Assembly: GCA_964304625.1 (NCBI GenBank) | Contig: OZ199840.1 | Coordinates: 6,445,120-6,509,119 of the forward strand | DNA length: 64,000 nucleotides | Source: Kudoa neothunni | Lineage: Eukaryota; Animalia; Cnidaria | Direction of reading: 5' to 3' | In this document: piece after piece, positions 1-64,000 of the stretch | Layout: every line of letters starts with the position of its first letter | Numbering within the stretch: the first letter of the stretch is position 1 | Translations under genes and position numbers: made by a program | Notes under the pieces: generated by a model | Told to the model about the DNA's origin: nothing | The model's database searches: none | What the model saw: the letters and a program-made list of their open reading frames with translations, nothing else

Positions 1-960
1 TTTACAAAATAATTCTCTACTTTGAGAAATTTTACCAAATATGACTCGTAAAATTAAGAAAATATCTACATAAAAGTAAATATTCTAATTTCTGTTTTCG
101 CTACTATTTTGCGAATTTCAAAAATAATAAAATAATGACAAGGCGAAAGTGATTTTGTTGTACAAATAAATATTAAAAATAATTACGTACAAATATGACA
201 GATATGTTGAATATTATTTTTGGTGCCTTAAACACTGATGCTCAAATAATGCAAACTGAAGTCACTGCGCCATTCATTGTTTAAAAATATTATCATTTTG
301 TGTATTATTCCATGGATGTAACTATTGACACGGCAAATAATATTTAGAGGTCACTAATTTTGGCTATATTTAATTATTTATATCACATCGCTTCGCTTTT
401 GCCTGTCAGGAATAATTAAATAGAGCAGATTTTAAACGATTAAACCTATACAAAGTTTGTGAGTAAGAGTCGCTGAGATAAAAAATTTATATTGAGTAAG
501 CGTACATGCAGTTTATGACTAAATTTTGTGTCTATAGCATCTGCCTACTAAAATTTATGAAATAATATAGATCAGCATTGGATAATAGAAGTCTTCGCTC
601 ATATAGCTTAAATTTGATCAAAGCGGCAATCACACCGATCCATCATTAGCTACGGATTCACCGACTTATACCGAAAAGCGATGAGTATTTAGTTGCTGTG
701 ATGGTCATTATTTTTTCTAATTATTCTTAATTTTTTGATCATTAGTCTTCCATATATCCTGTTTCGGCATAAAACTGATAATATTTGCTATTTATGCTAC
801 ATTTTGATGCATTTGTATCATTGTCTGTGCAATGGTTTTCGTCATGAACAAAATGATTTATGTATAGGTCAAATAATAAAAACTAATTTTATTGGGCATG
901 AATTATCATATTTGTGTCTCTTATTTTTGGTGAAATAGTTTCTAGCAGATTGAACAAGTT

Positions 961-1044
961 TAAGGTGTAATTCGGCTGGGGTACGTTAGTGACCCCAGTT
1001 GGTCACCCACGTTCTGTTATCGTAGTTGGTACAGGAAGGGTTAA
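961..1044 (+). mobile_element. Right end of a degraded piggyBac-like element
   Basis: Ends ...GGAAGGG followed by TTAA (1041-1044) and has the subterminal palindrome GGGGTAC...GTGACCCC (978-996). No matching left end found. Confidence 0.5.
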
Positions 1045-1228
1045 AGATTATCCTCTAACGTTTTGGGGGATAAAATTTACCCCATATTTTTATCACTTTA
1101 ATATAAAGAGTATATTGTATACTGTGAAATAACGAATTTTTAGTAAAATCAAACGAGTAGATTTTAAGAAAACAACGAACAGAATGACTAGTTGATGTGA
1201 CGCGCGTGCGCGCGGCGCATAATTCCAA

Positions 1229-2808
1229 ATGAGAGACACAAGTGGTTTCATTGACGAATTAACCTCATCTGGAAGCGAATTTGATGACCAAATTATCGAT
1301 GAAAATGATATATCGGACGAAGAAATAGATTCAATTGATACCAGTGATAATAATTTAAAAAGTAAATATGGAATTCTTTGGACTTTGTCAAAACCATCTA
1401 CGAGAAAAACCTATGCCAAAAATATAATGAATTCCATTCCTGGTGCCATTTCAAATGCGTTGTTAGAAATAAAATCATTCATTGATTGTTTTTTGTTATT
1501 TTTTACTTCAGAAATTATCGGCATTATTATAAAGTACACAAATAAGCATGGAAACCATTATTTCAAAGATGAGTGGCAAGATATCGTAGAAGTTGAATTC
1601 AATGGTTATGTAGGTTTTTTAACATTAATGGCTATTCATACAGATAGGCAAGAACCGTTGCGCGAACTTTTTAGCGTCAATGAGAGCAAGGAAATTTACA
1701 GACGATTGTTTTCACATAAGCGCTTCACTCAAATTTCCAGATCCTTTCATTTTAACGACTTCAATACAAGATCGGAAAGGAAAACAGCTGATAAATTTTT
1801 CTCTATTCGTGAGATATGGGTTGATATACTGCCAAAATGTTTTGCTCCAAACCAAGATATTACAGTGGATGAGCAACTCGTATCATTTGGGGGAAGATGT
1901 CCTTTCCGTCAATATATGCTCATGAAACCGGCGAAGTATGACGTTAAGTTTTTTTTATCGGTGGATCCTACTTCCAACTATGTTTCAAATATCAGCGTGT
2001 ATCTGGGCAAAAATAATTTTGAGAGACCGAGGAAATGTGACTTTGGGGAAAACGTTGTTCTCTCCTTATGAAAACCTTTATTTCATTCTGGTAGAAATGT
2101 TGTGGCCAATAACTTTTGTTCGTCCTTTTTACCGGCTCAAAAATTATTGGAAAAAAGTTAACGTTTTTGGGAACTATACGTAAAAACAAAAAAGAAATAC
2201 CTCCCTTCCTTCTTACTTCAAAAAAAAGATCACTCTACACTATTATATTTTCTTTTTATGAGAAATGTATGATGACGTCATATGTTTGTAAAAAAGGCCA
2301 GACTGTCGTATTATTATCCACAGGTACCACTGATAATACCGTCACCGATGCGTCTACAAATTTTAAACCTCGTACTATATTCTATTACGATGCAACCAAA
2401 GGTGGGTGGGGTTGATAATGTGGACAGAATGTTTGCATCAACTTCAACCCGGAGATTTACAAGAAGATGGCCGCATATCACCTTTACATTATAATCGATA
2501 TCTCGTTGATTGATGCGTTTTAATTATTCAGTGACATTTAAACCAGAGAAAAAATTAAGGAGAAACTTTCTGAAGAGATTCCTCAAGAATTATACAATCC
2601 ATTTTATATAGAAACTCCAACAAAGTTAACAGAAAATCATGCATATCTAGTGATCCAAAAAAATTAAGCAAATTTCAATGGGAAATCATCACGCTGCAAT
2701 TATTGTGAAGGAAAACAAGATAAGAAAACCTCCAAATTGTACTTAAACTGCTATAGGTTTTATTGCCCCACTCATGCCTCGAAATTTTGTTTCAATTGTC
2801 AAAACTAG
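1229..2808 (+). pseudogene. piggyBac (PGBD4-like) transposase, disrupted
   Basis: Motifs ITVDEQLVSFGGRCPFRQY, KPAKY, GTIRKNK, YDATKGG/VDNVD, RRWP and a C-terminal Cys-rich domain (RCNYC...CPTH...CFNC). Contains stops and frameshifts. Confidence 0.9.
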
Positions 2809-3135
2809 TTTTTTGCTTATACAATCAAATCTCGATTATCATGAAAATTTGGGACCGATAACTTTCTTTCCAGATAATTAGTTCCGGTTAATCGAGCATA
2901 AACAATGTCTTGTGCACGCGCGGTTTTTTTAAATTTCTACTTAAAGGATTCTTTACTTGATTAACCCTTAAGCGATACCCTACGTGATTTTCTTAATTAG
3001 ATAACCTGGGCTCGACGAGCCCATCCATTCAAAGAGAGGATTATCTGAATTAATAATGGTGTTACTTTAAATGTTCTATCTTAATTTGTAGAAATATGAA
3101 GGATAAATAAAAATAAGGCAGTTTAACAAATAAAA

Positions 3136-6100
3136 CTAAAATTTTACGCATTCGCTACATGTTATAATTTGTTTTAAATGCTCATTACATGCACAGCGTG
3201 TGCACTTTACGCAAGTTTGTTTGCCCTTCCGGCGAGTAGTCTTAGGACAGAAAATGCAACGCTTTCTTTGTTTAATGACGTCTTTTTGAGATATACAAGA
3301 CTGATTACTTGAAAAATTAAAGGCAGTGGCTATTTGCATGGATGGGAATATCTCCTAGAATATGTGAGATATTAAAAATTTGATTTCACAATTACAATAG
3401 GCTATATTTGTCCTATATAAGTTTATAATTTTGTGTTAAATTTTAAATGGAGGGTTTGTCCATTAAAACCATACTTTAACTATCTGTCATGTACCAAAAT
3501 TTTACTTTTCTTGATTTAATGACATTATTAAACGCTTGTACACAATATGTTAGTGAATTAAATTCTATTGTCTGCAATAAAATTGATTATTGTCATGTTA
3601 GACGTTGCGCACACAAACCATTGGTTGCATGCCTCCCATGGTCTCACAATTTTAATAATTGCCATACGTTGAGCGTTAATTCTCGTTTTATCTAAATTTT
3701 ATCATAAAATTCATAGATTTTATTATCATGCGAAATAATTATATAAGCTAAACCATTTGGTTACGTTGATTCTACACGGTGAATTTAACATGAGAATCTC
3801 CGCGAATACCCCTTTTGAGAACTGTACTATTTAACTCACATTTCACTTAAATTAAAATATGCTAGATGTATCCACATTTATTTCTAGCACATCTTTCTTC
3901 ATAACGACTATACAAAATTCGTTTAGCTTGACTCGTAACAAATGCATGTATCGTATGATGAATTTGAATATTCGATCAAATGGTTATTAAAATAATTCGT
4001 TGATGTTGCCCCTTGGCTGAGGGAAAAAATATGAACATTAATAACAGATAAATGCCAATGCCTCAGAAAGTGCCTTAAGATGACGTTTGAATCTGCTCCC
4101 TTTTGATATGTACGTTTCATCTCTGTCAAATATTCCAACGCGAAAATAAAATAGGCAAGTATGGAATAAATTCAGAGAAGTAGAGACTTGTTATGAAAAG
4201 TTTCGATGAAATAGTTTGTAGTATTAACAACGATCAAGTTGCTTCCATATATGATGAATTATATGGGTACGGATTTTACAATCTCGATACTTATTTTGAT
4301 AAAAGATAGAAACTAATCGTAAGTGAATGGATCGTTTGCTAAGTTATGCTGAAAATTATTTTAAAATTGCGCAAATGATAGATTGGAAACGTCGTTAAAA
4401 AGTTTTTAACTCCGCAAGAATTCTTCATATCGTTCTGTAACCTGAAATCCATCAGAATTGAAAGAAAACATATGGTTACCAAATATTTACAGTCATATAA
4501 TACTATTAGTAACAACGAAACTTTTCATCAATTTTATACTAGCCTGGGCCTGGCACTTTAATGATCTAATATTATTATGGAGGAAACATCCAAAATAAAA
4601 ATTTAAGGAGGAGGAAAATGAGTAGAGCGTCTATTATAGGCTTCCGAAAAAATTATCAAGAATTGAATTAAATTTTTTGCAAATAAAATTTTGGTTTATT
4701 ATTGATTTAAAAAATGTGTCACTCAATGAATTTAATAAAACTAGTATTTTAACAAATCGATAAAATTATTTTCGAGCCAAAGAGCATAGAATTAAAACAT
4801 TAAAAAGATAATTACAACTTACCGGTATAAACATCGTTCCATTAAAAAAATAAGAGGTATTTCGGTAGCCTCATTTTTTTAAAATATTTTTAGCCATCTG
4901 AATTAAATGCGAAAATTTGTTTCGTACGCATGCCTCATTCGAGTTTTTAAGTACGATTTGGTAAATAATTTGAATTAATTGTACTGAATATCGTAAATAA
5001 CCTTTGAATACTGTTACTAACTCAAGAAAAATACGATTTATACGCATAAGAGATGGTAAACGTAAGGTTTTAATGGACAAATTTTCCATTTAAAAGCATG
5101 AACAAAATTTTATAAAATTTTTTAGGATAAATATAGCCTATTGTAAATGTGGAATCAAATTTTTAATATCGCATATTCTAGGAGATATTCCCATCCATGC
5201 ATATAGCCATGTCCAAAATTAAAGCCAACGATCTCCAGTGAGCGCTTTACTGCACGTTGACAACTAACCTTTAAATTTTCACCTCTTCTTACTTGATGGG
5301 GTTTAATTATCGAGGCGGCCGACTCTAATAAAAGCTTATGCCTATCGTTATACTTTTTATGAACAGAATTATTTTTTGGTTATACACTACATAGGAGTTA
5401 AAGGCTACCAAATCAACAACCTGATAAAAAAACCGCTACAGGCCAACGATTTGATTTTCGCGTACAACTGTAGGTAGACACACATTGATTGATAGTATCA
5501 ATACCACATTTCTTGATATTACAGACTAGAATTGCATTTGAATTGGAATGGAATTCTGAGCTTATTTCTTTAGATCGATGTTCGGATGATAAAATAATTA
5601 CGACCTTATTTTTCTTCGGGGCATACGATTAATAGTAAATTGCTTTTAAAATCCAAACAACGACGAATATAATGGTTTTGATTTGTTTGTCATGAATTCT
5701 GATGAAATAAAGGTTCTACACTTTCAAACTGTCCCAAGAATTGACGTCTTACGTTGCTTTAGGTACTCAGCGAGCTTCCATGTCGTGAAGTAATTTTCAC
5801 AGGTGACGCCCTACCTGAGTCAAGTAGGTGGTTTATTAGGTCGGTGACAACTTTAAAACTCAGGGATTTTTCCCGGCTTTCATTTTGTTGAACTATGTAT
5901 GGGATGATGTTGGAAACATAACGTGTTTCGTTGTCACATACCATCCAAAATTTAGTTCCATATTTAACTGACTTTCTTGGCATACACACCAAAAATTTCA
6001 ACCGTCCTCTGAATGGATACAGCTGTTCGTCAACCGTGATATTGGATCCAGGGGTATAACTTTCTTTACAGATTTTGACGAAAGATTCGAATATATTTCT

Positions 6101-6820
6101 TACTGGTGAAAAAACGTCGTTGGATTTGACATTTTTTCTTAACCAATATTGATCGAATCTAAGGTAGAAACAAATATTTTTGAATCTCTCACTAGACATT
6201 GTAGAACGAAACAAGGGTCTATTGTGAATTTCGTGCCATAAAATCTTTGTGTCTTTATTATTCGGTTTATAAGTCCCAGAGAGTAAAAGTAATCCCAAAA
6301 AAGCTTGAAATTCAATTAAATCAACGGGTTTCCACTTTTCCCCAAGATTCTCAAATCACTTTTTGTTTGTGTATTCAATAATATCTTCCACAATCTCGTT
6401 TTTCATGAAGTGATAAAAGGTCGTCTCTGGAGTCGTAGCATCAATATCATCAATCGGCGTTACAACAACATTATTCCTATCGATAATATTGTTTGCAGCT
6501 GTTCTTCCTAGTTTGGATTCAGACACCCAAACAATCGATTTATCTTTTGAAATAAAAACATTTTTTTCGTAGGTTGAGTTGTCACTAATCTGTATCGATT
6601 CACCGTTATTTTTGTTTCGACCTTTTTTTCCTTTAAAATGATTTCCAGATTGAACTCAAGAAATATTAAATATTATTTACGATGAATGTTACTTACAACT
6701 CATATCCGAATCAGCTTATTCATATGATTTATTATTACATAAATATTCCGCTAATTCTGCAGAACTAACGCTTTCAGCAGCTGAAGATGAGTGTTTATAT
6801 GAAACATCAGATTCTGCCAT
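3136..6820 (-). pseudogene. piggyBac transposase B, disrupted and interrupted by a MULE
   Basis: 5759-6298 contains RSTMSSERF...LRFD and ITVDEQLYPFRGR...KYGTKFWMVCD. The C-terminal Cys-rich RCIFC...CVKCTRCACNEH...CSEC is at 3136-3320. The 5' limit is approximate. Confidence 0.85.
3322..5214 (+). mobile_element. Mutator-like (MULE) element, degenerate
   Basis: ~85-bp TIRs (GGCAGTGGCTATTTGCATGGATGGGAATATCTCC...) and an exact 9-bp TSD AAAATTAAA (3313-3321 and 5215-5223). Internal remnants resemble the MULE transposase at 25-27 kb. Confidence 0.85.
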
Positions 6821-8000
6821 TATATTGTACCAGGAATTTAGAATTAACTTACACCACGAGCGTCATAAACGTACTTAACTCTGTTAACGTGAAGCCTAAT
6901 TTGGACTTAAAATGAAGAAAAATTAATGCTAAGAATTTACGTGAATTTTTGACTAAAGAACCATAATATAGGGTATTATTGAGTATTTTATTGCGCAGGT
7001 GGGCTCGTGGAGCCCAGGGTTATCGATTAAGGGTTAATAATCAATTTTTTACTATTTATTAAGTAAAATATTTTAATTTCTGCTATTTGAATTAAAATTG
7101 TTGACATATCTATTAACCGAGAATATGGAGACTTAAAGGAAAAACAGCACATAACTATGGCGGTTTTTACACGTCTACAAAGGAGTAAACTATTTTTTTA
7201 AATAATCGATAATTAATTTTTATTTAATATACATACAGGCATGTGTTCAGATATAGAAAAAATTTATATAAGAACTGGATGCTTAACTTAAGTTTTAAAG
7301 GGAAAATTTATTAATAAATAACCTAGAAATCTTTTTGTTTTAAATATTGCATTGGTATATATGCAACATTGTATATGTCGTATGGTGAAGGGCGCTACTT
7401 TTTATCTAAAAATAAAATTTCAAATTTATTCTGAATAACGAGATTTCTGGATAATCGAGGTTTGGCTGTATTTAGTTTTTTAGTTATTATTTATTTTTTA
7501 TGAGTTTTTTACTAGCTGATAACGTTACTTTTATTTTATGTACACTTACGGAGAACGTCGATCTATTCCGATAATCTCATAATCACGATTAATTGGAGAT
7601 TATTTCGTGTAATTAGCACAATATTCCAATGATTCCATTCATTCAAAAATTAGCGATACTTTGTATTCCTAATTAATTATTTTTCTACATACATTGGCGA
7701 AATAAAAAAGTGGAGTAATTTTTACCCAAAAAGTGTTAGTGTTACAGGGATACTGTTATTGAGATCGTTAGAGGGTTAACCCATAGCGGGGTTTCGTTGC
7801 TTTTTCGGCTCTGACATAAAACCGCCATAAAAACTTTCATTATTCTTAAAATTTTATTATTTTTCAATATCAATTAATGAATGCACTTTTTATTTATTAT
7901 TACAATATAATTATAGTAAAAAATGTGCTTGTAAAGATATGATAATAAATAGCTCATACCTTGCGCTTAGGTTATAACGCAACGAACAATCCTTTATATA

Positions 8001-10351
8001 TGTTACCGGCAATGTATGAAATTCAGGCAATATATAGAATGCCTAGCATTCTTAGGCAAAGTGTATAATACATGCGTTCTTACATACTCTACCTAGGCAA
8101 TCTATACAATGACTAGTTCTACTTCAGGCAATGTATAAAAAATTAATTACCACCAAAAAGATGTTCGGGTCGTCATTTTCACGTGATAATAGTCCTTGGG
8201 ATTAGGTGACGCTACGTAAGTTTGTGCTCATTGCTGTGTGTTTGTAAAAATGAACGGAAAAGATTCAAATGTAGCATTTGAAAAAGAATCTTGTTTGATT
8301 GAAATGAGAGAACTTTTCCTTACAGAGCTATCAAAAATGCGAACTACTGGTGCTAAAAATTGTGTTTACCTTACCGACGCCAGTTATGAACGACTAGTGA
8401 ATGATGTGATAAGAGCAAAGTTAACAACAAAGAAAGGACCATGGGATTATTGGCTTCTGAAACGCTACGATGTGATGACGATAGAGAAAAAAAGCAACTT
8501 GTTCTTTCCTGTCAAAGAAGGGGTCCGTTCTATTCAGTTTTACGTCAGTGATTCTGAATTATTTGATGTTATTCATGACGCTCATGTAGTTATTGGACAT
8601 GGAGGACGAGACAGAATGTTAAAGGAGCTTCGACCAAAATTTAAAAACATTACCCGTCGTGATATTGAATTGTACATTCAACTTTGCCAGGCATGCCAGA
8701 AGAAACAAAAAGGCATGAAGAAAGGCATTGTAGTGAAACCGATGGTATTTTCGGATTTCAATTCCCGCTGTCAGGTGGATCTAATTGATTTCCAATCCCA
8801 TCCTGATAAAGAATACAAATTTATAATGGTATATCAAGATCATTTTACTAAGTTTGTTGTTTTACAGGCTATTAAATCAAAAACAGCTGAAGAAGTAGCG
8901 TTTAATTTAATAGACATATTCACATTACTGGGAGCTCCATCGATATTGCAGTCAGATAACAGTCGAGAATTTGCCAATAAGGTAATCACAAACCTGAAGA
9001 AATACTGGCCGACATGGAAGATTGTTCATGGAAAGCCGCGACATTCTCAAAGTCAGGGTAGTGTTGAGCGAGCTAACCAAGATATCGAAAACATGTTGTC
9101 TACTTGGATGCAAGACGAAAAAACCAACAGATGGAGTGAAGGAATACGTTTCGTCCAACTTATGAAAAATAGAGCTTTCCATTCTGGGATTCAAAGAACA
9201 CCTTACGAAGCTCTCTTTGGCTGCAAAGTTAAAGTTGGTCCCACTACATCTTCCATACCTCAAGATGTTTTATTCGGTATACACACTGAAGAAGAATTAG
9301 AAATAATAATTGAAAATATGCACACAATAGAGCTAGAAGATGTGAACCATGTGACCGAAGAAATGAGCGTTACTCCACAGAACCCTGTTGAGATTTCTGA
9401 ATACGAAATGGAAAAACAATGCTACAATGAAGAGATATGTACTCAAGAATCTGAAAATTCTTCCGTGTGTTGTGTATGCTTAAAAGCAAGTACTGGTGCA
9501 CATACTTGCATTAAGTGTGGCCGAAGCGCCCATTTAATCTGTGAGGAAACTCTAAAAGACGACAATGGTGAAACAATTGAAGGTTATGGTGTTGGTATCT
9601 GCTGCACTATTTGTTTTAACATTGAAAATGCGGAAAAACATAAGAAGCTGTCTATGTTGAGCCTAGAGATTCAAGCAAAAAAAATGAAAATGGCTTCGGA
9701 CAAAAATTTTTCTCCTGCATCTTTGGGCGATACTGTGCGCATTCCTATTCCTGATGTGGACAAGGGACGTGGTGATCCGCGAAATGTGTTAGCGGTGGTA
9801 ATGGACCTTACGGATGATGGTTTTTACCGACTTGGAACTAATCAAGGAAGGTTAAAGCAGCTATACGCAAGATCACAATTTAGCATTTGCCAAAAGCGAT
9901 TTATAAAAATTGTTGATGTCCCTGACCACGAAATACCTCTTCGCTCTGCTGCTACTTCTCAATCTACAGGAAGTGGTCAAGGATTTTTAAGGTGTATGTG
10001 TAAAACTAAGTGCCAAAATAACAAATGCCTTTGCCTCAAGAAGAATTTACAATGCAATTCAAAATGCCATTCTAGTCTTCCTTGTTGTAATAAATAATAA
10101 GTTATTGTTGTGCTTCGTTTGTGATTTTTCTGAAGGCTAATTTCGACTTCTTCTTGCGCTTCATTTTTGATTATTAACCATTTTTTGACGAATATCTTTT
10201 TAAATTTGCATATTTGCACATTGCCTGAAGTAGAACTAGTCATTGTATAGATTGCCTAGGTAGAGTATGTAAGAACGCATGTATTATACACTTTGCCTAA
10301 GAATGCTAGGCATTCTATATATTGCCTGAATTTCATACATTGCCGGTAACA
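8001..10351 (+). mobile_element. Intact Ginger2/TDD-type DNA transposon
   Basis: TG...CA termini, 134-bp TIRs identical by eye (8001-8134 and 10218-10351), a 4-bp TATA TSD and a single uninterrupted integrase ORF. Confidence 0.9.
8250..10097 (+). CDS. Ginger2 integrase-type transposase (KRBA2/SCAND3-like), 615 aa
   Basis: H2C2 motif (HDAHVVIGHGG...CQAC), DDE core (QVDLIDF, LQSDNSREF, SQGSVE), Cys/His finger (CCVC...CIKC...HLIC...CTIC) and a Cys-rich tail. First ATG at 8250. Confidence 0.92.
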   Translation: MNGKDSNVAFEKESCLIEMRELFLTELSKMRTTGAKNCVYLTDASYERLVNDVIRAKLTTKKGPWDYWLLKRYDVMTIEKKSNLFFPVKEGVRSIQFYVSDSELFDVIHDAHVVIGHGGRDRMLKELRPKFKNITRRDIELYIQLCQACQKKQKGMKKGIVVKPMVFSDFNSRCQVDLIDFQSHPDKEYKFIMVYQDHFTKFVVLQAIKSKTAEEVAFNLIDIFTLLGAPSILQSDNSREFANKVITNLKKYWPTWKIVHGKPRHSQSQGSVERANQDIENMLSTWMQDEKTNRWSEGIRFVQLMKNRAFHSGIQRTPYEALFGCKVKVGPTTSSIPQDVLFGIHTEEELEIIIENMHTIELEDVNHVTEEMSVTPQNPVEISEYEMEKQCYNEEICTQESENSSVCCVCLKASTGAHTCIKCGRSAHLICEETLKDDNGETIEGYGVGICCTICFNIENAEKHKKLSMLSLEIQAKKMKMASDKNFSPASLGDTVRIPIPDVDKGRGDPRNVLAVVMDLTDDGFYRLGTNQGRLKQLYARSQFSICQKRFIKIVDVPDHEIPLRSAATSQSTGSGQGFLRCMCKTKCQNNKCLCLKKNLQCNSKCHSSLPCCNK

Positions 10352-12794
10352 TATATATAAAGAGGACTGTCGGTATGTTTGTTTGTGTGTGTATGCTCCT
10401 AAGTACGTATGTGCGGGTAATTTTTTCCTTATAGAGAGCCATATATAAAATTTTTATAAATTTTTGATATTTAAAAAAATCGTTTAATTGTTTTCGGACT
10501 ACGAAAGTTTCCAAAAAGTATTTATGAAATAGTGATTTTGTCGTTTTAAAGTTTGTGTTTCGGATTAAATGAGTTCAACTATAGGATTAGCACTTGCTTA
10601 TTTCATGGTTATGGTCGGTTGAAGTTAACTATCTCCTTTATATGCCCCATCATATGTTCATTAACTGCTTCTATCTATCTTTATATATAAGGTTGGCGTT
10701 TCTATTTGGGTGTCTGTTTAAACACATTCCTTATTTGTGGAGTTTTAACGTATATGACTTGATAAGTATATTCTATTAATGGTTTTCAATGTGATAAAAA
10801 ATTTATATATGTTTCATAAATAACGAATTCGTGGAGAATGTTGAAGTTACATTGATTGAAGCATTATAATGGAAATACCGCGTTCATAAGTTTCATTAAA
10901 TCGTCCGCTAAGCTTTACGTGGTTAAATTCAATGCGGATGGTTGTACTTTTATTTCACCAAATTATTTAAACTGTTTATGATAAAAGCGCATGTATGTTT
11001 ATGCCGAGCTAAACGATGCTAATTTTAGCAATATCGATTAATTTTCATAAGTTTTCTTCCATCTCTTATTTTTTCTATTTTTTTATCTCTTAAAAGTTAG
11101 TGGTGCACCTAGTTACCGAGCCAGGCCAGAATTCGACTTTAAAAAATCCTCCGGGCCAAAAAATAACGTTTTAGATAACACTTTAACGGGATTTAAATAA
11201 TTCGGAATGAAAAAAATACAACGTTGACCTTAACTTGTTTAGCGTTGATGCCGAGCCACGAAATTTTTAAGTGGATGCAGGGATTGATACTTTCCTTCAC
11301 AGAAATTATCATAATTTAAATTGCATAATCCAAATCGTTATAGTAAGTTGCTTAAAAATTTTTAGTTATTTTGTTTCTATGGGTTAATTCGAGATTTCAA
11401 TATATTTTTTGAATGCTATTAAAAAATGCCTCTAGGCGAAATCTTCCCCAAGCAACGCTGGGCAGTTCGAACTAGTTTATAACATTAATAATCTCTTTGA
11501 AGAGTATTTTTGTAAAATTTTTTGTTGCATTATAATCTAAGCACAAGGTATGAGTTATTTATTATCATATCTTTACAAATACATTATTAACTATAATTAT
11601 ACTTTAGTAATAAATAACAAATGCATTCATTAATTGATGGGAAAAAAATAATAAAATTTTAAAAATAATGAAAGTTTTTATGGCGGTTATATACCAGAGC
11701 CGAAAAAGCAACGAAAACCCGCTATGGGTTAATGTACGAATTGTCAATATTATATGCATATAAAATATTCAATAAAATTCCATAAGGCATAATTATTTCA
11801 CCTTAAAACAGCTGTTTTTTGTATACCGCAAACTCAAACCTGCTATTGGAAAATCGAACGTCGAACGTCGGTAGCTTTTCCGCAAATTACGAATTCAACC
11901 GTAATTCATTAAAAATATAATACTCCAAAAAACTATTACACCCATGTTTTTTATTAATTATTTAATACGTGTATATAAATTATAAATAAAATCTAAACAT
12001 TGGACCCGTTATGTGTTAATATAATCAATATGCTTACACCTATCGATTATATTGGGCATGCGCGCCTATTCTGCTGCAAACATCTGATTTTCAGAACTAT
12101 TCTATGTCTAAAAATAACGACAATAATGATTTATTAGATAATGCACAACGATAATTCCTCTATAACTTTTCAAATATATATAATAAAAATCTCTTGCGGG
12201 GTATATCACGATTATACATAAAAATAAATTACATTGTTTTAAATGGCTCTATTTAGAATTTTTGTGTGCATTTTCCAGTATAATAAATCATAAAAAATGT
12301 GCTTATTGAATATTTGAATGGATAACAACTTTAATAATTATAGTTAATTTCAAGAAAATGTTGAATTTTGAGCGCCGTGAAGGTACGATTTCCTCTCTTG
12401 TTCATTCAAACTTTGAATGAACATTAGACATGAAAACGTTGAACAAGTGACGCGTTGGATGTCACGTATCATGTTCTTTCATGTTCCCGAATTTTTAATA
12501 TCTCAACTACCCAAAATGAAAGGGAAAGCCGACAAATTCAAAAAACCACAGTAATTACAGGCAACAATTAATAAGAACAAACAACTTAAGAAGCTCGCAT
12601 ATAATAATAAGCATCCACAAAAACTGAAAGTATATAAACTACGGAAACTTCTCCAATCAAATTCAGGGGGATAAGAATTAAGGCTGGAATCATAAAAACG
12701 TTAGTGTTAAAAAGTTATGGTTTGAACACACAAAAAAAAACGATCAACACAAAACAATTAAACTAACAGAGAACAACAATCAAATCATCACAAA

Positions 12795-14062
12795 CTAAAA
12801 CATGGTTCTGGCGTTTTCGGATCTTGGGCAGATAATTTTTTGAATATTCTTCGAGACAAGATCAAGAAGTGCGTACTATTGAAAGTCATTATTTTAATGT
12901 CATCAAAAACGTTATTTAGCGTAAAAAAATTATACATAGTAGACAGAAAGTTCTTTAAAAAGGAACCTATAATTAACAAATTCTTTTTCATCAATCTCTT
13001 TGATGAGTTCTCTGTAGTCTTCCTATAAAACATAAACACATTACATTTATACATGCACAAGACAAAGTTAGAATGTAATATTACAACAAAGGGATATTTC
13101 ACCACTTTGGAGATAGCCTTAGATCTGGTAGCATGGTAACGGCCAAGCTGGTCCATATAAGTAGAGACATCACTCAACATTCGTGCAATCTCACTCACAA
13201 TATCCTCCTATGGAATTTAAAAGTAATGTTAAAAGGTTGTTGGAGGAATGAAAAAATATCAACTTGAACAGAGACACCAAAGTTGTTACCATCTTCAATT
13301 TTGGGGATTTTTAGTTGAATCCAGGATTGCATCTAGACAACAAATATTAGGATGAGTTGATTTAGCGCAAAGTACGGCACTGAGATAGCCAATCATCTCA
13401 CGTATTTCTCCCTTGAGCTTACTGCCAATGTCTACAACTGGCTAAATAGATTGGTTTAGATGGTAGGTGACAACAATAATCATATAACACAAGCAATCAA
13501 TTACTTGGCAGATAGGTACAACCAAATTTGATTCCAAAGCATGGGAACCATCCTTTGGCCTTTTGGCAGGTGCCGGCTAATGCAAAAACACATTCAGTTC
13601 GAAAGAACTCACACATTAGCACAATTTAAGTTATATGGTACCTTATTTTCGTCAATAGTCTGAGCTTCGCTGTAGGTTCTGATTTCTTTAACCCGCGATA
13701 ACGACAACTCCGAACTCTAAACCGATCTAATTAGTTATCAAAACAAATCGTACGAAATCTACCTCAGCGTAAGCTCTGAGCTCAATAATTTTGCGTGGAA
13801 ATTCTTCATTCAGAAAATGCATGACCTAAATGGGTATTCAGGTTGCGAAAAAAAATCACAACACTCAACAAATTTATGTCGGCAGTTTATAACCTACATC
13901 TTTATGTATACGATCCTTGATTTCGAGAATCTAAACGGTTTCCAGTAATCACAGGCAGACGATCTACTACAACGATATTACCTCAGGACTAATCTTTCTC
14001 AATTCGCCACTCTAAAACAATGTTAAATGGAGATGAGACTACAACGTAAGATCGACTACCAT
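12795..14062 (-). CDS. PSME3: Proteasome activator PA28 gamma (11S REG), ~233 aa, 11 exons
   Basis: Exons (minus strand): 14060-14062, 13982-14011, 13898-13930, 13763-13825, 13642-13716, 13505-13576, 13376-13441, 13264-13332, 13085-13207, 12936-13022, 12795-12875. All introns are GT-AG. Contains WIQLKIPKIEDGNNFGVSVQ (activation loop), KYPFVEDYRELIKEIDEKE and an NLS-like PAKRPK. An alternative in-frame ATG lies at 14158. Confidence 0.92.
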
Positions 14063-15369
14063 TCCCTCCGTATAATCACGCGCAGGCTTAATACGCACGA
14101 CTTTAGTACTCAACGTGTTGGTTTCGCCGATAATAGAACTGCAAGATTTCAAGGACATTGCTTTATTATCTTCTATTTTATAATGTTAAAATGTTATGCT
14201 TAATGGTTGCTATGCTGTAGTGCTAACCATCTAACTGGTTGCCTAAGAACCTTTACACTAGGAAGTTCAATATCACTATAGATTTTACCTATCTGCTTAT
14301 AAAATAGTAAAAATAGGTGCACCAAACTTAAATTAATTCTATAAATGTACATAGAGTTTTCATAAAATGGTTAAGAACGTAAGATTCAAAGTTTCGGAAT
14401 GCGCACATCGGAGAATTAATCCGAAATATCATCGCATAAGTTTGTCGGCAATCCTTCGTTACTGGTCAAGTTATTTAATGTCTGATGACCCCTGTGAAAA
14501 TTCTTCATTTAGTTGCCGAATTGCTCAATGTCAAGCTGATTTATTTTGTTCATAATTATCCGCAGAACTCTGTTTATGAACCTTATCGACTTTGTTTTAT
14601 TCAAATAAAACTCTTTCGTTGAAAGAAAGCATTCTATCAGAACTTATTATTTTTATTTGGTCATTTTAGTAATGAAGAGCCAAAAAATAATAATAACTAA
14701 CGCGAACTACCTACCTCCTGGGATTGGGGATATTTTATCATAATGGAACGTGTTTAAAAACATACATATCCTTTCAATTAACCAGATGGGAAATTTAACA
14801 AACCTTGTTTCTAAAATATCATATTTTTAACGACTGTGATAAACTTATTTAAAATTAAAATCATTTTCGAGAAACCATAAAAATAACAAAATCTATATAA
14901 CTCAACGACAACTGGAGACGATTTGTTTATACATGATTTGAAGTACAGTAGTGGATTGGCCTACGTAACTCCCTTGGGATGGGTAAATTGTACATACTAC
15001 CGGTCCCGGCCGGATAGTACGTATTTTTTGCGCAAGCGCACAAATATATTAAAATATAAAACTAGCTAAATTAGGTTACCGATTTTCCGTAACTTCAGAT
15101 TTTCTTGCCAACTGTAATAACCTCTATATTATTGCCGGCGTTGGTCGTGACACGTTATTGTTGTTTTGTGCTCATTGTCTTCTTGTGCGCTCGTTACACC
15201 TACAAATATTATTTCAATATTTAAACCATATATTATATTTTATTTGTCAGTTTTAATAATAATTTACAAAAATTTTAAAATTGAACATTGGAAAGTGGTT
15301 TTTTCCTATTATCAGTGCTTAGCCGCTTTTCCGTCACTTTTCAGCTATAGGCGGATTTAGTGGTGTGTC

Positions 15370-16400
15370 TTTTTTACATTTATAATGTCTGTAAAGTTTA
15401 AAAATGAGGAAATAATAAAACTAAAATATAAATTTATCGATTTTTTTAAAAGTATAATAAACAGGAGTGCAAAAATACTACATTTCGTAAATTTAAGCTC
15501 CCTTCTATTTCTACTCTAGATATCATCTTGATTAGAAAGAAAGATACAGTTTTATCTTATAAACTGGCTTGGCTTCTTCAGAGAGAAAAAATTTTAAACA
15601 GTGTTCAAGTCACGACATCGATACTTTTGCATATGATTGGGTGAATTATTTGAGATAAAAAAATTGAACCTAAGCGTAATAATGACCCGTGATTGATTTA
15701 TTGCTTTTAAATCAAAATTTAATTTAAAAATACCACTGTTCATGGCGATGCTGCTTATGTCGATTCATGTTTTGTAGAAAATTGGTAATCGAAATTGAAT
15801 GACTAAGTCAAAGATTACATCGATGACTGTATCTATATCCTTTACGAAACTGCACTATTTTATTAACGACTTCGAGGTCCATAATTTTTAATGCTATGTT
15901 TTGTTTATAGAAAAAACCCGAAAAAATAGTTATTGTTTCGCGGCATACATCTATGCCTGGAGGTTGCATTGAATCTCTTATGATCGGCAATCACAAAAAC
16001 CACGTTGTTTTAAAAATGCTAAAACATTTATAGTAAAATACAAATCAAACAGGAAAAAATGGATGACTAGGGAACACTTAATAAATATTTTTCTAATTTT
16101 AACAGTGTGTTCAAAACGAAATACAAGGAAGTTTGCTACCTTTTAATAATACCACTTGCCACGCCGAAATTCATTTGACCAATATCCCTCTTATATTCCT
16201 TGCAAAAAGTTCAACTAGCGTTTTTTCCAACTATTAGATCATAGAATCATTCTCTCATTAAAATAAAATTACAAACATAATTTAGTAGAAAGCCATATTG
16301 CCGCAGTCAGCAGTGATATAAATACATCCTCCCAAGATTCGTCTAAAACATTGTTCCCAATTAAAAATCATGGGCGGTGTTAAAAGGATATTGTATTTAA
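15370..16400 (+). pseudogene. pogo/Tigger transposase relic
   Basis: Fragmentary HG(D/E)AA and WMT motifs in heavily decayed sequence. A TA-CAGT terminus-like sequence lies at 14945. Limits are approximate. Confidence 0.45.
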
Positions 16401-16905
16401 TTGTTTCAGAAAATATAGGTTTCCTGCAACCAACGAATGTGAGCGTTCATCAAATATTAATTTTAGAAATAAATAATTCTAAGCTGGAAATTCCGAGATT
16501 ACTCAAGAGGAAGTCATTATACCTACATCAAAACACTTTTACGAGCCTACTCCTTTGATTGTTGAATCTGCTAACTTTGAAACTAAAGATGAACAAGTGG
16601 TAGAATTTATATCATCGAAAGATTCATTTAAATGTTTAAACATGCAGAAGAAATATACGACAGAGAGGAATTGATCATCTGGACGAAATAATGAGTTAAC
16701 ATCATAAAATTACGACACACATTTAAAAATATAATTATAAATAACATATTGTTTCGATAAAAGTAGATGATTGCATAAATGAAATTAATTTCTCTAAAAT
16801 AGATTTATTTCTTCAATTTTGCGCGCTAGGAAAGTTGCGGAAAATCGGCTACCTATTGTATAATAAAAAATCTATTCAACCGCATACTGTTTATAACAAT
16901 TATAA

Positions 16906-17443
16906 CCCCTTCCGACGTCCTATCAAAATATCCCTTTTTCACATTACTCCAAATATTTTTATAATTCGACATGATAATGAAAAATGAATTTTCAAGGCCG
17001 TCTCAATACAGTGTTTTGAAAAGCAATGAGACAATCCAAACACTCTTAATCCATTCTGATTTTTTCCGAAAGATAGCGAGGATTCTTGTCACATCGGCTG
17101 TCCGGGCGAAGATATGTTCCTACGTCATTTCAGCTTATTTTAATTTTTAATTGATCAATTCGGAGAGTATTTTTGTTGTTGTGACTCACATTAATCCATC
17201 ATGGATTTTGGCTTTAAAAATCTAATTAAATTGGAGGTAGCTGACCTACTTGGACGTGCTCACGATTAGCATCAAAAACTAAAAATTAGAATCCAATTTA
17301 CCTATGTGTAGCGTAACATTATGCCAGGAGATGTGCTGAGTTAATTTGATAAAAATTTGAAGCTTTTAAGATTGTTTTTATCTGGGGTCAAAAATGACCC
17401 CATTGACTTCCGCGTTATGACCACGCGCTCAGTACGGGGAGGG
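16906..17443. mobile_element. piggyBac-like MITE
   Basis: (A)TAA|CCCCTTCCG... and ...TACGGGGAGGG|TTAA, with the palindrome GGGGTCAAAAATGACCCC at 17384-17401. Confidence 0.55.
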
Positions 17444-17744
17444 TTAAAGCTTTAATGCGTGTTTCGTTCTTTCGTTATCTATCAAATGGTAATGGATAAA
17501 CAATAGTTCTAATTGTATTCCCGAATGAAACTGGAAATAGTTCTGGTTTGCATAAAATGTTTAAAACTATATGATAGTTTATAACTATGTTTTCTAAACA
17601 AAAATATTATCTGTTTACGGTCAAAGAATTCATTTCTTCACTTGATCAAATAGTTTAAATTTTGGAGGTTTTCCGAATTAACGTGCTGGTTGAATTAGAA
17701 AAAAATTTTTCAAGAGCCACAGTTTGGCTATCCCTGGTATATCT

Positions 17745-17940
17745 GCTACATTGTATATGTCGTACGGCGATGGATGCTACTTTTATCCGGAAATATTATT
17801 ACAAAGTTCTTCCCGTTCCCATTTACCGAGGTTCCGGATAATCGGACATTTATCGACTCGTAATGTCAATAAAATCCAAATAAAATTTAAAATTTTATCT
17901 GGACAGCGCGATTTCCGTATAACAGAGGTTCGACTGTATA
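17745..17940 (+). mobile_element. Right end of the pogo/Tigger MITE family
   Basis: Similar to 7365-7470 (ACATTGTATATGTCGTA...GAGGTTCGACTG|TA). Confidence 0.6.
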
Positions 17941-18699
17941 TTAAAAAATCTCCACCAAACAGATTTTACATTAATAATAACAAATTTATATGAGAAAACT
18001 ATTCGGGTCACTTGTTACATAAGATAACTTACTTTTGTTTGGCATGGTTTGGGCAAATAAATTTACCGCAATTAGAACAAGGTAATGTGGACTTTATTTC
18101 GTTGGTCATTGGAAGATAAGGCGTTTATTACGATGTTTTGTTCATGAAGAATCTAAATCATCTTATAGGAATCGTCGGATTCTGGTATTTTAAAAATAGG
18201 ATCATCACTGGGATTAGAATTAAATTTATTTTGTACAAGTTATTCGATGTTATTATATGTATTATTCGAGGTCATATTGCTTTAGTAATAAGTACATATT
18301 ACTTTTAAAGAACAAGCTACTGTAAAAACAATAAGAAAGTTACGTTTCATTAACTTCCTTAAGGAATGTTAACCTGACTGTGCATAGATTAATTGTCCTA
18401 AATCTCATGACAACTTAACTAGAAACGAAACTGCTTTTTTTGAGATATATAAAGAAATCTATTAAAATCTAATCCCATAATTTAATATAATAAATAAAAA
18501 TTGATACATTAATACCTTTTTTTGAAAAATAAAGCAATAAATAATCTTTTCTCATAACAAAATCTGGTATTGCTATTTTTTAAATTCTTCGAACGAATAA
18601 AAACTTGTTCATTTAAAAATTCATAGTTTCTTCGAGGTATCCCTAGATGCATTAAATAGTGAGATTAGAATTCTTGGAGTTAAAAGCAAAATAGCTCTC

Positions 18700-18740
18700 G
18701 CGGGGTCACAAATGACTCCACTTCGGACCGGGAGGGTTAA
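18700..18740 (+). mobile_element. Orphan piggyBac-like right end
   Basis: GGGGTCACAAATGACTCC palindrome followed by ...GGGAGGG|TTAA. Confidence 0.5.
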
Positions 18741-18974
18741 ATACTGTACCATAATACAACATTTCTACATTTATTCGTCATTCTAACTTTTATATACTAT
18801 TCGTTTTTCGAAAATATAAAAATTGTAGAATTGTGAAAAATAAAATGTGTAACTATTGTAAACGCAAGAGAGAGACATCACAAAGCAACAATAACAACAA
18901 TAATAATAATCGCGCCCCTCTAGCTAACGGTTTGTTAATCTCCTGTATTAATCTACCAACATAACAGTAACAAC

Positions 18975-20241
18975 TAGGCTTTTAAAAAATCGAGAGTCGA
19001 AGAAAATTTTAAAAAAAACGAGGTTGATTATGTGTTGAAGTGAGGATTATTAAGGATTCGGATAGGGATTTCATGATTCCAACGTTTTGTAGTTGTTACT
19101 CGTTTTTACAAACATTCTGGTAGATAATACATCTCAGTAAATGAATTATATTAGTTTAAAACGCTTGAAACATTCAATCACACAAAGATATTGAAGTAGC
19201 TTAAAAATATGACGTATTATTTCATTTTATATTCAAAAGCTAGGTTATTAATGTTTATTTTTAGGTTTTACACCATTTTTATATTGTTGAGATAAGTAAT
19301 AAAAATATGCTTTTGATTTATTAACACTCGTAATTGATTTAATTCTAAATGCCTAAAAATGGTATATTTTGTTTCATGACGATTATTTTACTTTAAAGTT
19401 AATTTTAATTAAAAAAAATTATTGAATATTTTTTTTAGTTACTTAATGTAGATAAATAAAAAGATACCTCGATCAAATGGATTAAAACTTTCCATGTTTG
19501 AATTTTGGAACAAATATTGTTATAATATTTGTTTAATCATAAATAAACCATCTGAAAAAATTTATAAACTAAAAACCACATTATGGAATACCATCGTTAA
19601 ATTAAAACATCTTCATTCTAATTTTAAATACGAAATCACAAGATTGAACGTTTACAAACTTATTACTAACAGATACAAATAAAAAAATTCAATGAACAAT
19701 TAACGACTTCGAATTTTTTAAAATTATAGAAAAATAATAATTTTGTTGATGTATTTATGAGCAACAGAGGTTCCACGCAAATCCGAACGTGTTCGACTTA
19801 AGATTTATCTCCAGTTTATAAATTAATTCTTTTTGACCCGAATTTAAATGCATAATGTAGTTTTTTGTGATAATATAAAAAATAAAAAAACATTTGAAAA
19901 TGAAGTGAATTAACAGGGCGAATTGTAGGAAACGACTTTATTTCCGATTTTGTATTCGACACCACCCGAAATTCTACACAGATACTGTAGTACTGTAGTT
20001 TTGCTGATATTTTAAAAGAAATAAAATAGTTTATTCCAGAAAATAATGCACTGCCGAATTTTGATAAGAAAATTTCTCCTAACATTGATTACAAAAATGT
20101 ACTGTATACGAATCACGCAATCTTGTTAATACATTGATTTAATCTCTTCGAATTAGAGGATAATCCCTATAACTCGAACTTTTGAGGGTTTGGAGAATTC
20201 TCGAGGACCTTCGAACTCGACCCTCGATTTTTTTAGTACTA
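18975..20241 (+). mobile_element. Non-autonomous TIR element X, copy 1 (hAT-like termini)
   Basis: TAGGCTTTTAAAAAATCGAGAG ... CCCTCGATTTTTTTAGTACTA, with subterminal TCGA repeats. A near-identical inverted copy lies at 30999-32247. Confidence 0.8.
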
Positions 20242-21328
20242 CAACGGATCCGTGTAATCCTCACCTTCGGCACGTGCTATTACCACGGGAACCAATTACT
20301 CTGCAATTATTATCTCTATTAAATAACTAATTTCACATTACTAATATTTATATTTTTCTCTACTAAATTATAGAAGTAGATAACAATCGAGAATATCTTT
20401 TTACATATTTATATTGTTTACTTTAATGATTGTTTTCCATAATTAAATGGAAAATTTATTAACCTTAGTTTAAAACACGATCAAAATTGTATTATATCAT
20501 TTTCTGTCAACAATAAGGTTAAAGTTGAAGAATTATGTGTGTGTTTGTATAATTCTGACAATATTCCAGAAGCGCGCGCTCCCACATTGTGTATTCAAAC
20601 TCGTATAACTTAATTTATTTCCAATCTTTACAATATTCAGATTATATGATTTATTGTATTCTATTCTTAAATTATGAACTTCAAGATAAAATATGCTCAC
20701 TATATTTCACAGAAATGATGTGAATTTTCCGCTTTAGATTTCAATATAGACAAGAATTTTGAGAAAACTAATCATAATTGGGTCATTTTTCAGAAATTAG
20801 ATGAATACAACACGATAAACAATGGCTATCCTAGTCAAATAAATAATGAGAGATCGAAGAAAATTTATTTTTCTTTTTGTATCCAATAGTGGTTAAAGCG
20901 TATCCCTTTGGTCTCCCAACAGACTTCACTCGAGAGGGAATTTTTAAGGCTAAAATAATTAAAAAAAAGAAAGGAAATGAAATGAAAATACCATCAAGTT
21001 CGATCATATTTAAAGTGGGCGCTAATTGATCTTCAGACAAAACAGTTTGGATCTCGAGAGCATTTTCATTTGAAATATTATTACCAACACCCTCAACAAT
21101 TATTTGAGAATTAAAAATATTCCCAATAACATCTATTTTTTGTAAATTAGATACGAGTAAAGTATTTAAGTTAAGCGTCATATACCTCTTCCTTCAGAAA
21201 TATCTTCGTCTTCGGCTATAGCCTCGGAGTATTCAATAATGCGATTTCCTAAAAATAAATAAAGAAAAATTAAGTTTTCTTAAAATACCTAATTGATTTA
21301 TTTGTTTTATTAATTTGATGTCGTGGTT

Positions 21329-21410
21329 TGTAACACGAACGAGGAGGCAGAATTAATGGACAACAATAATGAGGGTACTACGACTACTAATTATCTATGA
21401 TGACGTCACA
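21329..21410 (-). repeat. 3' LTR (82 bp)
   Basis: TG...CA termini; 80/82 identical to 25118-25199. Confidence 0.95.
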
Positions 21411-21414
21411 TATG

Positions 21415-21424
21415 TCCCCCTTTC
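21415..21424 (-). promoter_or_regulatory. Polypurine tract
   Basis: GAAAGGGGGA on the minus strand, 4 nt before the 3' LTR. Confidence 0.8.
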
Positions 21425-21462
21425 GAAAAAAGGCGAGATGTCGTTGTGACATAATTTTGCAT

Positions 21463-24308
21463 CTATCCAGGGCTCGCTTTCTTCCTATTGGATGATCTTG
21501 CTTGGTTTTCGGCGATATGAGGTATTACATTATTTGCATGTATTACATGTTCTTTGCCATTTTTCATATAGGTGTTGGTAGACCCTTTCACATTGACCAC
21601 TTCGAAAGGTCCAGTGTATCTTTCAGATAGAGACGATGCAAATTGATTTTTTATCAAAATTTGTTTGGGATCGATAGACTTTCTGGACCTTGCTTTTTTA
21701 TCATAATGTCTTTTTTGCGTAGTTTGTGCATGTTTTATATTTTGATTCGCAGTATTCGTCAATGTTTTCATTAGTTTACCAAGTGATTTTGCATAATTGT
21801 TGTAGGTTGTACTATTTCCAGATGCAGCGGTTTTAAGAAAGGTGTTTGTAATTGTCGTAAGATCACGTCCATATGTAAGCATTGAGGGAGAAAAACCAGT
21901 TGTAGAACTTATTGTATTACGCAGCGCTAGTAAGGCCATAGGGAGAACTTCATCCCATTCTAACGAGTTCGAGTTGCAACCAATTCTAATTTTCTCTTTA
22001 ACGCTTTTCACGTATCGCTCAGCAAGTCCATTTCCTTCCGGGTGATACGGAGTGGATTGTGAATGTTTAATTCCAAAATTTTTACAAACAGAGTTAAATA
22101 GATCTGATTCAAATTGCGTTCCACAATCAGTGTGTATACCATGAGGAATTCCATGTCTACTAATGATATATTCCATTACGACTTTTGTGGTTGAAGCTGC
22201 CGACATATCAGGTAGTGGAATCGCCTCGGTCCATTTTGAAAATCGATCTACAAATATCAATATGTATCTATTACCTTGGCTTGTTAATGGTAAATGACCC
22301 ATGAAATCGGCATGCCAGTGGGAAGCTCGAGAATCTGTCGGAATAGGTTTCATAGGTTCCTTGAACTGTTTCTGAGAATATTTATTCTTTTTGCATAACA
22401 AACAGTTACTGACGATTTCTATCACGTCATTGGTTAATGTAGGCCAGAAAAAATTCCTCCGGATGGTTTCTTCAGTATTCCTTTGACCAGCGTGCAACGT
22501 GTCCACCTGATGTATCTGTTTGATAATTTTAGTTTGCAGTGACTTCGGTACCACGAACAAATCTCCTCTGCGGGATTCGTGACATAAAACATTGTTCTTT
22601 ATCTTTAGGGATTTTATACGGTCAAGCAAGGGATTGGTGTTCGAAATAATTTTTTCTTTATTGGTTGATCTTCCCTTTGTTTCATGGCGAAGTCATCAAG
22701 GTTGGTAATATTTATACAAGCAACACTCCTCGAGCATCCTTCATTCTCCTGATGTTTGTTAAAGGATTGTGGTCCGTCAGTATCGTGAACTTTTTTCCTA
22801 ATAGGTAATGGCGAAATTTCCTAACTCCAACAATAATAGCCAAAAATTCTTTGTCCGTTGTGCAATAATTGAGTTGAGCATGATTTAATTTTCTGCTGGT
22901 ATAAGCGATAATGTTTTTGTTTCCATTCTTTACTTGGTATAAAACAGCCCCAACTCCGCTGTAAGAGGCGTCACATTCCATGGTAAATGGAGGGTTGACA
23001 TCCGGAAAACAGAGCGTAGGGTTTTGTTTGATTTTTTCTTTTAGCGTGTCGAAACTACGCTGAGCTTCCTGTGACCATACAAACGACTTTTCGCTCGTTG
23101 TCAATTTGTAGAGTGGTGCGGCTATTTCCGCCATATTTTTTTGTGAATCTATGAAGGAAGTTGCATGTTCCCAAAAACGATCTTAGCTCCTGGACGGAGG
23201 TAGGTATTTTCCAATTAGTAATTGCGTCGACTTTTTCTGGATGCGGAGTAATGCCATCGTTAGATACTATGAATCCTAGATATTGGATTTTGTTTTGAAA
23301 AAATACGCACTTTTTTCTATTCATCCTCAGATTTTGTCGTTCGAGGCGCAAGAAGACGTTTCGAAGGTGTTTGATGTGTTCATCGTAATCAGATGAAAAG
23401 ACAATTATATCATCCATATACACCAAAACGTATTCTAGATCTCCCAATATATTATCCATCATTCTTTGGAAAGTTGCTGGTGCGTTTGCTAACCCAAATG
23501 GCATACGATTATATTCGTATAGCCCCTGACCATGACCAAACGTAAACGCAGTTTTGGGTTTGTCTTCCTCTGCCACAGGAATTTGCCAGTAACCACATTG
23601 CAAATCCAATGTCGAAAATATTTTCGCTCCACTCAATTTATCCAGGCACTCATCAATTAGAGGAAGCGGATATTCATCTTTAATAGTGATATCATTGATT
23701 TTTCGGAAGTCAATACAAAACCGATAAGATCCATCCTTCTTTTTAGCAAAGGTAACAGGAGATCTATAGGGACTAGTTGATGGTCGTATTATTCCGGCTT
23801 TTAATTGTTCATCCAACTATTTTTGGGCTGTATCTCGTAAATGCATAGGAACCGCGTATGCCCGTGAAGTAATTGGGGTTTGCGTTGTTGTAGGTATCTG
23901 GTGTTGGAAGTCTTTTGCAAGTTGCAAATCCGTCGGAGACGTAGCAAATAAAGACTCAAATTGATTTATAAGGCTATCGAAATTATTGGTTTCTCTGTTT
24001 ATGGTATTCGGTGACTTATCCACGTTGCCTTTCCATACCAAATCAACGTGTTTCAAGATGACGTCTCTGCCAATGATCGCGTCGTATGCGATTTGCTTCG
24101 TTACGTGTGCAGTAACTTTTATTTCGCCGACTTTGGTTTTGATGTACATATTGGCCAGTCCAGTACTTTGGAGTTTAGATCCGTTTGCTGCCTTAAAGCA
24201 TTTTGACAAGGGTTTAACGTATTTGGGGTCAACTAAGTCGTCTCTAACGAACGTACAACATGCTCCTGTGTCCAGCAAGGCCATAATAGTACGACCCATG
24301 CCACTCAC
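21463..24308 (-). pseudogene. pol (protease, reverse transcriptase, RNase H, integrase), disrupted
   Basis: ALLDTGA; RFCIDFRKIN, MPFGLANAPATFQ, YMDDI; CDAS...TDH; H...H...CLLC, ADFMG, HTDCG, GLAE. Lesions: an in-frame TAG at 23817, a frameshift at a T-run near 23135, and a deletion near 22712. Confidence 0.92.
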
Positions 24309-25117
24309 GCGCGCCTCAAAAAAAACACAGAGTAATCGTCATTAAAGTCAAACGAAATATCGTTAACGTAGTTGAATTTGGAACAAATTCTACTAACATG
24401 GCCAGATTTGCCACATTTTCGACATACAGCTCTTCCCAAACATTCATTAGCTAAATGTTTTCTTCCGCCGCATTTTGAACAAGGGCCTCTTAGTGGGCGA
24501 TATCCAACGTTGCCTTTGGGGCGCGTATTCATTTTCTTCTCTCTAGAGAGTATGGGGGCCACGTCGTTGTCATAACTAGCCATTTTTGAGTTAGAATTTC
24601 AATCATCCAATAATAATTGTGTTTTTTCCATGATTTGAAACATATTTGCCTCACCGAATAGCTTTACATGAACTTTCAAATGTTCTGGGAGGATATCCAT
24701 GATTTTTTGTCTCAGAAAAAATTCGACGTCCTCTTCGGTCGCCTGTGGCCGCGCCATCTTGAAGAGTGAAAAGATACTCTGGTAATAATCTTGGACCGTT
24801 TCTTTCGGCTTTATAGAGGCTTGCGAAAAATCGTGGAAAAATGAATCCTTACTCTTGAGACCTCTTGAATACTGCAATATGTTCTCGTTAAGAATGGTAA
24901 TCATTTGGGTTGACGATAGGACCACGCTTTCATCATGTTGGTTCGGTTTGAAATATTCACGCATATGACGAGGGATTGCCAGGAGTGTTGAAGCGTATAG
25001 CTGTTTCTCATCCCAACCTTTTGCAACTGCTTGCAGTTGGAGCTCTTCGAGTTGTTGTTCGACATTCTCGTTAAAATTTATCGTCATAGATGCTGTGAAT
25101 CCCACCTTTGACACCAT
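24305..25117 (-). pseudogene. gag with two CCHC zinc knuckles and an in-frame TGA at 24599
   Basis: CSKCGGRKHLANEC and CRKCGKSGHVSRIC. The two ORF pieces are in the same frame. Confidence 0.85.
25099..25116 (-). promoter_or_regulatory. Primer-binding site, tRNA-Leu type
   Basis: TGGTGTCAAAGGTGGGAT lies 1 nt after the 5' LTR and matches the familiar tRNA-Leu PBS TGGTGTCAGAAGTGGGAT at 16/18 positions. Confidence 0.8.
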
Positions 25118-25199
25118 TGTAACACGAACGAGGAGGCAGAATTAATGGACAACAATAATGAGGGTATTACGACTACTAATTATCTATGATGACGTCACG
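25118..25199 (-). repeat. 5' LTR (82 bp)
   Basis: Direct repeat of 21329-21410 with the outermost base mutated. Confidence 0.95.
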
Positions 25200-27699
25200 T
25201 GGTTCCTGGTTAATTTTTCTATTGTGTTGAATAGTGATAGGCAACTATCATAAAACTTTCCAAAATATTCAGCGGACAACGCTACAAACTTCTTTTTGTA
25301 AATCACCAAATTTTTTAAGCATTTTCCATAAGAACTAAAAATTCCTTTCGGTTTTATTGAAATACTCTCTTTTGGAGTGATATTTATAGTTTCCATTTTC
25401 AAGAATCGACTCATGTAATCTTTTGACCATCTAGGGTGGCGTAGATTTGAATTGAACATTGAAAGCAGGTTAAACGCTCACTTATTAAAAATATGACTAC
25501 ATGGAAGGAGATACGATATGTAAGTATAACAATTGCATCTCAATTTAAGTAGTTAAACCATCTGTATTCGTGTTTTCGTCAAAATTTTGAATTTGTTTGT
25601 GGATTAAATTGAAGGCAAGTGGATTTAAATGATTAAAATACGTGTTTAGAACTTCATTTGAAGTATAAAAATATTCTGGGTCCAGTAATGTTTTGGTTAT
25701 ATTGTATTTTCTTTCTATTCTCATTGATTTGAGAGCGTCAAAGAAATAGCGGAAAAAATCATTGAGATTAGACAATTTCTTTATTGTTTGTTTTCGTTCA
25801 CCATTAGTGGCTTCTAATCTATTATTCGTCAAGTTTTCATAGAGGCGATGTGCTACACTGAATCCTATGACCCTTTCATGAGCGATTGTTTCCCAATTGG
25901 ATTTAAAATAGTTAATAAACTTATCGTTTCTTTGTTGAAAAAGATTATTGCATAGTTTATCGATTAGATAATTTTATTAAGAATTTCAAGCACCTCCTTA
26001 GAGTGTGGTGCTTATCAGTAATAATTGCTCGGACACCTTGAGTCATGTTCGGCATCATTTTTATTAGTTGAGAAATATACCATTTAAATGATTCCGCCGT
26101 TTCATCGTACAAGATGCAGCCGCTAGTTAGGTGGGTTTCACCAACCGAGTCTTCTGCAACAGACGGATACAATGGCGCACTAATAAATTAATAAAACAAC
26201 CAAATAGAGAAAACCTCCAAAGATTACCGTGAGTCTAGCAGTTTATAGGTTGCATCAAGCATGAATAACTTTGGAAAGAAATTAATTATGTTGGACATCT
26301 GCTTATCCTTAACAAAGGTTCCACAAACATTTTTATTATCATCTGATAAAGCGCTCACTATGCAGTTGCATTGATTCTTTAAAATTTTTACAACTAATGC
26401 AATATTATCAGATCCGACTTTGGAGGATTTTCTAATGTTGTGAGCAGTTTTCAAGGGTATATTGTTGTCTGTCTCGTCATTTATCTTGGCTTGTATGAGC
26501 TTTTTGTTTGTTTCAAGAGAAAGAAGTTCCGACAAATAGCCATCACATTGGTTTAACTTCCTCTGATTGAGTAAGTTTTCATAGATCCATGGATCATTTG
26601 GATGGTTATGGGCAGTGTTAGAAGATCTATTCTCCAGGAAATTTCCATCTACATTCACTCTTAACGTAACCTTAAATGGGAAATCTCTCTTAAGAGAGTC
26701 TTTTGCATTCGCCTTTACCTCTATTTCGGTAATGGGCGCCAAAGTAACATACGTAAGTTATTTCGTAATACACTAGCGTGTTTTTAATATTTCGCTTAAC
26801 CCGGCTTTGTACTGAGTCAATTCTGCTTGAATCTCGAATTTTTAGATTCGCAACATGACTTTTCTCATACTGTTGAATATAAAATTTTAAACTTTCAAAA
26901 GTTTCAAATTCCATTCCAACATGAAAATTGTCTGAATTCGAATCACTCATTGTAGTTCAACCAAACTCTTAAAACACGTGGAGTTATGTTTACACTGCAT
27001 GGCTCAAAGCAATAAATTAGAAATGATTACTTTTTATAATTAATTCAAAGTTAATATTGTTTTAGCCTATTAAATTCGCTAACATTTATATTACTAGCTG
27101 TCTATTTTCTACAAATTTCCAACCAACTCAAATTTCTTAATTTTTTATAATTAATAGAGATAATAATTGCAGAGAAATTGATCCCAGTGGTTATAGCCAC
27201 TGCCCTGTTTAATTTAGCTTTTTTGAGATCGGTTGCTTATCACTCAATATTTAAAAAATGTATTAAGTTGAATAAAATTAAAATCGGAGATGTAGAGCGC
27301 GCCGTAACATGACTAATTTTTGAAGCCATCTGCTCCTAGATTACCAAAAACATCAATTTTTCTTCTAAATTCCAAAAAAGGGAATATGTACAATTATTAT
27401 GCGCATGCACGAAATCGGTTACCTACTGTATTTATTTTATTTTGGTTTTTGATATTACAAAATATCACGAAAACAACTATTGAACTGATTTCATTACAGA
27501 TGGCTCTACAAAAAAACAAAAAATCCTCGCTTTTCTGTCTCGAGATCTCGAACAATAACGGCATCGCTCACGATAAACGAATTCTATTATGCAATTATAA
27601 TTCTAATCAACGCGATTTTTGTTTCTCCGAACATGATCCTTCGCCAAGCCATCTTCAGGCTCTTCTAGAAACTTAACTCTTGAACAATTGATATCATAG

Positions 27700-27930
27700 A
27701 AAACAGTCATAAAGATAAAATGAATCAACCAAGCTAATACCAACCATAATGTAGGATATTGCTGTCGACCATCGATTCGTTTACTTCATACATTCGTTGT
27801 AGCAATAATATGATCCATTGTTTCCATTCCTCCTTTTTAAACGATTATATTGCGGGTTAACAACAGGTTTTTTCAGTCTGTATCTTCAACATTTGTAATG
27901 AACCGGTGGTCGTTAGTAATAAAACTGCTT
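27700..27930 (-). pseudogene. piggyBac transposase C-terminal relic
   Basis: A degenerate VLLLTT...KP..YN..KGG..D...RW pattern. Confidence 0.45.
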
Positions 27931-28923
27931 TACCTTTTGTCGGAACATAAGAGATTAGTATAAGTTTTTGATTAAACAAAAACGTACTGAAATTTCCCGT
28001 TTTGAATTATTTTTTAGATAAGTTGTAATATCTCTTTGATTATTTCGGATTATTTGAAAATGAATTCAATGATAGCGTTGACTCTTCATGAGAACTATCA
28101 ATTTTTTCGTCACTAATATCTACTAAAATGCAATAGATATCTTTTTTCATAACTAATTCACGAAAGGATTTAAATAATAAGGTTCTCAATATATCTCTCC
28201 TATCTCATGGGAGTTTATTTGTTGAATAGTCGTGCTATATTTTATGGAGAATGTGTTTTTTTGTGTAAATTTAAGGCCGGAAAATTTTATTTGAAAATTT
28301 CTATATTTTTTTAATTTTATAAAAAAACAGAAAAATAAGTAGCTTCTGTAACTACATTAGTTGGATTATTTCTAATATTAGGCCAGGATTTGTTGGTAAG
28401 TTACCACATTATGCATAATTGAATGACGTCTTTTTCATTACCCAATTTCTAAGTATGATACATAATATTAATATATATAATTAATCACCTAATTTAAGTG
28501 ATTAAATAACTTATTATAATATTAAAATTGTTGTTATTAACTCTAGCCTTTTATAAATGATCATATTTAATAATTTATTAAATTACGCAAATTTCAAATG
28601 TCTAAAAATCTTAATAGCGTTATCGTAATGCTGATACCTTTGTAACTGTAAACAGGAACAAATGTCATTGGGAATACATTGGAGGCTATTTCAAATTGAT
28701 CCATATACGAGGCCAACAATGATAAATATTTAAACTGCATGATGTTCAGACAGAACGAAACCTTATAAATTTTATAAAAACTAAATAAGCTAAATTAAAA
28801 AAACTATTTTAGATACGAAAACATAAAAAATTAGAAGGTTCTATAATTTCAAAACATTAAAATTAGATATTCAATCATTAAAATCATTAGTTGTTGAGCT
28901 TTAGGACGTATATATATATATTA

Positions 28924-30187
28924 TTAGGAGTTGATTCGATTTTTCAGTTTCAAGTATATATTGAGTCTGTACGTTGAATAAGTAAATTTACAAAAACAGA
29001 ACATTACTTGTTTACAAGGTTATGCCTAGCTGACATCAGATGAATATGACTTATTGTCATGTGCCAAGTGTCTCTGCCATGGATAAAATTTTCAGCATTC
29101 TAACAATAATAAAGAACAGATAACTAGGTAAAGATGTTGTTTTGGGGTGAACAACCTTTTCTATTAACCAGTCGCCTCGTGATTTACTTAAGCTGAGAGG
29201 CATTGTTACTATAAACGGTTAATTTAAATAATATTACAATATCGATCAAAAATTATAATGCACTCTCATCAAATAAATTAAACGATATTATGAAAAAGAC
29301 ATATGCAGATATATGGGAACGCAAAGGATAGTTTGTTCACCCCTAACAACGACTGCTCATGGGATTACTTTCATCAGAAAAACTCCACAGTTATAGCCAT
29401 CTATTTGAGGTATTGAACGAATATCGGTCAGGTACCAATTCATCGCGTCAAAATATAATCTAGGAGAAATCCATCACATTGCAAGTGCGCCAATTCTAAT
29501 CTACCTAAAGTGTCTGAACAAGCTGGACCTCGTTTGAAGGGATTCCACCGAATTAAATATTGTCACCATTGCTCGTCTCACATCAGCAGCAATCAAAATC
29601 CAATGATCATCTTGACAAATGGGAATCAAAATGAAACTTTTATTGTAGGCATTTCTCTATAATAATGTGCGTAAGTGTTAATTAAGATAAAACCTCATCA
29701 AGTACTTTTTTTAGGTTGTACACATCATGTTTGTTTAGCTTCCAAAACTCATTGATTAGACAATTAAATATAACAATATCGCTTCTTTGAAAAGTCAAAG
29801 TTTTTAAATAATACATTATAATCTAAAGTTGTTTATACGAGGGAAAAGTAAGAGAAGTTAAGCAACTTGATCATTAATAAAATTGGTTCCTTCAAGAGAT
29901 TCAATGTCTTGAGATATAATATCCAATTTCATAAAAATACAAACTATAAACGGTGATCAACTTTTTGACTAAAAAATAATCGCTAACAATATTTACATTC
30001 AAAATATAGTAACTCTTCTCTTTTTTTAATATCTGCAAAAATTTTGAATAAAATATTTTAGTTTATTAAATGATACTTGGAATATTTCTATAGATATTTG
30101 ATTTGAGCAAATTTTCAATCTAGGAAAAACTAATATAAAAACCTTACTTTATACTGAGTGTACAATAATTCCTTTATTTCTACTCAT
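28924..30187 (-). CDS. Ulp1/SENP-family (peptidase C48) cysteine protease, ~224 aa, 9 exons
   Basis: Exons (minus strand): 30164-30187, 30077-30119, 29997-30032, 29867-29943, 29706-29822, 29505-29656, 29369-29459, 29008-29099, 28924-28966. They total 675 nt in one open frame with all GT-AG introns. Motifs: DIESLEGTNFINDQ|IIMYYL, ILIPICQDDHWILI...VTIFNS, PQIDGYNCGVFLMK|NAE. The true N-terminus is uncertain. Confidence 0.8.
29136..29350. mobile_element. ~215-bp MITE inside intron 7 of the Ulp1-like gene
   Basis: Inverted ends GTTGTTTTGGGGTGAACAA and TTGTTCACCCCTAACAAC. It accounts for the only long (269-nt) intron. No TSD resolved. Confidence 0.6.
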
Positions 30188-30998
30188 GGAGGAAATTTTA
30201 ACAGCTGAAAAAGAGAGCACTAGCTATATGGTGATCTACTCGAAAAATAGGTGACGTCATAGGAAGTTATCTGAATTTAGTTATGCAGCAATTGAAATCC
30301 AATAGTGACATTTTAAGCAGTTTCTATCGATTTTATCGCATTCAATGCGTCACTATTAATAGAATTCATTTGTGAGCCTGATTTCTCCTTATACAATACG
30401 ATTTTATTGACTAGCTAATTGAAAATATTAGCGATGAATACGCTTTTTAGCACTTTTACGTTACTACCTTTTATAAATTTCAATATTAATATCATGACGA
30501 ATTCAGATGATAAATACATTATTTCAAATAAAAAAAATGATAAGTTGGAACAATGGTGACAAAACCTATTTTAATCATAAAGATGGTCAAGTAATTTTTA
30601 CCAAGTTTTTATATCGTCCCTTAACTGGACGATTGTTCGATAATTTAGCGTTTCGATTCAACTGAACTCGTAAACGTCAAATTGCTCCACCATGGGAGCC
30701 TAAAATAGAATGAATATTCTTGCAACTTGTATATATTATTGTTGAATATTTATAATTTTTAACATACCAAACTGAACACAAATTTTTTGAATCGATTACA
30801 CCTTCAAAAATAGTTACGTAAGTCATCCCTTCAGATTAATACCTAAACTAAATGTACATAAAAACAAGTACAATTAAACTTTTATTATTTGAAAAAGTGG
30901 GTGCCTAGGCCTAGCCGTTTTATTTTGGGTACTGAGATTTAGGCTAACTTAAGTTGAACAAGTTGCGCGTGTAACAGAAAGAGAATTTGGGTCGCAAC

Positions 30999-32247
30999 TA
31001 GGCTTCAAAAAAATCGAGGGTATATGGATTATCCTCTAATTCGAAGAGATTAAATCAATGTATTAACAAGATTGCGTGATTCGTATACAGTACATTTTTG
31101 TAATCAATGTTAGGAGAAATTTTCTTATCAACGAATTCGGCAGTGGCATTATTTTTTTGGAATAAACTATTTTATTTCTTTTAAAATATCAGCAAAACTA
31201 CAGTACTACAGTATCTGTGTAGAATTTCGGGTGGTGTCGAATACAAAATCGGAAATAAAGTCGTTTCCTACAATTCGCCCTGGTTAATTCACTTCATTTT
31301 TCAAATGTTTTTTTATTTTTTATATTATCACAAAACAACTACATTATGCATTTAAATTCGGGTCAGAAAAGAATTAATTTATAAACTGGAGATAAATCTT
31401 AAGTCGAACACGTTCGGATTTGCGTGGAACCTCTGTTGCTCATAAATACATCAACAAAAATTATTATTTTTCTATAATTTTAAAAAAATTCGAAGTCGTT
31501 AATTGTTCATTGAATTTTTTTATTTGTATCTGTTAGTAATAAGTTTGTAAAACGTTCAATCTTGTGATTTCGTATTTAAAATTAGAATGAAGATGTTTTA
31601 ATTTAACGATGGTATTCCATAATGTGGTTTTTAGTTTATAAATTTTTTTCAGATGGTTTATTTATGATTAAACAAATATTATAACAATATTTGTTCCAAA
31701 ATTCAAACATGGAAAGTTTTAATCCATTTGATCGAGGTATCTTTTTATTTATCTACATTAAGTAACTAAAAAAAAATATTCAATAATTTTTTTTTAATTA
31801 AAATTAACTTTAAAGTTAAAATAATCGTCATGAAACAAAATATACCATTTTTAGGCATTTAGAATTAAATCAATTACGAGTGATTAATAAATCAAAAGCA
31901 TATTTTTATTATACTTATCTCAACAATACGAAAAAATGGTGTAAAACCTAAAAATAAACATTAATAACCTAGTTTGTTGAATATAAAATGAAATAATACG
32001 TCATATTTTTAAGCTACTTCAATATCTTTGTGTGATTGAATGTTTCAAGCGTTTTAAACTAATATAATTCATTTACTGAGAATGTATTATCTACCACGAA
32101 TGTTTGGTATAAAACGAGTAACAACTACAAAACGTTGGAATCATGAAATCCCCTATCCGAATCCTTAATAATCCTCACTTCAAACACATAATCAACCTCG
32201 TTTTTTTAAAAATTTTCCTCTCGACCCTCGATTTTTTTGAAGGCCTA
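30999..32247 (-). mobile_element. Non-autonomous TIR element X, copy 2 (inverted)
   Basis: TAGGCTTCAAAAAAATCGAGGG ... CCCTCGATTTTTTTGAAGGCCTA. The body is the reverse complement of 18975-20170 and lacks a ~50-bp subterminal block. Confidence 0.85.
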
Positions 32248-32248
32248 A

Positions 32249-32269
32249 TCCGTGGTAATAGCCACTGCC
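32249..32269 (-). repeat. MULE-family terminal inverted repeat (unpaired)
   Basis: TCCGTGGTAATAGCCACTGCC belongs to the same GGCAGTGGCTAT terminus family as 3322, 20269 and 27204. Confidence 0.7.
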
Positions 32270-33407
32270 TTATCCATACAAACCTACCATCTGCCCGCTG
32301 TTAATGAATGTGAACGAATGTGGTAGAATCCTTTAAGTAATAAATAGATATTCAATTAAACATGTAAATATTAGTCATAATCGCTCTTTTCTGGATTTTC
32401 AGTTAAGTATAGACTAAAGCTCTCAAATTTTCAAAATATTTCAGTAAAGAATATTCCATCCAAAATACAATCAAAAATAATTTTTGTTACTTTTTTGAAA
32501 ACAGTTCAACTGCTCCAAGTTCAATTAATCAAAGAAGCTAATAGACATGGTTAGTTAGCACGAATACCACACCCACCTTTTTTCACGTTTCGGACCGATT
32601 CATTTGTAACACCTGATTACCCCCATGAAAATAAATGGGATTCTCGTTCTATAGTGGATTTAGTTGAAGTTAATGAACATTTTAGCGTTATTTATTGAAA
32701 TGACGAGGAAGTCGATAGTAAATAAACATAATTCAGCCCAAATAGTTAAATTGGAGAGTAGCATCATCTATTGAAAAGTTTTTCTCAAATAAATTCAGTG
32801 TAATAGTGACGGATTTGCTACAGTTATCTTCGAAAGAATGAGCAATCATCAGTACATACTTGTTTCTATTGAAGGTATTCATTTGGTTGATCGTATTAGT
32901 CGAGTTTAGGCTGCTTGGGGAGATGTGTGGAGCATATAATAATTTGAGTCCTATTTATCGGAATCAACTTAGCCGTGATAAAATTATGTACTTTATGCAG
33001 TCCCTTTAAGTTTGTATAATAACAAACATTGTGTAGTTTTCATGCATGTTTTGCTAAACTCCACAAGATTACCTACTTTATTGAATTCAATCGTTGACTG
33101 ACTAGTATTACTCGGGTGTAATGTCTATTTAAAATAACCGATCTATTCACGTTGGATTAGTATTTTGTACGACATAAAGGTGCAGTTGTAACCACAAGAT
33201 ACCGTGTCAGCTATATCACTTCGATAATTTGCGTGGCAGTAGCTCACTACATTTTATCAACCAACTAGAGGGCTGTAAATCTAAGATCCTACACAATAAA
33301 TAAGTATTGTTGGGTAAGTGAGAGCAAAAATTTAATTAATCTATTGGACACGCTGGATTTAACTTTGAGATAGTTTTAAATAAGCACGTTAGTGAATAGA
33401 ATAATTA

Positions 33408-35795
33408 ATGGTGGATTTAGTTAGAATGGTCGAATTGAAGAACAGTGGTAATTCAGCACAACTGAATAAGACGGACACTAAAACGAATTCACATGAACTA
33501 TTAAAGCAGCCAACTATTGCAGATAACCATCAAAACAAAAATTCTGACACGCCATCATATTATCCTGGAATCATTTTAAAAAATGTCTGTTACCTAAATA
33601 TTGCCATAGTTTAATATTCTTGCTTTTCCTTATGTGTTGGGCAATTGTTGGCCAAGGGATGATTGTTAGTGGTCAATTGCCAATCACGCTGCCTATGTTA
33701 GAAAAAAACTTTGGTTACACAAGTGTACAAACTGGGCTCATACACAGTTTCTATGATGCCTTTTTTCGGTTTGAGTGCTATTTTTGTTGGTTTTTTGGAA
33801 GAAAAAGGAAAATTATGGTCATCGGTATTGGAATATTTGTTATGGCATTTGGATGCTTTCTTTTTACAATGCCGAATTTTCTTTATAATTTCAAGGACGA
33901 TTTTCCTTTGTCTCCGGCACATACCGACACAAGTTCAAGAACAACTCATAAATATGTGGATTATGGGATGTGTAATGTTAATCAAAATATGATTGACGAT
34001 AATCCAAACAAAAGTAAAATAGAGTATCTGGCAATATTCTGTTTGGGCTATAGTTTAATTGGTAATGTTTTGGTTGAGGTGAATAACTGCGAAAGACTGA
34101 ATATTTTATAGGAATTGGAGCGGCTCCAATGCACACCTTGGGTGTAGTGTATTTTGATGAACATCTTACTCCGCAGTTAAGTGGAATGTTTTTGGGAGTA
34201 TATTACTTTTTCGGATCAGTTGGACCTGCCCTTGGCTTTGGACTTGGTAGTCCATTTCTATCACTGCCTGTCACCCTAAAAAATAATCCACATTCTTTTC
34301 TAACACCATCAAGCGAGGGGTGGATTGGTGCTTGGTGGCTGGGATATATTGTAGGTGGTGGAATGTTACTGGTCGTTGGATTTCTGTTTGTGCTGTTCCC
34401 CTCAAGAATATCGCCCCAACCTACCTCATTCGGTTCAAGCCAATTCTCAAACCCAAGCGCCCTACGCCCAAAATCTAAATTTACCAATATAATAAACTAT
34501 TTTAAGTCATTCAAAGGCTTGATCAAAAATGTTCCATACATGACGCTCATCTGTGGAATGGCCATTGAAGGTATCGTCGTTAACGGATTGGGAACTTTTC
34601 TTACCAAAATCATTGAAGTACAATTTCGAGTTAACTCTGGAAACGTAATTTATTACATTTATACAAATTTCCAAAATATATCTATCTTTCTCTATGTAAA
34701 CATAATCATGAATATATTAGGCCAGCTTGCTCTCAGGTGCACTTGTCGTGGTTGGTGCTGGTCTTGGAGCTATCCTTGGAGGATTAATTGTCAAAAAAAT
34801 TGGCAACTGTGCTAAAAGAAAAGCTCTAATCATTTTTATTGTTTCTATACTCTCTGCAATATTTTTTGGAAGTTTTTTATTCGGATGTGGTGCCAGAGAT
34901 ATCAGTTTAATCGCGCTAAATGATAAGTTTGAGTAATTTAGGGTCATATATTGGGCAAACACCATTCTCATATGTTGAATTTAGAATTACTTCAGAGAAA
35001 GCACCATGCCAAAAATCCTGCAACTGCTATTCTAATAAGTATGAGCCGGTGTGCAATGTGAGAACCCAAGAAACTTACTTCAGCCCATGCATGGCAGGTT
35101 GCCGAAACAACTACACAAAAAATAATAAATTGGTGAGTATTGTCGTTAACTAGTGATAAAATATTCATTTTCCTATCTAATTAGATTTTTTACAATTGTG
35201 GCTGTCTCAAATCACCAAAAGACGAGATCGTTCAAGGAGGATGTAAAGAAAAGTGCAATCTATTATGGGGATATATGCCATTGGGATTTTTGGCGTTGTT
35301 TTTCAATTTTATCATATTTGTTCCCGAGCTTTCGTTAATGTTACAGTAAATTACAATAAATTCTGTAGTTAATCATTTTTAATATGGTTGCTAAGGTTGT
35401 TGAATGAAAAAACAAAAAATTCAGGAACTGGTCTTCAACAAATAAGCGCACGAATAGGTTTTATTATAGGACCCATTATCTATGGATATCTTCTTGATAT
35501 CAATTGTATTCTGTGGTCGAAAGAATCGTCCGGTATAACTTCCAATTGCTCTGAATACGACAATCCAAAAATGAGGTCCAACGAGAAATTTTCTAATGAG
35601 ACTTGTATAATTAATTTCATTAGATTGTATCTCGCATTATCTGCTATTGGAGTGAAATTCATATCATCAGCTTGTTACTTTATTACGTACATATACAGCA
35701 GAAATCTTACGATTCCACAAAAACCGATAAACGTAAATCAAAATGTATCAAATGAAATTCCACCCCCTGCACGTGAAATTCATGTTAAATTATGA
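33408..35795 (+). CDS. Organic anion transporting polypeptide (OATP/SLCO family)
   Basis: LEKNFG..S...G, GIGAAPMHTLGVVYFDE, GPALGFGLG, WIGAWWLG, Kazal-like CNC...YEPVC...TYFSPCMAGC, and GPIIYGYLLDINCILW...C..YDN. Introns at 34062-34111, 34645-34720, 34927-34984, 35133-35184, 35346-35395 and 35576-35623. Three 1-nt frameshifts in exon 1 are probably sequence errors. Confidence 0.9.
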
Positions 35796-38700
35796 TACGT
35801 GTTACATAGATATCGATTTATGGTGTATTGTAATGTTTTAATTCTTTTGTCTTCTTTTAAAAGTTTCGATTCATAAGCTGAGTCGATGAGAGGCATAGAA
35901 ATGACTTATTCAATAATTTTTTCGTTTCATTCACTAGCTTTAATAAGGGTACTAATCTTTTATCGGAAAAACATTTTACTTTTAATTAAAATCATATTCT
36001 TCGATTTTTGTATCAAATAAATTGTAATTATAGAAATAATAAATATTAGAGAGGTTTCTTTTATTGTAATGCCATCGAATTTCATAATTAATTCGAGTAT
36101 GAATGTGGTCTAAATTCAGAGTCAATAAAATATGGATCGTATCGGTGCAGCATTCTTTAAAGCATTAACTAATGATTCAAAATCCAATTTTATCTTTTAA
36201 TTTGAATGTCATTAATTAAGGAGAATTTTCTATTATTTATATGAATTAAAATCCTGGTTGTCTCAAGTATTTTAATGAACGTTATGGACGTTAGGTAAAA
36301 TGACCAAAAACCGAGGAGATAATGTAAAATTAAACTCCGATCCCACAAAATTAATAAAAGAGTTTCGCAGTCGGAACTTTCACTGTATTATGTTAAGTAA
36401 TTAAATTTATGTAATTCTTCCTTGACTGTTTATTCTTATTAACAATCTGTAAGTGCTGAATTTAATTTAAACGCTTGCACAAGACTTCTATTATTTAGCA
36501 TATATTGTGGAAATTATTTTTAGAATTTTTATCATTACTTTAAATTAAAATGATCTTGTCAGTTTTTGTTGATACGTTATCCTTTAAGTCAATAAAGAAC
36601 AAAATTTTAGTCCTGGCAGTGTCATCAGTAAAATAACAAGCTAGACGATAATGTGCGGCGTGAGCGTGAGTACTGGCTTTGCAACCTTAAATTTTTCATT
36701 CGATTTTTGTTATTAGTAGGAAGACTTCGTTTCTGTATTAGTATAACGCAACGCTTCCATATTCATTTTAGTTTCCGGACCCCCTACCACTTTCGAGGAC
36801 AACTCCACATTCCTTCTCAAAAAAGAGATTTAAAATTTATTTATTTTTAGGTCCGGACAATATTTTTATTAAAATTACGTTAAAAAGAAAAAACCGTCTA
36901 TTTTTACAAAAAACAAATGTGAATAAAATAAAACTGATAATAAATTAAATGGTTTGATTTTTTTTCTTGTTTTTTTGGGAAATAATTAGGTTAAATAAGA
37001 CTCTTAATCGGATAGATATGAATAAATAATAATTTGTAAATGTACAAGATATGTTAACATTATCGTACAAAATATCAAATGTGAGCAGTTGAACTTCTGC
37101 GAAATTCTGGATTTTATATTTTTTTTAATTATAAATTTAAAATTAAATAAGGAAAATAAACATTTGACTCAATCTCGAATGGATGGTTTTAATCTACATA
37201 ATTTTTGAGTGAAATTGATTCTAATTTAAAGTATAAGAATTTAAGGTAATTGAACAAACTAATCTAAATAACGTAATCTTGACACCAGTTGAATTTTAAT
37301 TCTTACTTGTCTTATAGTTTAATTATAAATAAGATATAATACAATTTATAATAATTTAGTCAATTTTAAAACATTTCATGTCGTTTATCTTTCCCATTAA
37401 AAAGTAAATATTTCCAAATTTTATATGTTGTACCATTTAAAATAAATAATTTATTTACGAATGAAAAAGACAGAAGTAATCATTTTTATTTTATATATTA
37501 ATAAATAGAAAATAGTAGACGGAAAATCCAAATTAATTTTCAGTAAAATTCATCTAAGGATTCTTTTTTAACAGACTTATCTCAGCTTCGATTGCGCACG
37601 AATCGCACATGGTATATTTTCGAGAGAGATTCTGATTATTTGGAATCGATACATTATGTACAAGGTATGCTTAGCCGTACAGCTTTTTCGTTGACTCTAG
37701 ACGTGAGTCTTGGACCCCCAGTAACTGTCTCCTGGATCCCTACTCGGGATGCCGTGATAAAAGCTATTTGGGAACGGAAATTATTATTGGAGCTTACGTT
37801 CAAAATTTAATGAGATATGATGCCATTAAAGTTTGATCCAGTTGGAGAAAAATAGATTTTTTCGTTAAAGTTGACAGAAGGTCATAAATATAAGTAAAAC
37901 GTGGCCTTGTCGAACCAACGCTTTTCTAGGGATAGGATTATAGGTGAAGATCGTTTTGAGAAAATGATTTTTGGAGCATTAAGCTTTTACTACTAACGCA
38001 GAAACATAGAATCCGAAAATAGACACTTACCTGTGACACTCACTGGGTTCACGAAACAAGTTTAATAACTAGTCGTGGATTCCAAAACCCAATGAATTGC
38101 GCTGATATATTGTTTGTCTTTCGGTAAAAGCGCTATTGTTTACTCGTAATAAATTTTTCTACTTCTTTAAATAAAAATTCGGTATCCACTTAATACATTT
38201 TGCTTTTATTTAGAGAATATCAAATCCAATTTATAATTAATCGAGTTAAATGATGAAATTTGTTTCTATTCTTTTAATTGAGGAATAACTATATCTCCTG
38301 AACGAATCTTAATTCTATTTGATCCCACTGTCTTAATGAATAAATTGATACAAAGAAAATTAAAGGGTTAACATTAAATTTCAAAAAATTATGCAGAATA
38401 AATTATCGGAAAAGTCGTCATAAATGTTCCACCAGTTAATACGAATGGAGGCGAAAATATGCTTTTTTGGTACAACAATCCCATTAATGGTCACGATCTA
38501 ATTTTGAAATTGACCAAAGTGAAATCTTTACAAACATCTATTTTAATGTTGTCCTAACGTATTATTTTAAATAAAATCGTTAGGACGGTGTTGTTTCACG
38601 TATGAACATCGTGGCAAGGTGGCATTATTGGATTAAAAAAGTTTGTAAAGGAGATATAATTGATAAAAAGGAGGATGTTACTAAATGTGTGGCACAGAAT

Positions 38701-40524
38701 TAAGGAATTAACTGATTGTCTGGATATATTTTTGAGGATTATTTTTCCGATTTCATTGTAAACAATGCACAATATTCAAGAAAGCTTGGATCCTTTCAGT
38801 AGATTAAATGTTGGAAGCAGTTTTCGAAAACAGAATTTGGGCTATCATTTTGTGTTCGTATGCACATTTCTATGTGTAAGTCAAAATTATACTCATTTAT
38901 TTTTATTTGGCGTAAGCATAACAATAGAAACATTCTTGACAAGTCAGTGAGATGATTTATAAAATTTACAAACGCGCTCCGTTTTCGCGACCTTTTTTAT
39001 CAACTACAAAAGAAAATTAACGAGCTTTGTCATTCAAATCTCTATCCAACAACTATTTTATTTTAGTTCCCAATCACAGAAAATTATTCTCATTATACTC
39101 GAAAAAGGTGCCTGATACAATCAAATATCTGCATTTCTTGATCAACGTCATCATGTTCCGGCGAAAATCCTTTTTTCTCTGCATTATTTTTCAACAAGAC
39201 TAAAAAATAAACAAAATATAACTGGAAACAGATTTTAAAATTTTTATAGGTTGTTTTATTTTTTAGGATAACAATTGGAGCTGTTTTAATACAGGTTCAA
39301 CGTTTCATTTTCGCACAATTAGCGCATAAATAAATTTTTAAATCTTCATTAAACTCGTATATTTATTTATATAATTGAATATATTATTACATTTTAGCAT
39401 TGTGTTTATTTTTAATTCTAAGATGAAAAAAAATTTATTCTTACCACTTAAAAAGTTAACAAATGTAACAAAAATAAATTTTTAGAGGAAAATATTTTCA
39501 GAAATTAAACATAAAGTAAATAGAAACATGAAGAAAAAATATAATCGCACCGGCCAACTTCGTGACCATCGCGCAACGTCGTTAAACCCTTTTATACTCA
39601 AATTTTGTGTGTGCAGTCTAAAGATAATATATTGCATAAAAATTGTTATTTATAACAATTTTAAATGTTTAAATAAATTTTATCAGCCATTATTATAAAA
39701 TTACTGGAAAAATGAAAATTCGATTAAAATTCGATTTTTTGTATAATAACCATGTAAAAATCTCAAGATGTCTTTAAAATGTATTGAAATTTATTTTTTA
39801 GTAGATATGTAAACAATAGCTCAAAATAACCAATACGCTTACATCGATAGGTTTTTTTGTACGTGCGCGCCAAAAAAATTTGTAAACTTATTTTAAAACT
39901 ATTTCATATCGAAAAATATTTCACGCTAAATTTTTTAAATTGGGGTATAATTTTTTAAAGTGAGAAATATTTTTTTCTTTCTATGAATTTTCGTTTTAAG
40001 TGTATTGTCATCTAAATTATATCCAAATGGCTATATAACAAAATTCGATTGTATGTGTGCACGGAAAACAGTCTAAAAATGGTTACCTATTATATTCAAT
40101 TTGTAAGAATTTAGAAGGTTGCGTCGGAAATTATATATATTATATAATATTGAACAAAAACAACTCATTACAAAAAAATTATTTAATTTCTTCTATCAAG
40201 AAACATTGTTTGTGAATCCAAAGAGATGCAAATAATATCAATAGTGGCCAATTGCAAAATTAAGATTTTTCTATCAATATCTGATAATCAAGAAAACACA
40301 AAATTAAACATCCACTGATAAAAAAATAACTCATAGTGTTTCTATACAATAAAATATCAGTTCAGATATCCAAATACCGGAGCAATGACTCTATATTTGA
40401 AGTAGATATCCACACGATGAGAACAACAATATAAACTCAAAGTATAAAATAGAAAATTTTCATCAAAAATCACAGCAAAGTGATTTCAAAATAGTTATTG
40501 TAGTCTGAAGCTTACTGAGCACAA

Positions 40525-43500
40525 TTAGAACCGTTGAGAGTCGTAAGGATTGTTAATTTGCTCATTTTCAGAAGATTCCATCTCAGGATAGCTAGCCAAT
40601 TCGATATTCTTTTTAATTGTGCCCAGTCTACTTACAGCCTTTGCGGTTCTAGTAGTGCGATAATTTCCAGTGTTGGAATTACTTTGATGTTTGTCAGTTA
40701 TTTGGGGGCAGGAAGTCGGGTTTATCTCAGATATACTTGATAATTCGACCACATTATTAGATCTTGAAGAGACTGAATTAGTACGTTGTGTGGTATCACT
40801 GTTGTGTGGGATATTCAAGCGAGAATTCTGAAGGTAAGTCCAATTGTCGTCCGATTCAAACTGGGTAAAATCCAGACTTTGTTCAAGTTGGTTGAAAATA
40901 TTATCAATTTCTAACTCTCCCATTTCATCAGATCCGTCCACAATAGAGTTCTTCTCATTCTCGAATGTGTTATCCCTTATACTGCTTAATTTAGTTTTAA
41001 CAAAAGTATTCTCGTTTCTTTGTGCACCAGTCCGGGCATCAATACTGGACTGTTTGAGTGGATTGGCAAAGTTTGAATCAATGGGATTCTTATTCACATC
41101 GTGCATATCCATGGATGAGGCGAGACTTGGTTGTTTTTCAGCAAAGGGCTTAATTTCACCCAATTCAGCGCTACTTGAGTTGGATTGAATGTCACAACTA
41201 ACCAGGCGCTTGTCTATTCCAATACCAGCTAGTACTGTTAAGGTAACTGTGGATCTTTTTGAGGTGTCTGTCAACAAATCTATGAAATTCTTATAGGTAA
41301 GACAAAGAAGGGGGATTTCGTCGATTTCAAGGATGTGAGTATCGTTTCTAAGACCACTAAAATATGCGATACATTTGTTGTTGACGTGAGTAATAATTCC
41401 TTTTCTATTGATATGAAGATCATTGAGGAGGTTAGTGTATTTTTCAAATTGGATGGATACAGTTTCGACATTTTTAAGTAAGAAACGCAAACGACATATA
41501 ATGTATGGGAATTCATCTTTGGTGGACTCATCACATAACACCATGAGAATGTTTTTGGGTTTGTAGTAGATATCGATTCTTGTTCCCGATGTGCTTTTCC
41601 AGAAGAAAATATTTGAAAAGTCGATTGTTACAAGAGGCTCTTTACGGAACGAATCAACGAACATGATCACTTGATTAGCAATGATCATTCTACATTTAGT
41701 AGCCACCATGTTTTCACCGGAACAAACTTCGACATTCCAAGCGACCCCGTTATATGTAACTAATTCGGGAGATATTGGGAATATGGTTTCATTAATTTTG
41801 AATTTCTTTTGAGACCATTTTAGTTTTTGGATTTTCTTCTGATTATTACTGCTAGAACCATTGAAAGAAGCATTTGATTGTAAATTGGAGGTTGATTGAT
41901 CAGGTTTATTGGTTGATGAAATAGCTGATGGTGCAGAATAAGTGGTAACAATATTTTTCAAAACTTGATATCTTGTTCGCATAGACATCATATAGAATTT
42001 TCTTGCTTTGTATGCTGCAAATTCGGCGTTGATAAGTTTGGTGAGTAGGAAATCTCTAAAAATCTCATTCTTTTTGTATGATCGTGCTATAGGTGGACCA
42101 AAATAGGGAACATCTCGTTTGCGTGATACCGACACCAAATACTCACCATCGTGAGTGTGTCTCACACACATGACCACATGAGTGAATTGGGTGTGAAACG
42201 AGACAGGATCGAGAGGAAGAGCATCAGCCTCTTGAAAAACCACAATCACAATATCATTTCCTATGAATCTTTTGCGATCGATTTGCTGTGGGTTACTTTC
42301 GCTAAACGGTATCATAGTTGAGACATGAAACATAATTTCTCGTCCAAAAAATTTGGTGTAAATAGAGTGGGTGCCAGTACGGTCATTTTTTACATCGAGT
42401 TGAGCGAAGAATTTAGGATTTTCCGGCGTGGAAAAGTCTTTCAACCGTACTCGGGTTCCAATCAAATGGAGAAATTCATAAAAATTATCACTTCCATCTC
42501 GATTGTTGTAGATTTCCCTTTCAGTTGATTGGTTATTTTCACAATATAATACACCAATTTTGAACTTTTTGGCGAGACTGGTTTCATCAAACTTGAGTAT
42601 TTCATCTTCGATCTAAATGGTGGTCAAAATTGTTAATGCAACCCATATAAAATAGAAATCTCATAATTACTTTTGGATGATTTGTAACAACATAAGCATT
42701 AGATAGATCTAAATTCGGCAGCACGTAGTTAATAATATCTGAATTGTGGTTGGAGTCGGGTGCAATAAACTTTTTGATTGACACATTTTTAGGAAAGCCT
42801 TCGTAAAGTGTAGCTCTTAAACTGATAGAATTAACTGAACGCACAATGATTGAATGTTTTAGGTAGAGTGAGCCTTCGACATTTTGATCCCTGTTTGAAT
42901 TGGGATTACTCATCCCCTCGTCTGGATTAGTGACGTTTGATGATTGGTTCTGTGGCTGATTACCTTTTCCATGGGGTCTACTGCGACCGTGCGAGATAGA
43001 CGTATGAGATTTATTTGGATGAGACGAATTTCTACGTTCGTCAGCCTTCCTCGTGAATAAAGATATCACCAAAGGTCCATAGACTGGATCGTCAAGTAGA
43101 ATATTTTGGTGAGATTTTCCGTAAAATTCATGTCGATACACCAAACTGCCGTATTCTATATGCTCAAAACAAAAAGTTCTTTTCAATGATGGATCGACAT
43201 GAAAATGAGATCTCATATTCGAGTTCGTTGGGAAGCGTCCTCGGTATAGACTTTCAAACTGTTTCATGTTGATTTTGGTAATTTTTGATTTGGAAAAATC
43301 TCCACAAGTTTTGCTTCGGTGATTCCCTCCACCGAAATTGTTAAAAGCAACAGCGTGGTTTCCATTTGGATAATTTGAGTAGTCGAGATCGTTTTCATCT
43401 AGGTCACCATCTGTACTTGATGATCTTCTTCTGAGTTCAGTATCCCATTGGAGAAGATCTTTGTGAATACCTTCGAACAGTCGAAAGGGGTTGTTTGGAT

Positions 43501-43858
43501 CATCACTGGCACAAAACTCAAAAAATCCAAGATATTGTGGATTGATACAATTAATGAAAAATTGGAAGGTTTGCAACGGAGCAATAACTTCATAATTGGA
43601 TAGGATTGTGTCAGGCAACACGTTTGCAGGAGGAACATGATTATCACTTTTAAAAATCGACAATAAGAATATTTTTTCAAGATGCTCTCGAATCGCATTC
43701 TCACCAAACTGTTTCTGTAAATGACTGATGGATTTTTCACTAGGCCCTTTAGGGCAGGCATAATCAGTTCCCTGGGTGAAATAATGCGAGGAAGAAGGTT
43801 CACAAATGCAAAATGGGGTTTCATTTATGAAACCATTTCCACATTTAACAAGATTCAT
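40525..43858 (-). CDS. SIPA1L/SPAR-like Rap GTPase-activating protein with a degenerate PDZ domain
   Basis: FEHIEYG..YRHEFYGKSHQN...YGPLVISL; phase-0 intron 42613-42670 (HPK|IEDEILKFDE); KIGVLYC; IMFHVSTMIPF...RKRFIGNDIV; PDZ-like LHINRKGIITHV...GLR. The frame is open to ~43996, so the true start is unresolved. Confidence 0.9.
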
Positions 43859-45604
43859 TCGGTTGAATGAATCCAAATTAAAGTCCCCACTATGAAGATA
43901 TAAAATACGTCGTTTACAATTACACTCAGGTTGATGTTGTATGAGACCCGCGCCACTTTTGATGAAATTATCTATATGATGAACAATTAGATTACGTTAC
44001 AGCACGAAGATGTTTGAATAAATCATATTGAAAGTAGATTTAATTTAACTAAAATATTTTAATTGTCGTACAGAATAAATAACAATCTTACTTCATCTAC
44101 AGCTCTACTGAGAAATAAAGTTATCATTCGTTTCAAAAAATAACTGCAAAAGGGAAATTTAAATCATTCCATTAAAAAGATATATAAATAATTCAATCCG
44201 CATCTTTTTCAGGAATCACGATTTTTATTTCTGTTGTTCCTTTCGCAGAAATGGGCTATTTAAAAATGGCGCTGCAGATTATTATAGAAACTATATAAAG
44301 TGATTTATTCAAATTAATAGTGGTGACATTAAAATAAATTTAATAATTTAATTAAATAATAGAGTTTTACAAAACGGCAATATATTAAACCATAAGACAA
44401 CTAAAAGTATTTTTCTAACAAATATGATTTATAATGGAACATTGGAATATTACATTTCATTGTCAAATAAAATATTATAAACTTTTTGAAATGATAATCA
44501 CATTATTTCTAATACTTATAATATATTTTAAATTCAACAAGTTATAATATAAATTCTTATTCTGTTTGGTACAATATTTATCAACTTAAAACGAGGTTCG
44601 CACTTCCAATTTATATACATTTATATTGAAGTAAATTTCACATCTAATAATAATGTTAAAAATTAATGATGAAATAAGAAAAATGATTAAAATTAAGCGA
44701 ATGATTTATTTCTATCATAAGGTCCTTATTACAATTACATTTGGTTAATATGCTTAAAATATTGTCAATAATCATTAATTTTACAGTTACTTAATTGGAA
44801 TTAATTCTTAGATTAGATTATTAGAAAAAAATCGATTCATATAACCTATTTTCTCCAATTTATTTATATTTTAAAAAGTAAGTGTCCATGATTATTTGAT
44901 GTATTTAAATAAAAAGGGACAAAGAAAATTTTGTAGTAACTTATTTAGATGAGGGTCATTTGTAAAATGATCAGGAAAAAATTAATAAAAATAATGTAGA
45001 ACTATTTTTTTCATTAGATTTAACAAGATGTAAAAAATTCAGATTAATTTTAAACATTCCAATATTTAAGGTCACAGTGGATTCTTGCCTTTTCCCAAGT
45101 TTGAAAGACCTGATTTATCACTTTACGAGAAAAAACTATTAACTATATTTAAACTGCACATAATTGAATAAATATTATTTTGATTGAGAAACAATAAAAA
45201 TCGGTTGCTATGTCTTGGACAGTGAATTCGTTCGTTAATTAAATCATATAAAATTTTGATCCTATTTATCATTAGCCAATTTAGTTTTTTTTAATTTTTC
45301 AACAACTTTGATAAGTTAATATATGGATACATTCGATAACCCTGATATCAACAATAGCTATGCACCTCGCATTGGAATCTAATACTTACATAAATTAATT
45401 ATTTGTTAATAAATAAAATAGATTTATTAATTATGTATTTTTTTATCATTAACTATTATGTTTTTACAAAATTTAACACTCAATAGATTTAAATAAATAA
45501 ATCTTAAAAGCATTCAATATGAAAACTTTTATCATTAAGGAAGAAATAAAAACTAATGGATAATTTGTAATATTTATATATCGCTAAATGTTACTCCTTT
45601 CTTC

Positions 45605-45630
45605 ATAATAATAATAATAATAATAATAAT
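45605..45630. repeat. (AAT)n microsatellite
   Basis: About 8 perfect units. Confidence 0.9.
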
Positions 45631-48600
45631 CATTGTGAAATATCTACGTCTCAATCAGCTAGTCGATTCCAAGTTCGATTTAATCGAATTGAGTTCCAAT
45701 TTCAGAAACCGGAGTAGGCAGAACTGAATGCGCGGTACAAATTAATATGAAAATAAATCATTGTTATTTTAATTCGTAGGCACAATTATTATTGTAGTTT
45801 AAAATACAAAAAAATGATTTTATAACCCATACAAATATTATTTTGGATTACATTGAATCTATATTTTCAACAAAATCCTAATTATACAAAATTTTTAAAA
45901 AACTATAAAAAAACTTAATGTTGAAGATCTATTGAAGAACAAAAATTTATAATAATATATAATAAAATTCGTGATAAATTCAGAGTCAGAGGAATAAATA
46001 TTTCCATAATAAAATTTGGAACTAGAAGGTACACATGACGCTCAATCGCGATAAAATATGCACAAAATCAATTTCACATCAAAATTCGGGGTTTAATTGT
46101 TAAATCGGACAATTAAAAAATACATCTTATTAATTTATCAGATCTTTAACTAGTATATTTTTTTAACCTACGATATATCTGTACAAATTTAAGAACTTAT
46201 AATTTTAGGCGCCTAAAACTTTTGTCAATTTTATATTTGTTATAATTATTCTCATAATGTGGATAAATAATAAAAATTTATAATTTTCCAATATAAATTC
46301 ATAAATATAATAAATCAAAATTTAACCTTACTTTTTAATAAATCTTCAGTCTTTACAAAATTTGCTGGTTTATTGGTTGTTGTAGATCTATCTTGTAGAA
46401 AAAATGACGAGTCAACTAGATTATTCGGTCAAAAACATATATCCAGAAATACACATACAGTATTTTTTCAAAGTTTCTCCATTACTGTCATATTCTACAG
46501 TCTCGTTACAGAACGGGGGATCCACAGCAGTTGCGTCTGGCGCGTTGGTCACAAACTTCACACAATATGAGGCATCTTCCAACGAGAACAGAGTGCTATT
46601 ATAGTCCATATAGGATAGATGTCGTTCAGCAAATTGTATGCGATCCTGTTTGGATTCGCCCAGGTAGCTTCGTCTGGCATTTGCTGTCTGGCTGGGTTTT
46701 TTCGACAATCTACATATGATGTAAATTTTTAGTTCAATCAACGCTTCGATTATATCCCAAAGATTCATCAAATTAGTAATATGTTTAAGGGTTATGCAAA
46801 GACGTGTGCAATGCTTAAAAGAATTAAAGTTTACGATTGACAAAGATGATCACGAATCTACTTATGCTCTCAGGGGATATCACGCTATGACAACTCACAT
46901 TGTACATAGAAATCATAAAAACAAATAAACAGTTATGGAATACAATCGAAAAAATTATAGAATTAAAATTTCATTAGCTTGGCTGTCAACTGTGTTTTTT
47001 GTATTAAGATAAATGTACAGTGGTTATCATCGTGCGGCGGACGAAAATGAACCATATACTTGATATAATATCTTATTTTATTGTTAAATATTTAAATTCG
47101 TTTTAATTTAGAAATAGTTAATTGTTAGCATAGTTTCAAAAATGCCACCAAACACCAGATTAGCTTATATATATTTTGCGGTAATAAAAAGGGATGATTT
47201 AAATTCGTGTCTGATCCGCCATGCAATCGTGACTTTGCCACTTAATACCTCCAAAATAAAATTATTTTAAATTAAAATTCGATTCGAAATCAATAATACA
47301 TATGGTAACGATAAAGGATGAATATTAATGATCATTCATTGAAAAAAATATAAATTTTAATAAATATTATGAATGTGTGGAACGTATTATGTGATTAATT
47401 ATCCTTCTGTGTGCATATTAATTTTGTACGTCAGAAAATATTATCCTATTGTTTAAAACTAAGTATCAACGCCAAAAAATGAATATAAATTTCTAGTTAT
47501 TTACTTACTTCAACAATATCATAAAAGATATAAATACTAAGAAGTTCAATTAATTAAAGAGGATTAATATATTAACGTAATAGGATTATTTTATAAGCAA
47601 TATTTAGCCAGCAGTAAAATCAAACATTAGCGCCTATCCAATAAAACTATTAATTCAATCAACTAAATATTGCCTAAATATGTTAATTTAGTTTGAAAGA
47701 TACAATTCTACTAAAGTAAGATCCATTGCTAATATTATTTTAATAAAATTTAGTTTAATTCAGAATTATATTCCCTTTATTGGTTGAGATGCATATTTCT
47801 ATTTAATATTGAACGATATACAGAATGTGGACCTCGCAATATTTAATAAAAGTTCAAATATCTTAACTAATCTCAATTCAATCATTTTATTATCTATTTT
47901 TCTTCATTAGAAGATATTATTATCAACTGTTATCAATTATTTGATTGCTTAACTCAGGATCATTAATTTTTAAAGGACTTTATTCCTCTCGACACTACTA
48001 GAAAATCCAAACTTCAACAAATAAAAATATTTAAACAACCAATAAAGCATACCTAGCCAAACCTCTCTATTATCATTATAATTACAATAAAAGAAAAGAA
48101 AAGAAGAGGGAAGACAACTTTTGTTTATGATAAAATAGTTGGAGGATTTCGAATTTGATTGTATCGAAATTCAAACTACCTTCTAACAAATAACGGAATA
48201 TCAATAATTGTTTATTTAACTAGAAATATGACCAGTAAAACATGATCTAAAGAAAACAGCTTTAGATTGTGATGACCGTCATTGATTATCAAAAATAAAC
48301 CAACGCTAAGATCACAACTCATTAAAATCTTTCTGATAAATAAATGGAAGTTGCAGTAGGCTTACATTACAGATTATATTAGAAAAATAATGTCGCTGTA
48401 ACGATTTCAAGAGTAAAAATCTACTTTGATCGATTGCTCCTCATTGAATACGACGGTAATCAGCAAGATTCTAAGGTGATAATATATTCGAAATTTTCGA
48501 TATTTATTGATTTATCGGTCTAATATTGATGGTACAGCTTCAGTGAATGTTTTCAATCTGATACACTTGTATGACCTTTGGGTGGTACATTCGCTGAACG

Positions 48601-49435
48601 ATCGTAATAGTATAACAGAAAACAACCACCGATCTAATAACGATCACCATTAATTACTGAAGGTCGGTTCTCTATGAATTAATCGGCTATAGAATTTATT
48701 GTTTACGTTTAATACACATGACAGTGCTAAAAACTATTCACTTCGTGAAACACATCAATAATATTTAAGTATTATCCGATTGTTTTTCTATCGGTAATGC
48801 GGCAGTTGATTATTTTCAAGGGGTGATATAATTTTGTGATGAGCAGTTTATTAGTGCAATCACATAATATTAAATTAAATAAATCAAATATTATTTCCGA
48901 TGTGGGAAAACAGACCAAGTCTCCCTGCGAGATAAGCTATTTTAATAGGAAATGGTTATTGCAACCGTAAATAATATTCAGGGGCCACTAGTTTTGACTA
49001 TAATTAGTTTTGGACGCTATGAGTGAAGCGACAGGATAGAAATAATTAAATATAGCGGATTCTAAAGAGTTGAATCTGTATATAGTTTTTGAGCAAGAGT
49101 TACTGGTAATAAAATCGACATTGCGCACACACAAGTAGCATTTAGGATTAAAATTTATCGTGCCAATAACCTCTGCCATTTTAATATTTTTGAGATTTGC
49201 ACGAAGTAGATTGATCATATATATCTACTTATACAAAAGCGCGGGGAATCACGCATATTTCAAGTGAAGAATGCATCCACTCTGGCGTAGCAGAAAATCG
49301 GTCTAAATTATTCCAGATATCCTCTTAGTTTATTTTTAAACCACATGTTATATTCAAATAAACTTTATTTCAACTTATTCCTGAATTTAACTGATTTCTG
49401 CGGCATTTAATAAAGAAAGTTGGGCTTTTGGATTT

Positions 49436-50117
49436 CCTGTGGCTCCCCCAAAATAGCCTTATTGCGAGCATTTTTTTCGAAAACCACACCAAAAATTATT
49501 TCTCACAAAAAGAATATGGAGTGATATGCTTTCAGTACCACAAATTTATTAACAGTTTTTCCAGTTAATCTATTCTCGGTTGTTGTCGTTGGATTTTTAA
49601 TGTTGCTGATCAACATACGTTTGTTCATCTCACCATGAACCCACATGATTTCTTGTAATTTTCGTCTAAAAATAAACTAATAATAATAATTTTACAATTA
49701 ATATTATCCACAAGAAATTAAAATTTATTCAAAAATACAACCGTTTACATTCTCAACCGAATTAATGTAATTCTCTTTCTATTAATTACGATTAACTTTA
49801 CACTTAAATTTTATTTGGTTTACAATTACATTTTCTAGTCTCATTTTTTATATTAGTATCCGCGACACTTATGTTCGGTTAATTAACATTTTACTTTAAG
49901 AATGTATAAACTCTCTATGTATACATGAAAAATAAGCTAAATAAAATGGTCAAATTTACAAATAAATGACCAATAATAGTATTAAATCGTAAAAATGTCG
50001 TTAAATAATTTTTATATATTCTTTTCTTTATTCTTCTTTCCAAGTGAAAGGGTTAATTTACACGTACTATTTATATTATTTGTAAGTAATAAAAAGTATC
50101 AACGAAAAATAGTACTA
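49436..50117 (+). repeat. 682-bp inverted repeat, left arm
   Basis: Reverse complement of 53273-53954; I noticed only two substitutions. Confidence 0.95.
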
Positions 50118-51377
50118 CAGGGGTGACGTGTAATACGCAATCCCTTCGGGACCGAAGAAAAAGTGCGAATTATCCAACAATGATGGGTAATATGTACTTT
50201 TTGTGACGCATGCGTATATTCAAAATTCAAATATTTTTTGATTAATGTGATAATAATTTACTTTAGGGAACATCGGTTAGTTTTATTGTTTCTTACGCTC
50301 CATGTGCGTGTTAAATAATTCTTCATCTAACTTCTAAGGGGACTTTTAGAAATAAATAGAACCACTTTTGTTTTAAATCCCTTTATACATTTGAGACATT
50401 AAATGGTTTTTGTGATTTAGATATTTCTTCATAAACTGTTTCTAAATAGGATGTACTAGTGTCTCTTGGATAACTTGAAGATTTAGTTATTTTTCTCAAC
50501 GTCTTTGTCTCGATATGTAATATTTTTTAAGTGATACTTCAGTAATGTTTTAAGCGGTTGAAAATCGTCCTGTTCAACCAAAAAGATTTCATTCTCTACT
50601 TTTAATATTTCCTGTATAGAAAATTGCAACAAAATTGAATCATGCTTTGTCTTAGCTAAATTTCAACTTCGTTTCGAATTTATAAATTTTCAGAGTCATT
50701 TTTAGGCGTACATTCACCAACGATTTTCGGATCACTATAAAAATTTTACCTACGCAGATTAAACTGTTCTTTAAAACTTTAAAACAAACCGTAGCTAATA
50801 TCATAGAAATTTTACATAATTTTCTTCACAATTTCATTACGTTTAAAAATAATTTCCTATGAGGAATAACTCTGAAATACTTGACCTTACTCAAGTAATC
50901 CGTTCGCAGATTTTTCGTCGGATTCATCGTTTGTTCGGTTGTTTAGTATTTACAATTCCATTTTCATATAATTCCATAATTTGTAATTTCATGGATAGGT
51001 TACTATTTAAAATTAATATGAATATAACAACATAATTTTTAACGGTGTGGCTTTAAGTTTTTTATATCAACTTCAAATATTTTATTGCTTTGTATTTTTT
51101 ATTTATTATAAGCATATTATGAAGATTCACATCAACCATTCATACAAATCTAATAGTACCTGCGCGCGATTGTAAAGTCGATTTCAGGGAAAATGGTGCG
51201 TATTACCCAACAATGCGTTTAAATTGCAATCTTTTATTTAATTTTTGTCTAAAATTTATTTTTCAAATGTAAAAACTCAACTAAATTAAGTTTATAGACG
51301 CAAACTTAAATAATGTGTTCAACAAGTAGTAAATTCTATATGAAAAAGCTAAAGTGCGCATTACCCGTCTCCCATTG
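50118..51377. mobile_element. Degenerate Tc1/mariner-type non-autonomous element
   Basis: TA|CAGGGGTGACGTGTAATACGCA ... TGCGCATTACCCGTCTCCCATTG, with the internal GTGCGTATTACCCAACAATG motif repeated. Confidence 0.45.
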
Positions 51378-51699
51378 TGTTTCGACATTTTTTATAATTA
51401 CGTTAAATAACAGTAATTCTTGCGTTGTCTTTAAGTTTACTAAAGTATACTTAATATACTTAGATTTATTCTTATTTTATACGCGATATTTATAAAATTA
51501 TTTAACATTAGTTATTTGGTTAATTAAAAACATTAATTGTTCGTTACAAATAAATTTTTTCTTTATTCCATTGAGATTAACGTACATTGTAAAAATAAGA
51601 AAAAGTCTCAGGATACAAAATATCAATAAAACAGAAGATGGTGACTTATGGCGCGAAATAATTTATTTTAAATTACTCAATAACTCAAAGAATTCATTG

Positions 51700-52930
51700 A
51701 GGAGACCGATTCTTTTGTTTCTTCTTGATCTAAACCATGCTTCATGAAGATAGGACTCGACGCGATCGAATTTTACCCCTTCCTTATTTTTAGTAGTCGG
51801 GTTTTCATTACATTCTAACAACATTCGATAATGTTTGAATGCCCTACCCCATCAACAAAACATATTGTACGGTTGACTGTTTGATGGTCCAAACCATATT
51901 GCGATAGCCGATTGTATGCTGGCCACTCGTCACTGTATATTGTAGTCCGGGGTATTATTATTTCATTCACAGTAAATGGGATCAATGTGTGTCGATCTCG
52001 TTTTTCTACATAGAAATAGCGAAATTCAAGTAGCTTCCTCGAATTATCGTCATTTGGGTCACATAAACAAAGATCAAAGATCCAGGACCATCCACTCAAT
52101 TTGCATATTGATCAATTTGAACAATGATTGGTTCTTTATCTTAAAGAGATTTAAAATATTACTACTCTATTCTGTATCATTACCAAAAACACAGTCAATA
52201 TCAGATAAGTCATCATTGGATAGATCGTAGAGTCCCACTTAAATCCTCTTAAACTAAATTTCTTTAAGATTTAATATAAGAAACAATCACCTTGATTATT
52301 TTCTGAAGTTAATGTGGTCACAGGGTAGAGTTTTTTATCTTATTAGTTTTTCTTTTCCCGCAAAAGATTTTCGTAGATTTCAACGTCGAATCCTAGACCC
52401 CCAAACTTTTTCTACAAATGAAAAGATCTGAAATTATATTTGTAGTCTTTGCAGTCCAATGTGAAAATGTTTTGTTTATTGTTTTAATCATTTTTGCATA
52501 GGATATTAATGTATGACCCAGCAGTAAACAATATTCATAATTTTTTTAAATATTAATTATTAAAAGTCTTCTGTAGTGGACTTATGGATGGGGATAACGT
52601 ATTCTTTAATGGTGAAACTTTGTTTTCACACGTTTTACTATAAAAGGATAATAAAATTGAAAATTTTTAAATATACTTCCTGCAAAAATATGTCTAAAGG
52701 CATGTGTTTGCATTCCGGTCGTATTGAGTTTTCTGGGATAAGGGGTACTTTAAATTTGTAGCCCTTTTCTATTTGTATTACGTATTATACTTTCTGCAGT
52801 TTGGGCATCTTGATGGTATGCCATGAATTAAATGGTTTTGGAATAAAAATTCCATAGGTTTCTCATAACCATTGACAATAATAAAAAAATCATTGTCATC
52901 TCTTATGTTTACAAAATCCATGACTTCAAA
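51700..52930 (-). pseudogene. Merlin / ISXO2(IS1595)-like transposase relic
   Basis: KFGGLGFDVEI.E.L..KRK, WIF, VEKRDRHTLIP...TTIYSDEWPAYNRL...HQTVN...FVD..GHSNIIE. Limits are approximate. Confidence 0.8.
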
Positions 52931-53272
52931 AACAGCGCAACCTTATAACCTTTTGTTTTGTTTCAACAAAAATATTTGCTATCGCAGCTTTATTCCGAAA
53001 AGGAGCAACTTTTTCTTTGCTAAAAATAAATGAGTATACTAAAAAATAAATCAACAATTATCCTAAAAGATTAGAAAATTGGTTATATCTTAGATTTTAT
53101 TAGAGATGAACAAATATTTAAATCATAAAGAAGTACGATGATTTAATTATCTAGAATGTATGCTCTCGCAATAATTAAAACAACTAATTTTTGGAAATCA
53201 TCAAGTACCTCTATACAGCAATTAGAGTAATGAAAAAATTCTTATTTAACGTAATTATAAAAAATGTGGAAA

Positions 53273-53954
53273 TAGTATTATTTTTCGTTGATACTTTTTA
53301 TTACTTACAAATAATATAAATAGTACGTGTAAATTAACCCTTTCACTTGGAAAGAAGAATAAAGAAAAGAATATATAAAAATTATTTAACGACATTTTTA
53401 CGATTTAATACTATTATTGGTCATTTATTTGTAAATTTGACCATTTTATTTAGCTTATTTTTCATGTATACATAGAGAGTTTATACATTCTTAAAGTAAA
53501 ATGTTAATTAACCGAACATAAGTGTCGCGGATACTAATATAAAAAATGAGACTAGAAAATGTAATTGTAAACCAAATAAAATTTAAGTGTAAAGTTAATC
53601 GTAATTAATAGAAAGAGAATTACATTAATTCGGTTGAGAATGTAAACGGTTGTATTTTTGAATAAATTTTAATTTCTTGTGGATAATATTAATTGTAAAA
53701 TTATTATTATTAGTTTATTTTTAGACGAAAATTACAAGAAATCATGTGGGTTCATGGTGAGATGAACAAACGTATGTTGATCAGCAACATTAAAAATCCA
53801 ACGACAACAACCGAGAATAGATTAACTGGAAAAACTGTTAATAAATTTGTGGTACTGAAAGCATATCACTCCATATTCTTTTTGTGAGAAATAATTTTTG
53901 ATGTGGTTTTCGAAAAAAATGCTCGCAATAAGGCTATTTTGGGGGAGCCACAGG
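53273..53954 (-). repeat. 682-bp inverted repeat, right arm
   Basis: Reverse complement of 49436-50117. Confidence 0.95.
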
Positions 53955-54075
53955 GTATATAATAGCCAAGTGGGTAACGGATCGTGAAACTTAATCTCTT
54001 GTGTGCAGCTTGAATTTCTAATAGTTATTTTTGTATTTAACAGCTTAACAATTGGCGGAAAAATTAAGTAGAGTA

Positions 54076-54904
54076 CGGTAGGCAACCGATAATACGCACT
54101 TTGATCGAAACGACATAGTCAAAGTTTATATTGGATGAAACGATCTATAATATTTTTTTGATTGTAATAAGATAAAAGTCTTCAAAATATTTTTTCATTA
54201 AACTAGTAAATTTCCAGTCTTTTGTGTCACGTGACTAACCGATAACACGGATTTTTTGGGACAAACCACGTAGATTAAATTATTTTTATTAGAAATGAGG
54301 GGAAAATTTTAATTCTGGCGGTTGAATTTCTGAACGGGCAGGAAACATTTTTTGAGATGTCTATCAAAAAATGATCATTCCCATGAAAATGGAAACAGAA
54401 TAAATTTTATTTCAAGACAATGTTAGTTGCAAATTAAAGAATGTTATAGATGTACATAAATAAAAATTTTCTGGAAAAAATATAAAATAAATTCATATTG
54501 CGCTAAAAAATGAATAAGAAATAGAATAGTATTTATAATTTTTTAGAACTGACCATTCACCAAATTTTACCCCAATATAAACGGATATAAATATTATATT
54601 AATAAATATGATTAAAAAGAATTTGCGAATTATTTTTCGCCTAAATAATCTTAGTAATGTTATTTTGTTATTCTAATTAAATAAAGGGTGTAACTATCGA
54701 TTAAATCGATGTACACAAAAATTAGATTATTATAAAAATAGCACAAATTACACTAGATTATCCTATTTGTGTGACGGTTAAAAACTGTGAGTTTTATCAG
54801 CGCTAAGTAAATTCGACAGTAATACCCATTCTGAAAAAATAAAGAAAACACAACAAAAAATGAAACGCGCACGCATTTTAATGCGTATTGTCAGTTGCCT
54901 ACTG
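54076..54904. mobile_element. Tc1/mariner-type MITE
   Basis: TA|CGGTAGGCAACCGATAATACGCA ... TGCGTATTGTCAGTTGCCTACTG|TA. Confidence 0.8.
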
Positions 54905-55438
54905 TATTGGCGGAATAGAAAATACATACATAACTTACAAGCGAAAAGTAGCGGGTTCCAAATTATATATTGCGCACGCGCAATATATAATTTAGGATTA
55001 AGTCAGTGGGGGACCATAGAGACACAGATTGTACGAAATTTACGTTAAGAGAGAATAAACTAAAGGAGCTACAAAAATTAATAGACCAAATATTCTTGAC
55101 TAACTAAAAATTTCGAAGTGTTAATATGGACTGAGGCATTCCAACTGGACAATTTAATCCATTATCGCATGTTAAAGTCTATTCGATGATCACATTACCA
55201 TCTTCGGATCAGTTCTACGATTTAAATTTTCTTGCCTGGATTTCTTTACTGAAATTGCTCAAATCATAAAATATCAAAAAATACATAAAACTGACGCCAC
55301 TTGAATATACACTTGTAACTGGTGTGAACAGCGTCGCCCAAGGATAAACCATTACATTGCGCAGACGCAATCACACACGTTTGCTTAAATTTTTGACTGG
55401 TCCGGTGTCGCGTCCCAGCGATTTATCTGCCTCAAATT

Positions 55439-56401
55439 ATGAAACAAAAACTCCTGGAAATATTGAAGAATAGATTTCCAACTGGAGTTGATAGTTCATT
55501 TGCATATGGTTCGGCCGTGTTTGGCCAAAAAGGGGATTCATTATTTAAACGCAATATGATCGATATGGTACTTGTGGTTGATAATCCTCAGCAGTGGCAC
55601 GCTGAAAACATAGAAAAAAATCCACAAGACTATTCACTTATTCGGTATCTGGGCAGTAAAATGGTTTCCTATATTGGAAACGGAACCAGCGTCGGCATTA
55701 TGTACAACCCAATGGTCAGATATAAAGATTTGTCGTTGAAATATGGTGTCATTTCAAAAGGAAAACTCTTGGACGATTTAACCAATTGGAATCATTTTTT
55801 CTTGGCTGGACGTCTTCAAAAGCCAGTGTTGTGGCTGAAAAACTCCACAGTGGTCGATCAAGCCTTACAGCTCAATCTGCAGTATGCATTATGTGTCGCA
55901 TTGCTTCTGCAACCACAACAATTCAAAGAAAAACAACTATATCGTGATCTTTGTTCGTTGTCCTACGATGGTGATGTACGAACATTTTTTGGCATTGATG
56001 GCAACAAACCTAGTCGAATTGTTGATACCAATATGAATCATTTCAGACATTTGTATTTGCCGGTTCTGAATAGATTTTCACACGTGAAATTGGACTTGAA
56101 AAGTGGCCAACTTTTCAAAGACAGCAAATTCAATAAAGGAATTTTTGAAAAACTACCAAAACCTCTAATTGGATCGTTGCAACAAAATTTCCATGCCAAA
56201 GACATGAAGGAATTGTACAAGATTGAGGCCAACCGATTGAATGAAGCTGTACGCACCACTTTGAGAAGTATCGTCTTCAAAACCACGACAGTAGAGGCGC
56301 TTAAGGCCTTTCTCACTACTAGCTTAATCAAGTCCTTTGTGTACTCCAAAGAAAAATTCAGAAAGTCAGTCCTGTTTAGAAATAGCCATTTGAATGCATG
56401 A
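55439..56401 (+). CDS. TAMM41: Mitochondrial phosphatidate cytidylyltransferase Tam41, 320 aa, intronless
   Basis: FAYGSAVFGQ, MIDMVLVVD, WHAEN...NPQDYS, KYGVIS, LAGRLQKPV, LSYDGDVR. Confidence 0.95.
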   Translation: MKQKLLEILKNRFPTGVDSSFAYGSAVFGQKGDSLFKRNMIDMVLVVDNPQQWHAENIEKNPQDYSLIRYLGSKMVSYIGNGTSVGIMYNPMVRYKDLSLKYGVISKGKLLDDLTNWNHFFLAGRLQKPVLWLKNSTVVDQALQLNLQYALCVALLLQPQQFKEKQLYRDLCSLSYDGDVRTFFGIDGNKPSRIVDTNMNHFRHLYLPVLNRFSHVKLDLKSGQLFKDSKFNKGIFEKLPKPLIGSLQQNFHAKDMKELYKIEANRLNEAVRTTLRSIVFKTTTVEALKAFLTTSLIKSFVYSKEKFRKSVLFRNSHLNA

Positions 56402-56969
56402 CAATTTGATTGCTTTATGTGTTTGTCCATTTTGTATCATTGATTTTTTGTGAGTTTGTCTGCAAGCTTTACTCAAATTTTTATCTTTTTATTCATTTTA
56501 TTGCAAATTGAAACTAACATGTACCATAAAAATAATCGTTTTTAGTTAATATGTTGCAGTTTTACCCTAGCTTCCTTTTAAACAGGATTTAACGGCTTTT
56601 CGCCTGGTGTTTATTTAATTAGACTCATGTGAAACAGACCATTTAGTTAAATAATTCTTCAATTATTTTCAAAAAAATTAATGTGTTAATTTATTTCTTC
56701 AAACCTGTAAACATACTAAATTTTTTGGGGTTATAATAAAAATATCGAGCAGAATACTTAATTTTCAAATGCATTAACCGATAACCTTTTGGCACTCTCG
56801 ATTCCGGTTAATTGGGTTTCAAGATCCCACCGGATTTATTCTAATCAAGCTTCGGATTGCAAATAGGCCTTGCAATTTTCGGCGCTTATATTTTTTACGG
56901 TTGACTATTTAAATCGACAAACATTCCTGACAATCGAAAATTCAACATTCTTCCACAAAAATATGATTA

Positions 56970-58806
56970 CAGTCGAGATTGGATGCTACGTAATTCCAAA
57001 ATTCCAACGTTATTCTTTTTAGAGAGAAACTTAGTTTTTTGGTATTGTTATTATTTTATCATTTTGTAAACATTATTAACATTAAAAAGTAAAAATTTGT
57101 TGTATTTATATATAAAGTCTCGTTAATGCGTGGCTTTAGTAACCCATCTATTTAAAAATAGAAGTGTTTTCATTATGTCCCGTTAAAGACGTAATAGTTA
57201 AGAGAAAACAGAAATCATTTATTATTATAATTCGATAAAAATATCGAAAGTTGTCGAAAAAATAACCATTTCTAAGTTAAAATTGAGTGATATGGTGATC
57301 TATTTTGAATATTAATACATTGTCGCATTTAAGGTCATTTGGAAATTGATAGAATTCGTTCACACGACAATAAATTTAACAATACCGATATTGAAACTAA
57401 AAAGAGGGTATATTTTTCGGGAAAAATACAAAAATAGATGGTGAGCTGTATGATTGGCTTTTTAAACAATGGTCGTATGATAATGTTCTGCTGAAACATG
57501 TTATTATCGAAATTGTTCTATACATTTTGAATCAAAAAGAAATTTCCAATTTAAAGTCTACTTAAGGGTGGTTTTCAGAGTCCACGTCAAAATATGGGAT
57601 AGCTGTTAAAATTTTTCATGGTGAGGCTGCGAATACAGATATTTCATCTGTTGACTCATGGAGTGTTGAAAACACTAATTTGGTTAAGGAATATAATCCT
57701 AACGAGGTCATAAACATTGATGAAACTGCCCTTCTTTTATGGGTAGTTACAAAACATAGGTTATGTTTTGAAGGATGAAGTCGGAATATAAGGCGAAAAA
57801 TATCCAAATAATTGTGAATGTTTTACTGGCACTCTTTTTTTAATAGGGGTAAACTTCTATCGGTATTTACTGGTAAATTTCAGAATCCTAGACGTTTCAA
57901 CTGAGTTAAACATCTACCGCGTGAATATTATTCATAAAAGCACATGGATGATGTGTAGTATATTTATAAACATAATTAGAAAGTTGAACCAAAAAATGAT
58001 AGATGAGAATAGAAAAGTTTTAATTTTGTTGGATTAATATCCTCATCATCCCAAAAATATTGATTTTTTTAAAATATCGACATTTTTTTCCTACCAAAAA
58101 ACAACTAATATTCTACAAACCTTACTTTAGGCACCATCAAATGCATTAAAAGTAGACCAGGAATACAATGGCCAAGCACACGGTTTTATGTGAAGTTTTT
58201 ACCATCGAAAAATAAACATTACTAAACTCAATCATGCCGTTAATTAAACCTTGGGAGAATATTACGCCAGAAATTATATTTAGTTCATTTAAAAATCAAA
58301 AATGCTTGGCAGTTATATATAAAACTGTAATAAAAAGTTATATCAGTTTATAGAACAAAAAGATTTAAGAAAGATATCCCAAGTCAGAAACAGTTCACAA
58401 AGTAATATTTTATGTATACATAATTAATATTTTTAAATGAATTTGAAGTTTAATAAAATATATTTGACAATGATAATACTGCAAAATGTGAGAATCAAAA
58501 TCATGCGGACTTATTGCCCACAATGGTTAACCTGATGATATCGAACCAATTATTAAAGGAGTCCAAATTTTAATACAACAAATATAGAATATAATTAACA
58601 TTTTAACCAAAGTTTTAATTCAAGAGGTTCCATCTTGATTGTTTGATTCATATCCCATAAGGGACAAAATTTAATAACTCTTCCTTAATTAAACTCTATG
58701 TTATCTGTGTTTTAACAAAGTTTGTTTGTAGGAATAACCATCAAACGTAAGCACAAGAAAATCATATTTTACAGTGTGACGCGCACGCAATATCCAATCT
58801 CGACTG
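56970..58806 (+). mobile_element. Tigger/pogo element with decayed transposase
   Basis: TA|CAGTCGAGATTGGAT ... ATCCAATCTCGACTG|TA (perfect 15-bp TIR). Relic motifs GWF, HGEAA, YNPNEVINIDETAL, WM. Confidence 0.85.
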
Positions 58807-58815
58807 TATGTAAAG

Positions 58816-59010
58816 CAGGGGTTCTCAACTGGGGGCACCCGCACCTTAGGGGGTGCGAACTTTGGTCTCAGGTGGTGCGAGATCCGATAAAAATTGAAAA
58901 TAATTTTTGATAAATTATAGGTCAGTTACATCTTATCGTATGCAAAGGGGTGCGAATTTCGTTTTGTCACAAACTGGGGATGCTAATCCAGTTTTAGTTG
59001 GTAAGTGCTG
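58816..59010. mobile_element. 195-bp hAT (Charlie-like) MITE
   Basis: CAGGGGTTCTCAACT ... AGTTGGTAAGTGCTG with an exact 8-bp TSD ATGTAAAG on both sides and repeated GGGGTGCGA motifs. Confidence 0.88.
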
Positions 59011-60891
59011 ATGTAAAGTTTTTTTCAATAAAAGGACCTCTTAACATTATTCATTTTAATCTGCCCCAAAATTTTTTAAATTAAGATTTAAAAAATTGTT
59101 TGGCCCACATCAGTAATTATTTGAAAATAAAATTTTTCCCCATTTGAAATATCACTCATAGCTTCTCAAAAGTATTATTTATATTATTTTATTGAACTTC
59201 AATATCGACAAATTTTATGTTTTAAATTATATTTTGGTTTGAAATACTGTCATACACGACGAGGGAATTTCGCCGGAACACAACTAAAACGCACGCACCA
59301 TTTTAAAAATACATAAAAAAGATGTTAGAGTAAGAAAAACAAAAAATGAATATAAATTTTAATTCATTTTTACATTTGGAGCAATTCCCTCTCGTAACAA
59401 TAGACAATCTGCACATGTGGATTATACGGATTCGTAGAAATAGCCGGTGCCTTGAGAATACCTATTGAATGAAATTGAAGATTTGAGTCGTTTAATAAAC
59501 TAATTCAGTGTATTTATAAACTGATTCTTAGCTCCTTCTTAGTTTATTATGAGCAAAACGAACAGATCCTTACCCGCAGATGCACAAATTGCTAAAATTG
59601 CGTCTGAAATTTGAAGGAATATCAGAGTTTTTGTTTTTATTCTTGTTGTTGGTAATTCCCACTAAATCATGAATCATTCCCAATTTTATAACGTATATGG
59701 AAAATATATGAATTAATATCAAGGTTTATACACTACAAAGATAAAAAGAAAAAAATCAGTACAATAGGAGGTTTATTTTGTAAGCTGCAAAAATAGGCCC
59801 ACTATTCTACTTGAGGTGTTGATGTTAAAAATCTATCCAAGTGATAAATTTTTGGTTTCATTTTAATATACTAACGTAAAAGAGAAATGCAGTGTTAATC
59901 TTGATACACATGCTAAGAAAATCAACCTCCAAAATTTTGGGATTGAAAATAACACACCCGATGTAAATTCAGTCATTGATTTAAAGGGTTATATTATTTA
60001 CAAAATTATGTAATAAAATTAAATATATTTGGGATTATTTTTATAAAAAGATCACTATAATAATATTGGGGCTATTGTAATGAAGCTGACTATCTTATAT
60101 AACCAAAGAATATTCTAACGGTCTCCTAAGTATATTTAGCTAAAATTTATCAAACTAAACCTAAACATTAGGGACCACCTGCTATTAAAAACAAATATAA
60201 TTCAAATGCATTTGAGGGTAAAATTATGCGGCGGTTCGTTTTAAAAGTCAAGGTTTTCTAAGATTTTTACATTTTGGTCTTTAAATATTCACGTATACAA
60301 AAAATTAGTTTTAAAATTTTTATCAGAAGTCATATAGTATCTTATATTTTGTAAAGAGTATTATTTATAGATTATAAGTAAGAAATGGATCCAGCAGGAC
60401 TTTAATCACTACAACACTATTGAAACTGATCATCAAATTTGTTGTTTGCGTCCATTGTTTTAATCCTAGCGTAGCAAATAAAACCCTATCGGAGATATCA
60501 AGGAATACCGACAATGTAAACTTCATTCATAGGTTTAAGACGTAGTTAACTGTTTAGTATAAACAAAAATTAAATAAAAATTGATCAGAGCCATCTAAAA
60601 AATTTCGCGTGCATAAATAAAATAAAATTTAGAAACTGTATATAATAATAACAACTGTAAAATGTGTTTGTCTACTATTTCACTCAACTATGAATCTCAA
60701 TAAAGTTATGAGAGTAATTACACCTCATATGAAAAATAATATAAAATGTATGATAAATAATATTATTGCAGTATATTACCACGTCATTTCGTTGCAGATG
60801 ACGCTGAGAAAATCCTACGAAATATCAAACTAGATGACAATTTATTTGAAATAAATTTTCAATATATTATATTATTTCAACGTGTAAATTT

Positions 60892-61524
60892 TTACAAATA
60901 ATTATAAAGGTTGGTGGGGTTGTTGTAGTAGTTTTCAAATATCAACAAAATTTCGGACACTGTTAGCGATATAAACCCAACCCATGCCAAGGCGTAGCTA
61001 TAATGGTAGTAGGCCTTGATTAAACTGCCGCCAGTATATCCTCCAGTGTAAGTGTAGATACTTACCGACAATAAAGTGCTTAAGGCCGCTAGAAAGTTGA
61101 GCAACCTTGCGGTAAATAGAGGGTATTTTGGCACGTAGCAAAACAAACTAAACATAAATACAATCGTGGCCAGATTGAATATAATTCCGACTATCAGGAT
61201 TCCTCTCACAGCATTTAACGTATCTAATGTCCGATAAACATTTAAATATACGCCTGGCAACAAAATATCTCTACCTGGAATCGAATATGAGGGATATGAT
61301 GTACAATAGCCATCGTAATGAGCACACCAATACCACAAACCATACACCGTTGTATAGAAGCTATCTCGAACCCATCCTGGCGATATCACTGCTACCATCA
61401 AACACACAAACCCCCACACACACAATATGATCGATATGATGATTAATAATGGCACAGTCTTTTTTGAAAAACATGGTATCTCTACCACATCCATTTTAGA
61501 AGAGGTGTTCAGGTTAGTTTCCAT
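60892..61524 (-). CDS. Claudin/PMP22/EMP-family tetraspan protein, ~193 aa after splicing
   Basis: Four hydrophobic segments, the W...GLW..C...C loop signature and YSYALAWVGF. A 51-nt GT-AG intron at 61224-61274 is read through by the ORF track. Confidence 0.85.
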   Translation of the reverse strand: METNLNTSSKMDVVEIPCFSKKTVPLLIIISIILCVWGFVCLMVAVISPGWVRDSFYTTVYGLWYWCAHYDGYCTSYPSYSIPGRDILLPGVYLNVYRTLDTLNAVRGILIVGIIFNLATIVFMFSLFCYVPKYPLFTARLLNFLAALSTLLSVSIYTYTGGYTGGSLIKAYYHYSYALAWVGFISLTVSEILLIFENYYNNPTNLYNYL

Positions 61525-62845
61525 GGTGCTGTTATCAAATTTGTCTTTGTTTACACGATTTGACTCCCATAACTAACATTGTTATTGTGACTGTATGACG
61601 ACACAATAAGATCTCCCACTTCGTAACAATACAGCGACAATAATGCCGACAAATAGACCACTGCAAAATCGAAATAATTTTGAATCAAATACTACGCATC
61701 ATATTACTGATAATTACACTGGTGTTTAATATAACACAATAATATCATGATGAATAATGTGAAGAGTCGGTAAATGTTTTGGGAAATATAATTTCAAAAT
61801 CAATACTTAAACTGAGATTTAGTTTAATGTTATGAAGAAGTTATTTACAAATTACAGAGATTTTCTGATTTATAAAAATAACTGAATTCAGGTGAGCATT
61901 AAAGTAGAGAAATTAATTGGCCCTTTTGAACAATAACACCGTTATAGTTGACATTCTGGCGTCTAATAATAACTTTAAACAAACCTTCACTACCAAAAAG
62001 CCACATAATTATATTTTACAGTTTTATAGTTAATTATTATAATTATAAGTTTTATCCGATATTTTTACCCCTGGCGTAATCATCTCGTGAGTAACAACGT
62101 TGATAGTTGCATTTGCTTGAAAAGTAATCATGGGTTGTTTCAAATAAATACTCTCCAGGAAAAACCGGGGCTTGGCAATAATTCTAATATTAAAATATAA
62201 TGAGCTTTAGCAATTGTTTTTTTCCACATGGATCCTTAGTGACTGCGAATAATTGTTCGGAAAATGACAATAATTTCAGCCACTGCACTAGATTAGAATT
62301 AATATATTGAATTATCCTTTTATCAATAAAAAATAGATTATTATTTTGTTATTGTTAACTAATAGAATCATGATTGCATAAAGTTTCACTTGCTCCAGAC
62401 GGTAGGAACTCGAATTGGCTATTTTATCTTCGATTCAATAGAATTTTAAGAATAAAGTTTTCTTCGATAAAGGGCAAACTACAATCAAGATTGGATATTG
62501 CGTAAATTAAGATTTTCATCATGAAAATAATTACATTGGAAATTAATTTTAAATAATTATCAGTATTTCATTTAGAAAATTAGTAATTTACAATAAAAAT
62601 AAAAAAATATTCTTTCTGTGTCCCCGACATAGTATTGCGTAAAACCTTTTTATTGCGCAACGAAAAAATCAATATGAATCGATATTGCGTAATTTTTTCT
62701 TCAATATATGGAGGAAACAGTGTGATATTTTCGAGAAAATTAGTATAATACTTTGTTTAACCTCAATAAAAATAATCAAAGATGTCATAAAAATGAAGAT
62801 AGAAAAATTTATCCTTAATGGTATGGTTATTTTGGTTATATCTGA

Positions 62846-62880
62846 ATATATATATATATATATACACATATATATATATA
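62846..62880. repeat. (AT)n microsatellite, interrupted
   Basis: Direct observation. Confidence 0.85.
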
Positions 62881-62899
62881 TTCTAGGACATTCAATGCT

Positions 62900-63800
62900 G
62901 ACAGAATTCCTTCTCATGAAATCAAGCTGAAAAATTCAGACATTGAAGGAAATAGGAAAGGCATTTAAATAAAAGATTCCTCGGCACAAGTGAAGAAATT
63001 TATCAAAAATCGCACCAATGATCACATTATTTCTGAAGACTTATTCTCAAAATGTTTATTATCATTGCGAAAAAGAATAAAGTTCAAAATTATAGAGAAA
63101 GCAAGGGATGTGTAACAAAGTTTGAAAAAAATTGGAATCATTTTAAACATTTTCATGGTGAAACTACAAACAGCATTCTTTCATCTATTAATGGATCTAT
63201 GAAAATAAAAATTTGACAAACCCCTATAACCCAAGAGATATAATAAATATTATGATACCGCTATGTATTATGAGCAATTACAGAACAGCAGTTACTTATT
63301 AAAGGAAGGAAAGTGACAAAAAGGATAAAAGCTATCAAAAAAACTTAAAGATTTTGGTATTACACTTTTTATGTGGAGGAAATTTGCCATTATCAATAAT
63401 TGGAAAATATTGAAATCCTGGGTGCTTCAAGGAGGTTAAAACATACCCTATGGTCATTGTGCTCCAAAAAATATCTCGATGATTTTGGCTATATTTTTCA
63501 GGAAATGAACAAGGTAAATTCTAAAATGTCGGCAAAGAACATAAAAATGCTAATCTTGCTGAGCCAGCGCCCAGCACATCCAAAAGAAATCTTTTGTTAT
63601 GGCAATATAAAGATTATTTTAACTAAAAATACAACAGTTATTTTCCAACAAATCCATCTAGGGATGATTTCAATGTTTTAAAAATAAAAAAATGTGTACT
63701 TGTATGATATTATTTTATGATTCATCAAATTCTAAATACAATTTACTTGATGCAATTTTAACTCCGAATAGCATGAAACTGCATCACATCAAAAATTATT
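62900..63800 (+). pseudogene. Tigger/pogo transposase relic
   Basis: FHGE, YNPRDIIN..DTA.YY, IIGK..NP.CFK, LILLSQRPAHP. Heavily decayed; limits are approximate. Confidence 0.6.
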
Positions 63801-64000
63801 TTGAACATTTCAAAAAATTCAATATATTTTATGAAAATAAAAGCTAATGCAAACAGTTAAAATTATATCTATTGTGTTAGGACGGGGAGACGGAAAGAGA
63901 TGATGAAAGTGGTAAAAAGAACAAAATTACAAATCACAACCAAACTTTTAACATTTTTATTATCGATAAAAACAAGGAAAACTACCTATAATGATGGCAT

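Follow-up and report, generated by a model that had tools for sequence, protein, structure and literature searches.

A small, heavily split gene in the genome of Kudoa neothunni raises the question of whether an Ulp1/SENP-like protease lying near a Mutator-like element (MULE) is the cargo of a transposon or a gene of the host. The stretch analysed, here termed the window, is 64 kb of OZ199840.1 (GCA_964304625.1), and the genome searched comprised 40,260,978 bases in four contigs. The assembly has been described as 40.2 Mb in size, with an N50 of 12.0 Mb and three chromosomes accompanied by a circular mitochondrial contig (PMC12239612); the supplement of that paper makes no mention of C48 or SENP. 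An initial annotation of the window had tentatively attributed the protease to a Mutator element at this locus. The comparisons described below lead to a different answer: the locus probably holds, in place of MULE cargo, a conserved and constrained host gene of family C48, which would encode a putative active intracellular isopeptidase.

Gene model and catalytic domain

The protease is read from the minus strand as nine exons (Table 1), which join into a frame of 675 nt, or 224 amino acids, with a single stop at its end. Introns 1-8 measure 44, 44, 53, 44, 49, 45, 269 and 41 nt and all eight are bounded by GT and AG; introns of ~49 bp and a GC content of 30% have been reported for this genome (PMC12239612). 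The nine-exon, stop-free structure proposed in the initial annotation, with introns of 41-53 nt and one enlarged intron, was recovered exactly. The spliced model was searched one exon at a time, scores and likelihoods being summed over separate exons. When exon 6 was searched against 1.84 billion representatives, two proteins were returned, P0001 and P0002. The former is encoded on a Logan contig (L053; 2.4 kb, 18% GC) from a distant relative (sequencing accession SRR31175926) and is the orthologue referred to below; its exons 2-8 are identical in length to those of Kudoa, its introns are 29-42 nt long, and 103/211 residues (49%) are identical between the two proteins. The identical exon lengths place the gene model far beyond chance. 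Exon 1 and its start codon are regarded as the least certain part of the predicted gene, since no counterpart was identified in the orthologue.

Table 1. Positions of the features discussed (window coordinates unless a contig is named)
Feature	Position	Strand	Remarks
PA28 gene	12791..14160 (bounds approximate)	-	conserved neighbour
hAT-like copy 2, inverted	18975..20241		left breakpoint of the inversion
MULE C	20242..27204	-	ZSWIM-type transposase domains, none of C48; interrupted by Gypsy element
Exon 9	28924..28966	-	43 nt, stop codon included
Exon 8	29008..29099	-	92 nt; starts NAE, like orthologue and Ulp1+PHD relatives
Intron 7	29100..29368	-	269 nt; 29 nt in orthologue
Exon 7	29369..29459	-	91 nt; oxyanion Gln168 29407-29405, catalytic Cys174 29389-29387
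Exon 6	29505..29656	-	152 nt; PIC motif, His117 29605-29603, Trp118, Asn134 29554-29552
Exon 5	29706..29822	-	117 nt; substrate-binding region; without RW motif
Exon 4	29867..29943	-	77 nt; Phe56 (lid position), Asp59 (= SENP5 Asp585)
Exon 3	29997..30032	-	36 nt; basic cluster KKR, conserved between the two orthologues
Exon 2	30077..30119	-	43 nt; equal length in orthologue
Exon 1	30164..30187	-	start codon; no counterpart identified in contig L053
hAT-like copy 1	30999..32247		non-autonomous, 1.25 kb; right breakpoint of the inversion
TIR tip	32248..32269	-	severed 22-nt end of MULE C 3' terminal repeat; 22/22 match
SENP1-like gene (L002)	contig G000:C3, ~8036400-8038100		same chromosome as protease
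SENP6/7-like gene (L057)	contig G000:C2, ~5103000-5103900		missed by the Pfam genome search

The DNA of the protease is present in a single copy in the K. neothunni genome. Its intron 7 contains an insert of ~200 nt (29141-29346), the ends of which form an 11-nt perfect inverted repeat. This had been called a MITE; since a search of the K. neothunni genome gave no second copy, a MITE is a plausible reading and not an established one. The last intron of the SENP1-like gene of the same genome, at the same position, is also enlarged (260 nt).

Membership of Peptidase_C48, for which an HMM search had been proposed, is borne out by exon 6, which on its own passes the cut-off of Pfam PF02902 (26.4 bits against 20.7, E 7e-6); the orthologue fragment scored 30.1 bits. 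A fold predicted for the 123-aa orthologue fragment only (pTM 0.43) gave Ulp1/SENP structures as the top Foldseek rows, with a best E of 0.0075 in what was a weak search. Profiles of exons 4 and 7 matched no C48 structure, a word search with exon 6 gave no matches, protein-atlas searches returned generic C48 clusters only and a metagenome scan for the protease was empty. The catalytic set consists of His117-Asn134-Cys174, the oxyanion residue Gln168 and Trp118 following the histidine, all of which are kept in the orthologue. The His-Asn-Cys triad first noted from the sequence therefore holds, with the right order and C48 spacing, and the protease is predicted to be a stand-alone C48 catalytic domain from the SENP1/3/5 side of the family.

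With the canonical enzymes (human SENP1/2/3/5 and yeast Ulp1) the protease has in common PF02902, the HW motif, the conserved Asp of the ND motif, the order of His, acid position, Gln and Cys, and the spacings His+17 and Cys-6. It differs from them in having Asn for the triad Asp, in lacking the long N-terminal arm and the RW motif, and in having PIC for PIH. The lid Trp (Trp582 in SENP5; Phe in SENP6/7) is replaced by Phe56, and the helix-loop ahead of the Cys strand is 12 residues shorter. The substrate-binding region in exon 5 also has two residues fewer than that of the SENP1-like gene of the same genome.

The residue at His+17 is Asn in the protease (codon AAT) and in the orthologue, whereas the SENP1-like gene of K. 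neothunni has Asp there. It has been reported that triads of the CE clan accept Asn as the third residue (PMC1847702), and in ASFV pS273R the triad is Cys232-His168-Asn187 (PMC9920524). The existence of such enzymes shows Asn to be compatible with catalysis. The likeness to ASFV pS273R and to some bacterial CE deubiquitinases lies in the His-Asn-Cys arrangement and is accompanied by no sign of kinship in sequence or gene structure (the ElaD/SseL profile gave 14 bits, with a cut-off of 27); most simply, the Asn of the protease is an independent change. In a limited literature search, no animal SENP-type protease with a triad Asn came to light; as far as found, the precedent lies elsewhere in the clan. 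Occurrence in two species does not by itself mark the Asn as selected, because the replacement of Asp by Asn takes one transition towards AT and both genomes are AT-rich.

An inversion spanning a conserved, probable host gene

The view that the protease was carried by an element at this locus, the transposase of which had decayed, was based in part on a MULE terminal inverted repeat (TIR) upstream of the gene (32249-32269). The match exists, at 32248-32269 and over 22/22 nt; it lies 2 kb upstream and faces the protease, and MULEs can be abundant in the genomes of myxozoans (bioRxiv 10.64898/2026.02.11.705288). It is not, however, the mark of a protease-bearing element, as it completes the truncated end of MULE C. 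Two copies of a 1.25-kb element, inverted relative to each other, are situated at 18975-20241 and 30999-32247; their family is termed hAT-like because of its TAGG ends and the 8-bp target duplications seen in other copies. As assembled, the flanks of the two hAT-like copies match at 2/8 and 2/8 positions; when 20242-30998 is re-inverted, they match at 7/8 and 5/8. The same operation joins the TIR tip to MULE C, the end of which is truncated at 20242, and rebuilds the terminal repeat (22/22, 55/61). It also turns the protease onto the plus strand, near 21053, in the head-to-head arrangement with PA28 that is seen in the relative, and this serves as an independent check. A 10.8-kb inversion (20242-30998) between the two hAT-like copies has thus moved the TIR tip of MULE C, and the association of the protease with Mutator at this locus is an artefact of that inversion. 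More generally, a transposon-mediated inversion can leave a stray TIR tip next to a host gene and so mimic a cargo relationship.

With or without the inversion, the protease lies outside MULE C, and no single element encloses it between a pair of TIRs. The MULE C tail, of which the genome has ~27 near-full-length copies, had been described as a decayed Ulp1-like sequence; no C48 similarity or motif was seen in the MULE C family copies examined, nor were C48 motifs present in any of 14 MULE-family loci. Of the upstream DNA that had been taken for decayed exons, the part separating the protease from the hAT-like copy is single-copy and has no similarity to MULEs. Copy number and TIR association, proposed as checks on the Mutator link, gave a single copy without enclosing TIRs. 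With the orthologue situated ~0.5 kb from PA28 as well, carriage of the protease by a local Mutator element is refuted for this locus and retains hardly any probability. An anti-silencing role on behalf of a resident transposon, which had also been suggested, is unlikely for a gene that is single-copy and syntenic.

Several observations on the repeats of the window were made along the way. The two hAT-like copies are 96.5% identical to each other, compared with ~80% for other copies of the family, and this excess likeness suggests local duplication or conversion. The Gypsy element within MULE C (21328-25198) has 82-nt LTRs that are 99% identical. At least two MULE families have the first 19 nt of the TIR in common (L044, L045, L047-L049), and within the MULE C family a TIR variant that is 41 nt longer and partly duplicated is carried by some copies at one or both ends. 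A second inverted duplication (49423-50117 and 53273-53967) spans 695 nt at 99% identity. The region at ~27300-28150 has weak (70%) similarity to other loci and is perhaps a decayed transposon; a piggyBac relic was suspected there, but no Pfam match was obtained.

On the contig of the relative, PA28 and the protease are arranged head-to-head, ~0.5 kb apart, and PA28 is also found within the Kudoa window. No MULE was found on this 2.4-kb contig. No further orthologue came from word searches in which P0001 or alignment A5 served as query, and selection was assessed on this one orthologue. The NG86 estimate of dN/dS was 0.29 (bootstrap 0.09-0.46), or 0.20 in the core, a rough ratio because dS is near saturation (1.5). 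Identity at codon positions 1/2/3 was 0.62/0.73/0.45, and a codon model rejected dN/dS = 1 with a likelihood-ratio statistic of 103.6, the ML omega itself being unidentifiable. The value of dN/dS, which had been named as a check, is therefore about 0.2-0.3 and not near 1, and denotes purifying selection; the test rejected the reading of the locus as a young pseudogene or a relic of a transposon. Single copy, synteny and purifying selection, the properties by which domesticated transposon genes are judged, are all found in the protease, which appears to be a long-established gene of the host, syntenic with PA28.

Host or transposon ancestry of the domain

Using Pfam and three motif profiles, three C48 genes were found in K. 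neothunni: the protease, a SENP1-like gene and a SENP6/7-like gene. This count is a lower bound, because profile searches are loose. In the SENP6/7-like gene, a one-base frame shift right after the LNDT motif is possibly a low-coverage assembly error. All four introns of the catalytic core of the protease match those of the SENP1-like gene in position and phase (4/4; chance ~1e-9 to 1e-6), and therefore the protease descends by DNA-level copying from an ancestor of the SENP1/3/5 type. Three routes from such an ancestor were compared.

Rated at slightly below an even chance, with a host duplicate about equally probable, is the ancient domestication of a transposon-borne Ulp1 of the Mutator or Ginger1 (Ulp1+PHD) type, in which the transposon had taken up a host SENP, introns included, and the transposase and PHD finger were lost before the two myxozoan lineages split. 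Apart from the orthologue, P0002 was the only match to exon 6 among the 1.84 billion representatives. This protein and its diverged paralogue P0004 are encoded on contigs L054 and L063 (1.6-1.9 kb, samples ERR14368248/9) by genes with spliceosomal introns, and each has a C-terminal PHD-like finger, the match to which is weak and below the cut-off. The Ulp1+PHD architecture occurs in Ginger1 and Mutator transposases, including those of Hydra (PMC2836005), and it is from architecture that the transposon status of the two proteins is judged, as their short contigs carry no transposase. Contig L063 ends in short tandem repeats that resemble subterminal transposon repeats.

The protease and the two Ulp1+PHD proteins depart together from the SENP1-like gene by three spacing changes (21 vs 23, 16 vs 14, 16 vs 17), by PxC in place of PIH, by LEG and NAE, and by the absence of RW, although PIC is found as well in 6DG4, a host Ulp1-like protease from a fungus. 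Exon-wise scores were higher for the Ulp1+PHD proteins than for the SENP1-like gene (248 against 175; with the query exon left out, 142 against 117). In a six-taxon likelihood comparison, which was made without SENP3/5, SENP8 or cnidarian sequences, grouping with Ulp1+PHD was favoured by 5/5 exons. The total lnL difference was small (~6) and the Kudoa SENP1-like comparator is fast-evolving; the two analyses lean weakly in this direction. The Ulp1+PHD relatives, the nearest sequences found, have two intron positions in common with the protease, i.e. 2/4 of those that it has in common with host SENP1, and they keep the triad Asp. The protease, for its part, differs from transposon-type Ulp1 proteins, including Arabidopsis KAONASHI/KIU, in lacking a transposase, a PHD finger and enclosing TIRs, and in being single-copy, syntenic and under purifying selection; furthermore, transposon-borne C48 was not detected in the K. 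neothunni genome. Of the transposon ancestry originally suggested, the local MULE is lost and the idea of a remote origin survives, through nearest relatives that have a transposon-type architecture.

Nearly as probable as domestication is that the protease has been a host gene throughout, either as an orthologue of SENP3/5 that evolves fast or as a copy of the SENP1-like gene that lost its N-terminal arm. The four matching introns fit this reading, but capture by a transposon at the DNA level would preserve introns too. Among solved structures, exon 6 matched human SENP3 best (29.2 bits, against 15 for SENP1/2), the exon 6 counterpart of the orthologue likewise ranked SENP3 first, and the NDQ motif is also as in SENP3; single copy and synteny are in keeping with such a history. 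Against it, SENP5 scored no better than SENP1, E 0.001 was attained in the large search by P0002 but by none of the SENP3/5 representatives, and the spacing changes and lost RW are not SENP1-like. A highly diverged orthologue of SENP8/NEDP1 (DEN1, a deneddylase) is improbable: the stand-alone domain of ~220 aa, the deviation at the two SUMO-contact positions (Phe and Trp) at which NEDP1 deviates, the Tyr at Cys-2 and the N-x-E after the Cys helix that resemble NEDP1, and the failure of four genome profile searches (loose ones, from which short exons could hide a gene) to find SENP8 are set against introns of SENP1 type, the lack of any match of exon 6 or 7 to NEDP1 chains at E 10, a rank below Ulp1, SENP1 and SENP5 in the weak fold search, and the absence of the loop insertion that precedes the catalytic His in NEDP1.

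Putative activity and specificity

By analogy with the family, His117, oriented by Asn134 in place of Asp, would activate Cys174, Gln168 would form the oxyanion hole, and Phe56 and Trp118 would clamp the Gly-Gly tail of the substrate. The protease would most likely remove a ubiquitin-like modifier, with a non-canonical preference. SUMO binding by SENPs depends on Asp585, Phe609 and Trp625 (SENP5 numbering), and NEDP1 departs from them at the last two positions (PMC12098989). In both orthologues the equivalent of Asp585 is kept, and Trp625 (of the RW motif) is absent from exon 5, where the SENP1-like gene has it. The position of Phe609 is occupied by Leu in both orthologues in the ungapped register, the register of exon 5 relative to SENP5 being ambiguous by a few residues; the equivalent of His642 of SENP5 is Cys in the protease. 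Altered substrate specificity may plausibly follow, because two SUMO-contact aromatics appear to be lost.

A relaxed activity on SUMO may have been retained, which we rate as close to an even possibility, while action on NEDD8 or ubiquitin is conceivable at a slightly lower level of expectation; an inactive protein, or one with a substrate other than a ubiquitin-like modifier, seems rather improbable. Genome profile searches found neither NEDD8 nor a clear SUMO gene, although short exons could hide them. It is unlikely, though worth stating, that a transposon-derived Ulp1 was domesticated early in a myxozoan lineage as a stand-alone His-Asn-Cys isopeptidase of switched specificity, possibly replacing a lost SENP8/NEDP1. 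If this were true, such a replacement would have taken place in one of the most reduced gene sets among animals. Gene loss has been extensive in myxozoans, so a third C48 protease that is retained and constrained should serve a needed function. If the transposon ancestry is true, the domesticated domain would give a handle on the targets of the widespread transposon Ulp1 domains. The Asn-triad protease also offers a natural experiment on the parts played by the third triad residue and the SUMO-contact aromatics in setting activity and specificity.

With regard to location, no hydrophobic leader was apparent by eye, and the KKR cluster of exon 3 is a possible nuclear signal. The conservation of this cluster and the apparent lack of a leader make a nuclear or cytoplasmic role likelier than secretion into the fish.
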